A DNA stretch of 64,000 bases from an uncultured Candidatus Babeliaceae bacterium (GCA_963704655.1 OY969927.1:128001-192000); one strand, 5' to 3'. Shown: positions 1 through 64,000, numbered from the stretch's first letter. Program-made: numbers and translations. Notes: generated by a model not told the origin, from the letters alone.

Positions 1-508
1 GTTTATCAGTGAGCTCTTCATATTCTTTTTGGTGTTTTAACACAGATTGTTTAAACTCAGCATTTTCATGCTCAAGTTTATCAAATTTTCGTTCTATTGG
101 GCTCAGAATGCCAGCTTTTAAAAGTCCATAAATTTTATAGCCAGCAAATAATGAAGCAAGAGCACCCATAGCTGCAGGCAAAGCTTTAAAGATCTCCAGG
201 CCAAAATTTGTTGCCGCAGTAGCAGTAATCGGTTCAAATCGCGTTGGACCCTGTTCTGTGATCTTATAGAGCGCAACTGTCGTTCCCAAACCAGTTGCTC
301 CGCCAATAACCGTTGACGCTCCGCCAAGTAATGCGTACGTAGTATCAGATGGTTGTGAATATATATCGTCAAAGATCTCTTCTATTGTTTCATTAATATC
401 ATTGTGATGTGCACTCAGCAGCGCACGAGAGTCGTCAGCGCCATGCAGAGCGCACGGCGCTGATAGTAACAGTATAGTTCGTACTATAATATCTTTTTTT
501 GGTGTCAT
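1..508 (-). CDS. Secreted/membrane hypothetical protein, runs off the window edge; paralog of 1189..2061
   Basis: Not in ORF track; translated by hand from ATG 508 (ATGA overlap with the stop of 505..1176): MTPKKDIIVRTILLLSAPCALHG...LLGGASTVIGGATGLGTTVALY...AAMGALASLFAGYKIYGLL...ERKFDKLEHENAEFKQ; open to the edge. Confidence 0.75.
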   Translation of the reverse strand, partial: MTPKKDIIVRTILLLSAPCALHGADDSRALLSAHHNDINETIEEIFDDIYSQPSDTTYALLGGASTVIGGATGLGTTVALYKITEQGPTRFEPITATAATNFGLEIFKALPAAMGALASLFAGYKIYGLLKAGILSPIERKFDKLEHENAEFKQSVLKHQKEYEELTDK

Positions 509-1176
509 TGTTTTTGTAAAGCTTTTAACGCACCTTCAAGAGTTTTCTTTGTTGCACGACTTGCTTGTAAGCAGGTGTCAAGCATGCCATGTTGATCTTC
601 TGGTATAATTATTGTACCTTGCGGGCCCGTTAAAGATCCTTTATAGACTTTTAATGCCGCTGATTGTTTTTGAACTGTGTCATTACTGGTAATAAGTTCT
701 TGTAATAATACTCTATGAGCTTCTTGCTCTGCGCTTAATATAGTAATAATTATTTCATCAAGGGCCTTTAATTGGGTAGCAAGTTTTGCTTCTTCTTGGT
801 TTTTTACTACATCACGAACATTTTTGTTATATGCGGTTTCAACAGTGTCTGAGGCAAATCCGAACAATGTTGCTCCAATGATGCCTATAAGCATCGTGTA
901 CTCAGCGGTTAAATCTGGGACATTGCCAAAACCTCGTGTAGGTAAAACTGCTCCAAAATCTAAAACTCTTCGTGCACTGCTGAACCCTAAAGCATAGGGC
1001 AGTCCGCCTGCTATTTTGTTGTGATGTGGTTTTGCAAAAAGTCTTTCTTGAGATATTCTCTGTTTCAATTGGTCTATAGCATGTTTATGGTTTTTTTTCA
1101 GTTCTTTCAATTCAGTATTTTCTGTGGCATATGCAAAACTAAAACTTAGAAAAGTTACTATCAGAAGTTTTTTCAT
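505..1176 (-). CDS. Secreted hypothetical protein with hydrophobic segments and coiled coil
   Basis: Signal peptide MKKLLIVTFLSFSFAYA; hydrophobic MLIGIIGATLFGFA; heptad-like C-terminal half. Confidence 0.75.
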   Translation of the reverse strand: MKKLLIVTFLSFSFAYATENTELKELKKNHKHAIDQLKQRISQERLFAKPHHNKIAGGLPYALGFSSARRVLDFGAVLPTRGFGNVPDLTAEYTMLIGIIGATLFGFASDTVETAYNKNVRDVVKNQEEAKLATQLKALDEIIITILSAEQEAHRVLLQELITSNDTVQKQSAALKVYKGSLTGPQGTIIIPEDQHGMLDTCLQASRATKKTLEGALKALQKQ

Positions 1177-1188
1177 TTTAATCCTTTA

Positions 1189-2061
1189 TTATGAAAACAG
1201 TTTAGCTAAGTTAGTCATACTTTTTTGTGCACGTTTTGGGGCTTTTAGAGCCTCTGCTTGATGTTGAGAAAGTGCCACAATAATTTTTGGAATGGCCGTT
1301 AACTGGTTACCGACAACATCCAAATTATGATCGATTTCAGTTAATTTTTGTTCAAATGTGTTTCTATCTTGCATCGAGGCAAATGATCCGTTTGTAGCTT
1401 TTGGTATTGTTGTAAGTTCTTGTTCAAGGGCGTCTACAACGTTAGCTGTTCTTGCAAGCTCTTTTTTTAGTAATTCGTTGTTTTCTTGGGTGATAACACG
1501 ATAGTCATATAATATTTCTGCTATTTTTGTAGTGAGTTCCAAGCGGATTTTTTTAGGAAGCCCGAGCCTGCTTATGGCATCTTTTATGGTAGGGTTAAGA
1601 ATATCTTCTTCATGTAGCTCTCTATAGAGTTTTAAAGCCCCTACTGTGAGCGCTACAGTTGCAGTTACTGCAGGAAAAAAGGCTGGGTGGTCACTATAAG
1701 GAATTGCAGGTAAGGTACTGAGTTTTTCCATAGCAGCTGGGTAGTAGAATTCTACATACGGGTGCAAAAATTTAGCGATAGATAAGAAAGCCCCTGTTGT
1801 AGTTACGGCATTAAAAGCTCTTCTTCCAGAGGTTAATGTTGCATGCTTTATTTTATAGGTTCTATAATCGGTTTCTGCTAGTAGTTGAGCTGTTTGGTTT
1901 TCTTCAGTTTCATTTTTAACGCCTTGTAAAATTTTTTCAATGGCGACTCCTGTTTCATCAGCTGATTCATTAACTCTGCTAACTTCGGTTCCATAAAGAG
2001 CTATAGAAAATGGGAATGCCAAAAGGGCCGAAAGTAATATGAGAGGAGTTGGTGTACGCAT
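1189..2061 (-). CDS. Secreted hypothetical protein with two hydrophobic segments and coiled coil
   Basis: N-terminal signal peptide; AVTTTGAFLSIAKFL and AFFPAVTATVALTVGALKLY; long heptad-like tail; AAGGAAGG RBS. Confidence 0.75.
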   Translation of the reverse strand: MRTPTPLILLSALLAFPFSIALYGTEVSRVNESADETGVAIEKILQGVKNETEENQTAQLLAETDYRTYKIKHATLTSGRRAFNAVTTTGAFLSIAKFLHPYVEFYYPAAMEKLSTLPAIPYSDHPAFFPAVTATVALTVGALKLYRELHEEDILNPTIKDAISRLGLPKKIRLELTTKIAEILYDYRVITQENNELLKKELARTANVVDALEQELTTIPKATNGSFASMQDRNTFEQKLTEIDHNLDVVGNQLTAIPKIIVALSQHQAEALKAPKRAQKSMTNLAKLFS

Positions 2062-2167
2062 TGGTTCCTTCCTTAATATTCAAAGAGTAGAGAAGTATCA
2101 TTTCTTGTTGTATAATTAAATAGTAGGCGATAAAAAATCAAGACTTTCACACTAATTTATATAAAAT

Positions 2168-2536
2168 ATGCATTCACTCTATCAACAACAAATCATGGAC
2201 CATTACCATTTTCCTCGTCACAAAGGCGTGTTGTCGGGTGCTGGTGTTTTGTCCAGCGCATGCGCTAACCCGTCATGTGGTGACCAGGTTAAGCTCTCTG
2301 TATGCATTAAAGATGGGGTGGTTACTGATGGCAAGTTTGATGGAGTCGGCTGTATCTTGAGTCTTGCAGCAGCTGATATGTTGCTTGGGAAAATTATCGG
2401 TAAATCGCTTGAAGAGATTAAACAGATAAGCGTTGACGATATAAAAAAAATGGTCGGTATAGAAGTTGGGCATACGCGTATTAAATGCATCTTATTGCCC
2501 TTAGACGCTCTTAACGATATCCTGCACCATGCTTGA
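2168..2536 (+). CDS. SufU/IscU (NifU N-terminal) family Fe-S scaffold / sulfur-transfer protein
   Basis: LYQQQIMDHY..P, NPSCGD, GCILS.A.A, RIKC..L. Confidence 0.9.
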   Translation: MHSLYQQQIMDHYHFPRHKGVLSGAGVLSSACANPSCGDQVKLSVCIKDGVVTDGKFDGVGCILSLAAADMLLGKIIGKSLEEIKQISVDDIKKMVGIEVGHTRIKCILLPLDALNDILHHA

Positions 2537-3587
2537 TACCCTGAGCCTTGTTCAACTTATTCAACAGCAGGGGCGCATACATCAATCACGATATAAAGAA
2601 CAAAAAGATACAGCGCGTTCTGTGTGGGAAAAGCTTATTAACAATAACGCATTGCAAGAGCAGCTGATGCAAAAAAAGATTATCGGTTTTGCATTGCCTC
2701 TTAATACCGTTTATAGTTCAGATGTTCAAATTCGAGAATATGCCGTATGCGGCATTGATGGTTCACAAATTTATCCAGACCGGCATGAAGGTTTTTCAGA
2801 ATATTTATTAAATGTTGGAACTGCCCATTTTATGTATAGTTCTGCATCACGTGCAGAGTTAAAAAATAAGCCCTATTTATTTTCAGGTTTTGAGAATGGT
2901 ATTGTTATCACACCAGAGTTTGTAAATGCGCAACGGACAGATTATGAGTTGCTTCATGCTGTGGGCGTTTCACGTCACGAAAGTAATCCCGTTATTATGT
3001 TTGATGGCGCATTAATGTTTTGGCACCTGCAAACGCCGACTATGCAAGAGCGTTTTTTGCAGCATTACTTAGATTATTTAGATATTTTGCATCAAGAAGA
3101 TAAAAAGTATCTTGGGTATATCAGTGCATCACATTCATGCGAGCTTGTTACTCTGTTGCAAGAAGCTGCCAAACTTATGGACGCGCCTGCTGTTTTTGAT
3201 CATCTTGTTGACACTGATATTATTGAATTTTTTCTTAAAAAGGGGCAATTTACCCAGATATTTAGGCCCATTTCTGATTTAAGCGACTTGTATCCTGTGC
3301 CATTACGGCCATGTTTTATGTATTTACATGTCGGTAGTGAAATTGCGCGTATTGAGTTGCCTGAATATCTTGCCAGCAACCAAGAGACAGTAAAATATCT
3401 TGTAGCGTTAACTCTTGACCAAGTGGAAAAGGGGCACGGCTACCCGGTGGCACTTTCTGAAGCGCACGAACAAGCAGTTGTTAAAGCAGCGGACCGTGAA
3501 TTTTTTTATACGATGCTGCAGATGCACCATCAACAAAAAGAGACGCTTTCTTTAAAGCTTTCTAAAAAGCGTTCTGCTGCCGTTTGA
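2529..3587 (+). CDS. NurA-domain nuclease
   Basis: GIDGSQIYPDRH, FDGAL, GYIS, ARIELP, GYPVALSEAHEQAVV motifs. Confidence 0.8.
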   Translation: MLDTLSLVQLIQQQGRIHQSRYKEQKDTARSVWEKLINNNALQEQLMQKKIIGFALPLNTVYSSDVQIREYAVCGIDGSQIYPDRHEGFSEYLLNVGTAHFMYSSASRAELKNKPYLFSGFENGIVITPEFVNAQRTDYELLHAVGVSRHESNPVIMFDGALMFWHLQTPTMQERFLQHYLDYLDILHQEDKKYLGYISASHSCELVTLLQEAAKLMDAPAVFDHLVDTDIIEFFLKKGQFTQIFRPISDLSDLYPVPLRPCFMYLHVGSEIARIELPEYLASNQETVKYLVALTLDQVEKGHGYPVALSEAHEQAVVKAADREFFYTMLQMHHQQKETLSLKLSKKRSAAV

Positions 3588-3604
3588 CCATGTTTAGCGG
3601 ATGG

Positions 3605-4816
3605 TTAATTATTTGGCTGTGGTGCAACGAAAGGTAGCGGTTGAATGAGTGGCATTGAGGTCAATTGATTTTTTAAGCTTCGAGCTCTATTTAAAATCCA
3701 CTGTTCTTGGGGTAGACATGGGGTGAGCGCTTGAATAATATCATTACAGATTCTAACAGCATTATATTTCTCAACAGGGTCCGTCATGTGTGCTTTAATA
3801 TCGGCTAGTCTAAGGAATGTGGCATTTAAAACATAGCGACTTACATTTTCTGGGTTTTGTACATTTTCTTCAAGTATACGTGTATAGAGCGCTAGTGCTA
3901 TATTCAGATTTGCCCCAAAATTATAATTATTGTTGATGCGATAAAGTTCACTTAACATAAAGCGGTAATAATTTCGCAAATCAGGAGTGATTTCTGGTTG
4001 GTTATTGATATAGTGTTGTAAAATTTGTATGAATACATCTCTATTTTGATTCATAAGTACCAATGCGTCATGGACGATCAACCCTTGTTCGGGTGGGCAA
4101 ATTCTAAGCTCTTCAATAATTGCCCAGCAGAGGTGAAGAGCTGCCGCAGGGTTATCTGTTCTTATTGAAATAGCCAAAAAAAGACGCGAGGCATTTAATG
4201 TAATAGATCTGACGCTTTGTGGATTATTTTTACCTTCTGTGATGATAGTTCCATATAAATTATTCATGTAAGTATTTTCTTCTGGCGTGCGTGTTGGTAA
4301 GGTGCGTAGCATTTCTGCAATTCTAAAACGCTCTTCATTGCGATCTAAAGGTGATATGATAATTGCCGGGTCATTGAGAAGGTGATTATATGCGCGCATT
4401 AAAATGCGAGGATTTATTATAATACCGGTTGTAATATCAGGTATTGAGTTACTATATTTGTCTATCATTGCTGTAAATTGGTAAGATCTTTGTACAGCAA
4501 TTTCTGGTGTTGTCGCACTGTTAAAATAAGCAGAAAATAGTTCTTTAGCTCTTGTTTGATCCGCTAGGCGCTGTTCGTTTTGTGGAGCAGTTAAAGATCT
4601 TTCAAATAAAAGATCTGACAACGTGTATTGATACTGTGCTAATTCTTCTTGGCTTAGAAATTCAGGGTTGTTTTGCGCCTCAGTCATGAGTACTTCAAGA
4701 TCTGCGATATAGGCGTTCTTTTCTTCCTGAGTAAGCTGTTGCTCCGGGGCTTGCTGTGCATGAATACCTGCGCAGATGAAAACAGCAATTAAAAATAAAT
4801 ATTTTTTATACATCAT
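3605..4816 (-). CDS. Secreted helical-repeat (TPR-like) protein with internal duplication
   Basis: Signal peptide; repeated units ISPLDRNEERFRIAEMLR / ITPDLRNYYRFMLSELYR and VRSITLNASRLFLA / VSRYVLNATFLRLA. Confidence 0.7.
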   Translation of the reverse strand: MMYKKYLFLIAVFICAGIHAQQAPEQQLTQEEKNAYIADLEVLMTEAQNNPEFLSQEELAQYQYTLSDLLFERSLTAPQNEQRLADQTRAKELFSAYFNSATTPEIAVQRSYQFTAMIDKYSNSIPDITTGIIINPRILMRAYNHLLNDPAIIISPLDRNEERFRIAEMLRTLPTRTPEENTYMNNLYGTIITEGKNNPQSVRSITLNASRLFLAISIRTDNPAAALHLCWAIIEELRICPPEQGLIVHDALVLMNQNRDVFIQILQHYINNQPEITPDLRNYYRFMLSELYRINNNYNFGANLNIALALYTRILEENVQNPENVSRYVLNATFLRLADIKAHMTDPVEKYNAVRICNDIIQALTPCLPQEQWILNRARSLKNQLTSMPLIQPLPFVAPQPNN

Positions 4817-4827
4817 TATTAAAGCCT

Positions 4828-5934
4828 TTATTGTGGTGCCTGTCTTTTGCGTTGTTGTTCTAATTGCCCTTTATAGTGCGTGAACCATTCATTTAAGCTG
4901 TTTAATAAATTTTGAGCGGGCGTAAGAAGACTCTGGCTTTCTGCAGGCAGCTTTTGCTCATCTTGAATGATCATGTTTGCAAGTTGCCAGGCTTGATTTT
5001 TTGCTTGTGGGACAGGCTCTTGAGCAAGTTGGGATGCATTATCAAATATGTTTCTTCGCAATTGACGCGTATAACCAAGGAGATTTTGTCTCTGAGCTTC
5101 ATTTTCAATTTGTTGAGCATCTCTGATAATAGTGTTGGTAAGATCGAGAATTGTACCAATTCTTCCTGATCGAATAAGTTCGTTAGCCAGTCTAAACCGT
5201 GCCCAGTTTAATATCTCTGGAGAAACATCTGCTTGGGGCGCATTGGTCACTGTTTGATAATAATTCAATGCGTAAGCAAGTGAACCGCGGCTTGGATGGC
5301 CCATCCGGTTTATTTCACCAAGATAAAATCGATATTTATTTTTTTCACGTGGGGTTAATTCAGAAGACTTAATCAATTCTAATAATATGGGTTTAAAGTC
5401 CATACGCTCTTCTAATGTAGGTGTTTCAAGAACAAGCTGTGCAATATCCTTATATCTTTTGAGTTGAGGTCTTAAGGGTGAAGTTTCTTTAAAAAACTCT
5501 TGTGAAACTTCCTCGGCGCGCTTTTTATTTCTTTCTTTTAAAGTTGGGTCTTCGGGTTGGCCAAGAACATTATTTTGCTGCAATAAACCATTTATTAATA
5601 AATATTGTGCATCACCAAGATCATCAGGCTTAACAAATTCTCTATTGGTCTTGGCGCTTGCAAGAATTTCTTCGAGTTGTGGAATTACTGGTACCGGTGT
5701 TTGGTACTGAAAATCTATATCCCTTTTGATTGTGTTCATTAAATGGGAATTTTCTATTTGCTGCAACAGTATACGTGTTTTTCGCTCAAGATCCTGAGTT
5801 TTAGCACGACTTTCAATATTGGTAAGATTAGCAAGTCGTTCTTCGGCAAGTCTTGTTAATTCAGCGGCATACACTTGTGCATATGTTAAAGAGTAGAGAA
5901 TGCTGGTTATAAGAAATAGCAGGTTTTTATTCAT
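4828..5934 (-). CDS. Secreted helical-repeat protein, paralog of 3605..4816
   Basis: Signal peptide; LTPREKNKYRFYLGEINR and VSPEILNWARFRLA match the neighbour's repeat units. Confidence 0.7.
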   Translation of the reverse strand: MNKNLLFLITSILYSLTYAQVYAAELTRLAEERLANLTNIESRAKTQDLERKTRILLQQIENSHLMNTIKRDIDFQYQTPVPVIPQLEEILASAKTNREFVKPDDLGDAQYLLINGLLQQNNVLGQPEDPTLKERNKKRAEEVSQEFFKETSPLRPQLKRYKDIAQLVLETPTLEERMDFKPILLELIKSSELTPREKNKYRFYLGEINRMGHPSRGSLAYALNYYQTVTNAPQADVSPEILNWARFRLANELIRSGRIGTILDLTNTIIRDAQQIENEAQRQNLLGYTRQLRRNIFDNASQLAQEPVPQAKNQAWQLANMIIQDEQKLPAESQSLLTPAQNLLNSLNEWFTHYKGQLEQQRKRQAPQ

Positions 5935-6038
5935 ATTTAAAGCCCTTTGTATTATTTTTAAGTATTTACTTTAATTATAGCGCTTAAAGTATTTTAAAAG
6001 CAATGCTTTTGGGGCAGTATTCGCCTTTTAGCGGGGTT

Positions 6039-6635
6039 TTAAGCTCGTAGTGGAGATTTTTGGGGAAGTAGCAGGCTATGAATGCTTTGCATGTCGCTAT
6101 GAAAGGTCCCTGGGTGTGAATAATAGCGCCCTATAAAAAAACCGATCCCGGTAGCTAAAATTGCTGCGTAGCCTGTATAGAGTAGATTTTTATAGTGGGA
6201 ATCTCGTTGTGTGGACTCAAGTTTATGGCGAAAGTTTTGTTGGGACGCTTCAAGTTTTGAGACGTTTATTTTAAGTTGGTGCATTGCCCGGCCTATTCTT
6301 TCCTGAGGGCTGCCTTCAGAAGATACTGCTTGCATAGGTGCGATATTGATTCTGGACGTTCTAGCAAGAGCATCTTTTAATTTTTTTGACTCTTTTAAAA
6401 TTGATTTGCCCTGTTTTGTGTTAGAGGCCACAAAATAGCGCTGGGCGCCGGGGTGAAACCCCGTAACTTCAATAAAAACAAGATCCCGAGGGTCTGCGTC
6501 AGCAGGCATTACAAAAGTTATATACTCTTCATCTTGAGCATAAAGTTTTAAAAAAAGTATGAGAAAAAATATGGTGAGCTGCTTAACCCAAGGGATTACG
6601 AGCTCACCATACGTGTTATTTTTTTGAACAGACAT
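6039..6635 (-). CDS. Hypothetical membrane protein
   Basis: Starts right after the dnaJ stop; N-terminal hydrophobic stretch and C-terminal TM segment YAAILATGIGFFIG. Confidence 0.6.
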   Translation of the reverse strand: MSVQKNNTYGELVIPWVKQLTIFFLILFLKLYAQDEEYITFVMPADADPRDLVFIEVTGFHPGAQRYFVASNTKQGKSILKESKKLKDALARTSRINIAPMQAVSSEGSPQERIGRAMHQLKINVSKLEASQQNFRHKLESTQRDSHYKNLLYTGYAAILATGIGFFIGRYYSHPGTFHSDMQSIHSLLLPQKSPLRA

Positions 6636-7781
6636 TTATCTTAAAAATTTTTTGAAAAAAGCGGTTATCGAACCCTGCGCGCCATTGGTTTTGGTGCCAA
6701 TAAGTTCAGAGTATTTCTCTAAAGACTCTTGCGCATCAGAAGGCAACTTTTTAGGGATATCACATTGCGTGGTGATAACTAAATTGCCGCGACCTTTGCC
6801 ACGAATTTTAGGAAACCCTTTACCAGCAATAATAATACGTTCGCCAATTGGGCAGCCACGTGGAACCTTGATCGTCTCTTTTTCGCCATCTAAGGTCTCA
6901 ATATCCATTTGGCAGCCAAAAACAAGCTGTGGATAAGTAAGGGTAATAGCAGATTCAAGGTCATCATCAACGCGTTTGAACTGTTTATGAGGCATAACAG
7001 CTATTTTTAAAAACAAGTCGCCATACTCGCCGCCAAAGATACCAGCATCACCTTTGCCAGCAATGCGCAATTCTGCGCCGTCATAAATCCCTGCTGGGAT
7101 ATTAACGCTCACGGTGTCATATTTTTGAATACGTGATTGGCCTTTACATGCTTTGCATGGTGAAGGTATCGTGTATCCAAGCCCCTGACAATTTGAACAG
7201 GGCTGTGAGTAAGCAAACATACCTTGTCTAAAGGTTGTTTGGCCGCTTCCGTCACATTCTTTACATGCGTGCGCAGTTGTGCCTTTTTCAGCAGCTTTGC
7301 CGTCACAGGTGGTACAAACCACGAAATGGTAGTAAGTAATATCTTTTTTAACCCCTTTGAATGATTCTTCAAAGGTAAGGGTGACTTCTTTTGCTAAATC
7401 ATGACCACGTTTAGGTGTAGGTCCAGATTTTTTACGTCTTTTTTGTTGCGCCCCGCCGCCAAAGATATCGCCAAACATATCAAAGATGTTTTCCATATTA
7501 ACATCTTGGCCCTGGCCAAATCCATTAAAACCACCAAAGCCTTGCCCGCCGCCCATATCAGCGCCAGCGTGGCCAAATTGGTCGTACTGTTTTCGTTTGG
7601 TAGCATCTGAAAGGACTTCATAAGCACCCGAGACTTCTTTAAAGCTTTCTTCGGCCGCTTTGTTGCCGGGGTTACGATCTGGGTGATATTTTAAGGCAAG
7701 CTTGCGGTATGCAGCTTTGATATCTTCTTGTGATGCTGAACGTTGAACACCAAGTATTTCGTAAAAATCTTTTTGAGCCAT
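6636..7781 (-). CDS. dnaJ: Chaperone DnaJ
   Basis: J domain with HPD, G/F-rich linker, four CxxCxG zinc-finger repeats, C-terminal domain. Confidence 0.97.
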
Positions 7782-7838
7782 AATTATATTTTTTTATTTT
7801 AATGAGCTTGAAAAAACACCATCTTGCGGTGCCCCGTT

Positions 7839-7909
7839 GTGTCATCCCGGACTTGATCCGGGATCTTATCCGTTTACAAAGAGACCCTGAAACGAGCTCA
7901 GGGTGACAC
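7839..7909. repeat. REP-like palindromic repeat, family C (inverted pair)
   Basis: GTGTCATCCCGGACTTGATCCGGGATCT ... AGACCCTGAAACGAGCTCAGGGTGACAC; related half at 51684-51712. Confidence 0.7.
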
Positions 7910-7933
7910 GGGATAATATCTCTATAATTCTAA

Positions 7934-7959
7934 CGCTTTTTGGAATTTTGAGCAATCGG
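7934..7959. repeat. Direct-repeat copy of the epimerase gene 3' end (pairs with 8784-8809)
   Basis: cgctttttggaattttgagcaatcgg vs cgctttttgaaattttgagcaatcgg, 25/26 identical. Confidence 0.85.
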
Positions 7960-8155
7960 TGCACGAACAGGAAAATTTATCACTTTTCGATATTATATAA
8001 AAATAGCAATTTGCAGTATCAGAAGCCCATAATGAGGCGAAAAGTTAGGTAAAATCCCTATAAAGTAGATAAAACTCTTGATTTTACCCCCCCCCCATGA
8101 TAAATTCATAATAGTAATATAATTAATATAATTAAATCTAAAAAAAGGAGATACT

Positions 8156-8725
8156 ATGAAAAATCGAATAATTATTTTACTATCGTTTACTTTCTTATCA
8201 TCAGCGATGGCGCTTACACAGGTTGATTTTAAAAAACTTGATGAGATTGTCAAAGAATCTGTAGCAAATCCATCTAAGAATCAAAGAAAATATAATAATC
8301 TTTGGGAGGATGGTGTTCTTACGGTAAAGGGTCTAAATTATGATGCTTTAGTGCAGTTAATTCAGGCCAATGCCGATACTCGTACTCCGAGGAGTGATTT
8401 GAAGGCTTTACGTTCTATGATTGAAGGGCAATGTAATTCATTAGGATTTACAGGCAGACTAATAAAAACATATATAAAAGGTGATAATAAGAAACAACAA
8501 ATCTGCTATATGTGCCGCAACTATTGGGAAAATGCAGCTAAGTACGATACAGAATTAAGGCTTGCAACCTTTTCTTTTAAAAATCCGAATTCATCAATTA
8601 TTCATCCTAAGGCTTACGAATATGTTTGTGGTAGTTTACCTCTGGCAAGCGAAGCTGTTAATGATGAGTCTGAGCGCGAACTTACAGCTCAGGAACAAGC
8701 TGATTTAGCACAAATCACCGCTTAA
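8156..8725 (+). CDS. Secreted orphan protein
   Basis: AAGGAG RBS; signal peptide MKNRIIILLSFTFLSSAMA; terminator follows. Confidence 0.8.
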   Translation: MKNRIIILLSFTFLSSAMALTQVDFKKLDEIVKESVANPSKNQRKYNNLWEDGVLTVKGLNYDALVQLIQANADTRTPRSDLKALRSMIEGQCNSLGFTGRLIKTYIKGDNKKQQICYMCRNYWENAAKYDTELRLATFSFKNPNSSIIHPKAYEYVCGSLPLASEAVNDESERELTAQEQADLAQITA

Positions 8726-8742
8726 AATTAAGAAACATAAAC

Positions 8743-8773
8743 AAAAAAAGGCCCCGAAATTTCGGGGCCTTTT
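8743..8773. terminator. Bidirectional intrinsic terminator
   Basis: AAAAAAAGGCCCCGAAATTTCGGGGCCTTTT between convergent genes. Confidence 0.85.
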
Positions 8774-8774
8774 G

Positions 8775-9668
8775 CTATAAAAGCGCTTTTTGAAATTTTG
8801 AGCAATCGGCCTGCGAATGCTTAATGTCACCAGGGCGATCTGGCAGGTAAGATACTGGTTGTTGATATTCTGGATGCTGCTGCAAAAGTTCTTCAAGTTT
8901 AGATTGCAGGGTGATGCTCGTGCCCGTTGCGATATTAAATGGCTGGCCGTCAGCATAACGTGCATTAAGCATGCCAGCTTTTAATGTTGCTTTGACAACG
9001 TCATTAACATGAATAAAATCCCGTGTTTGTTGGCCATCACCAAATATCGTTATAGGCTCATTATTAACTATTTTATGGTTCAATACTGCTACAACGCCAC
9101 CATTGCCTGCGGCATGGTTTTGGCGCGGGCCGTAGACATTGAAATAACGTAAACAAACGGTTTCAAGTTCATAGCAGTTTGCGTATAGTTGGCAGAGTTC
9201 TTCGCCAAGTTTTTTTGAATATCCGTAGGTCGAGACGGGGTTAGTTTGAGTTTCTTCTGTGCAAAGGCCCTCATGGTTACCGTAAACGGCCGCGGAAGAG
9301 GCAAAAATTACCCGCTGGCAACCGTTTAGCCTGGCTGCTTCAAGAATATGCGCCGAACCTTGAACATTCGTTTCTAGGCAAAAATGGGGGTTGTTTTGGC
9401 TTGCCGCCACAGAAACTACTGCCGCAAGATGAAAAACGGTCTCTATTTCTTGGCAGGCCTGTACCGCAGTATGAATATCGGTAACAGAGCCGTGTATGAA
9501 TTCGATATCAGCTTTTATGGCATCAAGGTTTGCATATGAACCGGTTTCCATATTGTCTAAAACGCGGACATATGCGCCAAGAGCAACTAATTTTTCACAC
9601 AGGTGCGAGCCTATAAACCCTGCGCCTCCGGTTACTAATACCATTCTTTTTTTATAAAAGTTTTCCAT
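8775..9668 (-). CDS. NAD-dependent epimerase/dehydratase (UDP-glucose 4-epimerase-like extended SDR)
   Basis: GGAGFIGSH, SSAAVYG, YGYSK (YxxxK), LRYFNVYGP, GDG.QTRDF; start taken at ATG 9668. Confidence 0.9.
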   Translation of the reverse strand: MENFYKKRMVLVTGGAGFIGSHLCEKLVALGAYVRVLDNMETGSYANLDAIKADIEFIHGSVTDIHTAVQACQEIETVFHLAAVVSVAASQNNPHFCLETNVQGSAHILEAARLNGCQRVIFASSAAVYGNHEGLCTEETQTNPVSTYGYSKKLGEELCQLYANCYELETVCLRYFNVYGPRQNHAAGNGGVVAVLNHKIVNNEPITIFGDGQQTRDFIHVNDVVKATLKAGMLNARYADGQPFNIATGTSITLQSKLEELLQQHPEYQQPVSYLPDRPGDIKHSQADCSKFQKALL

Positions 9669-9761
9669 TTTTCTACCCGCTTTATTAATACTCTTCTGCA
9701 CAGTAGATATAGAATTAATTATTCAAAAAGTCGAGCCTGCTTAGATATATGTGTGATGTGT

Positions 9762-10754
9762 TTATATATTCTTTTTAAGAGTTTCCCGTGCTTGTCTTCT
9801 TATTTTTGGTGATGTTTCAGGTGAATTTATTATATTTTCAAGAATTTCGCGTGCCTTTTCTTTATTATTTATTAAATGGCTTGAATAATGAATTGCTAGA
9901 TTAATTTGATTTAATTGAGCCTTTTCTTTGTATTCGTTAGTAGATTTTAATGAGCCAAAGACAATATCATCTAATGTATCGTTCATGTTATCAAGCTCTT
10001 GTTCAGATGGTTCCTGGTGAAGTTTTTCAAAGATGATTTCAAAAAGATCATCTAATGCTCTTTTAACTGTGCTTGTTTCTGCTGGTGAATCAGTATTAAT
10101 AATTTCTAAAATAAGTTTTGTTGCCTTTGGTAGATCTTTTGCAACTTCGCCTTCTTGGGGTTCTTTGGGTGCATATATATATTTCCCTGCAATAAAGAGT
10201 TGACTATTATAGGCAGCTTTCAGCTGTTGTTGATTAATAGGGGCTTTTGCATTGAGCATTTTTATATCATGTATAACTCTTAATGCCACTTCCAGTTTCA
10301 TGTTTCTTGTATTGATATCAACAAGTGTGTTTAAATACGCTACAAGTGGTCCCCGGCTTCGTTTAAGAAGATCCTTTGGAATAAGCTGATTTTCTACTGA
10401 ATTTAAAAATTGATCTTTTATATCATCAGTAAGAATGTTATCTTTTTCAAATCGTTTAAGTATTCTTAGGATGATATCAAAGGATCTGTCCCGTAAATCC
10501 TGATCATGAAGTTCTTCATTGAAAAGTGTGTCATACAGTTGTTCTAATGCGTTTTTGGAGTTTTGGGTAAAATCGGCAGGGGTGATTCTACCATTACCAA
10601 ACTTCTGCAGACTCACATAATACAAATCTTCAGCTGAGTTTATTTTTATTGCAAATTTTAAAGTTTCTGGTGGTATTTCAGGAAGCTCGGCGCTCCATGC
10701 TACATGCGGTAGCATACTTAATGTTATAGCTATACGTGATAATAATTTTTTCAT
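9762..10754 (-). CDS. Secreted helical orphan protein
   Basis: GGGG RBS before MKKLLSRIAITLSMLPHVAWS signal peptide. Confidence 0.7.
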   Translation of the reverse strand: MKKLLSRIAITLSMLPHVAWSAELPEIPPETLKFAIKINSAEDLYYVSLQKFGNGRITPADFTQNSKNALEQLYDTLFNEELHDQDLRDRSFDIILRILKRFEKDNILTDDIKDQFLNSVENQLIPKDLLKRSRGPLVAYLNTLVDINTRNMKLEVALRVIHDIKMLNAKAPINQQQLKAAYNSQLFIAGKYIYAPKEPQEGEVAKDLPKATKLILEIINTDSPAETSTVKRALDDLFEIIFEKLHQEPSEQELDNMNDTLDDIVFGSLKSTNEYKEKAQLNQINLAIHYSSHLINNKEKAREILENIINSPETSPKIRRQARETLKKNI

Positions 10755-10893
10755 GGATATCCCCCGATTTTGCTTCAAGTATAAAATATAGTTACCGCAG
10801 AAAACAAGAGTATATTTTTTATCGCGCATCTCTTTTATTTAAAGTAATTTATGTATATATTCCTGCTAGATCTATTTTTTATAAAGGGTAGGT

Positions 10894-11070
10894 ATGAAAA
10901 AAATAGTTGTATGGTCATTTATGGTGGCAGTTAATTTTTGCAATGGCGCAATGCCTCAGCCGATAACTTCAGGGCTTCGCTTAAAGATAGAAAGATTAGA
11001 AATGCAGCATAAGATATTTTTACATATCTGCGAGCAAAAAAATCAGCAACGCCTTAGATCGAAATTATAA
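10894..11070 (+). CDS. Small 58-aa signal-peptide ORF, possibly a remnant
   Basis: Below ORF-track cutoff; AAGGGTAGG upstream; MKKIVVWSFMVAVNFCNGAMPQPITSGLRLKIERLEMQHKIFLHICEQKNQQRLRSKL. Confidence 0.45.
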   Translation: MKKIVVWSFMVAVNFCNGAMPQPITSGLRLKIERLEMQHKIFLHICEQKNQQRLRSKL

Positions 11071-12372
11071 CGGTTGCTTAAGTAATTTTTCTGCCATGTG
11101 CTTGCCCTCTAAAAGACCCTCTTGCATGCTTGAATATTTCCAGCCGCCGTATCTGCCGATAGAGTGGATGTCTTTTTCTTCAAGTCTTTGATGAATCAGC
11201 AGTAAGTTTTTGTCCCGCCAGGCGTCAAATATAACATAGGCATGCCCAATAGTGATTATCTTTTCTGTTGTAATCTCACTATCGTCAATTTTTAATATCT
11301 TCTTGGTTTGGGCAATTGCAGTTTCAAGCATGTGTTTAACCTCGGCTTGTGGTTTTTGTAGATGAGAAAACTCGCCATAGAGTGATGAATAGCCTTGCGG
11401 GGCCATGCTGGCTGCAAAGTTGTTTGAAAAGCCGATACGGTAAAAAGGGTACTGTTTTTCTGGGTAGTAAATCCAATGCTTGTCTGAAAAATTTTCTCGC
11501 TTAATTCCCAAATTAAAATTAACTACGCTATTGCATAAAAGCTTTTTTGCCTGACGCGCAAGATCAGTCGTGCTTGACTCTTTAATACAGGTTAAAAAGA
11601 TATTAAGCGGCATCGTGTTAATTAGCGTTTTATACTGTTCACTTGTGCCATCTGAAAATATAACTTTTTTTTCTTGAAGATCTATTTGGGTTACCGTTTT
11701 TTGTAGCTGAACTGGCTGTTTAAGTTGTGCGTGTAACTTTTTTATCCAAAAGAATATACCGTCTTGTTTTGGGTAAAAAAATTGTGCATTATACCCGATC
11801 TGTTGTTCTTGTGGCGGCTGTAATGCGCCGGTGATCATCTCTGTTAAACTAGTTTTGGGTACAAATCTTCCGGTCCATGACGATGAAAGTTTTTCAATAG
11901 GATATGAAAATATCTTTTCTTGATACGGGTAAAAAAAATGCTCAGCTATCCCTTTACCAAAATTGGTAAGCACCCAGTTTTTAAAGTCTTTCGGTAGCTT
12001 TTTTGTGCGGGGTCGTTCGATAAAACCTTCTATGCATTCAGCAATGGTACGTGGGGGCAAACCGTGTAAATTAACTTGGTATGGGTAGTGCGTATAGGTA
12101 TCTTGTGAATAGATAAATGATCTGCGGTTAATCGTATTAAAATTTTCAAAGCCTACTACGCTGGCAATAAACTCTTTAAAATAGTTGTCATTAATGTGCA
12201 ACAAATGGCCTGTGTAATCAAAAGTGAAACCATCTTGATAAACAGATCGGCACAAACCTCCTACTTCAGCTTCCTTTTCAAATAGTTTATAATCAGTAAA
12301 ACCGAGTTTTTCTAAGTGATATGCGGTTGAAAGACCGGTTAAGCCTGCACCGATAATTACTATATCTGCCAT
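11065..12372 (-). CDS. FAD-dependent oxidoreductase (protoporphyrinogen oxidase / UDP-galactopyranose mutase-like)
   Basis: IIGAGLTGL, EKE..VGGLCRS, GFTFDYTGH, PFYRI, GRYGGWKY. Confidence 0.8.
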   Translation of the reverse strand: MADIVIIGAGLTGLSTAYHLEKLGFTDYKLFEKEAEVGGLCRSVYQDGFTFDYTGHLLHINDNYFKEFIASVVGFENFNTINRRSFIYSQDTYTHYPYQVNLHGLPPRTIAECIEGFIERPRTKKLPKDFKNWVLTNFGKGIAEHFFYPYQEKIFSYPIEKLSSSWTGRFVPKTSLTEMITGALQPPQEQQIGYNAQFFYPKQDGIFFWIKKLHAQLKQPVQLQKTVTQIDLQEKKVIFSDGTSEQYKTLINTMPLNIFLTCIKESSTTDLARQAKKLLCNSVVNFNLGIKRENFSDKHWIYYPEKQYPFYRIGFSNNFAASMAPQGYSSLYGEFSHLQKPQAEVKHMLETAIAQTKKILKIDDSEITTEKIITIGHAYVIFDAWRDKNLLLIHQRLEEKDIHSIGRYGGWKYSSMQEGLLEGKHMAEKLLKQPL

Positions 12373-12437
12373 AATGTGCTCCTTTATGCACAGCAGTTAT
12401 AGAATGAAATAAAAAAAATGTCGAGGACGATGAAACT

Positions 12438-12899
12438 ATGAATAAGTACGTAGTATTATTAACGGTATGCTCAAGTTTGTGTATTTTAAATGCTTCTGAG
12501 CACAATTCTACAATAAAATTGTCGCGTGAAAAAAAATTTGTTTTTCTTATAGGTGTAAGTGATAGATATCAATTGAAAAGAATTAATAAATGTATTGAAC
12601 GTGCTGCGAAAAAAGTAAGGAACGCTACTCATTGTTCTTTGAGTCAGAATATTCAAATTGTGCCTGTAATAGAAAAAGAAGTTATTGATTTGGAGCATCA
12701 AGCTCCTTCTAGCGTCAGTGATAAAAAAGATCCTAGTGTTAACCCTGAGATTGAACATGATAATAGAAAACAAGAAGGCTCTGGTGTAGCATCAGCAGAA
12801 ATTGATATTTTTGAGTATCAAGCTTTTTCAAAAGCTGGTGATAACATAAGTCCAAGTATCAAACCTGCACATATCATGTCATTTATTATGAGAGAGTGA
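12438..12899 (+). CDS. Secreted hypothetical protein
   Basis: GAGG RBS; signal peptide MNKYVVLLTVCSSLCILNA. Confidence 0.6.
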   Translation: MNKYVVLLTVCSSLCILNASEHNSTIKLSREKKFVFLIGVSDRYQLKRINKCIERAAKKVRNATHCSLSQNIQIVPVIEKEVIDLEHQAPSSVSDKKDPSVNPEIEHDNRKQEGSGVASAEIDIFEYQAFSKAGDNISPSIKPAHIMSFIMRE

Positions 12900-12906
12900 T
12901 TTATAA

Positions 12907-13794
12907 TTACATAATATGTATGCCGGAGCTCTCGTCATAAGAAAATTCAAAATGTCCACTTCCTGCCGGGCACGTCACGCGGCACTTAAAGGTTTGTGTA
13001 TAAAAATCTTGTCCAGAACGTGACGGCGGTAATGCGATCTTTTTAATGCTTTGCAATAAATGTGCAATATGTTCATCTAACGCTGGTGTGCCAGTTGATT
13101 TTAAAATTTCAACAGCAACAATTTCACCTTTTTGATTAATCACAATTGAGGTGATAATAGTTGAGTCTACAGGAACGGGTGAAAAATAATCTTTTTTATT
13201 CAGGCTGCAGGCGATTTTTAATGCAGAAAATATCTTATTACGAAGCCTGCCATCGGTAATTTCACGCATTTGTGCAGCAACACCGTTTTTTATAGCCTGT
13301 TCTTTGGTGTACACCGCATGGGCATGTCGTTTTGCAGCCTGCTGTTTTGAAATTGCATCCATAAAACTTGCTGCAGTAAGCGGTTTATCTTTTTGTTCAT
13401 CGGTTGGCGCCGCTGTCTTTTTTGTCCACGAAGATCGCCGTTCTTCTGCCGTGCGGCCCTTACGTAATGGGCTCACTTCAGCTGGCATTTCTATCTCGCG
13501 CGGCGCTTCAACTACTGGAGCAACTTCTTGAAACGGAATTTCAGAATATTCTTGTGTTTGTGCAGCACTTGGTTGTTGTATCGGTTGTTCATACACTGTT
13601 TGGCTCGGTGCTGGCGCCTGCGCAGTTGTTGATGGCGCTTTATACCAGACAACGCGTTTTTCTCTGCCACCTAACGGATAATCGACATGGGAAGTTTTTA
13701 AAATATACAGCAGGCAAAAGCCGATCAGCAGATGAAAAATAAGGGTGACAGCCCAACTGATATAGGCGCTATGTACTTCAAGCACTTTAAACAT
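12907..13794 (-). CDS. TonB/TolA C-terminal domain protein
   Basis: N-terminal TM with His (TLIFHLLIG), P/Q/A-rich linker, INQKGEIVAVEILKSTGTPALD. Confidence 0.7.
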   Translation of the reverse strand: MFKVLEVHSAYISWAVTLIFHLLIGFCLLYILKTSHVDYPLGGREKRVVWYKAPSTTAQAPAPSQTVYEQPIQQPSAAQTQEYSEIPFQEVAPVVEAPREIEMPAEVSPLRKGRTAEERRSSWTKKTAAPTDEQKDKPLTAASFMDAISKQQAAKRHAHAVYTKEQAIKNGVAAQMREITDGRLRNKIFSALKIACSLNKKDYFSPVPVDSTIITSIVINQKGEIVAVEILKSTGTPALDEHIAHLLQSIKKIALPPSRSGQDFYTQTFKCRVTCPAGSGHFEFSYDESSGIHIM

Positions 13795-13874
13795 GATCTT
13801 GCCTTTACTCGATACTACTTTGTGAAAGTATAGCCTAAGTTGTAATTGATGCACGAGGATATTTTTCTTTTACT

Positions 13875-13928
13875 CCGCTCACCCAGAGCGGAGGCTGAAA
13901 GCCGAAGTCGAAGGGTTGGGGATATAAG
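13875..13928 (+). repeat. REP-like palindromic repeat, family A
   Basis: CCGCTCACCCAGAGCG-hairpin-CGAAGTCGAAGGGTTGGGGATATA; matches the reverse complement of 53168-53219. Confidence 0.8.
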
Positions 13929-13945
13929 AAACTGATCGGGTGGAT

Positions 13946-14449
13946 TTAAAATAATTTTTTAGCTTGAGTGATATTGATAGAGGGTTGAATTTCAAAAAAA
14001 TAAAGTAGTTGCCAGGCTCGTGTTTTCTTGGCCTGTAGGCTGTCAGTTATATCCCATGGCGGGTATACACGCATTGCACGCTTGCCGCCTTTACCTTCTT
14101 TTGATACAAACCCTTTTTCATAGAGTATTTTTTGGGGAAAAACAAATTGACCAAAATGCTCAGCGCTGCGGACACTTACTATAAATAGATCAATAGGATC
14201 TGTTATATCGAAAGGTATAATAGGCTCGCTGCCAATTCGTTTCCATAACGTAACAAATTGCCCAATTTTTGTCGGAGTAATTTTTGCTACTCGAAACTTT
14301 ATAACTTTATTATTCATTTCAAACTCACATGCGCCATATTCCGGACTTTCTGCTTCTTGCATTACCTTTTTACACGTAAATCCGCTTGGTTCATATGCAA
14401 GCTTTTGGGCTGCTAAAAGATCAGGGTGAATGGTGGGATAAGTTTTCAT
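13946..14449 (-). CDS. MepB family protein
   Basis: EAES.EYGA, FRVAKITPTKIGQFVTLWKR, GKRAMRVYPPWD. Confidence 0.85.
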   Translation of the reverse strand: MKTYPTIHPDLLAAQKLAYEPSGFTCKKVMQEAESPEYGACEFEMNNKVIKFRVAKITPTKIGQFVTLWKRIGSEPIIPFDITDPIDLFIVSVRSAEHFGQFVFPQKILYEKGFVSKEGKGGKRAMRVYPPWDITDSLQAKKTRAWQLLYFFEIQPSINITQAKKLF

Positions 14450-14451
14450 GA

Positions 14452-14814
14452 TTAATGTATATTGCCCATTCGAACTATGCGAACTGATTGTTCTGTGACC
14501 ACAATAAAATTATTTTGAATTTGATCTGCATAATGAGTCAAGATTTTTTCTAAAATATTAATTTTATGTTTTGGTTGCCAATTAAATAAGCGTAATAAAA
14601 TAATGCCGCAGTGGTTACTATTATTTCTAAATACAATATCTCCAAAATCTTTATCCATAGTTATTAGTACTCTATTTTCGAGTAATGCTTTCTGCAGTAC
14701 AATTACATCCGGTACGCCTGGAGAAAATTCTAGAATTGATGTAACATCATACCCCTGATCTTTCAACCATGCGGCGACCCCATGACCAACGCATTCATCA
14801 ACCAAGAATTTCAT
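14452..14814 (-). CDS. DUF5615 PIN-like putative toxin
   Basis: MKFLVDEC, D..VL..A..ENRVLITMDKDFG, HCGIILLR; 4-nt overlap with the DUF433 gene. Confidence 0.85.
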   Translation of the reverse strand: MKFLVDECVGHGVAAWLKDQGYDVTSILEFSPGVPDVIVLQKALLENRVLITMDKDFGDIVFRNNSNHCGIILLRLFNWQPKHKINILEKILTHYADQIQNNFIVVTEQSVRIVRMGNIH

Positions 14815-15056
14815 AGAGTATTGCCAGATGAGATAGGTGCAAAAACAGAATTATCAAGAGCTTTTTGAGCAAACAGAAGACATGCATAAATATCTTCTTT
14901 TGTAATGTGCGGATATTCAGTAAGGATTTCTTCGATCGTGATTCCCTGAGCTAATAAACCCAAAATTTGTTGCACAGTTATACGAGTGCCTTTAATTATA
15001 GGTTTGCCGACCATAACTTTAGGGTCAATAATGATTTTACCTAAAAGATTTTTCAT
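14811..15056 (-). CDS. DUF433 putative antitoxin
   Basis: DPKVMVGKPIIKGTRITV..IL..LA.G.T.EEIL.EYP.IT.EDI.ACL. Confidence 0.9.
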   Translation of the reverse strand: MKNLLGKIIIDPKVMVGKPIIKGTRITVQQILGLLAQGITIEEILTEYPHITKEDIYACLLFAQKALDNSVFAPISSGNTL

Positions 15057-15077
15057 ACTATTCCTTTCATATTTTTT

Positions 15078-16052
15078 TTATATATCCTGAGATTTAATAA
15101 TCTGTACTTTGCGTTTTGTTTTTTGAATGCCCCAAGTTGAGGTAATCCAGTGGGTTTTTGATTCCGGTTGTTCAAAAAAGCGAGTAATCTCTGCAAAGAA
15201 TTTTTCAGTTGGCGTAAATTGCACCCCTGCGTGAATTATCCATAATAAAAGAATACGATGTTGTAAGACTGGGTCGAGTGTGAGAAACTTTTCACAAGCC
15301 AGCCAATTGTCTTGTACAAGATTGTTGTACTGTTCTTGTGCCGTTTTTTCGATATAGTTATCAGCTTGTTGCAGTTGTTCGATCGTGCGGACAAGATTTT
15401 CTGTAGCGCGTGCATCAAGGGCAGCATACGCTGGAATTAGCGTGTGACGAATGTTATTACGCAGAAAGTTTGTGTCTTTGTTTGTTTTGTCGACACAATA
15501 AGCGATATTGTTTTCTTGCAAAAAATTTAAAATCTCTGTTTTACTTGTTTCAAGTAACGGACGGATATAGTTGTCATAACGGGGTTTAATACTGGTGAGT
15601 CCCGTTAAACCTGATCCGCGAATAAGGCGGATAAAAAATGTTTCAATAAGATCATCCTGATGATGCGCAAGGGCAATAGCATCTGCGTGTTGCTCGTGTG
15701 CAAGATCTTGAAAAAATGCTCTTCGTGCATTACGGGCATCTTGTTCAGGTGAGCCCGATGGGCTCTTTGTTTGTTTAATATCACGTAAATGCTTTTGAAA
15801 ATAGGGGATATTACGTTCTGTGCATAAATTTTTGCAAAATTCTGCATCCTGTGGCGATTCTGTCCGCCAGCCATGATCAAGATGCGCCGCTATCAGTTTT
15901 AGATTATATTTTTTTTGGATATTCAAAAAAAAGTAGAGTAAAAAGACAGAGTCGGGGCCACCAGAAAGGCCGATAATAATAGTTTGATCGGGAGAAATAA
16001 GATTCTCCCGATTACAAAATTGTTCTATTTTGTTAAATAAGCTTAATTGCAT
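15078..16052 (-). CDS. tilS: tRNA(Ile)-lysidine synthase
   Basis: SGGPDS PP-loop, HLDHGWR, AHHQDDLIET, RPLL, D.TN.D..FLRNNIRH. Confidence 0.95.
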   Translation of the reverse strand: MQLSLFNKIEQFCNRENLISPDQTIIIGLSGGPDSVFLLYFFLNIQKKYNLKLIAAHLDHGWRTESPQDAEFCKNLCTERNIPYFQKHLRDIKQTKSPSGSPEQDARNARRAFFQDLAHEQHADAIALAHHQDDLIETFFIRLIRGSGLTGLTSIKPRYDNYIRPLLETSKTEILNFLQENNIAYCVDKTNKDTNFLRNNIRHTLIPAYAALDARATENLVRTIEQLQQADNYIEKTAQEQYNNLVQDNWLACEKFLTLDPVLQHRILLLWIIHAGVQFTPTEKFFAEITRFFEQPESKTHWITSTWGIQKTKRKVQIIKSQDI

Positions 16053-16067
16053 ATGCTTCTCATGCCA

Positions 16068-16199
16068 CCCGCTAACCCTTGCGTAAGCTCAGGATGAGCG
16101 GTAATACTACTTGCTCCGCCGAAGTGTCGGGATGAGCGAGTAGACTGGCCTGCCATCTGTAGCTTGCCAAGCCGGAAGGCATGGATAAGCGCAGGATGG
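16068..16199 (-). repeat. Composite REP-like element (family B + family A) between gyrB and tilS
   Basis: Minus strand CCATCCTGCG...CAAGCTACAGATGGCAGGCCAGTCT...CGCTCATCCTGAGCTTACGCAAGGGTTAGCGGG; same layout as 38056-38192. Confidence 0.8.
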
Positions 16200-18582
16200 T
16201 TAAATATCAAGGTTTTTGACAAAGTGGCCATTCTCTTCGATAAATGATTTTCTGCCGGTAACATCATCACCCATAAGAGTGTCAAACCAAGCGTCAGCTT
16301 CTAATGCATCACCGATAGTTACTTGGAGTAACTGACGACGGGTGATGTCCATAGACGTTTCCCACAACTGTTCTGGGTTCATCTCTCCAAGACCTTTATA
16401 GCGTTGGATGGTCATGTATGGTTTGCTGATTTTTGAAATGGCAGTAATAAGTTCAAGGATGGAGTTACCTGAAATAGTTTTTTCTCTGTCAGATATAGCT
16501 AGTGTCCACGGGTTACTTAAAATAGCAACTTTTTGACGGGCATCTTCAAGCTTTTCTGTTTCAATGCTGGTGAAGAAGTCTGAAGCAACTTCCCATGGCT
16601 TATGCATATAGGTTAATACGATTTGATCAACTGGAATACCTTCAGTATGTCTAATGCTGATTTCATATTTAGGTAAAAATGCTCTTATTTTTTCAACAAG
16701 TTCTTGCGTAGTAAGCGTTTGACCACGAACTGCATTATAGGCAGACATAAGCATCATGATCTGTTCATAGTTTAATTTAAACTTGAACGAGATAATCTCA
16801 AGCTGTTCCTCAAAGAGTTTTACTAAATCAAGAATTGCATGCCATGCAGGAGTTTCAAGTGTTTTTGATTCTGCGATAAGTTTGGTATTTTCACGTGCCC
16901 ATTCGATTAAAAACTGCTTAAGGGCCTTTTCATCTTTAAGATATTGCTCTTTTTTACCGATCTTTGCTTTAAATAATGGCGGTTGCGCGATATAAAGATA
17001 CCCGGTTTCAACCAGTGGCTTCATATATCTATAAAAGAACGTTAATAAAAGGGTTCTGATATGTGAACCGTCAACGTCAGCATCGGTCATTAAGATAATT
17101 TTATGATAACGTGTTTTTTCTAGATTAAATTCGTCATTAGTCAACACCGCTGCCAATGGCTGCAATAAGTGATTTGATCTCTTCGTTTGCAAGAATTTTA
17201 TCTAAGCGTGCTTTTTCTACGTTTAAGATTTTACCGCGAATGGGCAAAATTGCTTGCGTAAATCTATCACGAGCTTGTTTTGCAGATCCGCCTGCAGAAT
17301 CACCTTCTACAATGAAAAGTTCGGTTTTAGATGGATCTTCTGTTGAGCAGTCTGCTAATTTACCCGGTAAAATAGTAGATTCAAGAACCGTTTTTCTGCG
17401 TGTTAATTCACGTGCTTTTTTTGCAGCATCGCGTGCACGCATGGCAAGTTCAGCTTTTTGTAAAATCTTACGTGCGATTTGAGGGTTTTCTTCAAAATAG
17501 GTATCAAGAAATGCAAAGACCCAAGATTCTACAAGGCCCTTAACTTCGCTATTGCCAAGTTTTGCTTTTGTTTGACCTTCAAATTGCGGCTCAGCAACTT
17601 TGATATTGATAACGCAGACAAGTCCTTCACGAACATCTTCACTTGAAAATGAGTCTGTGCCTTTAAGGATATTAAACTCTTGTGCGCGACGGTTACATGC
17701 TTTGGTTAATGCGCCTTTAAAGCCGGCAACGTGTGTACCGCCTTCAGTCGTGTTAATATTATTTACAAAAGAGTAAAGTTGTTCGCCATAACCTTCATTA
17801 TATTGTAAGGCAACCTCAAGAAGATTTTGTTCATCTTCTTTAAACATGTATAAGATATCTGGAAATATTGGCGTCTTTTTTGAATTAATATATTCAATAA
17901 AAGAAACAATACCGCCCTCAAAATAAAACTCATGGCTTTTGTTAGTGCGTTCATCAAAGATAGTAATGCGTAAGCCTTTGTTTAAAAACGCAAGTTCTCT
18001 AAGACGCGCAGAAAGAGTATCGAAATTAAATTCGACTGTTTCTTTAAATATTAAAGGATCGGGTTTAAAGCGAACAAATGTTCCACGTTTAGCGGTTGTT
18101 CCCGTTTCATGCAACAGATCAAGCGGATTTCCGCGGGCATAGTCCTGGTCAAAGATTTTGCCATTTCTAAAAATGGTAAGATGTAATGATTCAGAAAGTG
18201 CGTTAACTACCGAGACACCCACGCCATGTAGCCCGCCAGAAAACTTATAGGTATCTTTGTCAAACTTACCGCCGGCATGTAATTTAGTTAAGGCAACTTG
18301 TGCAGCAGATACGCCTTCTGTTGGGTGGATATCAGTTGGGATACCGCGGCCGTTATCTTCAACAGAGCAGCTACCATCTTCGTGTAATATCACGGTAACG
18401 GTGTTACAATAACCGGCAAGCGCTTCATCAACCGAGTTGTCTACGATTTCGTAAACAAGGTGATGTAGGCCTTGCGGTCCGGTGGAACCGATATACATAG
18501 CAGGACGTTTACGTACCGCTTCTAAACCTTCTATAACACGAATCGACTGTGCTGAATATTCTTTTTCGTTCGGGTTGGACAT
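16200..18582 (-). CDS. gyrB: DNA gyrase subunit B, split by a +1 frameshift near 17139 (ORFs 17137..18582 and 16200..~17147)
   Basis: GLEAVRKRPAMYIG, EIVDNSVDE, GGLHGVG, EGDSAGGS, PIRGKILN in the first ORF; [18 protein letters not shown] in the second; span 2383 nt = 3n+1. Confidence 0.95.
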
Positions 18583-18759
18583 GGCGGTGCCTCCTTAAGA
18601 CTAAAACTTGAGCATGGAATAATTTTTGTTTAAGCTACTATATTTGTATGCTTATTTACTAGTATTTAAGTATACTCTATACTACAGTTTTTTCTATGGC
18701 AGCCTTGCGTGTGTCATCCTGATAGTTCGAAAAATTCACTACTAAAGACCCGCCTGTCA

Positions 18760-18879
18760 GCCGCCGCTCGTGATGAGTACTTCGACTTTGCTCAGCATGA
18801 ACCCAGCGGAGCCTGCCCTCCGTAGCCCTTCGGCAAGCTCAGGAGTAAACCCGAGGCGTAGGCTGGGTCGAATTCATGG
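18760..18879. repeat. Nested mosaic of REP-like elements
   Basis: GCCGCTCGTGATGAG..., TTCGACTTTGCTCAGCATGA, GCCTGCCCTCCGTAGCCC[TTCGGCAAGCTCAGGA]...GCGTAGGCTGG, GTCGAATTCATG. Confidence 0.7.
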
Positions 18880-18954
18880 AGAAGGCTGGGAACTCGTTGG
18901 TGTGCCAGCGCACTGCTTTAGGATCTCTTGCGCTAGCAAACCGACTCTTATTTT

Positions 18955-19380
18955 CTATGGTAGTTTAATCAGGTTTAATATGGTGCCCATTACATGCTGA
19001 TGCTTAATTACATCATTGCAGATTAGTTGTGCTAAGATTCTGTTGTACTGGTGGGTGGTTTTATTGCGAGCATCGGCTAACTGCATAAGCTCATTAACAA
19101 GATCTTCTGGTAGTAACTTATATTTATAGCAGGCACGGAATGTTTCTCTTGGAGAAGCCACCTCAATCTCGTGACGCGCTTCAAGATATTGTTTTAAAAA
19201 TTTCCAGAGCGTCTCGTAGGCAAGTTCGAAATGTTGAATAACTCCAGAAGAAAGCAGATCTGCAACATCGCTGTCGTCGCCTTCTTTTTCCATAAGCCTC
19301 TGTTGAGTTTTTATGGCTCGACTAAGTGCTTCATAAGCTTGATGAAAATTTATATATTTTTTATCAAGATCATTTACCAT
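18955..19380 (-). CDS. HEPN-domain toxin (HepT/HI0074-like)
   Basis: IQHFELAYE..WK, SPRETFR, RNKTTHQY = RX4HXY. Confidence 0.85.
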   Translation of the reverse strand: MVNDLDKKYINFHQAYEALSRAIKTQQRLMEKEGDDSDVADLLSSGVIQHFELAYETLWKFLKQYLEARHEIEVASPRETFRACYKYKLLPEDLVNELMQLADARNKTTHQYNRILAQLICNDVIKHQHVMGTILNLIKLP

Positions 19381-19658
19381 AAAATTCCCGTCAGGATAAT
19401 GTGATCCTTCATGTCTTTGTCAACTGCCTGGAGATCTATGAGATCTACCTCTTGCGCCATGGGCAATGCATTAAGCAAATTCCAGAGAAATTGCTGTTCA
19501 TGTATATCTAATCTAAAGCCAACGTCGATGGCGATATCGACATCTGAACCAAGTTTGTTTCTATTTTGGGCATAAGAGCCGAAAAGATAAATCGCAGCTT
19601 GTGGGTAGAAAGCTCTGATTATTTTTATAATGGCGTCTTTTTGTGGAGTTTCTGACAT
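19374..19658 (-). CDS. Minimal nucleotidyltransferase antitoxin (MntA-like)
   Basis: YLFGSYAQNRNKLGSDVDIA = GSX10DXD; overlaps the HEPN gene. Confidence 0.88.
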   Translation of the reverse strand: MSETPQKDAIIKIIRAFYPQAAIYLFGSYAQNRNKLGSDVDIAIDVGFRLDIHEQQFLWNLLNALPMAQEVDLIDLQAVDKDMKDHIILTGILW

Positions 19659-19741
19659 ACTTTTTATAGGTTAAAGTGTTTTTTACATGATATCTTATTT
19701 TATACTGAGTAAGCAAATATTTATTATTGAAGGGGGCGCAT

Positions 19742-20155
19742 ATGATTTATGCCATTGCTTTTTTATATTCAGGAAACTCTGTTCTTTTAGTTCGCCGCTG
19801 TAATGCTGCATATGGAAACTGTTTATACTCGCTTGTTGGTGGCAAGGTCGAGCCGGGCGAGTCTGGCATTCCTGCCCTTATCCGTGAAGTTAAAGAAGAA
19901 GTTGATATAGATCTTACCGAACATGATCTTGAATTTGTGCATGTGCTGCATAGAAAAGGAACAGAATCAGAATTTATCGCACTCTGTTTTAAAGCTGATA
20001 TTACGGGCAAGCCATTTAGAAATGTCGAGCCAGAAAAGCATGACGATATACAGCTTTTCCCTTTGGATAATCTGCCTGCAAATATTCTCCCTGCGCATAA
20101 GCAGATTATAGAAGCAATTTCTAAAAAACAGCTCTATTCTGAGCACGGCTGGTAA
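19742..20155 (+). CDS. NUDIX hydrolase
   Basis: GGKVEPGESGIPALIREVKEEVDI Nudix box; EPEKHD; GGGGG RBS before ATG 19742. Confidence 0.9.
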   Translation: MIYAIAFLYSGNSVLLVRRCNAAYGNCLYSLVGGKVEPGESGIPALIREVKEEVDIDLTEHDLEFVHVLHRKGTESEFIALCFKADITGKPFRNVEPEKHDDIQLFPLDNLPANILPAHKQIIEAISKKQLYSEHGW

Positions 20156-20171
20156 ATAAAAAGGAGATTTT

Positions 20172-20618
20172 ATGAAAAAAATATTTTGTTTGATTTTTTT
20201 AATAACGCCACTTTTTGGTGGAATGAAAAAGTACAGTAGAGCATATCTTTATAGTATTAGGACTACTGTCGCAAGAGGCAAATCGCCGGATCAGGCTTTT
20301 GATTTCATATTATCTAAACTTTGGCTTCCCTCAGATGCAGATCACTATGAAAATATCCCTGAAGCTATTGTAGCATTGAAAGGTTTTAAAACTGTTGTTG
20401 AGGCGTATCGCCAAAAAAACGATAAAGCCCTTTGTTCCGATTTATCACATGGCGCAAAGCCCTTAAGCGATTCATTTGATCAAGTAAAAGAGTTAAAAGA
20501 TCCATTTGATAAGGTAGAGCGCTTAATAGATGGTATGAACTCTAAAAGGACATATCTCGAGTCTAAAAAAGAGTCTGAAAATGAATACGAAGGTTTTTTA
20601 AGTTGGCTTTTTAAGTAA
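20172..20618 (+). CDS. Secreted orphan protein
   Basis: AAGGAG RBS; signal peptide MKKIFCLIFLITPLFG. Confidence 0.75.
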   Translation: MKKIFCLIFLITPLFGGMKKYSRAYLYSIRTTVARGKSPDQAFDFILSKLWLPSDADHYENIPEAIVALKGFKTVVEAYRQKNDKALCSDLSHGAKPLSDSFDQVKELKDPFDKVERLIDGMNSKRTYLESKKESENEYEGFLSWLFK

Positions 20619-20646
20619 TTTACTCATGATCTTGGGGCTATTTTTA

Positions 20647-20679
20647 AAAAAACAGCTCTATTCTGAGCACGGCTGGTAA
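20647..20679 (+). repeat. Exact 33-bp direct repeat of the NUDIX gene 3' end (20123-20155)
   Basis: aaaaaacagctctattctgagcacggctggtaa at both positions. Confidence 0.92.
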
Positions 20680-20772
20680 TTTTTATAGCAAAAAGCTCTC
20701 TTTTCTTGTAAAGTATTCTTTCTTCAGGCAATACTTACTAAGTTACATAAAGCACGAAAGTTAAAAAAATAT

Positions 20773-21252
20773 ATGGCATTACTTAAAGAACAGCCCTTTT
20801 TTGAGCATGATCTAGAGTATATGAGGCAGGCATACGATCTTGCTTTAAAGGCATTCGAGCTGGGCGAGGTTCCCGTAGGTGCCGTTGTTGTAGATGCTAG
20901 TGGAAATATTCTTGGTCTTGGTTATAATAGAACCGAAATTGAAAAGTGCCAAAATGCCCATGCAGAGGCATTTGCCATAAAAAGTGCGTGTGAAAAGTTG
21001 CATGATTGGCGGCTTGAAGGTTGCACGCTTTATGTAACACTTCAACCTTGTATGATCTGTTACGGACTTTCTGCGCTCAGCAGGATTGAACGTATAGTAT
21101 ACGGTGCTGTTTCCCCTCTTTATGGGTTTCATATTGACACCAAAGATCTACCTGGGGTATACGTTAAGCACACTAAATTTTTTTCGTCAGGAGTGATGAA
21201 AGATGAAATTGAAGCGTTATTGAAGCAATTTTTCAAAGAGATGCGAAAATAA
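20773..21252 (+). CDS. tadA: tRNA adenosine(34) deaminase
   Basis: GEVPVGAVVV, AHAE, WRL.GCTLYVTL.PC..C. Confidence 0.88.
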   Translation: MALLKEQPFFEHDLEYMRQAYDLALKAFELGEVPVGAVVVDASGNILGLGYNRTEIEKCQNAHAEAFAIKSACEKLHDWRLEGCTLYVTLQPCMICYGLSALSRIERIVYGAVSPLYGFHIDTKDLPGVYVKHTKFFSSGVMKDEIEALLKQFFKEMRK

Positions 21253-21264
21253 GCAGGAGAGAGT

Positions 21265-21603
21265 ATGAATAATAATTATGATAAAATGAAACAAAAGCTT
21301 TTGGAACGCAAAAAAGAGCTTGAAGAGCTTTTAAAAGGTCTCTCGGAAGAAAAAGTTACCGATACCGAAGTTCAAGATCCGGGTGACCAAGCCGCTGCTG
21401 CAACTTCTGAAGATATCATTATTTCTATTCAGGCTAATGAATATGAAGAATTTCGCATGATCACTAAGGCTTTAAAGGCCATAGAAGATGGTACGTATGG
21501 TGCGTGCATGGACTGTGGGAATCCAATAGCTGAAAAAAGGCTTTTGTTATACCCTAATGCTACCAGATGCATTACCTGTCAAGAGGCTGCTGAAGAGCGG
21601 TAA
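21265..21603 (+). CDS. TraR/DksA C4-type zinc finger protein
   Basis: D.GD.A coiled-coil tip; GTYGACMDCGNPI...RL...P.A.RCITCQ. Confidence 0.88.
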   Translation: MNNNYDKMKQKLLERKKELEELLKGLSEEKVTDTEVQDPGDQAAAATSEDIIISIQANEYEEFRMITKALKAIEDGTYGACMDCGNPIAEKRLLLYPNATRCITCQEAAEER

Positions 21604-21686
21604 TCCAGCTTTTTATTGCTTAGGTGCCATAATAATAAAATGGGGGTTTGTAGAAAAAATCCATTCTGATATACTTGGAAGGTGTT

Positions 21687-21762
<76 letters not shown>

Positions 21763-21849
21763 GCCGTGTCCCCGATAGGGTGGAAGCGACGGTGAATGAG
21801 CCGATACAGCAGATGAAAAAGTATATGTTATAAGGACTAAATAAACCAT

Positions 21850-22377
21850 ATGAAAACAACAACCAAGCCATTGAGCAAAAGCTCAACACCAAAAGCGACC
21901 TCGGTAGCTCCTAAAGCTGCAGCTCAGCCTAAAGCTGTTGCAGTAAAAAAAGCACCTGCAGCGTCTGCAGCAAAAAAGAAAACTAATGCCCCAGTATCAC
22001 ACGGCGTTGGAAGACGTAAGTCTTCAGTTGCCCGTGTTTGGTTACGCACCGGCAAAGGTACATTTACGGTAAATGGAAAAGAAGTCCTTTCTTATTTTGA
22101 TACCGAAGTAAGCCGTGCAAGTGCATTAGCTCCGTGGACAATGTTGCCGCATTTAAGCAAAGAATTTGACATTGAAGTAAATGTTAACGGCGGTGGGATG
22201 AACTCTCAAGCTGATGCAGTTAAACTCGGTGTTGCGCGCGCTGTTATTGAAGTTCGTGACGATGCTCGTGAAATATTGCGTTCACAAGGATTATTGACGG
22301 TTGATTCGCGCATTAAGGAACGTAAAAAATACGGTCAAAAAGGCGCACGTCGTAAATTCCAATTTGTTAAACGTTAA
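21850..22377 (+). CDS. rpsI: 30S ribosomal protein S9 with K/A/T/S-rich N-terminal extension
   Basis: GRRKSSVARV, GGG..SQA.A, LLTVDSRIKERKKYG.KGAR..FQFVKR. Confidence 0.96.
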   Translation: MKTTTKPLSKSSTPKATSVAPKAAAQPKAVAVKKAPAASAAKKKTNAPVSHGVGRRKSSVARVWLRTGKGTFTVNGKEVLSYFDTEVSRASALAPWTMLPHLSKEFDIEVNVNGGGMNSQADAVKLGVARAVIEVRDDAREILRSQGLLTVDSRIKERKKYGQKGARRKFQFVKR

Positions 22378-22386
22378 TTTGGGCCA

Positions 22387-22433
22387 CCGCTCATCCCGAG
22401 TGTTTTGCGAAAGCAAAAATTATTGAGGGACGG
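22387..22433 (+). repeat. REP-like repeat, family A variant
   Basis: CCGCTCATCCCGAGTGTTTTGCGAAAGCAAAA..ATTGAGGGA; related to the reverse complement of 60586-60630. Confidence 0.7.
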
Positions 22434-22475
22434 ACTGGCGTCTTAATTGTAATAGAGTAGTAAAAAGGTTTTGAT

Positions 22476-24323
22476 ATGTGCAGTGTGGTTGGATACAATG
22501 GTCATCAAGTATGTAAAAAAATGATACTTGAAGGACTTGCTCGTTTAGAATATCGTGGTTACGATTCTTCTGGGTTTGCGTGTATTACTCCTGCGTTAAA
22601 GCTTGCTAGTGTGAAATCTCAAGGTGGCATAGAACAGCTTTCTTCTAAGATAGCCCTTCATCCTGAGCTTGCATTAGATGGTACTCTTGCAATTGGTCAT
22701 ACTAGATGGTCCACGCATGGTGTTTCGTCAGATAATAATGCGCATCCGCATTATGATTGTCAAAAGACTATTGCTGTTGTACATAATGGTATTATTGAAA
22801 ATTTCGCTTTTCTTAAGGAAAAGCTCCAACTTGTGGGTCATCACTTTATCTCTCAAACAGATACAGAAGTGGTGGCCCATCTTTTTGAAGATGAGCTTAA
22901 GACTAAAACATTAGAAAAAGCAGTTCTCTCTTTGGTTTCTAAAATTCAAGGTGCGTATGCTTTGCTCATTATCTCAGAAAAATATCCCGATTATTTAATT
23001 GCTGTTCGGAAAAGTTCGCCACTTTGCTTAGGCATTGGCAAAGATGAAACGTTTGTTGCTTCAGATGTTTTTGCATTTGTTGGTAAGACAGATCAAGTAG
23101 TTTTTTTACCGGATGAATCATTTGCGGTGATATCTAAAACTGGATATCACGTTTATAATTTTTTTGGTGAACGTATCTATCCACCAGTTCAAAAAAACAC
23201 TTGCACATGGACCCATGAAGGCAAAGGTGGTTATGCCCATTATATGCTTAAAGAGATCTATGAACAAAAACGTGTCATTATAGACACGGTTAATTTTTTA
23301 CGTGCAAGCAAAGCCGCTGGAATACATGAGCTCAATTTATCGTATGAGATGGTCCAAGAATTACAGAATATACATTTTATAGGCTGTGGAACTTCATGGC
23401 ATGCGGGTATGATCGCTGAGTATTTTATGCAAGAAGTTGCACAGATTCCAACACAATCATTCTTAGCATCTGAGTTTCGCTATAAAAAATTCTTTGCATA
23501 CCCACGTTCACTTACATTTATTATTTCTCAATCTGGTGAAACGGCAGACTCACTTGAAGCCTTACGCTTATTGAGTGTTTCAAAGCAACCAACAGTAGCG
23601 CTTACTAATGTTGCATCAAGTTCGATGGTGCGCGAGGCTGATGGTTTTTTACTTACCCAAGCGGGTCAAGAGATTGCAGTTGCGTCAACTAAAGCATTCA
23701 CTGCGCAAGTTGCGGCACTGTATTGGCTTGCTCATTGGATAGCACATATTAAAGGGTTAATTACGACTCAGGCTATTACTCGTGCAGAAGAAGAGTTACT
23801 TGTTGCTGCTGAAATTCTAGAAAATAGTATTGAGCGGTATAAGTTCGATATTATTTCACGTATAGCACCACAGTATGTGCAGTATAAACATTTTATTTTC
23901 CTTGGGAGACATATCAGTTTTCCCTTTGCGCTTGAAGCTGCGCTTAAGTTAAAAGAGATAGCCTACATCTTTGTTGATTGCTACCCTGCAGGTGAACTTA
24001 AGCATGGTCCGCTTGCGCTTATCGACCCTCAAACGCCTGTTGTGTTATTTTCTTGCTTAGATGAAACTATCTATAAAAAATTATGTGGTAATGCGCAAGA
24101 AGTTAAAGCACGCGCGGGACATTTAATTGTCTTTGCTTTTGAGCATCAAAAAGATCTCATTGCACTTGCTGATACGGTGTTTATTTTTCCAAAAGTTAAT
24201 CCACTGCTCGCTCCCCTTGTTATGACCGGGCTGGTTCAATTTTTTGTGTATCAGATCGCAACTATTTTAGATCGACCTATCGACCGCCCGAGAAACTTGG
24301 CAAAATCAGTTACCGTAGAATAA
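22476..24323 (+). CDS. glmS: Glutamine--fructose-6-phosphate aminotransferase
   Basis: N-terminal Cys, LEYRGYDS, GHTRW, VHNGIIEN, SQSGETAD, VASTKAFT, ELKHGP, PRNLAKSVTVE. Confidence 0.97.
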   Translation: MCSVVGYNGHQVCKKMILEGLARLEYRGYDSSGFACITPALKLASVKSQGGIEQLSSKIALHPELALDGTLAIGHTRWSTHGVSSDNNAHPHYDCQKTIAVVHNGIIENFAFLKEKLQLVGHHFISQTDTEVVAHLFEDELKTKTLEKAVLSLVSKIQGAYALLIISEKYPDYLIAVRKSSPLCLGIGKDETFVASDVFAFVGKTDQVVFLPDESFAVISKTGYHVYNFFGERIYPPVQKNTCTWTHEGKGGYAHYMLKEIYEQKRVIIDTVNFLRASKAAGIHELNLSYEMVQELQNIHFIGCGTSWHAGMIAEYFMQEVAQIPTQSFLASEFRYKKFFAYPRSLTFIISQSGETADSLEALRLLSVSKQPTVALTNVASSSMVREADGFLLTQAGQEIAVASTKAFTAQVAALYWLAHWIAHIKGLITTQAITRAEEELLVAAEILENSIERYKFDIISRIAPQYVQYKHFIFLGRHISFPFALEAALKLKEIAYIFVDCYPAGELKHGPLALIDPQTPVVLFSCLDETIYKKLCGNAQEVKARAGHLIVFAFEHQKDLIALADTVFIFPKVNPLLAPLVMTGLVQFFVYQIATILDRPIDRPRNLAKSVTVE

Positions 24324-24406
24324 TAATTTTATTAAACTCTAGACATACCTCTTTTTAAGAGTCTATTTTTATAACGTGTTTCATTTTTAAAATTAAGGAA
24401 AGCGTT

Positions 24407-27400
24407 ATGATAAAAAAAGTTATTTTTATGTTCTATGTGGTATGTGTCTTTGTTATGCATGCAGATGAACTTTCTTCATCTGAGATGCTCACTATTATTC
24501 AGAATCCAAATGAAACGTTTGTTACCTTTGGCCCAAGTTCGGGCAATGTAGCAGAAATCTTTAAGAAAATTTCTCAAGAATCCCCAGGATCTTTAATGCC
24601 CGCTTTACAAGCGCTTTGCAAAGAGATCAAAGCGGGTAAAAGCACCGCACCCCGTGAAATTGTAGAAAGTGCTGTACAAGAGGCGATTGTATGTTTACAG
24701 CAATTACAAGAGCGCTTGCTTCAAGAATTGATCCATCAATGGGCAGAAGGGCTACAATCATATCTTCAAAAATTATTAAATAACCAAGTTAATATACAAG
24801 TTTATACTAGCGATGAAGAAGTTGCAGTAAAAGGGCCGCGTCCAGGAACGCCTTTACAACAGGTGATAAATGTTGATCCGCGCTATCTTGATTCACGTGA
24901 TCTCTATCTACGTAATCTTGAAGTTACTGGGGAATTATCGATTAATGATTTAGTTATAACAGGAAGTCCTGCATGTATTACATTTGAAGATTTATCAAAT
25001 AACGTATTAGGTAAAATCTGTGTGACTGAGCATGCTATGGTTCTTGCCCCTGTTCCACCGCGCGCTATTCAAGCAACATGTGATGGTGACTTGCGTGGGG
25101 TATCTGCTATCGATTTTCAAATGAGCAGAGTTTCGCCTGACGAAGTTGCATCTGGAGATTATTCTGTAATTTCTGGCGGACAAAATAATACGGCCTCTGG
25201 CAATTATTCTGTGGTAAGTGGTGGCTTAGATAACAGTGCACTAGGGGAATTCAGTTTTGTTGGTGGCGGTCAAGAAAATACAGCTGGTAATGACTATGTC
25301 TTTATTGGCGCCGGCTTTCTTAACACAGCAACTGGAATCGCATCAGGCGTTGTGACCGGTGCAGAAAATTTTGCAGCTGGTGATTATAGCTTTATTGGTG
25401 GCGGTTTACTTAACGCAGCAACAGGAATCGCATCTGGCGTTATGGTTGGTACAGACAATTTTGCCGGTGGCGATTATAGCTTTGTTGGTGGCGGTGAAAG
25501 CAACCAAGCAGCTGGCTTAGCATCAGTAGTTGTTGGCGGTAAAGGTAATGTTGCTTCTGGCGATTATAGTTTTATTGGCGGGGGTGACCCAAATGTTGCT
25601 TCAGGCTATGCTTCAACCATTGGTGGTGGACAAAATAATACAGCTCAAGGCGATTACAGCTTAGTTGGCGGCGGTGAAAATAATAATGCACAAAATGATT
25701 ATGATGCCGTAGTAAGTGGTTCTGGAAATACTGCTTCTTTTGGTTATAGCTTTGTCGGTGGCGGACAACAAAATACTGCAGAATTATATTCTGTTGTTGG
25801 TGGAGGCGCATCTAATGCAGCTTCACAGCTACTTACTGTTGTAGTTGGCGGGGTTGGAAATACCGCATCAGAGCGTTATGCTGCTGTTGTTGGCGGTCAA
25901 CATAATACAGCTTCAGGTTACAATAGTTTTGTTGGCGACGGTTATTATAATAATGCACAAAATGATTATGATGCTGTCGTAAGTGGTTCTGGAAATATTG
26001 CAAACGGGCCATTTGCTTTTGTTGGCAGCGGCCAAGGAAATATGGCATTAGCACGAGGTGCTGCTGTCGTTGGCGGCGGTTCAGATAGTTCAAATCCGAA
26101 TAGCCCAAATATCGCATCTGGACTTGATTCATTTATTGGCGGTGGTATTGGAAATACTATTAATAGTAGCGCACTATATTCAGCAATCGTAAGTGGTTCT
26201 GGAAGTTCTGCAGAAGGTAGGTTCGCATTTATAGGCGGTGGTTATAATAATACCGCTTTAGGTGAATGTTCCGTGGTTGTTGGTGGCGGCACTGATGGAA
26301 TTAATTTCTCCGGAAATGTGGCATCCGGTGCGACATCATTTGTTGGCGGCGGCTTTAGCAACCAAGCAACATCTGGTTATTCTGCGGTTGTTGGCGGTAG
26401 TGTAAATCAGGCATCTGCTTCTGGTAGTTTTGTTGGGGGCGGACAATATAATATCGCACAAGGAACGGATTCATTTGTAGGTGGCGGTTATTACAACAAC
26501 GCCGCAGGGTTTTGTTCAGTTGTTGTTGGGGGTGGCTCAGATAATACTATTAACCGTGCGGGTAATGTTGCATTAGGAAGCGCGTCATTTATTGGTAGCG
26601 GTGTTGGCAACCAAACAGTTAGTAATTATGATGCTGTGGTAAGTGGCTCTGGAAATACTGCAAATGGGCCATTTGCATTTGTCGGGAACGGCCAAGGTAA
26701 TATGGCATTAGCACAAGGCGCTGTTGTCGTTGGTGGCGGTTCAGATATTTTAAATCCGAATAGCCCAAATATCGCATCTGGATTAGATTCATTTATTGGC
26801 GCAGGTATTGGTAATAATATTGATAGTGGCTCACCATATTCAAGCATAGTTAGTGGCTCTGGAAATATCGAAGAAGGTTCGGCCTTCAGTTTCATTGGCG
26901 GCGGTGTGAGAAATACACTCAATGAAACAATGTTTTCTGTTGTTGGTGGCGGTTTAGAAAATACAGTTTATTCATCACCATTTTCTGTTGTAGGTGGTGG
27001 GCAGTTCAATACAGTAAGTATTGGATCGACATTGGCTTTTGTAGGTGGTGGGCTGTCCAATACAATAAGTGAAGCGCCATTTTCTGTTGTAGGTGGTGGG
27101 CAAGCAAATACTGCTGGTAATGACTATGTCTTTGTTGGCGGCGGTTTAGTTAACACAGCAACAGGAATTGCATCTGGCGTTATGGTTGGTACAGGAAATT
27201 TTGCCGGTGGCAATTATAGCTTTGTTGGTGGCGGCGAAAGCAACCAAGCAGCTGGCTTAGCATCAGTAGTTGTTGGTGGTAAAGGCAATGTTGCTTCTGG
27301 CGATTATAGTTTTATTGGCGGCGGTGACCCTAATGTTGCATCTGGAAAATATTCAGTAGTTACTGGTGGTCTTAATAATACAGCTCTAGGCGACAATAGT

Positions 27401-30400
27401 TTTGTTGGTGGCGGCTATTATAATAATGCACAAAATACTTATGATGCTGTCGTAAGTGGTTCTGGAAATAGTGCAAGTGGGCCATTTGCTTTTGTTGGTG
27501 GCGGATTTGAAAACCAGGGATATGGTGCTGGCTCAGTGATTGTCGGTGGCGGTTATGATGGCACCAATTATGCTGGCAATACTATTTCTACTGATGGAAC
27601 CGCATACGCATCATTTATTGGCGGCGGTCTTAATAATAACATTGAAAGTGATTCGCAATATTCAGCTATAGTAAGTGGTTCTAGTAATACCATTTATCCA
27701 ATGTCTTCATATTCAGTTATAGTTGGCGGTCAAGGAAATGTGGTAGAGGACGCTCAGTGTTTTATTGGTGGTGGAATAAATAATAAAGCCGAAGGTCAAT
27801 TTTGTGTAGTAGTTGGTGGCCTGTCTAATGCTGCTGGCAATTCTTATGATGGCGTTGTATGTGGTTCTGGAAATAACGCATCTGGCGGCTATAGTTTTAT
27901 TGGTGCTGGCATTGGAAACTCTGTTTTTGGAGAAGATTCATTTGTTGGTGCTGGCCTTGGAAATCTGGCACAAGATACTTATGATGCAGTTGTAAGTGGT
28001 TCTGGAAATAGTGCAAGTGGGCCATTTGCTTTTGTTGGCGGGGGCTATAATAACCAGGCATATGGTGTTGGCTCAGTGATTGTCGGTGGCGGTTATGATG
28101 GCACCAATTATGCTGGCAATACTATTTCAACCGATGGATTATCACCTGCGTCATTTATTGGCGGCGGCATTGGAAATAGTATTAAAACTTACTCACCATA
28201 TTCTGGCATTGTAAGTGGCTCTGGAAATACTGCAAATGGGCCATGTTCTTTTGTAGGCGGTGGCTTTGAAAATCAGGCATTAGCACAGGGCGCTGTTGTT
28301 GTTGGTGGCGGCATTAGTGAAAATGATTCTCCTGCGGGTAATGCTTCATCGGGTGTATCATCATTTATTGGTGGCGGTCTTGCAAATACCATCAACCCGG
28401 GTGCTGCTTATTCAGGAATTGTGAGTGGTTCTGGAAACACTATTGTTGCGGGCGGCCAATTCTGCTTTATTGGTGGCGGTTATGAAAATAATGTCAATGG
28501 ACCAACGGGATATATCGGAGGTGGAAGTTCAAACACCATTGGAACCGGTGCAAATATTTCTACGATTGTTGCTGGTCAAAGCAATACTATTCAGCCATAC
28601 ACGGGTCATGCATTTATTGGTGGTGGTTTTGACAATACCATTTACCAAAGCGCTGGTGCTGAAGCTTATTCAGTTATAACTGGTGGCGCTGGAAACAACA
28701 TCCAGCCTAACGGTTATTATGGCTTCATAGGTGGCGGTCTTGCAAATACCATCAATCCAAACGCTGCTTATTCAGGAATTGTGAGTGGTTCTGGCAACAT
28801 TGCTTCTGGCGGATTCGCATTCATTGGTGGCGGTTATGAAAACCAGGCAATTGGAGAAGGTTCTGTTGTTGTTGGTGGCGGTAATGATGGCACGAATCCA
28901 GCAGTTGGAAATCGTGCATTAGGTACAGCATCATTTGTTGGTGGTGGCATTGCAAACACTGCTGGAAGTACTTACGACGCTGTAGTAAGTGGTTCGGGTA
29001 ATATTGCTTCTGGCCCATTTGCATTTGTAGGCGCTGGTTATAATAACATTGCATCAGGAGCAGGATCTGTTGTTGTTGGTGGCGGCTATTATAACAATGG
29101 TTTGAATACTTATCTTGCTGGAAATAGCACTAATGGGAATTCTACCAGCTTTATTGGTGGTGGATTGAACAATCAAATAGCGGGACCATATAGTTATGTC
29201 AATACAATAGTAAGCGGATCTACTAATTATATTGGCGAAACTTCTTCTTATAACCTTATTGGCTCAGGTGTAAATAACGTTATTAGAAATAGTAATAGTG
29301 GCTCAAATTATTCAGCAATACTCATGGGATATGCTAACCAGATACTTGATAATAATTACTCAACTATTGTAAGCGGATCGAGCAACACCTTACATGCGCC
29401 GGGCTCTGGAACATATTCTGGCAATTTTATCGGTGGTGGTACAGCTAACCAAATCACCGGAAATTACGCAGTTATTGCGGGTGGTGAAAACAACCAAATT
29501 GGTACTAGCTATGGTGTTATAGTTGGTGGCCAAAATAATGCTGCTGGTAACTACGCTGTTGTTGGTGGCGGTTATAATAACACTGCATCAGGAGCAGGAT
29601 CTGTTATTGTTGGTGGTGGATTTGATAATACAACGTATGCTCAAAATAGCACCAGCTCTAATGCTACTTTTATTGGTGGTGGCTTGAATAATATCATTAA
29701 TGGCAACAGTGCTTATTCAGCTATTGTAAGTGGTTCATCTAATGCTATTAATATTAACTCAATAGGTTCTGTTATCGGTGGTGGCACAGGTAACCAAATC
29801 ACGGCAAATTACGCTGTTATCCCAGGTGGTGCAAATAATACTGCAAAGGGCAATTACTCATTTGTTGCAGGTCAAAATGCAAGTGATTCTGCTTCAGGAA
29901 CTGCCTATAGTAATGTATTCGTTTGGGCAGATGGCACAACACCTACACTTACCGTAACAGCAAACAAGTCATTCAATGTCCTTGCTCATGGCGGAGTGCA
30001 ATTTGCAACTTCTGTCGATGGCTCAGGTAATTTAGCAAATGGTGTATATCTTCCTGGTGGATCAGGCGGTTGGATAAATACATCTGATAAGTCTGTAAAG
30101 AATAGTTTTGAAGAAGTAGATTCATTAGATGTATTAGATAAAGTAGTACATTTGCCTATTGAAAAATGGAGTTATAATACACAAAATTCTTCAATTCGTC
30201 ATATGGGCCCTTATGCACAAGACTTCCATAAAGCATTTGGCCTTGGTGAAGATCCACGCGGTATTAACACCGTTGATGCTGAAGGCGTGTTGTTTGCAGC
30301 AATTCAGGGTATGTATGAACTGCATAAAGATGATATGAGGAAAATGAAAGCCCAAATCAAGAAGTTAGAAAACAGAATTAAAGAATTAGAGGGCCAAGAA

Positions 30401-30460
30401 AAAACAACAGGCAGTTCATGGTTTTCCAGAAGTGAACCAGTAGATGAATTGGAAGAGTAA
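24407..30460 (+). CDS. Giant (2017 aa) exported Gly-rich beta-helical repeat protein with C-terminal peptidase S74 intramolecular chaperone domain (tail-fibre/adhesin-like)
   Basis: Signal peptide; long run of ~14-aa S.(I/V)GGG..N.A repeats; TSDKSVKN...LPIEKWSY...HMGPYAQDF..AFGLG...DAEGVLFAAIQ, then coiled coil. Confidence 0.85.
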   Translation: MIKKVIFMFYVVCVFVMHADELSSSEMLTIIQNPNETFVTFGPSSGNVAEIFKKISQESPGSLMPALQALCKEIKAGKSTAPREIVESAVQEAIVCLQQLQERLLQELIHQWAEGLQSYLQKLLNNQVNIQVYTSDEEVAVKGPRPGTPLQQVINVDPRYLDSRDLYLRNLEVTGELSINDLVITGSPACITFEDLSNNVLGKICVTEHAMVLAPVPPRAIQATCDGDLRGVSAIDFQMSRVSPDEVASGDYSVISGGQNNTASGNYSVVSGGLDNSALGEFSFVGGGQENTAGNDYVFIGAGFLNTATGIASGVVTGAENFAAGDYSFIGGGLLNAATGIASGVMVGTDNFAGGDYSFVGGGESNQAAGLASVVVGGKGNVASGDYSFIGGGDPNVASGYASTIGGGQNNTAQGDYSLVGGGENNNAQNDYDAVVSGSGNTASFGYSFVGGGQQNTAELYSVVGGGASNAASQLLTVVVGGVGNTASERYAAVVGGQHNTASGYNSFVGDGYYNNAQNDYDAVVSGSGNIANGPFAFVGSGQGNMALARGAAVVGGGSDSSNPNSPNIASGLDSFIGGGIGNTINSSALYSAIVSGSGSSAEGRFAFIGGGYNNTALGECSVVVGGGTDGINFSGNVASGATSFVGGGFSNQATSGYSAVVGGSVNQASASGSFVGGGQYNIAQGTDSFVGGGYYNNAAGFCSVVVGGGSDNTINRAGNVALGSASFIGSGVGNQTVSNYDAVVSGSGNTANGPFAFVGNGQGNMALAQGAVVVGGGSDILNPNSPNIASGLDSFIGAGIGNNIDSGSPYSSIVSGSGNIEEGSAFSFIGGGVRNTLNETMFSVVGGGLENTVYSSPFSVVGGGQFNTVSIGSTLAFVGGGLSNTISEAPFSVVGGGQANTAGNDYVFVGGGLVNTATGIASGVMVGTGNFAGGNYSFVGGGESNQAAGLASVVVGGKGNVASGDYSFIGGGDPNVASGKYSVVTGGLNNTALGDNSFVGGGYYNNAQNTYDAVVSGSGNSASGPFAFVGGGFENQGYGAGSVIVGGGYDGTNYAGNTISTDGTAYASFIGGGLNNNIESDSQYSAIVSGSSNTIYPMSSYSVIVGGQGNVVEDAQCFIGGGINNKAEGQFCVVVGGLSNAAGNSYDGVVCGSGNNASGGYSFIGAGIGNSVFGEDSFVGAGLGNLAQDTYDAVVSGSGNSASGPFAFVGGGYNNQAYGVGSVIVGGGYDGTNYAGNTISTDGLSPASFIGGGIGNSIKTYSPYSGIVSGSGNTANGPCSFVGGGFENQALAQGAVVVGGGISENDSPAGNASSGVSSFIGGGLANTINPGAAYSGIVSGSGNTIVAGGQFCFIGGGYENNVNGPTGYIGGGSSNTIGTGANISTIVAGQSNTIQPYTGHAFIGGGFDNTIYQSAGAEAYSVITGGAGNNIQPNGYYGFIGGGLANTINPNAAYSGIVSGSGNIASGGFAFIGGGYENQAIGEGSVVVGGGNDGTNPAVGNRALGTASFVGGGIANTAGSTYDAVVSGSGNIASGPFAFVGAGYNNIASGAGSVVVGGGYYNNGLNTYLAGNSTNGNSTSFIGGGLNNQIAGPYSYVNTIVSGSTNYIGETSSYNLIGSGVNNVIRNSNSGSNYSAILMGYANQILDNNYSTIVSGSSNTLHAPGSGTYSGNFIGGGTANQITGNYAVIAGGENNQIGTSYGVIVGGQNNAAGNYAVVGGGYNNTASGAGSVIVGGGFDNTTYAQNSTSSNATFIGGGLNNIINGNSAYSAIVSGSSNAININSIGSVIGGGTGNQITANYAVIPGGANNTAKGNYSFVAGQNASDSASGTAYSNVFVWADGTTPTLTVTANKSFNVLAHGGVQFATSVDGSGNLANGVYLPGGSGGWINTSDKSVKNSFEEVDSLDVLDKVVHLPIEKWSYNTQNSSIRHMGPYAQDFHKAFGLGEDPRGINTVDAEGVLFAAIQGMYELHKDDMRKMKAQIKKLENRIKELEGQEKTTGSSWFSRSEPVDELEE

Positions 30461-30492
30461 GAATTAAGGATAGTTAAAAGAACTGTTTATAT

Positions 30493-30530
30493 AAAAAGGG
30501 GTTCGGATTTTTCCGGGCCCCTTTTGTTTT
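30493..30530 (+). terminator. Intrinsic terminator
   Basis: AAAAAGGGGTTCGGA-TTTT-TCCGGGCCCCTTTTGTTTT. Confidence 0.75.
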
Positions 30531-30592
30531 ATAAATCTTTTTGCTATCTTGATACCAGTTTTTTCACACGCTATTAATAAAAAGGATTTATC

Positions 30593-31204
30593 ATGAATGT
30601 ATGGGCATTATTTTTAAGTTTTATTAGTTCACTTTCTGTTCCAAGTTGCGCTGCAAAAAAAATTGATACGCAAGCAGCAAAAAATGATCACAAAGCTCAG
30701 GTTGTTGTCCTTATGTCAACAGACAGGCCAGACAGTAACACAAGCCGTGTAGCAGATAACGTGGTTGCTGCATATCAGCAAACCGGTCTTTCTGCAGAGC
30801 TTTTTAAAGTAACAGATTTCGGTGCAGATTTTTATGCGCCAACTGCCTATGCACAAAGGCCAGAAGCTTTTACAAAATTTAATGATGCAGTATTAGCTGC
30901 AGATTTGGTAGTGTTGGTAACCCCAGAATATAATGCTACCGTGCCAGCGCCATTAACACGCGTGATTAATTTATTATCATTTCCAAATTCATTTCAAGAT
31001 AAAAAATATGCAATTGTTTCATTGAGCATGAGTCCTTATGCTGCTGCACGTGCGCATGAGCAACTTAAAAAGACATTGCTTGATCTGCATGCAGATGTTC
31101 AAGATAACTTGAATCTAAAAGTTGCTGAAGTTCAAAATGTAACCAAAAGCACCAATATCTATGCTGACCATGCTGCAAAAGTTGCAGAAGCGTTACAAAA
31201 ATAA
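30593..31204 (+). CDS. NADPH-dependent FMN reductase family protein with signal/lipoprotein-like N-terminus
   Basis: STDRPDSNT, ADLVVLVTPEYN; hydrophobic N-terminus ending SVPSC. Confidence 0.8.
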   Translation: MNVWALFLSFISSLSVPSCAAKKIDTQAAKNDHKAQVVVLMSTDRPDSNTSRVADNVVAAYQQTGLSAELFKVTDFGADFYAPTAYAQRPEAFTKFNDAVLAADLVVLVTPEYNATVPAPLTRVINLLSFPNSFQDKKYAIVSLSMSPYAAARAHEQLKKTLLDLHADVQDNLNLKVAEVQNVTKSTNIYADHAAKVAEALQK

Positions 31205-31218
31205 TAATAAAAATGGGC

Positions 31219-31252
31219 AAAAAAAGGGGCTGGAATTTTCCAGCCCTTTTTT
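31219..31252 (+). terminator. Intrinsic terminator
   Basis: AAAAAAAGGGGCTGGAA-TT-TTCCAGCCCTTTTTT. Confidence 0.8.
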
Positions 31253-31342
31253 ACTTAATTTAGAAAAAGGATCAAAAAATATTGCTTTTTGAGGGATTTG
31301 TCTGGTAATATGGTAATAATAAGTCTAAAGCGTAAGGCAAAT

Positions 31343-32581
31343 ATGAATTATAAGAAGAGAATTTACGAAAAATTAATTAAAGATGCTGCCAAACTTTTTA
31401 AAATCATCTTTCTTGTCGGAGCCAGGCAGGTTGGGAAGAGTTCGTTATTTAAACATCTATTTCCGAACCTAAAAGTATTTGTTTTTGATCCTGTACAAGA
31501 TATGTACAATGTCCGAAAGGACCCAGATCTTTTTTTGAAGGATTTTGGCACACCTTTAGTTCTTGATGAAATTCAATTTGTTCCGGAGGTTTTACCATCA
31601 TTAAAAAGATTTGCAGATAATTCAGATGCAAAGGGTCAATATTTTTTAACCGGCTCCCAGCAACTTTCAATTTTAAAATCAGTTTCAGAGTCTTTGGCTG
31701 GCCGAGTGGTTATTATCCCCATTGGTCCTATGACACCTCAAGAAATGTACGATACTTTTGATGAAGAGAAAAATTGGTTTTTGCAGTATGTAAAAAATCC
31801 AGATTCTTTTTTTAAAAATGTTGATAAAAAAATTAATAATGCGCCATCACGACTTGAGGCTATTTGGCGCGGCGGCATGCCGGGTATAATCGAGTTGCCC
31901 AATAGCGCATTGCCTTTATATTTTTCTTCTTACGTACAAACATATGTTGAGCGCGATGTGCGGTTGCTTGAAAATATCGAGGACCTTGCAGCATTTGGTA
32001 CCTTTTTATCATTATTGTCAGCCTTAACGTCTCAAGAAATTAACTATTCTCAATTGGGCCGTGAAATTGGGATATCGCCAAAGACTTCTCAGCGTTGGTT
32101 GCAATTACTTACCTTTACGTATCAATGGTCGGAATTAAAACCTTTTCATATGAATGCTATAAAACGTCTATCGAATAAGCCAAAAGGTATTATTGCAGAC
32201 TCTGGGTTGGCTTGTTATTTGCAGCGGATTTCTAGCCCTGAAGCATTAGCAGCAAGTCCACTTTTTGGTGCAATGTTTGAATCATACTGCTTTAATATGA
32301 TCAAAGGTTTTTGTGGCGCGCTTCCGCTCATGCCAAATTTTTATCACTGGCGTACATTAGCCGGCGCAGAAGTGGATATTATTGTAGAATTTGATGGAAA
32401 ATTTTACCCAATAGAAATCAAATCCGCTACCTCAATAAGTAAGCATGATGTTAAAGGTATTCAGGCTTTTAAAGAGACATACCCACATCTACCAATAGCA
32501 AAAGGTATTGTCATATATTCAGGTGATATTTGTTATCGCGTCACAGAAGATATCATAGCAGTCCCTTGGGACATGCAATAA
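31343..32581 (+). CDS. AAA_14 ATPase with DUF4143 C-terminal domain
   Basis: GARQVGKS, LDEIQ, LTGSQ, ESLAGR, GGMP, TYVERDV, EVD....IEIK. Confidence 0.88.
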   Translation: MNYKKRIYEKLIKDAAKLFKIIFLVGARQVGKSSLFKHLFPNLKVFVFDPVQDMYNVRKDPDLFLKDFGTPLVLDEIQFVPEVLPSLKRFADNSDAKGQYFLTGSQQLSILKSVSESLAGRVVIIPIGPMTPQEMYDTFDEEKNWFLQYVKNPDSFFKNVDKKINNAPSRLEAIWRGGMPGIIELPNSALPLYFSSYVQTYVERDVRLLENIEDLAAFGTFLSLLSALTSQEINYSQLGREIGISPKTSQRWLQLLTFTYQWSELKPFHMNAIKRLSNKPKGIIADSGLACYLQRISSPEALAASPLFGAMFESYCFNMIKGFCGALPLMPNFYHWRTLAGAEVDIIVEFDGKFYPIEIKSATSISKHDVKGIQAFKETYPHLPIAKGIVIYSGDICYRVTEDIIAVPWDMQ

Positions 32582-32586
32582 ATTTA

Positions 32587-33468
32587 CTACTGAATTTTGT
32601 GGCCGCCGAATAAATGGCGCATCAAGGCGATATAACGTGTGGCAAAACTAACTTTACCCTTTTGTGATTCAAGGCGCACATGTAAAGAATCTTTGATTAC
32701 CGGAACAGGGATATTATTCTTTTCAGCATTTTCTATGGTCCAGCGTGCAGTGCCGCTTTCAGCTATAACACCAGAAGTATGTTCTAAATTTTTTTGCATC
32801 AATGCGTATTCAGAGATAGCAAGAAGTTGTGATGAAATAATTGCGCCGTGGTTCCACGTGTGTGCAATTGCAGCCACATCAAGATCTTTATAATCACCAT
32901 GTTTTAAGAGATTAAAGCCTTCTGCATATGCTTCAAGCAGGCCATATTCTATGCCATTGTGTACCATTTTAACATAGTGGCCTGCACCTGCAGTGCCAAC
33001 ATGCACAAAGCCGCTTTCTTGTGCAAGTGCTGAAAAAATTTCTTTACAGCGCTCAAATATATCTTTGTCGCCACCAATAGTTAAATTATAGCCAGCCTCT
33101 GCGCCAAGTATGCCGCCAGATGTTCCGCAATCAAGAAACTGAATATTGTTTTTTTTAAGTTGTTCGTAATGTTTTACGCTATCACTAAAATGGCTGTTGC
33201 CCGCGTCTATAATAATGGTATGTGCATGCGCATTTTTTTGTAAATTTTCAATAGCATCACTCACTGCTTTGCCGGCAGGCACAAGAATAATAATAGTATC
33301 AGCGTGCTTTGGCAGCTCTTGCAGTGGCACTGCTTTGCCGCCCAGCGCAGCAAATGCATTTTGCGATTCAGTATTTGAATCGTAACCATAGAGCGTATAA
33401 CCAGCATGCGCGAGCCGCACAGAAAATCCCAAGCCCATTTTGCCAAGACCAACAATGCCAATATTCAT
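32587..33468 (-). CDS. gnd: 6-phosphogluconate dehydrogenase (decarboxylating, short form)
   Basis: GLGKMG, IDAGNS, DCGTSGG, GAGHYVKMVHNGIEYG, MRHLFGGH. Confidence 0.92.
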   Translation of the reverse strand: MNIGIVGLGKMGLGFSVRLAHAGYTLYGYDSNTESQNAFAALGGKAVPLQELPKHADTIIILVPAGKAVSDAIENLQKNAHAHTIIIDAGNSHFSDSVKHYEQLKKNNIQFLDCGTSGGILGAEAGYNLTIGGDKDIFERCKEIFSALAQESGFVHVGTAGAGHYVKMVHNGIEYGLLEAYAEGFNLLKHGDYKDLDVAAIAHTWNHGAIISSQLLAISEYALMQKNLEHTSGVIAESGTARWTIENAEKNNIPVPVIKDSLHVRLESQKGKVSFATRYIALMRHLFGGHKIQ

Positions 33469-34907
33469 GGTTTATCCTTTATAGTAACCCCGCGTAATGC
33501 ATGCAGATATTCTGTTGCCTGCAGCGGGCCGGGACTGCCAATTTCATAAAATAAGAGATTTGGTGTGTGTTCTTGTATAACCGAGTCAACTATTTTCCAT
33601 GCCTGATCTATCTCTGCAAAGGGTACTGATATTGAGCCAACATTATTAATAAGATTTTCAAATATTACACGATACGCTTGCGGTGTATAGGGCCACATGC
33701 AGCTGTAACAGAAATTAAGATTTATCGGCATAATTGCATTATCAGCATCGGGCCTGTCCTGTGTAGTTTGCAAAGCCGGTAGGCCTGGATGCGCGTAAGA
33801 GGGTTTTTTAATATTCACAGAAAGGGCAAATTCACCACGTGGTGCAATTTTAATAATCAGTTCGTTATGAAATATTGGACAACCTGTTGAAAGTTTGCAT
33901 GTTGGCTGTTTAAACACAATTTTAATCTCTGTTGCCTGTTTATCAAGAGCTTTTCCCGCTTGAATAATAAAGGGCACTTTTTGCCAACGTGGCGTATCAA
34001 TTGTGCAGGTAATAAGTGCATAGGTTGGCGTGGTGCTGTGTGGTTGAACGCCGGCATGTGCAGCATACCCAAGATATTGCCCAAAAAGAGCATGCGTAAT
34101 AGTTGTCTTTTTTAGAATGGCAAGTTTTTCTGCATGTAAATACTGCCCTTCTAATGTAACGGGCGCTTCCATGGCAACCAGTGAAAGAAGTTGCAATGCA
34201 TGGCTCTGTATAACATCACGCACGACACCAAGCGTGTCATAAAGTCCCGCGCGTTGTTCAACAGTGACCGTTTCTTTTAATGTTATTACAACATATTCAA
34301 TATGATTACTGTTCCAGAGTGGTTCAAAAAATTCGTTAGTAAAACGTAAGTAGGCAACCGTTTCAACCAGCTCTTTTGCTAAATAATGGTCCGCACGGAT
34401 AATTTGGTTATCGGGTAATAATTTTTTTAATTCGTCATTAAGCTGTTCTGCTGTTTGTGCATTTGTGCCGAATGGTTTTTCAAAAACTATTTTATGTTCA
34501 GTTTTATGTTCGATAATCTTATGTTCTATACAGTTGCTTGCAACTGTTTGGAATAGTTGTGGTGGGCAGGCACAGTAAATAATTCGGTTGCTGTTTTTGT
34601 TATTTTCAACTTTATTAATAATTTCTGCAAGAGCAGCATAGCTTTTAGCATCTGTTATATCAGCAGTAAGAAAGTGCCATTTTTGTATAAAAAGATCCCA
34701 TTTTTTTTGATCAAACTGCTTTAAAAATGGGCGCACTTTTTGTAAAATCTCTAAAATACTTAAGCTGTTGTGAGCTATGCCGATACAAGAAAAATTCACA
34801 TTTTGTTGCTCGGTAAAAAGTTCATAAAGTGCCGGAATAAGGTTTTTTGTTGCCAAATCCCCCGTTACACCAATAATAATTATTATAGAATTATTTAGTT
34901 GTTGCAT
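33465..34907 (-). CDS. zwf: Glucose-6-phosphate 1-dehydrogenase, with an in-frame repeat insertion
   Basis: GVTGDLA, EKPFG, RADHYLAKE, RDVIQSH, RWQKVPF...GK. Confidence 0.92.
   Translation of the reverse strand: MQQLNNSIIIIIGVTGDLATKNLIPALYELFTEQQNVNFSCIGIAHNSLSILEILQKVRPFLKQFDQKKWDLFIQKWHFLTADITDAKSYAALAEIINKVENNKNSNRIIYCACPPQLFQTVASNCIEHKIIEHKTEHKIVFEKPFGTNAQTAEQLNDELKKLLPDNQIIRADHYLAKELVETVAYLRFTNEFFEPLWNSNHIEYVVITLKETVTVEQRAGLYDTLGVVRDVIQSHALQLLSLVAMEAPVTLEGQYLHAEKLAILKKTTITHALFGQYLGYAAHAGVQPHSTTPTYALITCTIDTPRWQKVPFIIQAGKALDKQATEIKIVFKQPTCKLSTGCPIFHNELIIKIAPRGEFALSVNIKKPSYAHPGLPALQTTQDRPDADNAIMPINLNFCYSCMWPYTPQAYRVIFENLINNVGSISVPFAEIDQAWKIVDSVIQEHTPNLLFYEIGSPGPLQATEYLHALRGVTIKDKP
33750..33803 (-). 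repeat. Family B palindromic element inside the zwf coding sequence
   Basis: 42/54 ungapped identity to 38056-38109 and 41/54 to the reverse complement of 16146-16199 (counted by hand). Confidence 0.85.
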
Positions 34908-34979
34908 AGCATCACCATAGTTTTTTGTTTAAGCTTAAGGATAAGCATGAGCTAAACACAAGAGATAGGTAAAAAGAGT

Positions 34980-35885
34980 ATGGAACAGGATACCAAGAAA
35001 AATTATCCAGAGATTCTTATTATAACCGGCCATTCTGGCGCAGGTAAAAGCACGGTGCTTTCAGCATGTGAAGATTACGGTTTTTTCTGCATCGATAATC
35101 TCCCCTATGAACTTTTGGCGCCTTTCTTTTATGGGATTACCCATTCCAGTATGCAGCATAAAAAGATCGCGTTGGGAATCGATGTCAGAAGTGGTTTAAA
35201 TTTAGATCAGTTTGCGCAAGAGTTGTTACGGTGGCAACAAATCTGCGGCAGCAATATGCGCATTATTTTTTTAACGGCGCATGAAGACACACTTGTCCGC
35301 CGCTTTCAAGAAACGCGCAGAAAACATCCATTAGGTGATAATAAAACATTACTTGAAGCGATACATCAAGAGCATTATATTCTTGCGCCGCTAAAAAAAA
35401 TCGCAAACGAAACGATAGAGACAGATAATTTAACGATTGCCCAATTGCGTCTGCTGGTGAAAAATAGTAACCATGGCAGTCAGCAGCAAAAAATAATCGT
35501 TACGCTTACGTCATTTGGTTTTAAATATGGCACACCACGTGACTGTAATTTTTTATATGATCTACGTTCGCTGCCAAACCCCTATTTTGTGCCGCACTTA
35601 AAAGAGCTTGATGGGCGGTCTGAACGTATTCAAGAATATCTTTTTGCCCAACCGAGTGTTCAAGAGTATTGGAAAAAGCTTGAAGATTTTTTTATCTTCT
35701 CGTTAGAGCGTTCATACCAAGAGGGCAGATTTTTTATGCATGTCGGCTTTGGGTGCACGGGCGGAAAACATCGGTCAGTTGCGTTTGTTGAGCGTTGCTC
35801 CAGGCTAAATCTTGAACATGTGCAGTTTTTTGTTCATCATAAAGATATCGCCGTAACCCAAGCACATGAGCAAGTAGGCGCTTGA
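34980..35885 (+). CDS. rapZ: RapZ/YvcJ family P-loop protein
   Basis: ITGHSGAGKS, CIDNLP, RRFQETRRKHP, SFGFKYG, LPNPYF, GCTGGKHRSV. Confidence 0.93.
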   Translation: MEQDTKKNYPEILIITGHSGAGKSTVLSACEDYGFFCIDNLPYELLAPFFYGITHSSMQHKKIALGIDVRSGLNLDQFAQELLRWQQICGSNMRIIFLTAHEDTLVRRFQETRRKHPLGDNKTLLEAIHQEHYILAPLKKIANETIETDNLTIAQLRLLVKNSNHGSQQQKIIVTLTSFGFKYGTPRDCNFLYDLRSLPNPYFVPHLKELDGRSERIQEYLFAQPSVQEYWKKLEDFFIFSLERSYQEGRFFMHVGFGCTGGKHRSVAFVERCSRLNLEHVQFFVHHKDIAVTQAHEQVGA

Positions 35886-35900
35886 TCGCGAAAGGGATCT

Positions 35901-36185
35901 ATGAAAAATTCAGTTTTTGTAATGCTGGTAAGCAGCGCATTAGTTGTTGAGCTTATTTTCTTTACATATTTTTATTTTGTTGGTGATCACGGTTACAAAA
36001 AAATAAAAGAGCTGCAGGAGCTGCAAGAGAATATTCAAGTATCGGTTACTGATATGCAAAGGCAGGTTAACGAACTTGAAAAGAAATTATACGATTTTAA
36101 AACGTATCCTTATTATAAAGAAAAAATAATTCGCGAGCAGTTACAAATGATGCGCGATAATGAGGTTATTTATAAATTACCCTAA
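35901..36185 (+). CDS. Septum formation initiator (FtsB/DivIC family)
   Basis: N-terminal TM, GDHGY, coiled coil, EKIIREQL.M....EVIY. Confidence 0.8.
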   Translation: MKNSVFVMLVSSALVVELIFFTYFYFVGDHGYKKIKELQELQENIQVSVTDMQRQVNELEKKLYDFKTYPYYKEKIIREQLQMMRDNEVIYKLP

Positions 36186-36203
36186 TATGTGAAAGAGTAT
36201 ATT

Positions 36204-36809
36204 ATGTTTAAATTACCTGAGCTCCCCTACGCATATGACGCGCTTGAGCCGTATATCGATGCGCGGACAATGGAGATACATTACACAAAGCATCACCAGG
36301 GCTATGTTGATAACCTTAATGCGGCATTAAAAGATTTTCCTGAATTACAATCAAAATCGTTAACCGATTTACTTTCAGATCTTAATGCGCTTCCAGAAAA
36401 AATCAGAACCGCTGTTCGTAATCATGGCGGCGGCGATTATAACCATACACTCTTTTGGCAGCTTATGACCAAGAACGCCTTACCGGGTCCAATTGAAAAA
36501 AGTGAACAGGCAATTATAAAAACATTTGGCAGTTTTGCAGAGTTTCAAAAACAATTTAATGATGCTGCAAAATCACGCTTTGGCAGCGGCTGGGCGTGGC
36601 TTGTGGTTAATAAGCAGGGCAACCTTGAAATTATTTCTACCGCTAACCAAGATTGCCCAATTTCACTTGGCCAAGAACCAATTTTGGGTTTAGATGTGTG
36701 GGAACATGCCTATTATCTTAAATATCAAAACAAACGTGTTGATTATATCCAAGCCTGGTGGCACGTAGTGAATTGGAAACAAGTAGAAGAAAATTTTAGA
36801 AAAATTTAA
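36204..36809 (+). CDS. sodA: Superoxide dismutase, likely Mn-type
   Basis: [44 protein letters not shown]. Confidence 0.93.
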
Positions 36810-36816
36810 TTTTTTT

Positions 36817-36840
36817 TAGGGCTTGTGTGTGCAAGCCCTA
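36817..36840. terminator. Hairpin between convergent sodA and sppA
   Basis: TAGGGCTTG-TGTGTG-CAAGCCCTA with an adjacent T run. Confidence 0.55.
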
Positions 36841-36847
36841 GCTATAG

Positions 36848-37768
36848 TTACATGCGTGCAATAGATTGCTGATTCATCCAGCTACTAAACATATTTTGAA
36901 ACAGAGAAGAGAGCGACATGTCATCATTCGATTCGCCGCTGTCATCAGGCGACAGAAACTTCATGAGCATATTTTTCTGTTCAGCTTTAACCCACTGTAT
37001 CTCTTGGCTACTTGGAATATGCGCACGTTCACGAATCTTTTCTTCAACATGCGATAGTGAACCGATCTGGTCAATAAGTTTGAGCTCGAGCGCCTGTTTA
37101 CCGGTAAATATTATACCATTTGCCCATGTGTCAGCATCTTTTAATGCTAATGCCGGGCGTGATCTTGATACATCTTCAATAAATTGCTGGTAACTGTCAT
37201 TACAGAAATTTTGTAAGAGCTCCTGCTCACCTTCAGTAGGGCTCAGCAATGGGTTTAAAATTGCTTTGTATTTGCCCGTTTTAGTAACTTGGTATTCGAC
37301 TTTATACTGGTTAATAAACTCTTTTAAGCGGGGTAGCGCTATATATACACCAATGCTACCAATAAGTGACGAGCCTGAAGCTACAATCCAGTCACATGGG
37401 CATGCGATATAGTAGGCACCAGATGCACACATGTTCTCTACAAAGACAACCACCGGCTTGTGAGGATATTGTTGTTTAAGATAGTTTAATTCGTTATAGA
37501 TAGCTTGGGATGTCCCTGCAGCGCCGCCACCGCAGTCTATACGTAATAGAATTGCTTTTATAGCAGGGTCTTTAAAGAATTTTTTAAGGTTCTTAACGTA
37601 TTCGCCTGAATTGGTTAGAGTTTGCGTAATCGACATAATGCCGACTTTTGTGCTGGGTGTAATAAGGGCAGTATATTGCTTGGTTAAAACAAGGATAATT
37701 TGGGGGGTAACAAGAAGGAACATAAGCAGGTAAAAGCTGTTTTTTAAGAAATCTGTTAAGCGCGACAT
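36848..37768 (-). CDS. sppA: Signal peptide peptidase SppA (S49)
   Basis: LLRIDCGGG, ASGAYYIA, GSIGV, TGKYK, FTG.QALELKLID.IG. Confidence 0.9.
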   Translation of the reverse strand: MSRLTDFLKNSFYLLMFLLVTPQIILVLTKQYTALITPSTKVGIMSITQTLTNSGEYVKNLKKFFKDPAIKAILLRIDCGGGAAGTSQAIYNELNYLKQQYPHKPVVVFVENMCASGAYYIACPCDWIVASGSSLIGSIGVYIALPRLKEFINQYKVEYQVTKTGKYKAILNPLLSPTEGEQELLQNFCNDSYQQFIEDVSRSRPALALKDADTWANGIIFTGKQALELKLIDQIGSLSHVEEKIRERAHIPSSQEIQWVKAEQKNMLMKFLSPDDSGESNDDMSLSSLFQNMFSSWMNQQSIARM

Positions 37769-37812
37769 AGTGGTCCTTTTTTATGATATAAGTTGCAGAT
37801 CATGCCTAGCCC

Positions 37813-37840
37813 CCGCTCACCCTGAGCGAAGTCGAAGGGT
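37813..37840 (+). repeat. REP-like repeat, family A, within 15-bp direct repeats
   Basis: CCGCTCACCCTGAGCGAAGTCGAAGGG; AGTTGCAGATCATGC at 37791-37805 and 37868-37882. Confidence 0.85.
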
Positions 37841-37921
37841 CAAATACATAGCATGGGTTACAATATTAGTTGCAGATCATGCACGTTAGTATATACTTTC
37901 ATTAAATAAGTATATATTTTT

Positions 37922-37949
37922 TTGACATTTTTATCAGAATACTTACACT
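37922..37949 (+). promoter_or_regulatory. Putative sigma70 promoter for the tRNA cluster
   Basis: TTGACA-N16-TACACT upstream of tRNA-Val. Confidence 0.55.
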
Positions 37950-37982
37950 ATAGCATAAGTTGAAATTTACTTACAGTACGTA

Positions 37983-38058
37983 GGGCGGTTAGCTCAGCTG
38001 GCAGAGCATCAGTCTTACAAACTGGGGGTCGCAGGTTCGAATCCTGCACCGCCCACCA
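37983..38058 (+). tRNA. tRNA-Val(TAC)
   Basis: GGGCGGT acceptor, CAGT-CTTACAA-ACTG, GGTTCGAATCC, CCA. Confidence 0.95.
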
Positions 38059-38192
38059 TCTTACGTTTATCCGGGCGTACCCGCTCGGCAAACTACAGAT
38101 GGCAGGCCCTTCGAAGCACCAATGTGCGAAGTAGGGCAGGCCAGTCTTTCTTTCGTCTCGCTCATCCTGAGCTTGTCGAAGGGTTAGCGGGT
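38056..38192 (+). repeat. Composite REP-like element directly after tRNA-Val
   Basis: CCATCTTACG...AAACTACAGATGGCAGGCC...GGCAGGCCAGTCT...CGCTCATCCTGAGCTTGTCGAAGGGTTAGCGGG. Confidence 0.8.
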
Positions 38193-38260
38193 CTAAGTAG
38201 TCTTCATATTTTGGTAGGCTACCTTACGTACAAGAATTTACTTAATTGAAATATAGGTAT

Positions 38261-38336
38261 TCCTCGGTAGCTCAGTCGGTAGAGCAAACGACTGTTAATC
38301 GTTAGGTCGTTGGTTCGAGTCCAACCCGAGGAGCCA
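38261..38336 (+). tRNA. tRNA-Asn(GTT)
   Basis: TCCTCGG acceptor, AACGA-CTGTTAA-TCGTT, GGTTCGAGTCC, CCA. Confidence 0.95.
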
Positions 38337-38347
38337 TCTTTCTTCAA

Positions 38348-38377
38348 CCCGCTCACCCTGAGCGAAGTCGAAGGGCG
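38348..38377 (+). repeat. REP-like repeat, family A, after tRNA-Asn
   Basis: CCCGCTCACCCTGAGCGAAGTCGAAGGG, core identical to the 37813 copy. Confidence 0.85.
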
Positions 38378-38532
38378 ATGGCATGGCCATCTTCACATTA
38401 TTTGCTGAATAGCAAACAGGTTAAGATGATGAAAAAATTACATGTTCATTTTGTAATTTACCTGAAAATGCTGTAAAATAAATACTATATTGACTTAGTG
38501 CGCTTGTCGCACTTATTTTTCCCCTCATTTAC

Positions 38533-38609
38533 GGGGGTGTAGCTCAGTTGGTTAGAGCGTCCGCCTGTCACGCGGAAGGTCGTGGGTTCGAGTCCCATCA
38601 CTCCCGCCA
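38533..38609 (+). tRNA. tRNA-Asp(GTC)
   Basis: GGGGGTG acceptor, TCCGC-CTGTCAC-GCGGA, GGTTCGAGTCC, CCA. Confidence 0.95.
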
Positions 38610-38641
38610 TCTTTTTGCTCGCAAAAAAATGTGCGCTATCT

Positions 38642-38704
38642 CGCTCATCCTGCTTGTCCGTCATAGCTCGTAAGAGCGGCGGCTGGAAGCATAGTCGAAG
38701 AACG
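38642..38704 (+). repeat. Family A repeat with nested family B-like hairpin after tRNA-Asp
   Basis: CGCTCATCCTG[CTTGTCCGTCATAGCTCGTAAGAGCGGCGG]...AGTCGAAG. Confidence 0.65.
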
Positions 38705-38730
38705 TCTGTCTGTCGTTCACTAGGAAAATA

Positions 38731-39525
38731 ATGAAACTAATAAGATTATTTTGGTTAATTCTGTTTATTTCTGAAGCACATCCCGTTTCACTTAGTAATG
38801 TTAAAAAAGATGCTATTATAGCTGCAACAGTAGTTAGTTTGGAAATACCCGTTGTCCTTGCATATCTCAATGCGTCCCAGATGCGCACGAGCTTTTTGAC
38901 AGAAATTCAAGATTCACGTTATTGGATCGGTGGTCTAACAGTTGGGGCACTGTTGGGTGGTCTGATATATTATTTTGGTAAACGATATACACCACAAAGT
39001 AGATATGAATGGGCCTTAAGGGTAAAAGAAGAGTTAGAATTTGATGGATTGCTGCAGGCAGTAAAATTAAGTAGTGGTCACATGAAAGAAATGTTAGCTG
39101 CAAGATTTGATCGACTACCATTCATGAGCACTGTTAGTTTTTTTTATCAGCGGCATAATATTTTGCAAAAAGCGCATCAAGATATGTTTGATTTGATTCA
39201 AGAATTAGACGATGGTGATGCCCTTAAGCAGAAATGTAGTGTATTGTTGACTGAACTACAAGAAATGATAGAAATGGTAAAAGAGCACGCAGAGATTATC
39301 GCATGTAGTCCAGAGTGGTACAATGAATTCAGTCCAATAGAGGAGTCAGGGTACCCCATTTCTATACTCAAAATACCAACTGATAAAATTAATTCCACCA
39401 AATGGGTCGTCGAGTTAACTGGTGGTGAGCTTACAGTAGATATTTTTAATAAACCAAAACACATAGTTTTTGGCAAGAATTTTGGCCGCTTGCTTGCTCT
39501 GCAAAGGTCATGCATACAAAAGTAG
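38731..39525 (+). CDS. Secreted/membrane orphan protein
   Basis: Signal peptide, two hydrophobic segments, helical C-terminus. Confidence 0.65.
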   Translation: MKLIRLFWLILFISEAHPVSLSNVKKDAIIAATVVSLEIPVVLAYLNASQMRTSFLTEIQDSRYWIGGLTVGALLGGLIYYFGKRYTPQSRYEWALRVKEELEFDGLLQAVKLSSGHMKEMLAARFDRLPFMSTVSFFYQRHNILQKAHQDMFDLIQELDDGDALKQKCSVLLTELQEMIEMVKEHAEIIACSPEWYNEFSPIEESGYPISILKIPTDKINSTKWVVELTGGELTVDIFNKPKHIVFGKNFGRLLALQRSCIQK

Positions 39526-39787
39526 CTAGTATATTACAGCATAATATAGAAGTAATCATGAAAATATTTTTAAAATTACTTATCCTGTATTTTGTATTTC
39601 CTTTAAAAGTCATAAAACCTATAAGTGAAATCATAAAGAAATAAACGAAGTTTTTAATAAAAAGACAAATTGAGATAGAGATAAATACTCTCTTGGTGCT
39701 GATGAAATTTTAATTTATTGACAATTATTTCTTTAATTTTTTATTGTGAGTGTGCCCATACAAATTAGGTGCGTTGGGGGAGGACTC

Positions 39788-40810
39788 ATGAAAAATAAAT
39801 TAACTCGTCTTGTGCCTCTTGTGTTTTGTTTAGCTACTACATTGCATGGAAATAAACTCAGGCCTGAAAATCAGATAGACGTTAATCCTTATCTTTCATT
39901 AAATATTGATCTGCTTTGTTTTCTTCCCAAAGAAAAAAGTATTGTTCTGACAAATTACATGACCAATTTGTTTACCACGGCAAATGTGACGCTGCAGCCA
40001 AATGTTAATCCTCATTTTAGATGGGACGTTGGGTATCGCATCGGTTTTGGGTACATGTTTGCAGATGATAAGTGGGATATGGCTTTAAATTTGCTGAATT
40101 TTAATACGCATTTACAACAATGTAGAAGCACGCAAGGGAATATTGGTTTAGGAATGTTTCCTATCTGGTCTTTAGCTGATGATATTATTCCTTTTGATTG
40201 GGTAGCTCAAGCAAAAATGTATTGGAAGCTCAATTTAAATCTTTTGGATCTGGATTTTGGGCGAGATTTTTCTTGGCATAATCGGTGGTTTTTACGCCCG
40301 ATTATCGGGCTTCGTTCTGCATGGATTAATCAACATTTGGATGTTGATTATGGCGGAGGAATATTTGCCAATGGTCTTAATTTGTCTGACTTGGATAGCA
40401 CCTTTGGCTATGATTCAATTTACATGAAAAATAATTTTTGGGGGATTGGTCCGCGGTTAGGAATAGAGCCTCAGGTCAATTTGGGGTGCGGATGGAGCCT
40501 TTATGCATCAGCATGCGGCACGTTAACGTATGGTCTTTTTAAAGTTTGCCAAGTTGAAACCTATTTAAAATCTTTACGCTATCTAAGAAATTGCAGCCCG
40601 CATGGGTTTCGCTGGATGATTGATGCAATGGGCGGAATTTCATGGAAGACCTTTTTGAGAGATCGTTATGCACTTACTTGTGCGCTTGGATGGGAATATC
40701 ATATTTTCTTTGATCAAGTTGCACTTAAAGCAGATAACTTTTGTATGGTAAGCAGTAATCGAAACCTCTCTTTAAATGGTTTAGCATTTTCTGCTTGCTT
40801 AGATTTTTAG
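39788..40810 (+). CDS. Lpg1974/MOMP-like outer-membrane beta-barrel porin
   Basis: GGAGG RBS; signal peptide; F.WD.GYRIGFGY, LDLDFGR, LRPIIGLR.AWI.Q, N.FWGIGPRLG, GWEYH.FF, C-terminal Phe. Confidence 0.75.
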   Translation: MKNKLTRLVPLVFCLATTLHGNKLRPENQIDVNPYLSLNIDLLCFLPKEKSIVLTNYMTNLFTTANVTLQPNVNPHFRWDVGYRIGFGYMFADDKWDMALNLLNFNTHLQQCRSTQGNIGLGMFPIWSLADDIIPFDWVAQAKMYWKLNLNLLDLDFGRDFSWHNRWFLRPIIGLRSAWINQHLDVDYGGGIFANGLNLSDLDSTFGYDSIYMKNNFWGIGPRLGIEPQVNLGCGWSLYASACGTLTYGLFKVCQVETYLKSLRYLRNCSPHGFRWMIDAMGGISWKTFLRDRYALTCALGWEYHIFFDQVALKADNFCMVSSNRNLSLNGLAFSACLDF

Positions 40811-40820
40811 GGGGGAAATA

Positions 40821-41546
40821 ATGAAGAAACTTTTTTTACAGTTGTTTATATTTTACATCATAGTTGTACCTATTTTTCTTCATGCGCTTCCGGCACAAGT
40901 AGTTATCATCCGTCATGGAGAAAAAGATCCGATAACCCGTGGCTTAACCCAAGAGGGGCAAGAACGGGCTGCGGCACTTGCTTATTACTTAACGCAAACG
41001 GATTACCTTCTTAATTTTGGGCTGCCGTTTGCACTTTTTGCTTCACGATCTATTCCGATATCAGATCGTCTTGTTCCGCGTACCATAGAGACCTTAATGC
41101 CGACAGCAAATTTTCTTCAATTGCCTATACATTCTCCCTTTAATGGGTATCAGGTTAATGAGATTGCGAATTTCATTTTCAATAATAATGCATATAATGG
41201 CAAAAATATTGTGATTTGCTGGAACCATAGTTCAATACATGATTTGCTTAATGCTTTTGGATATCAAGCACCATTTGCATGTTCTGTTATTAATAAAAAG
41301 TATCCAGATTGTCGATTTGATCTTGCGTTTGTGCTTGCTTTTCCCGCTCCAGAACCGGTGGGTGGTCAACTTCCTTATGCAACGGTTTTTTTGCAGCAGT
41401 TGATTTTTGGCGACCTTACGTGTCAAACTTCTTGCAATCCACCTAATCTTCCGCCGACACCATGTTTTTTTAATTCACCAAGTTCTCCTCTTGCTGAGCT
41501 GATTTGCACTACGACTTGCGCCAGTGTTGGTTTGGGTGACGATTAA
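40821..41546 (+). CDS. Secreted histidine phosphatase superfamily protein
   Basis: Signal peptide; IIRHGEK, R.IET..P.A, ICWNH; Cys/Pro-rich tail. Confidence 0.78.
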   Translation: MKKLFLQLFIFYIIVVPIFLHALPAQVVIIRHGEKDPITRGLTQEGQERAAALAYYLTQTDYLLNFGLPFALFASRSIPISDRLVPRTIETLMPTANFLQLPIHSPFNGYQVNEIANFIFNNNAYNGKNIVICWNHSSIHDLLNAFGYQAPFACSVINKKYPDCRFDLAFVLAFPAPEPVGGQLPYATVFLQQLIFGDLTCQTSCNPPNLPPTPCFFNSPSSPLAELICTTTCASVGLGDD

Positions 41547-41574
41547 CATTATACGGAATTAGGAATTAATGGCG

Positions 41575-42372
41575 TTAGTCTTTAAATAAATATTGTAAGT
41601 ATCGATCTGGGTTATCTAAAAAATCTTTAGTAATGGTATAGTGCTGAGTATCGGTATACTTAATGGTTGTTAAAGTATCTGAGTCGCATGAGTAGATAGT
41701 TGCGCCGGGGTATGCCAATAAAATAGGTGAATGGGTTGCAATAATAAATTGTGCGTGTGGATTTTTGCAAATCTCATGAATAATAATCATCAATGACAGT
41801 TGTCGCTGTGGCGACAGCGCCGCTTCAGGTTCGTCAAAGATAAAAAATCCGCCGTTGCCTAATCTATTTTTAAAAAATGCTAAAAAACTTTCGCCATGCG
41901 ATTGTTCATGGAGCGATTTGCCGCCATAGGGCGCATAGGCCAATTCTGGCTCGCCGTTTTGAGCAAGCAGGTCGATATAATTTGCGACATTAAAAAAACT
42001 TTCTGCCCTAAAAAAATAGCCATTTCCATTGCGCGGTTTATAGTTCCACGAAAGAATTAACTGGTCCGCAAAAAGTTCTGTGCCGGTGTACGTTTTTTCT
42101 TGCGATGTTTTAAAATTAATATTTTTGCTGCCGCCTTCTGCGCCAAAGCCGGCTTTGGTTGCAATTGCTTCAAGAATAGTAGATTTTCCTGTGCCGTTTT
42201 CACCAACAAAGAATGTCACTTGTGTAGGGAACTTTATCTCGTGCAAATTCTTAATAATCGGCAAGCAGAATGGGTGATTGTTAAAATTGGTTGTATCAGA
42301 AAAATTGACCCGCACTGCGTCTAAAAGTGGGCCATCTATAGTGCACGTAAGATTTTTTGAAATTCGTTTCAT
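41575..42372 (-). CDS. AAA family ATPase (ABC-like, COG3910 type)
   Basis: GENGTGKST, FFRAESF, SHGESF, DEPEAALSPQRQ, IATHSPILL. Confidence 0.88.
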   Translation of the reverse strand: MKRISKNLTCTIDGPLLDAVRVNFSDTTNFNNHPFCLPIIKNLHEIKFPTQVTFFVGENGTGKSTILEAIATKAGFGAEGGSKNINFKTSQEKTYTGTELFADQLILSWNYKPRNGNGYFFRAESFFNVANYIDLLAQNGEPELAYAPYGGKSLHEQSHGESFLAFFKNRLGNGGFFIFDEPEAALSPQRQLSLMIIIHEICKNPHAQFIIATHSPILLAYPGATIYSCDSDTLTTIKYTDTQHYTITKDFLDNPDRYLQYLFKD

Positions 42373-42481
42373 ACTTCTAGTATAACACAGATATTATTAT
42401 ATATTTGTTTATCTTCTTATTCTATAAAAGCTATCATGTAATGGTTGATATAGTGTGTTCCACTTAGACCCATACACCCGA

Positions 42482-42539
42482 CCCTTCGATACACCCGTCT
42501 TCGCTCTTGCGAGCTACGTCGGGCACTCAGGGTGCACGG
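42482..42539 (-). repeat. Family A repeat with nested family B hairpin
   Basis: CCCTTCGATACAC[CCGTCTTCGCTCTTGCGAGCTACGTCGGG]CACTCAGGGTGCACGG; near copy at 59554-59610. Confidence 0.8.
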
Positions 42540-42597
42540 AGGGTGGGTAATAGATTGAATTTAACTATAGTTTGAAAGATGAGAGTAGGGGTGAACA

Positions 42598-43953
42598 ATG
42601 AAAATAACTTTTTTGGGTGCTGTAGAAGAAGTAACCGGGTCAAAATATCTTATCGAGCACACGGATGTAAAAATTTTAGTTGATTGCGGCCTTTTTCAAG
42701 GGGGTAAAGCAATCACTCAACGTAACTGGGACCCATTTCCCCTAGACGCATCAAGCATTGAGGCTATCGTTTTAACTCATGCTCATCTTGATCACACCGG
42801 GTATATCCCCGTATTAATAAAAAATGGCTTTAAGGGCAAAATATATTGTTCAAAAGCAACATATGCCATGTCTGCTATCGTGCTAGAAGATAGCGCCTCG
42901 TTACAAGAAGAATATGCACGGCACAGCCTTGAACATGCCGATCCGGAACATCCGGCCATGCCGCCCCTGTATACCATAGATGAAGCGCAGAACGCATTAA
43001 AATTTTTTCATATCATTGATTACGATACCGTTGTGAATATCAAATCTTTACAGATTACGTTGATCAGGTGCGGCCATATTCTTGGTGCCTCGTTTGTTAC
43101 GGTATTTGATGGTAACCAAAAATTAACTTTTTCAGGTGATCTTGGCCGCCCCCATCCGCTTATCATGAAATCACCTTCGCATCTAAAAGAAACTGATTAT
43201 TTAGTTCTTGAATCAACGTATGGCAATAGGCTCCATGAAGATAGTGACCCTATACAAGCTTTAGGTGAAGCGATTAATCACGCTGTCAAAAAAGGTGGCG
43301 TTATTATAATACCTTCTTTTGCAATAGGGCGCACACAAACGATTCTTTACTGTTTGTACCAATTAAAACACAACCGCATTATTCCGGATATTCCTATCTT
43401 TTTAGATAGCCCGATGGGGATACATGTTACCGATTTATTTTGTAAGTTCATCGATGAGCATACATTACCAGCATCGGTATGTAAGGATGTTTTTGATATC
43501 GCAACTTATACCAGTACCCCAGAAGAATCAAAGCAGCTTGATCATCTTGAACACCCGGCAATTATTATTGCTGGCAGCGGCATGGCAGATGGCGGCCGTG
43601 TGATCTATCATTTACAACATTATATCTCTGATGAAAAGAATACGGTAATTTTTGTGGGCTTCCAAGCAAAAGGGACAAAAGGACGAATCTTGGTTGATGG
43701 GGCAAAAGAGATACGAATATACGGTAAGTTCTATACCGTTTCAGCCGATATCAAATCTATCAAAAACTTTTCGGCGCATGCAGATTATAATGAGATTTTA
43801 GAATGGTTAAGTTATTTTGAAAAGGCCCCTAAAAAGGTGTTTCTTACCCATGGCGAACTAGAGTCCGCTCAGGCATTAAAAGAGAAAATCGAACAGCGCT
43901 TTGGTTGGTCCGTAGTGGTTCCAAAGTATTTAGAATCCTATGATTTAGATTAG
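42598..43953 (+). CDS. MBL-fold beta-CASP ribonuclease (COG1236-like)
   Basis: VDCGLFQG, THAHLDHTG, GHILG, FSGDLGR, ESTYG, GRTQ, FSAHAD, LTHGE. Confidence 0.92.
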   Translation: MKITFLGAVEEVTGSKYLIEHTDVKILVDCGLFQGGKAITQRNWDPFPLDASSIEAIVLTHAHLDHTGYIPVLIKNGFKGKIYCSKATYAMSAIVLEDSASLQEEYARHSLEHADPEHPAMPPLYTIDEAQNALKFFHIIDYDTVVNIKSLQITLIRCGHILGASFVTVFDGNQKLTFSGDLGRPHPLIMKSPSHLKETDYLVLESTYGNRLHEDSDPIQALGEAINHAVKKGGVIIIPSFAIGRTQTILYCLYQLKHNRIIPDIPIFLDSPMGIHVTDLFCKFIDEHTLPASVCKDVFDIATYTSTPEESKQLDHLEHPAIIIAGSGMADGGRVIYHLQHYISDEKNTVIFVGFQAKGTKGRILVDGAKEIRIYGKFYTVSADIKSIKNFSAHADYNEILEWLSYFEKAPKKVFLTHGELESAQALKEKIEQRFGWSVVVPKYLESYDLD

Positions 43954-43976
43954 TTTATTTTTTTTAAGGAAGTCCT

Positions 43977-45434
43977 ATGAAACACTATGTAGCATTATTA
44001 AAATCTGTCTTTATAAGTATTTATTTTTTCACAGCAATGTTACATGCTTATGGCCCGGGAAACACAACATCGTTTTCGCCTCAGTTAACGAATGGTATTG
44101 AAGGCTCGCAGTCTTCTGCGTATAATCAACAAAATAATGAATATCTTTTTTCATGGCTGAGTGGCACGAGTCAGATATACTATGTCATTTGTGATGATAC
44201 TGGAGCGCAAGTAACAAGTCAGAGTAACTTTTCTGGATCAAGCTCAAGCTCACCAAGCGTTGCATATAATAGTGTAAACAACCACTATCTTATTACGTGG
44301 ATAGCAAGTTCGCCCTCGTTTGGCATAGTAGATGATGCAGGTAATATTATTGTTGCGCCGACTTCAATCTTTATATCGCCAGGTCTACTTCTTAATGGTA
44401 ATACTTTTTGCTGTTACAATAGTGTGAATAATCAATACTGTATCACCTGGACAGCCCAAGATACTGTTTCTTCGATAAGCTCAACCTATTTTGCAATCGT
44501 AAATGCAGATGGAACTATCGCACAAGGTGAAACAGCCATTCCTGCGGTAAGTGGGCAGGTAACTTCAGATTTTACTGATTCATTTGTTACGTATAACTCA
44601 CAAGATAATCAGTATTTGTTCACCTGGGTGAGTCTGCAGGTGGCACCTGGCATAGGTAATACGGCTTTTGCTATTTATGATGCAGATGGCGCTCAGGCTA
44701 TTGCGGCAACAGTTATCCCGCAAACCGATTCTTTTGTTACGTCATCTTATCCAATATTTACCTGTTATAATAGCATCAATAATCAATATTTTTTCACGTG
44801 GTGTGCTTACAATGGCTCAATCACTGCGGTTTTTGCGATTTATAGTAAATCTGGAGTTGAACTTGTACCACCGACTGAGATAGCAAGCTTTTCCTCATTT
44901 GTAATTCCTATTTGCTCTTATAATGTAAGAAATAATCAATATTTCATCAGTTTGAATAACAATAATACGCAAGCAGTTTGTTGGATTTTTGATTCAAACG
45001 GAAATGTTATTTCCTCAGATATCCAACTTCCGCTTTTGCTAGGAAATGCGCCTGTCGGTTTTGTTTTTAATTCATTTAATCCACAAGACGACCAATATTT
45101 TATCACGTGGTATTCTTCTGGTGGCACTTGTGCATATTTTAATATTTTCACCGCATCACCGCTTCCGGCGGCGCCTACCAATCTGCAAGGAACCAATGGT
45201 ACCAATAAATTTCTTACTTTCGTGGATTATATTACTCAGTTAACATGGGTTTCAAGTACTTCAACCAACATCGCTTCTTACAACGTTTATCGTAACGGAA
45301 GTTTGATAGCCACACTTCCGGCATATGCAACTTCTTACATAGCTCATAATAAACCGCCTACGCTCACAACCTATTCTGTTCAGGCTGTGAGTACTTCTGG
45401 TGATGCGAGCATTCCGGCAAGTATTACACTGTAA
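43977..45434 (+). CDS. Secreted beta-propeller-like repeat protein with C-terminal FN3-like domain
   Basis: Six YN..(N/D)N.Y..(T/S)W-type repeats; APTNLQG...LTW......SYNVYRNG...YSVQAV. Confidence 0.7.
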   Translation: MKHYVALLKSVFISIYFFTAMLHAYGPGNTTSFSPQLTNGIEGSQSSAYNQQNNEYLFSWLSGTSQIYYVICDDTGAQVTSQSNFSGSSSSSPSVAYNSVNNHYLITWIASSPSFGIVDDAGNIIVAPTSIFISPGLLLNGNTFCCYNSVNNQYCITWTAQDTVSSISSTYFAIVNADGTIAQGETAIPAVSGQVTSDFTDSFVTYNSQDNQYLFTWVSLQVAPGIGNTAFAIYDADGAQAIAATVIPQTDSFVTSSYPIFTCYNSINNQYFFTWCAYNGSITAVFAIYSKSGVELVPPTEIASFSSFVIPICSYNVRNNQYFISLNNNNTQAVCWIFDSNGNVISSDIQLPLLLGNAPVGFVFNSFNPQDDQYFITWYSSGGTCAYFNIFTASPLPAAPTNLQGTNGTNKFLTFVDYITQLTWVSSTSTNIASYNVYRNGSLIATLPAYATSYIAHNKPPTLTTYSVQAVSTSGDASIPASITL

Positions 45435-45574
45435 TTAATTTTTGTTGCATGTATTGTTTTTATGTGTCAAAATGCCGTCCCAATCGATTAATACAGTGCT
45501 CGATCGACGAATCATGTCTATTATAGTATACTAGTAAAAAAAATAGAGCATTTTTCACATCGAAAGGGACAACC

Positions 45575-46279
45575 ATGTTCACCATAGATACAACTCTTTC
45601 ACAATCAGTTGGCCGCTTTATGCATAAAGTGTATGCATGGATGTTTGCCGGGCTGTTTGTTACTGCAGCAACTTCATATCTTATGCTGTCAAATCCTGCG
45701 TTATTAATGTATATTCTCACATCTACTTTTGCGTTTTATGCGTTATTTGCAGCGCAATTGGGCCTGGTGGTGTACTTAAGCGCATGTATTAATACCATGA
45801 GTTACCGTGCTGCGATCATTGCGTTTTTAGCATATTCCCTATTAGTTGGTATTACTGTATCGCCGATTTTCTTGGTGTATACCATGACCTCCATTACCTT
45901 AACATTTGCCACTGCGGCATGCATGTTTGGTGCCATGGCAATCTATGGTTACTATACCGATACCGATTTAACGCGATTTGGAAACCTTTTATTAATGGCG
46001 CTGTTTGGCATTATTATTGCCGGCTTTGCAAATTGGTATTTTGCAAGCAGCATGCTTGATTTTGCTATCTCAGTACTTGGCGTACTGTTATTTACGGCAC
46101 TTACTGCGTATGATGTGCAAAAAATTAAGCTCCTTGCCCAAACTATCGATTATGATAGTTATGAAGAACAGGTTGCCATGAGTAATAAGATTGCCATTAT
46201 CGGCGCATTGCAATTGTATTTAGATTTTCTTAATCTATTTCTCCATTTGCTTAAGCTTATGGGCAAAAAACGTAAATAG
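45575..46279 (+). CDS. Bax inhibitor-1/YccA family membrane protein
   Basis: FM.KVY.WM..GL, about 7 TM segments, TAYDVQKIK, GALQLYLDFLNLFL. Confidence 0.92.
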   Translation: MFTIDTTLSQSVGRFMHKVYAWMFAGLFVTAATSYLMLSNPALLMYILTSTFAFYALFAAQLGLVVYLSACINTMSYRAAIIAFLAYSLLVGITVSPIFLVYTMTSITLTFATAACMFGAMAIYGYYTDTDLTRFGNLLLMALFGIIIAGFANWYFASSMLDFAISVLGVLLFTALTAYDVQKIKLLAQTIDYDSYEEQVAMSNKIAIIGALQLYLDFLNLFLHLLKLMGKKRK

Positions 46280-46308
46280 TATAATTTTTTTATTGTGAAA
46301 GATTTTTT

Positions 46309-46827
46309 ATGAAACAGTTAAAATTATTAGTAATGCTTGCATTATGCAGTTCACCTATCGTGGCTTTAAAGAAAAATGAGTCTGTTTCTCCTGAGCAGAT
46401 GATAATGCTTATGGATAAAGCGCTTGCAGAAAAAAAATTCAAGCTTGCGGCACAATGGAGAGCCCGTTTTACTATTGTAGTTGGCCTAGCTGCAGTATGT
46501 AGCAATGACCCATCTGATGCAGCAGCTATGGATATGTTGACTATTCGTGAGTGGAGTGGGATGCTTCAGGAAATGGCACAAAATGTGTCCCCGCAAGAAT
46601 ATAGAGATATCTTTGTAGAACAGCTTGCTGAAGTTGAGCAAGAATTTCTTGACAATAAATTGACAGACCCTAAATGGATTGCCGCCTATGGCATGAGCGC
46701 ATTTTTGGGCGAATCCGCGAGCGGTAAACATTTTGTTTCAGCAATAGAATGTTATAACAAGCGTAAAGAGTTTATAGAAGAATTTAAAAAAGCAGTGAAA
46801 AATCAACCGGCTGAAAATAAAAATTAA
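46309..46827 (+). CDS. Secreted orphan protein
   Basis: Signal peptide MKQLKLLVMLALCSSPIVA; terminator follows. Confidence 0.7.
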   Translation: MKQLKLLVMLALCSSPIVALKKNESVSPEQMIMLMDKALAEKKFKLAAQWRARFTIVVGLAAVCSNDPSDAAAMDMLTIREWSGMLQEMAQNVSPQEYRDIFVEQLAEVEQEFLDNKLTDPKWIAAYGMSAFLGESASGKHFVSAIECYNKRKEFIEEFKKAVKNQPAENKN

Positions 46828-46861
46828 TACATCTTTGTATGTATTTATCTGAGTAACGTAT

Positions 46862-46895
46862 AAAGGGCCTAGAGAATATCTAGGCCCTCTTTTTT
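46862..46895 (+). terminator. Intrinsic terminator
   Basis: AGGGCCTAGA-GAATA-TCTAGGCCCT-CTTTTTT. Confidence 0.85.
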
Positions 46896-47059
46896 AATGG
46901 TGGGTCTTTACATTTATGAATACATTAAGGCGAACAATCACGTTTGCAAAAAAAACTTTTTGAGTTAATCTTTAATTTGTTTTTATAAACAGTAACATAT
47001 AAAGGCTTTTTTCGCATGATATTCAGTAAAAAGAAAAGTATATTCTTGGTAGTACCATT

Positions 47060-48364
47060 ATGATGCAAAAATGTTTTGATATCACCGTGATAGGTGCCGG
47101 TATGTTTGGTTCTGCTGCTGCCAAATACCTCAGCATGGCCCATGAAAATGTTGCATTAATCGGTCCTGATGAACCAATGAGTCAACTCATCGCATCCAGC
47201 CAAGAATCCTTTGGCGCGTATTATGATCAAGCAAGAATAACCAGACGCGTAGGTTGGGATGAAATATGGGCTGCAACAGATTCAAGGTCTCTCAACAGAT
47301 TTGCCAGCATCGAACAAGAATCAGGAATTCCTTTCTTTTATGAGTGCGGCTCTCTTATATTGTTAGCCAAAACAATTGCTAGCCGTACTGATTCGATGGT
47401 AGCGCAATGCACAGCTACAGATATCACCGTCGAAAGAATGACGTCTGAATCCATTAAAAATCATTGGCCCTATCTTAACATTCCACAATTATCCGGAGGG
47501 GTAGATGGTTTGTTTGAAGGGCAGATGGCCGGCTATCTAAATCCTCGAAAATTAGTATCTGCACAATTAACCCTTTTTGAGCGTAGGGGTGGAACTCTTA
47601 TAAGAGGCTCAGTTACAGGGGTTGAAAAAGATACATCATCTTCGTTATGGCAGATATATACAACACAGAATGGCCAGTCAAGGAAAATATATACAAAAAA
47701 AGTATTGATTGCAGCTGGTGCGTTCATAAACCATAATAATATTTTACCTTACGGGTATAAACTTAAACTGAATGCGTTCTCCGAACCAAACCTTCTTTTT
47801 GAAATTGCAGACAAAGATCTCGAGAACCTACAAAAAATGCCTACTATTATCTCTGTCGATCCAGAGGATACCGGTAATAACAATATGTCTATATACTTAC
47901 TCCCGCCAATAAAATATCCAGATGGCAAATGGTATATGCGAATTGGACCAGGGATGCAGCCTATCATAAAAGAACTTGATACCCTGCAAGAGATGAGAGA
48001 ATGGTATATACAACAAAAAATTACTCTAGAACAACGTAATTTTTTACTGAAGATGCAACAAATATTTGTGCCCGATATTAAGTTCAAATCGATTCGCGAG
48101 GCGTCTTGTATCATTGAAAAAACACCATCTCATTATCCCTACATTGGGCAGGTAAATGAGGATGAAAGTTTGAATATAGTTGCAGGTGGAAATGGTCATG
48201 GTGCACGCGGGTCAGATGAAATAGGGCGATTAGCTGCAAATATTGTGCTTGGTAACCAGTGGGATTTTCCCGTGAATCAGAGCGCTTTTACACCTATTTT
48301 GGAATGTCACAATCAAGAAAATAAAACTAAAATGCGATTCAAACCACCTTTTGGGCTTTGCTAA
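47060..48364 (+). CDS. FAD-dependent oxidoreductase (sarcosine oxidase/DAO-like)
   Basis: VIGAGMFGSAAA, YDQARITR, AGYLNPRKLV, IAAGAF, GGNGHGA..SDEIGRLAA. Confidence 0.85.
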   Translation: MMQKCFDITVIGAGMFGSAAAKYLSMAHENVALIGPDEPMSQLIASSQESFGAYYDQARITRRVGWDEIWAATDSRSLNRFASIEQESGIPFFYECGSLILLAKTIASRTDSMVAQCTATDITVERMTSESIKNHWPYLNIPQLSGGVDGLFEGQMAGYLNPRKLVSAQLTLFERRGGTLIRGSVTGVEKDTSSSLWQIYTTQNGQSRKIYTKKVLIAAGAFINHNNILPYGYKLKLNAFSEPNLLFEIADKDLENLQKMPTIISVDPEDTGNNNMSIYLLPPIKYPDGKWYMRIGPGMQPIIKELDTLQEMREWYIQQKITLEQRNFLLKMQQIFVPDIKFKSIREASCIIEKTPSHYPYIGQVNEDESLNIVAGGNGHGARGSDEIGRLAANIVLGNQWDFPVNQSAFTPILECHNQENKTKMRFKPPFGLC

Positions 48365-49743
48365 AAAATACAGGAATCAAGTTGGCAAAAAAAATATCCA
48401 CTCCACAAAAAGTTACATTAGCTGATTTAAAAATATTTAAACATCACCTAGAAATTATGCATCAGGTTGATGATTCTATGTTTCAAACTAAGGTATTTTA
48501 TAATGATGTTGATTTATTCACATTAAGCGAGCGTTTTGACAAAAACATGCTTGATAAAATCTATGCTCATATCGCAGTTGCTGAAACATTTAAATATTGT
48601 TCGTTATTTCCTGTCGCGATTGATTTCAGCATTATTTCTGAACATATCACCCGTGAAACCTTAGAATTTTTCTTATATGTATTTCAGAATGCATATGCCC
48701 AATGCAGATATGAAAATGGTATCGGAAATGAATATAGGCCAATTTTTATCTGTGAAAATAAACCGCATGCGGTTGCACCTGCTTTTTATGCACCAGATGA
48801 AACAATTTTAGTGGGTAATGGTGGAGGCAAGGATAGCTTTCTTGCTATGAAATTATTAGAAAAGGCTAATATCAGTTACTCAACGTTTCAATGGACAAGA
48901 TCTGAATATGGTCGGTCGCAGTATCAACATGAACTTTGTTCTAAGTTGCTACAACATGCTCCCCCCGTAAAAAGCCATAAGGTATCTGTGTATGATGATT
49001 TTACTGAGAGCCCATTTATTAAACTCTATTACCCACATTTAAAAGGCGCGTTTACCTTAGGTATTCCTGAATGCATCTTTGAAGCATTACCTATCATGCT
49101 ATTTAATAATTATCCTAGTTTATGTTTTGCAAATGAAAAAAGCTCTGATACCGGAAATTTATATTGGGATGAGATCCAGGGTGAAGTAAATCATCAATGG
49201 GTAAAAAGTTTAGAAGCAGAATTATTTTTCCAAAAATATATTAGCTCATATTTGGTACAGGATTTTAGTTTTTTTAGCATCTTAAAGCCGATATATGATT
49301 ACAGAATTTTTAAGAATATTGCCCATTACCCAGCATTTATTAAAAATTCTCATTCATGTAATGTAGATAAACCCTGGTGTAAAAAATGTGCAAAATGTGC
49401 ATATGTTTGGCTTGGCTATCTTGCACACTTTGATAAACAGTTAGTGGATCAAATTTTTGGAATAAATCCTTTTGATGATGAGGATCTTATTATTCATTAT
49501 AAAAATATGACAGGCATAGATGGTCACCGTTCTTTTGAATGCATAGGCAATATAGATGAATGTCAGTTATTCATGAAAAAATGTATTGAAAAGGGCCTTC
49601 AAGGAAAGATGCTTGATATTTTTAAGAAAGAGATATTGGAAAAAGATAAAAATTGGATCTTAACTGAAGAAAAATTTGATCAGATCTACACGGAAAATAA
49701 TATCCCCGGTACCGTATTTGAAAAAATTAAACTTTTTATTTAA
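48358..49743 (+). CDS. MurL-like ATP-dependent peptide epimerase (PP-loop family); start uncertain
   Basis: GGGKDS, NEKSS..GN, VNHQWVKS...E, HSCN...WCKKCAKC, FECIG. Confidence 0.65.
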   Translation: MLKNTGIKLAKKISTPQKVTLADLKIFKHHLEIMHQVDDSMFQTKVFYNDVDLFTLSERFDKNMLDKIYAHIAVAETFKYCSLFPVAIDFSIISEHITRETLEFFLYVFQNAYAQCRYENGIGNEYRPIFICENKPHAVAPAFYAPDETILVGNGGGKDSFLAMKLLEKANISYSTFQWTRSEYGRSQYQHELCSKLLQHAPPVKSHKVSVYDDFTESPFIKLYYPHLKGAFTLGIPECIFEALPIMLFNNYPSLCFANEKSSDTGNLYWDEIQGEVNHQWVKSLEAELFFQKYISSYLVQDFSFFSILKPIYDYRIFKNIAHYPAFIKNSHSCNVDKPWCKKCAKCAYVWLGYLAHFDKQLVDQIFGINPFDDEDLIIHYKNMTGIDGHRSFECIGNIDECQLFMKKCIEKGLQGKMLDIFKKEILEKDKNWILTEEKFDQIYTENNIPGTVFEKIKLFI

Positions 49744-49868
49744 ACGGGATGTTTCCAAATGTTAACTCTTGCTTGAAATATTGTATTTGTTACTCTTTAT
49801 AAAAGCTTCATGTGAAAATAAAAACGATAACATGAGCACATGTATCACATCAACTTGAGAGGTTCTCT

Positions 49869-51545
49869 ATGACTTTTTTGAAGAATAAAAGTATGTTTTT
49901 AGCGCTTGCGCTTATCATAACTTTTTCTCATACCATTTTCTGTCGCGTTGATAATAATATTGCGGGCCAGCCACAAGAATTAATTATTGTCGGCGGGGGA
50001 ATAGTTGGCGGAATCGAGGCCTATAATGCCCATCTTGATGCAAAGAAAAACAACCAACCGCTGCATATAACCGTATATGAAAAGAATGATTCAATTTCAC
50101 AAACAACCGTGAGCAATCTTGTTCCAAGTTTAACTTGTGATGAAATCTTATCAGTTGTTCCTCGTGGGCAGGAACTGGTAAAAAAATTAGAAGTTCCCTT
50201 TAATAAACCGGGCGGAATCCGTGTTGATGATGTAGCGGGAATCCATGGAACCGATACAACTGAACAGTTTAAGCAAGAAGTACAAAACTACAGCCTTGAT
50301 GAAGAAGGGCATGCACAACGCACACAAGATCTTTTAGCTCTTGGTAAAATGAGCATGGACATGTGGCAAGATATCTACAACAATGCCGATGCTGAGTTTA
50401 AAGGCATATTAGATTCATCAAACTTTAATGCATGCCGTGAACCATTACAAAGTGGAAGCAAAGTATTGCGTGACGGTTACCGAATCGATTTAATTTACAA
50501 TGTACCAAATGCACAACAACGTGCTGAGGGCATGATCAGTGATTACAATGCATTAGGATATAAACATTGCACGATTTTAACACCTGCAGAAGTAATTGCA
50601 ATCGATCCATTTCTTAAAGATTTCTGTGAAAAACATTCTGTAGATAATGTATGGAACAATGACACAGTTGCTCTCTGGCGCCCAGGTGGCTGCATAGATG
50701 CGCAGGTATTCCTTCCAAAACTTTATGAATATCTTAAAAAAGTTATGGGTGACCGCTTTCAGATTAATTATGGCAAAAAAGTAACTGCAATCGGTTTTGC
50801 AAAAGATGCTGCTGGAAAAACAGTAATTGCCGGTCTGAAATTTGAAGATGGTCAAATTCTTACAAAAGATGCTGCTCTGTGTCAATTTGTGTTCTGTCCT
50901 GGTGAAGCAGTGGGAACACTTAAAAAACTCGGTCTTTGCGAACCGGCATATGCAGGTTTTGCAGGTGTATCGTTGATGCTTGATATCGAAATTCCACAAG
51001 ACAAATTAAAAGAGTATGCAAAATTCAACCATTGTATGGAAGTTCACCAAGAGGGTGTTGTTCTTGCATGGCAAGCACGCTTTAGAAATAACAAAATCTT
51101 TATCGGTGTTGCGGGAACAAAATCGTTCTATAGCGATCAGCAGCCAACTAAAGATCAGGAGTTTGCAAGAAACAGAAACCTCTTACAACTCAATATGGTT
51201 AACGATGTTCTTCCAGAATTTATTTCGTTAGCGTTGAAATATGACACTAAAGGCAAAACGTTAACAGAAAAAGATTTAAACTACTTAGAAGAACAGAAAA
51301 TCGCAAAACGCTGGGCCGGTGTCCGTGCAGTTGTATATGACGGGTTCCCAACAGTTGGGTTTGTCTATAAAGACGATTCAAAAGTAGAAAACGCACGTTG
51401 CACAACTCACTTGGGTTCAGGCGGCGGTTCATTCTCGCCTGCAACGGTTGTTATGAGTCGTAATGCAATGAACAAAGAGCAGGATGCATTTACCAAACGC
51501 ATCTTAAAATATGGCAACTCTGCCCGTACATCAAGATCTGTATAA
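49869..51545 (+). CDS. Secreted FAD-dependent oxidoreductase (D-amino acid dehydrogenase-like)
   Basis: GAGG RBS; signal peptide; IIVGGGIVG, VYEK, WAGVR....DGFP.VG, HLGSGG.S. Confidence 0.7.
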   Translation: MTFLKNKSMFLALALIITFSHTIFCRVDNNIAGQPQELIIVGGGIVGGIEAYNAHLDAKKNNQPLHITVYEKNDSISQTTVSNLVPSLTCDEILSVVPRGQELVKKLEVPFNKPGGIRVDDVAGIHGTDTTEQFKQEVQNYSLDEEGHAQRTQDLLALGKMSMDMWQDIYNNADAEFKGILDSSNFNACREPLQSGSKVLRDGYRIDLIYNVPNAQQRAEGMISDYNALGYKHCTILTPAEVIAIDPFLKDFCEKHSVDNVWNNDTVALWRPGGCIDAQVFLPKLYEYLKKVMGDRFQINYGKKVTAIGFAKDAAGKTVIAGLKFEDGQILTKDAALCQFVFCPGEAVGTLKKLGLCEPAYAGFAGVSLMLDIEIPQDKLKEYAKFNHCMEVHQEGVVLAWQARFRNNKIFIGVAGTKSFYSDQQPTKDQEFARNRNLLQLNMVNDVLPEFISLALKYDTKGKTLTEKDLNYLEEQKIAKRWAGVRAVVYDGFPTVGFVYKDDSKVENARCTTHLGSGGGSFSPATVVMSRNAMNKEQDAFTKRILKYGNSARTSRSV

Positions 51546-51568
51546 GTAATTTTGTTATAAAAAGACAG

Positions 51569-51602
51569 AAAAAAGCCTCTAGTTAATTCTAGAGGCTTTT
51601 TT
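51569..51602. terminator. Bidirectional intrinsic terminator
   Basis: AAAAAAGCCTCTAG-TTAATT-CTAGAGGCTTTTTT. Confidence 0.85.
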
Positions 51603-51683
51603 AATTTAAAAATTATTTAATTTAACATGTTTCACACCCATGTAGCATATGACGAGCTATGCTTTCGGGCTTACATCACCACC

Positions 51684-51712
51684 GTGTCATTCCGGGCTTG
51701 AACCGGAATCCA
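51684..51712 (+). repeat. REP-like repeat, family C half
   Basis: GTGTCATTCCGGGCTTGAACCGGAATCCA vs GTGTCATCCCGGACTTGATCCGGGATCT at 7839. Confidence 0.7.
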
Positions 51713-52000
51713 TCTATTAAAATATAATCTATTAAATAGTTGGTACGTGTAGCCCGAAAAATACCGGTGCTTGTAGCGAGAAAAAACTGTTGTTTTTCAA
51801 AGTTACTTCAATATCCAAATACTCTGGAGTGATAAAAGATTGTGTTTTGCCTTCGGCATCTTTTGGTGAATCAACTTCTGCAAAGAGTATTTTTTCTATT
51901 TTTTCATGTGGCTGAATAACTATAGAAGTGTCACCAATGCTAAATTTTTTGATAATGGGCTCAAGTGCCTGAAGTTTAGCTAGCTTGATAATTTTTACTC

Positions 52001-53155
52001 TCACGCTGGAAAATGGCGTGGGGCAATTTTTTTAGATTCACGAATAATGTTATCTAAGATGTCTTTTAGCCGTTCTGCAAATTCTGCAGTGCACGGTTCC
52101 CACAAATCTTGGTTTATATCTTCTTTAGCCGTAAGGGTTAAGTTTGCCGTTGTTATAAGCGCTTGGCATTGTCCATTGCATTTACGTAATATCGCTTTAA
52201 TATGCATTTTTTTGGGGTGGTTAAAGCGCGTCGTTATGTCTTGATGTTTATTAAAGACATAAACATCGACACCGGCATTAAAAAGGTCCTTGATTTTGTT
52301 TGGGTTTTTTTGCCAGCTTTCGCCATCAAGAAGAACGGTTACTGGTTTGCCAGATTGTTTTGCTTGAATAATCGATTGCACAAATTCTGGGTCATCGAGC
52401 TTATATGCGGTGATGTAAAGATAATCATCAGGTTGTGCGCAGGCCCCATATCCTTCAATAAGTTCTTTTTTTGCCGCACGCGCTTGTGGGTATGTGGTGT
52501 GCATGATAGTTCTTTTGGTGAGATCAAAAGGAGTTTTTACCACACGGTCATAAAAATCTCTCCCAAGGCGTTGTTGATCGCCAAAACTTTCTTTAAATGA
52601 TTCTGTATCTGTACAGCGCATCATAATTTCATGATTTTCTGGCGAGGCTTGAGTCATATTCAGTGAACCAATATAGACAACTTTATCTTCACTTTGATCG
52701 TTTGTGCCACGGATGTTCTTTTTGATGACTACACGCTTAGTATGTAACTTCCGATTAGTAATTTCTGGAATTGGTTTATATTCTGTTATAGAGATATTAT
52801 TTTTATCTCTTAAACGTTTGTATGCGCTTTTGCGATTAGGTGATTCCTCTTTACTAGGGTCATTAACAAAGACTTTAACGGTCACGTTTCGTTCTGCAGC
52901 GCTTATAAGTGCATCGATAATTTTTTGGTTTGAAAGTGAAGGGCTCTCGATGCCGATATAACCATTTGGTTGCACGGCGTTGATATCGGTTACTATTTCG
53001 TCGATTATGTCATCATGCGGTGTTGCTAATAATCTACATGTTGGCTCGAGCTTGATTCTTTTTGATGACGATGATGCCTCTGCTGCATATGCTTGAGCAA
53101 CGATGAAACTTGAAGACAGTATGAATACAATTTTTTTTATACTTAAGTAATGCAT
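52001..53155 (-). CDS. Secreted phospholipase D/nuclease superfamily protein with two HxK motifs
   Basis: Signal peptide; LHTKRVV...YIGSLNMT and MHIKAIL...ITTANLT; AAERNVTVKVFV. Confidence 0.8.
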   Translation of the reverse strand: MHYLSIKKIVFILSSSFIVAQAYAAEASSSSKRIKLEPTCRLLATPHDDIIDEIVTDINAVQPNGYIGIESPSLSNQKIIDALISAAERNVTVKVFVNDPSKEESPNRKSAYKRLRDKNNISITEYKPIPEITNRKLHTKRVVIKKNIRGTNDQSEDKVVYIGSLNMTQASPENHEIMMRCTDTESFKESFGDQQRLGRDFYDRVVKTPFDLTKRTIMHTTYPQARAAKKELIEGYGACAQPDDYLYITAYKLDDPEFVQSIIQAKQSGKPVTVLLDGESWQKNPNKIKDLFNAGVDVYVFNKHQDITTRFNHPKKMHIKAILRKCNGQCQALITTANLTLTAKEDINQDLWEPCTAEFAERLKDILDNIIRESKKIAPRHFPA

Positions 53156-53167
53156 GTAATTATCCTT

Positions 53168-53219
53168 TATATCCCCAACCCATTCGACTTCGCTATGCTT
53201 CGCTCAGGGTGAGCGGCGG
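53168..53219 (-). repeat. REP-like repeat, family A
   Basis: Reverse complement CCGCTCACCCTGAGCGAAGCATAGCGAAGTCGAATGGGTTGGGGATATA. Confidence 0.8.
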
Positions 53220-53338
53220 ATATGTTCACAGCATAAAATATAGATTCTTCGATGTGCAATACATCTTTTCTCTAGAAACTATTATTGACCTTTAACAAAG
53301 CTTATTATTACTATAAAAAAAGTTAAAAAGGGAGCGCA

Positions 53339-55249
53339 ATGGTAAATTTAAAAAAAGTTATAGTAGTTTTTATTTTTTCATGCATAAGTATCGATGTTAA
53401 GTTAGCAGCTTTGGCGTCGCCAACATCACCTGAGTATATTCCGGAAGTGGCAAGGACCGGGCGATTGCCTTTCGATCAAATTGATGCTTTATATTTTTAT
53501 GACACGCGCTATGCAGACTATTTTAAAGGGCTTAAATATATTGTCGGTTTAGGCGTTGAGCCTCAAAGAGAGATAGGTTTTGAATTGATTATGAAAGCTG
53601 CCAAGAAGGGGCTTCTCGTAGCGCAGCGTGCTCTTGCTACATATTATTTTGATGGTATTGGAACGCAAAAAAATAAAAGAGAAGCATTTAATTGGTATAA
53701 AAAAATCTCTGACCAGGACGCTTTTGCTCTAGCGCAGTTATATCGTTTGCCATTTTTTGAGAATGAACACGTTTATTTAGAGGTTCCTGAATGGAAGGAA
53801 TATATAGAAAGTCAGCCTATTAAAGAAAAATTAATGAAGCTGGCACGCGAAAAAAACCCTGATGCTGAATTTGCTCTTGCAGAGCTTTATTTATATGGTG
53901 ATATTTTTCCTAAAGATGAAAAAATGGGGATAAAGCTTCTCAAATCTGCCGCAGAAAATCATATTTATGCTGCCGGACAACTTGGTAAGTATTATCACTT
54001 TGGGATATTAGTTCCGCAGAATGATCAATTGGCATTTAAGAATTTTGAAAAAGCTCAAGCCGTTTCTGAAGAAGCGCGCTATCACCTTGCAATGATGCAT
54101 TTAAAGCCTGGCAAGCCATTTTCTGATCCTAAAAAAGCTATAGCATCTTTAAAGGAACTGGCTAAAACAAATTACCCGGACGCCAACTTTAGGTTAGGCG
54201 AATTAGCCTATTTGGGTATTGATGATAATGGCGAATCTACTGAACCAGATTATGAAAAAGCTTTCTCATTTCTTGATAAAGCGCGTCAGTTGGGCAATAA
54301 AATAGCGCCATATTATCTTGCACAGATGTACGCCCAGGGACTTGGTTGTACAAAAAATAAGGATGAAGCACGTGCACTCTATCGACAAATAATGGACTCT
54401 CCTGATGATGAGCTCAGACAAGTAAAAGCAATTATGTATCACTATGGTGTTTTTGTTGATAAAGACCTTGAAAAGGCAAAAAGTTTGTATCAGCAGGTTC
54501 CCAGTGAAATTTCAGAGAAAGCCTTACAAGAAATATATGATGAGCAGTATCCAGCGCAGGTAACAACAACTAAATCAAAGGGAAAAGGTAAGACAAAAGC
54601 AGCTTTAGAGCCAGCACAAAAACCTTCTGTGTCAGAAACACAAGCGAGCTCTTCGACCAAAGTTTTTAGCGAAGTTTCTAGTGAAGTTTCTAAAGATATC
54701 GATATCGCTGGCCATGTTCTTAAAGATAGTCTTAATAGGGTATTGTCTTATGATGACAAAAGTATAATTACCGATATCGATTCAGATAAAGGGATCATTA
54801 CTATTAATGACCCATCTGAGGAATCTATTATTACGGTAAATGTGCCCTTAAAAACAATCACTGGCCGTGATTTGGAAAAACTTATAGCATTTACCTATGA
54901 CGACCATGAAAGTTCTAAAGGACGCCTAACGGTAAAAAAATGGTTTACCACACCGATGCAAGAGCTTGTTAAAAAGTATCCACAAGAAACAGAAACAATA
55001 GATCGACACCGATTCGCGCAGCGTCTGGATGAAATCATGCAACTGTATGGTGAAAAAACATATATTCCACAGGGTGACCGTGTACTTAAAAATTTAAGAT
55101 TACCCGGCACCATAACCAAAAAAGATGGTCAGCAACTTACCGGCTTTTTTGAATTTGGTTTTTATAAAGATCCTAAAAAGGGCAATGTTTTAAACCATCG
55201 ATTCTTTAGTCCGTATACCAAAGCAACAAAAGAGTATCCAAAGATTTAA
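53339..55249 (+). CDS. Secreted Sel1-like repeat protein with a distinct C-terminal domain
   Basis: AQRALATYYFDGIG.QKN..EAFNWY, AEFALAELYLYG, ANFRLGELAYLG, APYYLAQMYAQGLG; S/K-rich linker. Confidence 0.85.
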   Translation: MVNLKKVIVVFIFSCISIDVKLAALASPTSPEYIPEVARTGRLPFDQIDALYFYDTRYADYFKGLKYIVGLGVEPQREIGFELIMKAAKKGLLVAQRALATYYFDGIGTQKNKREAFNWYKKISDQDAFALAQLYRLPFFENEHVYLEVPEWKEYIESQPIKEKLMKLAREKNPDAEFALAELYLYGDIFPKDEKMGIKLLKSAAENHIYAAGQLGKYYHFGILVPQNDQLAFKNFEKAQAVSEEARYHLAMMHLKPGKPFSDPKKAIASLKELAKTNYPDANFRLGELAYLGIDDNGESTEPDYEKAFSFLDKARQLGNKIAPYYLAQMYAQGLGCTKNKDEARALYRQIMDSPDDELRQVKAIMYHYGVFVDKDLEKAKSLYQQVPSEISEKALQEIYDEQYPAQVTTTKSKGKGKTKAALEPAQKPSVSETQASSSTKVFSEVSSEVSKDIDIAGHVLKDSLNRVLSYDDKSIITDIDSDKGIITINDPSEESIITVNVPLKTITGRDLEKLIAFTYDDHESSKGRLTVKKWFTTPMQELVKKYPQETETIDRHRFAQRLDEIMQLYGEKTYIPQGDRVLKNLRLPGTITKKDGQQLTGFFEFGFYKDPKKGNVLNHRFFSPYTKATKEYPKI

Positions 55250-55265
55250 TTTTTAAAGGGTTTAC

Positions 55266-57209
55266 ATGTTTCATTTTGTCTTTATAGCAAGCATTCTATG
55301 CGCGGTTAATGTGCAGGCGGATTGCACGCAAGTATTTGCTCATAAGAAAAACCCTGATCTTTATTGGCAGGCGCTTTTGGAAGTTGCCCACGGCAACAAA
55401 GAGGCTGCTTTAAAAACGGTTGCAGGAATTAATAATAGCCAGGCAATAACACGTGCGCTGCCATGGAAAGATCCCCAATCTGATATTGATGCGTTTTTTG
55501 ATAAACTCTTTTTAGATTCTGTATCATGTGATCCACAGATGTTGAGTCAGATCCGTTTATTTGAATCGATCGGTATATATGACCATAACATTCAACTTAC
55601 AAATGTTTCGCCCAAAGCGTATCTGCAAAATCTTTGCAAGGCACAAGAAAATTTAGCATGTTTAAATCGCTATAATTATGAGAGTTTATCTCGGGACCAA
55701 AAAATAGCGTATAAAATATTTTCTTGGATGTTGCATCAGGCAGTGGCAGGTGAGAAATTCCTGTTTCATGCCTATAAAATTAATCAATTGGATGGTGTCC
55801 TTATTGATCTTGTCGATCTTTTTATACGCTATCATAAGCTCGAAACTGCGCAAGATGCCGAGCGCTATATTACACGGCTCAGTAAAATTCCTCAGCATTT
55901 TCAACAAGCGATAGAATTTCTTGAAGTGCAAAAAGATAAAGGCCTTCTGCCGCCACGGTTCACGATTGAAAAAGTAATTTTGAGCATAAAAAAAATAGTA
56001 GCAGAGTGCACAGATAAAAATATCTTTTATACCTATTTAAAAGAACAATTAGATACAATCAATGTAAAAAATCGCAGGACGATACTTAAAAAAGCAAGAC
56101 GGGTAATTGAGCATGATGTTTGTCCCGCTTACCAGATGTTGCAAAGATATTTTACGCATCTCCTTGATCGCGTGCATACAAATAATGGCGTTTGGGCCTT
56201 GCCGGATGGTGACGAGTATTATCGATATATGCTTAAGTGCCACACAACAACCACATTATCAGCAGATGCGATTCATGCTATTGGGTTACAGCACGTGGCA
56301 CAGATTCACCAAGAAATACGTAAGCTTTTGGCCAGCGAAAAACTTGATGATAAAAATAAGAGCGTTGGCGCTTTAATGCGCGAATTTTCAGAGAATCCAC
56401 GATTTTATTATCCAAATACCGATGCAGGGCGTGAAGAATGTCTTGTTGATTTTCGCGTAATTTTTGAACGGAGCAAAAAAGATTTGGGATATCTGTTTGG
56501 CCTTAAACCACAGGCCGGTTTAGTAATTCAACGGTTTCCCGTTCAGGAAGAGGACGGCGCTCCTAGTGCCAATAATTTAATGCCAAGTATTGATGGGTCG
56601 CGACCCGGTGTTGTTCTTTTAAATTTACGTAATATGGCTGAAGTACCAAAATTTGACATGGAGACATTAATTATTCATGAGGGTGATCCGGGTCATCATT
56701 TTCAAAGTGCGTTACAGTGCCAAATTGATATACCCATTTTGCTTAAAATTGCACTTTTTAATGGTTATTGCGAAGGGTGGGCACTCTATGCAGAAAAGCT
56801 TGCCTATGAGTATGATTTCTATTCTTCATTATCCTCAAAATTGGGCCATTTGCAGAATGATCTTCTGCGTGCGGCACGGTTAGTTGTTGACACAGGAATT
56901 CATCATAAGCGTTGGACACGTGAACAGGCAATTGTATATATGGAAAATGTTACCGGCATTCACCATGATAGTGTAGTTACAGAAGTGGAACGTTATTTTG
57001 TGCTTCCGGGCCAGGCATGCTCGTATAAAATAGGTCAATTAAAAATTCTTGAACTGCGAAAACGTGCACAGCAAAAACTGGGTGATACATTTGATATTCG
57101 CGAGTTCCATGACGTAGTTCTAAAAATTGCTGCTGCTCCACTTACAATTCTTGAAGAGGTAGTTGATCGGTATATTAATGAACGAATAAAAAAAGGTTGT
57201 AGTGTATGA
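55266..57209 (+). CDS. DUF885 family protein (putative metallopeptidase)
   Basis: GVWALPDGDEYY, HEGDPGHHFQ, EGWALYAE, RLVVDTGIH, EVERY...PGQA.SYKIG. Confidence 0.9.
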   Translation: MFHFVFIASILCAVNVQADCTQVFAHKKNPDLYWQALLEVAHGNKEAALKTVAGINNSQAITRALPWKDPQSDIDAFFDKLFLDSVSCDPQMLSQIRLFESIGIYDHNIQLTNVSPKAYLQNLCKAQENLACLNRYNYESLSRDQKIAYKIFSWMLHQAVAGEKFLFHAYKINQLDGVLIDLVDLFIRYHKLETAQDAERYITRLSKIPQHFQQAIEFLEVQKDKGLLPPRFTIEKVILSIKKIVAECTDKNIFYTYLKEQLDTINVKNRRTILKKARRVIEHDVCPAYQMLQRYFTHLLDRVHTNNGVWALPDGDEYYRYMLKCHTTTTLSADAIHAIGLQHVAQIHQEIRKLLASEKLDDKNKSVGALMREFSENPRFYYPNTDAGREECLVDFRVIFERSKKDLGYLFGLKPQAGLVIQRFPVQEEDGAPSANNLMPSIDGSRPGVVLLNLRNMAEVPKFDMETLIIHEGDPGHHFQSALQCQIDIPILLKIALFNGYCEGWALYAEKLAYEYDFYSSLSSKLGHLQNDLLRAARLVVDTGIHHKRWTREQAIVYMENVTGIHHDSVVTEVERYFVLPGQACSYKIGQLKILELRKRAQQKLGDTFDIREFHDVVLKIAAAPLTILEEVVDRYINERIKKGCSV

Positions 57210-57742
57210 AGAAAAAATTGTTACCCTTAGCTAAAGTCTATCAATTACTTGAACCGGGGCCGGTTGTGATGGTTTCTACATTATATAAAGGCAAGCCAAA
57301 TATTATGACCATGTCATGGCACATGATGGTAGATTTTGAGCCGCCGATTGTAGCAATTGTCATGGGCAGTGGTGATTACTCATTTTCTATTTTAAAAGAA
57401 ACCAAAGAGTGTGTGATTAATATCCCCACTGTTGAACTTGTTGAAAAGGCTGTGGGTGTTGGTAATTGCACTGGGGCAAAGGTTGATAAGTTTAAGAAAT
57501 TTCAGCTTACGCAAGAGCCTGCAACACTGGTTAATGTCCCTATGATCGCTGAGTGCTATGCAAATTTTGAATGTAAAGTTGTTGATATGAAGATGGCAGA
57601 AAAATATAATATCTTTATTCTAGAAGTGGTTAAAGCGTGGGTCACAACATCGAAAAAAAGACAACGCACGGTTCACCATTGTGGCAACGGTGTCTTTGTT
57701 GTTGACGGCAAGGTGATCGAATTACCGTCAAAAAAGAAATAA
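57206..57742 (+). CDS. Flavin reductase-like (DIM6/NTAB) family protein
   Basis: LLEPGPVVMV, NIMTMSW, ECVINIP, VGNCTG..VDKF, ECYANFEC. Confidence 0.88.
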   Translation: MKKKLLPLAKVYQLLEPGPVVMVSTLYKGKPNIMTMSWHMMVDFEPPIVAIVMGSGDYSFSILKETKECVINIPTVELVEKAVGVGNCTGAKVDKFKKFQLTQEPATLVNVPMIAECYANFECKVVDMKMAEKYNIFILEVVKAWVTTSKKRQRTVHHCGNGVFVVDGKVIELPSKKK

Positions 57743-57752
57743 GAGGAGCATC

Positions 57753-58229
57753 ATGAAAAAAATAGTAACGTTGAGTATCGCATTACTCTATATATTTCCA
57801 AGTTTATGTAGGGTAGAATCAGCTAGAAAGTTGGAACAGATGGTAAGAATTCTTGCACTTAATACATCAAATGCGCCCAAAGCTATCGGGCCCTACAGCC
57901 AAGCAATAAAAGTAAAAAATGCACAAGAAACAGTATATATTTCTGGTCAGTTACCTATTAACCCAGAAACTGGTGATATGGAAAGCGACCCAGTAAAAGC
58001 AACAGAACAGTGCATGAAAAACTTACGTGCGATTTTAAAAGAAGCAGAGATGGATTTTAGTAATGTAGTTGAAACTACTATATTGCTAAAAAATATTGAA
58101 GATTTTCCGGTGGTTAATACCGCCTATGCATCGTTCTTACAAGAGCCGTACCCTGCACGTGCAACATTTCAAGCAGGCGCGTTACCAAAAGGCGCAGTTG
58201 TTGAAATCAAAATGACGGCGGTTAAGTAA
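57753..58229 (+). CDS. RidA/YjgF family deaminase with signal-peptide-like N-terminal extension
   Basis: APKAIGPYSQA, ISGQLP, YPARA, LPKGA.VEI; GAGGAG RBS before MKKIVTLSIALLYIFPSLC. Confidence 0.88.
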   Translation: MKKIVTLSIALLYIFPSLCRVESARKLEQMVRILALNTSNAPKAIGPYSQAIKVKNAQETVYISGQLPINPETGDMESDPVKATEQCMKNLRAILKEAEMDFSNVVETTILLKNIEDFPVVNTAYASFLQEPYPARATFQAGALPKGAVVEIKMTAVK

Positions 58230-58280
58230 GTTTTTTCTTGATTTGATACTTTTTTTATAGAAAAATCACAAGAGCAAAGT

Positions 58281-58856
58281 ATGAAGAGATTTATACGAGT
58301 AACATCTGTTTTTGCACTAGTGCCATTATTTGCTATGCAGAAAGACAATGAAGCGTCATCTGACCTTAAAAATATTCCCTGGTCATTACATTCTGTTGCT
58401 GGGAATGAAAAAGGTTCTTCGTGTCTTAGAACTTTTAAAGTTCAGCAGGGTGAACAAGATATAGAATGGGAACATCTAACTTTTGGGATCAAAGTTAATG
58501 AACGTTGTTTTGGATTTTATGAAACACCATTGCAAGCAGCTGTTAAGCAAGCGGACGTACATTCTGTTAAAAAATTATGTGCTGCAGGTGCTGATAGGCA
58601 TGTTAAAATTAAATGCTCTGAATTTAAGACAGTAAACGAATTAGATGCAGCAGCAAAAGAAGCACATTGCGATTGGATTGAGTATTTTCCTACGCCTGAT
58701 CAGGAAGAAAGATTTATTGTAAAAAAAGTGGGCAATTCTTTAACAGGCATTTCTGCTTTGGATCTTGCGGAAAAGCTTTTAATGCAGACAACATCTGGCT
58801 CTGAATTATTAGCCAGAAGAAAAGCAATTTATGATTTGTTAACGTTACAGCAGTAA
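58281..58856 (+). CDS. Secreted protein with ankyrin-like repeat fragments
   Basis: Signal peptide; TPLQAAVKQADVHSVKKLCAAGAD and GISALDLA. Confidence 0.6.
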   Translation: MKRFIRVTSVFALVPLFAMQKDNEASSDLKNIPWSLHSVAGNEKGSSCLRTFKVQQGEQDIEWEHLTFGIKVNERCFGFYETPLQAAVKQADVHSVKKLCAAGADRHVKIKCSEFKTVNELDAAAKEAHCDWIEYFPTPDQEERFIVKKVGNSLTGISALDLAEKLLMQTTSGSELLARRKAIYDLLTLQQ

Positions 58857-58867
58857 AATATATTTTT

Positions 58868-59446
58868 TTACGGGTTATGTATTTTTTTAGCAAAATGTAA
58901 GTGCCCAGCTTTGACATGGTCATCTGCCATTTTTGCCGCTACTAATGAGAGGGTGATAAATGCTGCAGGGATTATGATATCTTCTGAACGAATTTTTTCT
59001 GGTTCTAAGTAGGCCTTCATTGTTGTTGAAAGCGCTGCACCGAATGCCACCCCCAAAAGGAAATGTTTACCACTGTTAATCCACGCAAGACGCTCTAGTT
59101 CAGGATCTTTTACTACGTATGCTTGTAGCTCAGCAGAACGTCTGAGATTTCGTATTTCATCTTGAATTTCGTAGCATGTGTCTTGACGGTTTTTTGCTCT
59201 GCTTGCAAAAAATGAGTCTGCAAAGATGAGTTGCATAAAGTCTCTATGGCTTATAGGGCAGCGATAGATAGCTTTTGTAGAGATTAATGCTGTTATGCCA
59301 GCAAATGTACCGGCAGAAATAAAACCCTCTCGACAGGTTACATAGTCAGAATCTTGAAGTTTTTGTAGCTGTAGTTCAAAATTGTTATTTTCTGCTGCAG
59401 AAAGCGTTGAAACGGTAACCGTAATGATAAATAAAAAATATTTCAT
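58868..59446 (-). CDS. Secreted/membrane orphan protein
   Basis: Signal peptide plus three hydrophobic segments. Confidence 0.65.
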   Translation of the reverse strand: MKYFLFIITVTVSTLSAAENNNFELQLQKLQDSDYVTCREGFISAGTFAGITALISTKAIYRCPISHRDFMQLIFADSFFASRAKNRQDTCYEIQDEIRNLRRSAELQAYVVKDPELERLAWINSGKHFLLGVAFGAALSTTMKAYLEPEKIRSEDIIIPAAFITLSLVAAKMADDHVKAGHLHFAKKIHNP

Positions 59447-59553
59447 GATAAATCTTTTTTGTAGGTAAAGTCTTGATTTTACTTTTCAGATAAAGTGATT
59501 TTAATCGATAATAGTTTATATTTCAATCTAAGATTTTACTATAGCAATTCTCA

Positions 59554-59610
59554 CATGGTTCGATACACCCGTCTACGCCCAGGCTACGTCGGGCACTCAC
59601 CACGCACGGG
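59554..59610 (-). repeat. Family A repeat with nested family B hairpin
   Basis: TTCGATACAC[CCGTCTACGCCCAGGCTACGTCGGG]CACTCACCACGCACGG. Confidence 0.75.
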
Positions 59611-59647
59611 AATTATTGCAACTTGTTTGAGTTTTACTAACAGGCAG

Positions 59648-59681
59648 AAAAAAAGGGCAAGAAATATTTCTTGCCCTTTTT
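59648..59681. terminator. Intrinsic terminator downstream of 59705..60469
   Basis: AAAAAGGGCAAGAAAT-ATTTCTTGCCCTTTTT perfect inverted repeat. Confidence 0.85.
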
Positions 59682-59704
59682 GTATATCCAATAAAAAAAT
59701 ATTC

Positions 59705-60469
59705 TTATCTATAGCGGCCCGCTAAGGCTTGTTGGCGTATCTCTTTTTCTTGTTTAATAAACTCATTTTTAATGCGCTTCATGCGATTACTTTCTAATTC
59801 CGAAGTATTATTAATCATATTGAGGTAAAAATCCGTAGCGCTGGTAAGAGGCTCTTCTGCTTTGCCCATGTATTTCTGGTAGATGGTTGCGCTTTCTTGT
59901 TTTTGTTGTGCAGATTTTTTGAGCTGGTCGATGAGATTTCTTGCCTCATTATAATCTACCTGACAGGGAACTGAAATTCCTTGATTCGTAAGTATTTTGC
60001 CGCTCAAGTAAGAAACAAGAAGCTGTAAGGCAAGTGTGTCTTTTATGGCCGGTGAGATTGTTACATCATCTAATTGTTTTTGAAGTTCTTGTTGAATAGT
60101 TATACCCTTTTTTAAAGCAGGGTTGTAAATTTCTTTTGCATCTTGCATATCATAATAATAGGAACCAACGGTTGCCAACCCCGCGCCGCCTGCTACTGCT
60201 CCTGCAAGAAAAGCTTTTCCTTGCGAACTTGGCGCAGTTTTTGCTGGGTGGTAAATATTTTGCTCATATTTAACATTTTGTCGTAAGGGCGCCGCTGTAG
60301 AAAATGCACGTTTTGGTGCAGGTCGTATAACACGCGGTGCGCTTGTTTGGCTCATGCGTTTTGCTCCGGTGCGTAAAGCACTTGCCGCTTCACCTGCCAT
60401 GGCGTGTATAAGCTGGCCCATAAAGACGATCGCCCCTAAAAAAATATTTTTTGAAAAATTGCTCTTCAT
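59705..60469 (-). CDS. Secreted protein with mitochondrial-presequence-like region (paralog 1)
   Basis: 23-aa signal peptide ending GQLIHA, then MAGEAASALR...KRAFST; hydrophobic AFLAGAVAGGAGLATVG. Confidence 0.8.
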   Translation of the reverse strand: MKSNFSKNIFLGAIVFMGQLIHAMAGEAASALRTGAKRMSQTSAPRVIRPAPKRAFSTAAPLRQNVKYEQNIYHPAKTAPSSQGKAFLAGAVAGGAGLATVGSYYYDMQDAKEIYNPALKKGITIQQELQKQLDDVTISPAIKDTLALQLLVSYLSGKILTNQGISVPCQVDYNEARNLIDQLKKSAQQKQESATIYQKYMGKAEEPLTSATDFYLNMINNTSELESNRMKRIKNEFIKQEKEIRQQALAGRYR

Positions 60470-60585
60470 AATACCTATTCCCCCCTCTTGGTATATTTTC
60501 TATTACGATTTAATCGTAGCATAGTGTGTCATGCGAACGCAAATTTAAAGGAGCTTTATTCTAAAACGTGCTTTTAATTACTCAA

Positions 60586-60676
60586 TCCTTCGATACATTT
60601 TGCTTGCGCAAAACACTCAGGATGCACGGTCTGGTCGTTAGCCGCTCGTGGTGAGCGTAGTCGAATCCATGCGGCC
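60586..60676. repeat. Two family A-type repeats in opposite orientation
   Basis: TCCTTCGATACATTTTGCTTGCGCAAAACACTCAGGATGCACGG and GCCGCTCGTGGTGAGCGTAGTCGAATCCATGCGGC. Confidence 0.75.
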
Positions 60677-60706
60677 AATTTGATGTTTTTAAATCAAGCT
60701 TTGGTT

Positions 60707-61231
60707 TTACGATCTAGGGGTGCCTGGTAAACGAGATTTTGCGTTGTGCAATAAGTTACTTACTTCGAAATATAATTGCGCAGCTTTTAATTTTTCGGGT
60801 GAATTTTCAGCTTTTACCACCCAGGTATCTAGGATAGTGTTTGCAAAATATTCCAGGAGGTAAATATTATCTGGATGTTTACGTGCTATTTCTGCAATTT
60901 TTTCAAGTTGTGCGCTTGTTCTGTCTGCATAAGGATTTTCTGCAAGAATTCTTGCCCGTTCTGCTTGCGCGGTTTCAGCCGTTAACCGAGGTTGTACCGC
61001 TTTTGAAAAAGTGCGCTTGGTTGTGATGATTGTTGGCTGTCGTAATGTTTGCATGGTGGCGGGTCTTAATGCTGTTCGTGCTTGGGCTATGCGTATGGTG
61101 CCTGTTTGGCCAATACGAGTAAACATCGGCCGTACTGCGCGTGCAGTTTCGTTTATTATCATGCAATGCGTATGTTGCCCCACAAAGAGGGTTAAACCGA
61201 CAAGTACTATTTTTAAAGCTTTATTATTCAT
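60707..61231 (-). CDS. Secreted protein with mitochondrial-presequence-like region (paralog 2)
   Basis: 23-aa signal peptide ending GQHTHC, then MIINETARAVRPMFTR...KRTFS. Confidence 0.75.
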   Translation of the reverse strand: MNNKALKIVLVGLTLFVGQHTHCMIINETARAVRPMFTRIGQTGTIRIAQARTALRPATMQTLRQPTIITTKRTFSKAVQPRLTAETAQAERARILAENPYADRTSAQLEKIAEIARKHPDNIYLLEYFANTILDTWVVKAENSPEKLKAAQLYFEVSNLLHNAKSRLPGTPRS

Positions 61232-61262
61232 AGCACACCCACTTTTACTTTTTAAAACGCTT

Positions 61263-62087
61263 TTATCTTACCCTTCGCCCAAAATAGCCTTTAAAGTAGT
61301 AGTTATCCAGATTAAGAAAGGTTTTTGCAGCATCTGCCATCAGCTTAAGAAATTCCCTATATTCTTTTGAACTTCTGCTAAATTTTGGATTTACACTCAG
61401 AGTAGCATCAAAAAAATCGCCTAAATTTCTTAATGCTAGAACTTTTTCTTCCATTTCCTGATCGGTATAACTTGGAAGAGCTTTTGTTTTAGCAAGCATT
61501 TGGGCTGCTTCTTGCAGGGTAAGATGTGCCGCTTGAGGATATTTTGCCGATACTTTTGGCAGATTAATAGCTCGGGATAGTGCTGCGATGCGATCTTCTA
61601 ATGGCTCTTTATCGACTGGTTTATCTTTATATAAATCTATAATGTTGTTAATACTCTGATAGTTAGCAAGAGCTTTAGAAAGTTTCTCCCGTGCTTTCTC
61701 TAAGCCTTGAATATCATTTGGATTTTTTAGGGCCTCTGCTGCGATTTGTTCAGCCTCATGTGCAGGCATTAGTTGTGCTACACTTTCTGCAATAATTTGT
61801 TTAATTGCTGGCGAAGGTGTTGTTGAATAGTTTCGCACAGGAGCTGGGTATGCCATTCTGGCCATCGGTACAAGATTTTGTGTTGTTTTTGAATAATAGT
61901 TCAAGCTTTTTGTTGGAACTGTTGCTGCCGTCAAAAAGGCACGTCCAGTTGCTGCGCGCGCTTGGCCGCCAAAGCGTGTAACGACTGTACGGGCGGCACT
62001 TGCTGCTTCACTTGCCATGCTGTAAGAAAGCTGACCCATAAAGAGGGCTGAAGCTAAAAGTATAATTTTTAAAGATTTGTTTTTCAT
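61263..62087 (-). CDS. Secreted protein with mitochondrial-presequence-like region (paralog 3)
   Basis: 23-aa signal peptide ending GQLSYS, then MASEAASAARTVVTR...VRNYST; GGGGAG RBS. Confidence 0.8.
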   Translation of the reverse strand: MKNKSLKIILLASALFMGQLSYSMASEAASAARTVVTRFGGQARAATGRAFLTAATVPTKSLNYYSKTTQNLVPMARMAYPAPVRNYSTTPSPAIKQIIAESVAQLMPAHEAEQIAAEALKNPNDIQGLEKAREKLSKALANYQSINNIIDLYKDKPVDKEPLEDRIAALSRAINLPKVSAKYPQAAHLTLQEAAQMLAKTKALPSYTDQEMEEKVLALRNLGDFFDATLSVNPKFSRSSKEYREFLKLMADAAKTFLNLDNYYFKGYFGRRVR

Positions 62088-62250
62088 AATGTCTCCCCAT
62101 TGAATAATTAATATTTCTAACTATGATTTAATTTTATCAAAAAAAGAGATAAAATTGCAAGTAACTGGTTATATTTTAACTATTTTAAACCTTTTTTACA
62201 GATTTTTTCTCATGAAAAAGGGCCGGTAAAACCGACACTTAATGTAAACA

Positions 62251-62280
62251 TTGACAAATATGAATTGAATTTTATATTCT
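62251..62280 (+). promoter_or_regulatory. Putative sigma70 promoter
   Basis: TTGACA followed after 16-18 nt by TATATT/TATTCT, upstream of 62332. Confidence 0.45.
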
Positions 62281-62331
62281 TAAAATATAGTATTATACTA
62301 GTACAAAAATACAAAAAAGAGGGGATATATA

Positions 62332-63162
62332 ATGAAAATTGGTTTTTTAAAGACTGGGCTTTTGGCGCTTGTTGCAGTTACAGTTTCATTGCAAGCAGTT
62401 TATAATGACGTAACGGTTTTAAGTTTTATAAATGAATTGTCAATTCAAGCAGGAGGCAAGCAGCCTGAGATTGCCTATAGAGTATTAAATCCAGATAATA
62501 GCGTAATTCAAGATTGGAAGGTTTTTTCTGGGCAACAGGAAAATGTTAATATTGTTTTGAAAAGAAAAACTGGTAGATTTGAGAAATTAGAATTTAAAGG
62601 GGTTGGCTACGATAGTAAAGGTTGGTACCCTGTGAACTACAAAAAAGATACGCCAAGTTTTTATTATCAACCAGATGGATATAACAAATCGCTTCATATT
62701 AAACTTAAAGAGTTTGAAATAGAAGAAGCCAATGCGCTTGAGACTACGGTTAAAATTAATAAAGTACGTATTGTCTCGATACAAAATTCTTTTGGCGTAG
62801 ACGCTATAGCAACATTTTCTGATGGGCAGGAATTTAATATACCCAAAAATTCAACAGTTACCATAAATATGGTTTCATCTATGCCCCTTTCGTACATAAT
62901 ATTATATGGTGATTATTGGCCCACGACGGGAATGAAACCTATACCTGATAGGATTGACCCATCTTTGGTAGATAAAGATGGTATAGTAAATTTCGCAATC
63001 ATATGGGGTGGAAAAAATTCATCCGATCAGTTTAAAGTGATTGTACCAACAATGCAAGCACAAGCCGCTACTCCAACAAAATTTGGCTTAGGTAGTACTG
63101 GTACAAAAGCTCCTGCGCATGCAGGCAGAAACGCACCTATTGAAGAATTAGGAGTTGATTAA
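62332..63162 (+). CDS. Secreted orphan protein, beta-strand-rich
   Basis: GAGGGG RBS; signal peptide MKIGFLKTGLLALVAVTVSLQA. Confidence 0.78.
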   Translation: MKIGFLKTGLLALVAVTVSLQAVYNDVTVLSFINELSIQAGGKQPEIAYRVLNPDNSVIQDWKVFSGQQENVNIVLKRKTGRFEKLEFKGVGYDSKGWYPVNYKKDTPSFYYQPDGYNKSLHIKLKEFEIEEANALETTVKINKVRIVSIQNSFGVDAIATFSDGQEFNIPKNSTVTINMVSSMPLSYIILYGDYWPTTGMKPIPDRIDPSLVDKDGIVNFAIIWGGKNSSDQFKVIVPTMQAQAATPTKFGLGSTGTKAPAHAGRNAPIEELGVD

Positions 63163-63192
63163 TAAGCATCGACCATAAATAAAAATGTAAAT

Positions 63193-63219
63193 AAAAGGGC
63201 CGCGTAAAACCGGCCCTTT
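63193..63219 (+). terminator. Intrinsic terminator, partly duplicated at 62216-62234
   Basis: AAAAGGGCCG-CGTAAAAC-CGGCCCTTT. Confidence 0.75.
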
Positions 63220-63277
63220 GTTATTTTCTGTTCATGCTTCAAGTCTAGACCGGGGCGGGCAGGCAAGTTTAGACTTT

Positions 63278-63310
63278 ACCCTCCTACGCGCAAGGCTACG
63301 GGGGGCAAGC
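63278..63310 (+). repeat. Family B palindromic element, short form
   Basis: CCCTCCTACGCGCAAGGCTACGGGGGGCAAGC. Confidence 0.65.
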
Positions 63311-63395
63311 AAGACTTTGACAAGATTTGCAGATACGTTATTCTTAAAAGAAACGTATTATAGGCAAAAATACTCGATTTACAGGTATAAAAATT

Positions 63396-63638
63396 ATGAA
63401 AAAAAATCTCCACCCAGAAACAAGAAGAACTGTTTTCAAGGACTCAACAACAGGTAAAACCTTCATCTTAGATTCAGTAATGAAAACTGACAATACTATC
63501 GTTCATGACGATGGCAACGTTTATCCGCTTGTTATGTGTTCTTTAACGAGTGATTCGCACCCATTCTTTACCGGTTCACAAAAACACGTTGATACCGCTG
63601 GCCGTATTGAAAAATTCAATAAAAAATTCAAAATTTAA
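63396..63638 (+). CDS. rpmE: 50S ribosomal protein L31, type B (no Zn-ribbon CxxC)
   Basis: MKKNLHPE...[28 protein letters not shown]. Confidence 0.93.
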
Positions 63639-64000
63639 TGGATTCGATTTCAGCAAGCTTAGCCGCTGTTTCGTGGGACAAGCTCGAAGAACGCTATAAA
63701 GTGCTTTCTGACGAGCTTTTAAGCCCGTCAATTGATCAAAAAAAGCGCTCTGCCCTTCAAAAAGAGTTTTCGCATCTTTCTGAGCTTTTAGAACTGTATA
63801 AAAAAATACAGGCCTTTAGCGTTGAACTTGATGCTGTGCGTAAGCAGAAAACTGAGTCTGTTGATGCTGAATACACGGCGTTATTGGAAGAAGAGGAAGT
63901 TTCTCTTGAGCGCCAGATGAATGAAACTGGCTTTGAGCTTGAAAAATTACTCTTCCCCCCAGATGATCTTGATAACAGATCGGTTTTTTTAGAGATCCGT
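63638..64000 (+). CDS. prfA: Peptide chain release factor 1, N-terminal part (runs off window)
   Basis: Not in ORF track; TAATG overlap with rpm[29 protein letters not shown]...LEKLLFPPDDLDNRSVFLEIR; rpmE-prfA gene order is common. Confidence 0.85.
   Translation, partial: MDSISASLAAVSWDKLEERYKVLSDELLSPSIDQKKRSALQKEFSHLSELLELYKKIQAFSVELDAVRKQKTESVDAEYTALLEEEEVSLERQMNETGFELEKLLFPPDDLDNRSVFLEIR

Follow-up and report, generated by a model that had tools for sequence, protein, structure and literature searches.

A predicted Sec signal peptide followed by a presequence-like leader in a class of Dependentiae proteins, possible candidates for import into host mitochondria

Three tandem genes on the minus strand of the window (the whole stretch of 64,000 nucleotides that was analysed, from an uncultured Candidatus Babeliaceae bacterium) encode proteins in which a predicted cleavable Sec-type signal peptide, recognised by its sequence features, would direct export from the bacterial cytoplasm and is followed by a second leader that is rich in Arg and poor in acidic residues. 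The same architecture is also seen in other, unrelated proteins, both of this genome and of its congeners, and import of the leader-bearing proteins into the mitochondrion of the host is considered the best reading, with a probability of roughly 45%.

Organization and DNA context of the three genes

The original prediction described three tandem paralogs, and three open reading frames (ORFs) were indeed found, which are listed here together with the elements that surround them:

62111..62132, minus strand: copy of the shared 22-nt element upstream of paralog 3, 23 nt from its ATG
61263..62087, minus strand: paralog 3, ORF of 274 aa with signal peptide, leader and helical domain
60707..61231, minus strand: paralog 2, ORF of 174 aa
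60493..60514, minus strand: copy of the shared 22-nt element upstream of paralog 1, 23 nt from its ATG
59705..60469, minus strand: paralog 1, ORF of 254 aa
59650..59681, minus strand: perfect 32-nt palindrome followed by a T run, located after paralog 1 and detected as a self-match in reverse orientation

The end of paralog 3 and the start of paralog 2 are separated by 31 nt. The mutual identity of the three proteins is 25-30%, the first ~60 residues being the best conserved part, and the genes are tandem duplicates that are restricted, among the genera examined, to one genus of Dependentiae (TM6). The similarity that had been noticed between the upstream DNA of paralogs 1 and 3 corresponds to the 22-nt element, which lies at the same distance from the ATG in both; a promoter-like site (62160-62131) adjoins this element in paralog 3, and another (60585-60558) is found upstream of it in paralog 1. 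The palindrome and T run after paralog 1 are likely a terminator, and the palindrome was not among the sites listed by a consensus scan. Among the sequencing runs listed for the locus there was no RNA run, and its shares in metagenomes were small.

A Shine-Dalgarno-like box was observed upstream of the ATG of each gene (GGGGAG in paralog 3, GTGGGTG in paralog 2 and AGAGGGGGGA in paralog 1). In total, such boxes were present at seven of eight Met1 codons versus none of eight internal Met codons, so that Met24 was rejected as an internal start. Since a G-rich box precedes Met1 in paralogs 1-3 and none precedes Met24, the signal peptide would be translated. The public gene call of paralog 1 (P0002) begins at Met17, and the signal peptide of this protein is thereby lost.

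Signal peptides

The N-termini of the three proteins are divided as follows:

62019..62087, minus strand: paralog 3 signal peptide, aa 1-23, with n-region MKNKSLK, an 11-residue uncharged core and c-region GQLSYS
61163..61231, minus strand: paralog 2 signal peptide, aa 1-23, with n-region MNNKALK, the 11-residue core IVLVGLTLFVG and c-region QHTHC
60401..60469, minus strand: paralog 1 signal peptide, aa 1-23 or 1-25 (A-M-A), with MKSNFSK, the 10-residue IFLGAIVFMG and QLIHA(MA)

The common signal peptide of 23 residues that had been proposed is borne out by the features of all three regions, namely an n-region rich in Lys, a hydrophobic core of 10-11 uncharged residues and a c-region of the form G-Q-x-x-x-small. 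The small residues at -3/-1, assessed by a heuristic rule of our own script, are I-H-A or A-M-A in paralog 1, T-H-C in paralog 2 and S-Y-S or S-M-A in paralog 3, where cleavage is predicted after SYS or after SMA at aa 25. It had also been stated that a Met directly follows the signal peptide; this Met is present, although in paralogs 1 and 3 it may be the -2 residue of an A-M-A or S-M-A peptidase site.

The uncharged cores measure 10, 11 and 11 residues in paralogs 1-3 and 11-14 residues in the other six members of the leader class, whose n-regions are likewise positively charged, Lys or Arg being found in all. The median core among all signal-peptide-like proteins of the genome is 12 residues, as called by a crude signal-peptide caller of our own that flags 47% of ORFs. 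Hydrophobic cores of 10-14 residues are too short for a membrane anchor. A Tat signal was rejected, since the n-regions of paralogs 1-3 hold Lys only and Arg occurs after the core and c-region. It is known that early positive charges after the signal peptide hamper Sec export in model bacteria. Several congener leaders have an Arg at +3/+4 after the signal peptide, which counts against the import reading, and the rule that the first seven mature residues lack positive charge was rejected, as it is true of paralogs 1-3 and not of the congener leaders.

Composition and motif of the second leader

Directly after the signal peptides, the following leaders were delimited:

61824..62018, minus strand: paralog 3 leader, aa 24-88, ending in RNYS (aa 85-88)
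61004..61162, minus strand: paralog 2 leader, aa 24-76, ending in RTFS (aa 73-76)
60299..60400, minus strand: paralog 1 leader, aa 24-57, ending in RAFS (aa 54-57)

The length up to the R-x-(F/Y)-S motif, which was correctly attributed to each paralog, is thus 34, 53 and 65 aa in paralogs 1, 2 and 3, while the second acidic residue is reached 45, 62 and 77 residues after residue 23. These longer stretches contain six Arg and three Lys in paralog 1, nine Arg and two Lys in paralog 2, and six Arg and three Lys in paralog 3, with one acidic residue in each, in agreement with the R/A/T/S-rich stretch with a single acidic residue that had been described; the net charge (R+K minus D+E) up to the second acidic residue amounts to +8, +10 and +8, respectively. 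According to PMC12895284, presequences are 10-70 aa long, rich in Ser/Thr and without acidic residues, and are cleaved after an Arg at -2/-3. The leaders of paralogs 1-3 fit these traits in their length, positive charge, few acids and Ser/Thr richness, and they may further resemble eukaryotic matrix presequences in an Arg two to three residues before a putative cleavage point. Unlike eukaryotic matrix presequences, they are bacterially encoded, stand behind a bacterial signal peptide, are Leu-poor by eye and, in paralogs 1-3, have no demonstrable amphipathic helix.

The motif R-x-(F/Y/L)-(S/T/A) was first noticed in paralogs 1-3 themselves, and its enrichment over shuffles holds also in the groups that were not used for its definition. 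It was found near the leader end in 13 of 19 leaders, versus 3.6 expected from shuffles, and in five of six when independent groups were counted (1.17 expected, p=0.0014), whereas the strict form R-x-(F/Y)-(S/T) was present in 8/19 leaders versus 0.8 expected. The motif usually occurs once per leader, in the distal half.

The check for an amphipathic helix gave a weak result overall in paralogs 1, 2 and 3, the hydrophobic moment compared with shuffles yielding p = 0.08, 0.21 and 0.63 with an 11-residue window and p = 0.18, 0.04 and 0.24 with an 18-residue window, so that paralog 2 alone fell below 0.05, at one window size. Class-wide, 9 of 19 leaders had p<0.05 with the 18-residue window (Fisher on group medians 0.004), and amphipathicity with the 11-residue window was not significant (Fisher 0.085, 19 leaders). 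The charge-only helical moment was at chance (3/19 leaders; Fisher 0.63), basic residues showing no clustering on one helical face. Judged by eye, the leaders contain little Leu and much Thr, Gln, Pro and Gly, which is more typical of a disordered or plastid-type peptide than of a classic helical presequence. For paralog 3, AlphaFold2 gave an all-helical model with a mean pLDDT of 48, in which residues 48-92 have no secondary structure and low confidence. Arg codons of the CGN type make up 80% in the leaders versus 72% genome-wide, which is unremarkable, and a foreign origin judged by Arg codon use was consequently rejected.

Distribution and modularity of the leader class

A genome-wide count of such leaders was run with fixed criteria, according to which the signal peptide had to be followed by 40 aa with R>=4, D+E<=1, K<=2 and S+T+A>=10. 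Nine of the 614 signal-peptide-like proteins of this genome, belonging to six unrelated groups, were recovered, versus 0/915 in two related genera of the same family (0/420 in G008 and 0/495 in the GC-matched G006), a difference with a Fisher p=0.0003 in which paralogs are counted singly and kinship is ignored. When the 614 proteins were ranked by Arg minus acidic residues in the 40-aa stretch that follows the predicted signal peptide, the top five included paralogs 1 and 2, and paralog 3 was 16th. Since the class is missing from the two related genera, a host-targeting device of this type, if it is one, would not be general to the phylum.

Among the listed homologue ORFs of the C-terminal domain of g217418, 16 had an N-terminus that could be read; 15 of them come from other genomes of this family and one from another family of the order. 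Six of the 16, all from congeners, carry a signal peptide and leader, and five of these six also have a Gly/Ala-rich segment; eight of the other ten were read as having a signal peptide alone. Because the signal peptide stands directly before the domain in these paralogs, the domain would be exported. Additionally, a J domain follows the leader in two proteins of the class, and signal-peptide-like N-termini were found in five of the six J-domain proteins above the Pfam cut-off. The pattern suggests that the leader behaves as a portable module placed before unrelated passenger domains.

Gly/Ala-rich segment, passenger domains and relatives

The Gly/Ala hydrophobic segment claimed for paralog 1 was located here:

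60152..60214, minus strand: Gly/Ala-rich uncharged segment, then YYY, aa 86-106 of paralog 1, with at least 8 Ala/Gly in 14 uncharged residues

Segments of this kind were found in 29 of the 1315 genes, among them 4/9 leader-class proteins versus 25/1306 other genes. Judged by composition, they are only weakly hydrophobic.

The domains downstream were said to diverge, which is mostly the case, although a helical '..I...AL(K/R)NP' element is common to them. Neither Pfam nor NCBIfam gave a family above the curated cut-off for paralogs 1-3, which have no J domain according to Pfam. A PDB profile search with their passenger domains returned nothing below E=0.09, the ESM Atlas contained no usable match for paralog 1 or for the C-terminal part of g217418, and a word-based homologue search with paralog 3 recovered the query alone. 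An exhaustive profile search of 1.84 billion representatives retrieved paralogs 1-3 and one true outside relative, P0005; a repeat protein that matched a helical stretch in that search was taken as spurious. No relative was confirmed by a scan of genome contigs with the family alignment. A match in G071 (E=0.005, 47 residues within a 1058-aa frame) is regarded as doubtful. The relatives of paralogs 1-3 are P0005 and two G001 genes, in which the leader character is kept while length and sequence drift.

The organism

The genome, of 1.3 Mb, looks like that of a Dependentiae (TM6) energy parasite, with an obligate dependence on eukaryotic cells; it encodes ATP/ADP translocases, and the nearest named relative of its GlmS belongs to a TM6 bacterium (52% identity). 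A mitochondrial-carrier-family gene is present, which was found in 0/14 control genomes. Two secretins are encoded, and no other outer-membrane route was identified in the genome. About eight ankyrin loci were counted, versus the 98 reported for Chromulinavorax (PMC6561590). The same source describes a cultured Dependentiae member around which the host mitochondrion wraps and for which no effector was identified; it gives amoebae and a heterotrophic flagellate as known hosts of cultured members; and it reports that a cultured phylum member forms outer-membrane vesicles. The sole M16 (processing-peptidase-like) protease that was found has no signal peptide and would therefore not meet exported proteins, for which reason the parasite's own M16 peptidase was rejected as the enzyme that processes the leaders.

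Comparison with known systems

In PMC5808351, Las5315 of Candidatus Liberibacter asiaticus is described as a Sec signal peptide followed by a 56-aa chloroplast peptide predicted by ChloroP and then by the passenger. As in that protein, the leaders described here have a bacterial Sec signal peptide directly before an organelle-targeting-type peptide. However, Las5315 is a single chloroplast-directed protein of an alphaproteobacterial plant pathogen, whereas a multi-member modular class with a mitochondrial-type R-x-(F/Y/L)-(S/T/A) motif is found here in a TM6-type parasite, the comparison being one of architecture and not of sequence. By this analogy the general idea would not be new. The claim that such a family is undescribed therefore stands for Dependentiae, for which the literature search returned no description of one, but not for the general idea, which has its precedent in Las5315.

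Among effectors delivered by other means, Ats-1 of Anaplasma phagocytophilum is imported into host mitochondria (PMC2824752). Unlike Ats-1, the leaders described here stand behind a Sec signal peptide, and the sequences are unrelated as far as known. Ats-1 reportedly came to light among type IV secretion candidates and is said to have a targeting sequence at its N-terminus that is cleaved and that no Sec signal peptide precedes. Similarly, Legionella LncP, EPEC Map/EspF and Pseudomonas HopI1 are reportedly delivered to host mitochondria or chloroplasts as type III/IV substrates, none with a Sec signal peptide before the organelle signal; HopI1 is said to be a J-domain effector that acts in the organelle, and LncP a protein of the mitochondrial-carrier family. 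This genome likewise has a gene of that carrier family, but, unlike in all these effectors, a Sec signal peptide precedes the organelle-type leader.

Proteins of complex plastids, which are encoded by host nuclear genes, carry a signal peptide followed by a transit peptide and enter through the Sec61 channel of the ER. The order of the two signals is the same here, the second topogenic signal being exposed by loss of the first, whereas the first step would be taken by the bacterial SecYEG and the leaders lack the aromatic residue at +1 that characterises heterokont transit peptides. Two class members resemble DjlA-type J proteins in their hydrophobic N-terminus, basic flank and J domain. Unlike in DjlA, the cores of these two J-domain carriers have 11 and 14 residues and signal-peptide c-regions, and the J domain is not C-terminal; paralogs 1-3 differ in having none.

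Proposed mechanism and alternative explanations

Import into the host mitochondrion would proceed in two stages. The Sec-type signal peptide would take the protein out of the bacterial cytoplasm and would then be removed, and the exposed leader of 34-65 aa, rich in Arg/Ala/Ser/Thr and poor in acids, would act as a host organelle-targeting peptide, most likely a presequence of the mitochondrial matrix type, to be cut by the host processing peptidase at the distal R-x-(F/Y)-S. The same genus would insert this leader between signal peptides and unrelated passengers, including J domains, which could engage mitochondrial Hsp70, while the Gly/Ala-rich segment would get through the bacterial Sec channel and might serve as an anchor in an organelle membrane. 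In its widest form, which is considered slightly less probable, the proposal is that one Dependentiae genus uses a portable address of Sec signal and presequence, often with a Gly/Ala membrane segment, before unrelated passengers including J domains, and would in this way place proteins of its own in the mitochondrial matrix or inner membrane of the host, taking control of the organelle that feeds it ATP. The original prediction of secreted effectors with a mitochondrial presequence is partly supported, by the bipartite architecture, the presequence-like leader, the motif and the traits of an ATP-importing TM6-type parasite, but not by an amphipathic helix in paralogs 1-3.

The same N-termini could belong to bacterial envelope proteins held by an uncleaved anchor, or by a signal peptide and stop-transfer segment, with the Arg stretch as a juxtamembrane loop or periplasmic linker and the J-domain carriers as DjlA-like membrane-tethered co-chaperones of the bacterium's own DnaK. 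The Arg-rich flank agrees with the positive-inside rule, by which a cytoplasmic loop behind a hydrophobic N-terminus should be strongly positive; in L138, four Arg lie in the first 15 residues after the hydrophobic segment versus two Lys before it. In J692702, the J-domain part matches DjlA of NCBIfam with E=6e-10, which does not reach the curated cut-off; a further uncharged Gly/Ala-rich segment, which could span a membrane, is present in many carriers, and the amphipathicity of paralogs 1-3 is weak. However, cores of 10-14 residues, c-regions of Pro/Gly/polar residues and small residues at -3/-1 are typical of cleaved signal peptides, Lys/Arg is found in all n-regions, the Gly/Ala-rich segments are only weakly hydrophobic, and in one domain family similar signal peptides stand directly before the domain, which is thus exported. 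Moreover, the positive-inside rule leaves unexplained both the enriched distal R-x-(F/Y/L)-(S/T/A) motif and the use of Arg over Lys in a genome whose overall Arg/(Arg+Lys) is 0.36. An envelope location is regarded as unlikely. A somewhat smaller chance is given to a bacterial second-step signal or pro-peptide that would ensure inactivity or sorting inside the parasite (outer-membrane passage via a secretin, vesicle loading or surface display) and would be cut at R-x-(F/Y)-S by a bacterial protease. Such a function would suit a modular, position-specific leader with a conserved distal motif and a class seen in a single one of the genera examined, as expected for a lineage-specific sorting system, and it would be in keeping with the two secretins and with the vesicles reported for the cultured phylum member (PMC6561590). 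Nevertheless, the export of J domains, which are useless without Hsp70 and ATP, would be unaccounted for, and the only M16 protease found lacks a signal peptide. To our knowledge, no bacterial sorting signal has the form of this leader, and the substrates of type II secretion are recognised in their folded form and not by a linear leader.

It is very unlikely that the leader has no specific function and is a fast-evolving low-complexity spacer inherited by duplication, its presequence look being an accident of composition. Paralogs 1-3 are one duplication family, so that what they share is a single observation; basic stretches are in themselves frequent in this genome; and AlphaFold gave no confident structure. 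On the other hand, the same architecture occurs in six unrelated groups and was found in neither of two related genomes, of which one is matched in GC. The motif enrichment, the association with Gly/Ala-rich segments (4/9 versus 25/1306) and the persistence of leader character under drift of sequence and length also speak against a spacer. Hardly more than a slender chance, slightly below that of a spacer, is left for a transit-peptide mimic directed to the plastid of a protist or algal host. The leaders, by eye rich in Ser/Thr/Ala and poor in Leu, often with a Met-Ala start and 45-77 aa long, resemble transit peptides at least as much as presequences, and their amphipathicity is weak; complex plastids, however, would have to be entered through the host ER, and the mitochondrial-carrier gene of the genome points to mitochondria. 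The one documented bacterial precedent for a signal peptide plus organelle peptide is chloroplast-directed (PMC5808351), but cultured Dependentiae are known from amoebae and a heterotrophic flagellate (PMC6561590), and R-x-(F/Y/L)-(S/T/A) corresponds to the mitochondrial processing pattern (R-2/R-3; PMC12895284).

Implications

Dependentiae are widespread, with hardly any member in culture, and little is known of their dealings with their hosts. The leaders define, by sequence, a class of candidate mitochondrion-directed effectors whose members can be counted and whose short motif is accessible to mutation. If they were instead loops of bacterial membrane proteins, the finding would be an ordinary one. 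If import into the host mitochondrion is true, plain Sec export combined with presequence mimicry can replace the type III/IV injection of the known mitochondrion-targeting effectors, and the class would represent a natural case of presequence evolution outside eukaryotes.

Gene organization and N-termini

Three genes are arranged head to tail in the window, all on the minus strand:

59705-60469, minus strand, paralog 1, ORF of 254 aa
60707-61231, minus strand, paralog 2, ORF of 174 aa
61263-62087, minus strand, paralog 3, ORF of 274 aa

Their pairwise identity is 25-30%, the first ~60 residues being the best conserved, and 31 nt separate the end of paralog 3 from the start of paralog 2. The original observation of similar DNA upstream of paralogs 1 and 3 was confirmed by a shared 22-nt element (60493-60514 and 62111-62132), located exactly 23 nt before the ATG and adjoined by promoter-like sites. 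A perfect 32-nt palindrome followed by a T run is found downstream of paralog 1. The stretch between paralogs 2 and 1 (60556-60681) holds a short repeat that is dispersed over the genome, where it has 37 more matches (22-74 bp). Three more orphan ORFs whose N-termini resemble signal peptides flank the trio (58281-58856, plus strand; 58868-59446, minus strand; 62332-63162, plus strand), one of them with a weak ankyrin match; the region has the appearance of a small island of genes for exported proteins.

The observation of tandem paralogs sharing a 23-aa signal peptide was borne out. A G-rich Shine-Dalgarno-like box precedes Met1 in all three paralogs and none precedes Met24, so the N-terminal 23 residues are translated; their Lys-rich n-region, uncharged core of 10-11 residues and G-Q-x-x-x-small c-region are those of a Sec signal peptide that is predicted to be cleaved. 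A public gene call for paralog 1 (P0002, 238 aa) begins at Met17, losing most of this peptide, and automated annotation would therefore overlook the bipartite leader. The Met noted directly after the signal peptide is present at position 24, but cleavage could equally occur at A-M-A (paralog 1) or S-M-A (paralog 3), in which case it would be residue -2 rather than the first mature one.

The acid-poor, Arg-rich stretch claimed to follow was also found: from aa 24, 45, 62 and 77 residues precede the second acidic residue in paralogs 1, 2 and 3, containing R6 K3, R9 K2 and R6 K3, respectively, and one acidic residue apiece, in a genome that favours Lys (Arg/(Arg+Lys) = 0.36). Scored by the number of Arg less that of acidic residues in the first 40 positions beyond the predicted signal peptide, paralogs 1 and 2 are among the five highest of all 614 signal-peptide-like proteins of the genome, and paralog 3 comes 16th. 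Each paralog carries the noted R-x-(F/Y)-S (RAFS at aa 54-57, RTFS at aa 73-76 and RNYS at aa 85-88 in paralogs 1, 2 and 3), and the Gly/Ala-rich segment of paralog 1 proved to be uncharged and followed by YYY (aa 86-106).

Distribution and modularity of the leader

Within the source genome, the only sequence homologues of the trio are the three paralogs. One true outside relative (P0005) came from a profile search across 1.84 billion representatives, and of the 101 related genomes a single one, that of the congener G001, has members, two in tandem. In these relatives a signal peptide, Met and an acid-poor, Arg-bearing leader of ~21-25 residues come first, then helical modules containing an 'AL(K/R/E)NP' element, and at the C-terminus a segment rich in Gly/Ala.

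A leader class was defined as signal-peptide-like proteins in which the next 40 aa contain R>=4, D+E<=1, K<=2 and S+T+A>=10. It comprises nine of the 614 such proteins (1315 called genes), falling in six unrelated groups. The same script, applied to two other genera of the family, gave 0/420 in G008 and 0/495 in G006, the latter matching the source genome in GC (Fisher p = 0.0003, not corrected for paralogy). Long Gly/Arg-rich (RGG-like) stretches occur in signal-peptide-bearing proteins of two genera (G000:C1:1172749-1173486, minus strand, in the source genome; G006:C1 near 71992). An ORF at G006:C1 near 832995, outside the class criteria, joins a signal-peptide-like N-terminus to a ~50-aa basic linker, after which the sequence looks like the N-terminal motif of Fe/Mn superoxide dismutase.

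Judging from the architectures, the leader is read as a module. In two carriers, the neighbouring genes G000:C1:692702-694240 and 694447-695790 (both plus strand; HPD present), a J domain directly follows it, and in a congener orthologue the whole series of signal peptide, Met, leader, R-E-Y-S and J domain is retained together with a C-terminal Gly/Ala-rich segment; such a segment is also seen in the second carrier. The C-terminal domain of the gene g217418 had no match in Pfam, NCBIfam or Atlas. Among its 17 listed homologue ORFs (16 from other genomes of the same family, one from another family of the order), six congener ORFs have signal peptide and leader, and in five of these a Gly/Ala-rich segment is present as well; eight others were read as having a signal peptide alone, two were unclassified and one runs past its contig end. 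This domain is expanded in congener G002, with eight matches, several in tandem, on contigs C10, C11, C43 and C51 (including ORFs L127, L134, L138, L140, L142, L144 and L145). Uncharged Gly/Ala-rich segments occur in 29/1315 genes overall versus 4/9 class members. Met stands at the signal peptide/leader junction in most leaders; it is at predicted +1 in 41/605 other signal-peptide-like proteins (6.8%) versus 2.2% Met overall, an excess that could stem from how start codons were chosen or be a genuine trait of the secretome.

The organism

The source genome, a single 1,298,077-bp contig of 38% GC, encodes ATP/ADP translocases, two secretins, about eight ankyrin loci and a mitochondrial-carrier-family protein, a gene found in 0/14 control genomes; its GlmS is nearest to that of a candidate division TM6 bacterium (52% identity). 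Together, these features indicate a Dependentiae-type energy parasite. Nothing shows the organism to be Chromulinavorax itself, for which 98 ankyrin proteins are reported (PMC6561590), versus about eight loci here. For the carrier protein (G000:C1:359843-360685, plus strand, outside the window; 280 aa, three Mito_carr repeats, signal-peptide-like N-terminus), delivery to the host mitochondrion and use in the bacterial membrane are both conceivable.

Presequence reading and alternative explanations

The best explanation, to which we give a probability of about 0.45, is host organelle targeting: the protein would be exported by Sec, and the leader would then direct it to the mitochondrion. The presequence reading was partly supported, by composition and motif. 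Length, charge, acid-poverty and Ser/Thr richness agree with the description in passages of PMC12895284, in which presequences are positively charged, Ser/Thr-rich and devoid of acidic residues, Arg at -2/-3 marking the MPP site. R-x-[FYL]-[STA] occurs, mainly distally, in 13/19 leaders versus 3.6 expected from composition-preserving shuffles (strict form, 8/19 versus 0.8) and in 5/6 independent groups versus 1.17 (p=0.0014), including, by our reading, 4/5 groups not used for its definition. The J-domain proteins also speak for it. Of the six above the Pfam cut-off, five begin with a signal-peptide-like stretch; a J domain would serve no purpose in a periplasm lacking Hsp70 and ATP, so what this organism exports probably arrives in some compartment of the host. 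Under organelle targeting, only the two that carry a leader would travel further, to the organelle. Three more J-domain proteins have signal-peptide-like N-termini and no basic leader (G000:C1:399321-400664, plus strand; 760804-762309 and 367156-369204, minus strand), two of which by eye combine WD40-like repeats with a C-terminal J domain. Against the reading, the trio's hydrophobic moment was not clearly above that of shuffled sequences (paralog 2 alone, 18-residue window, p=0.04). Class-wide, 9/19 leaders were positive with that window (Fisher on group medians, 0.004), the 11-residue window was not significant (0.085), and basic residues failed to cluster on one helical face (3/19 leaders). 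On visual inspection, the leaders contain little Leu and much Thr, Gln, Pro and Gly. Arg soon after the signal peptide hampers Sec export in model bacteria, and some congener leaders have Arg at +3/+4.

The main rival is purely bacterial: the N-terminus would be an anchor followed by a loop obeying the positive-inside rule, and the J proteins would resemble DjlA. Against it, the cores span just 10-14 residues and are accompanied by charged n-regions and signal-peptide c-regions, and leader-less paralogs suggest that the passenger domain is exported. The leader may also be a sorting signal or pro-peptide of the bacterium, although the sole M16 peptidase is predicted to be cytoplasmic. A plastid transit peptide would suit the leader composition; the motif and the known hosts speak against it. 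Chance resemblance is unlikely, since the architecture is found in six independent groups and missing from two relatives, and the motif is enriched.

Relation to known systems

Ats-1 is a bacterial effector with a mitochondrial targeting sequence (PMC2824752). Map/EspF are reportedly further examples, and these effectors reach the host by type III or IV secretion. The same signal order as in the trio, Sec signal peptide then organelle transit peptide, is described for Liberibacter Las5315 (PMC5808351), directed to the chloroplast rather than to the mitochondrion proposed here. A literature search returned no paper tying Dependentiae/TM6/Babelota to mitochondrial targeting sequences or mitochondrial carriers; 'transit peptide' has 0 occurrences in the main text of the Chromulinavorax paper, and presequences are unmentioned in its examined passages (PMC6561590). 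If the leader were a bacterial membrane loop, the finding would be of low interest, whereas positive reporter and import results would make it of high interest. Organelle-targeting effectors as such are already known; what sets the present case apart is that the second leader, presequence-like and modular, precedes several kinds of passenger within a single genus of Dependentiae.
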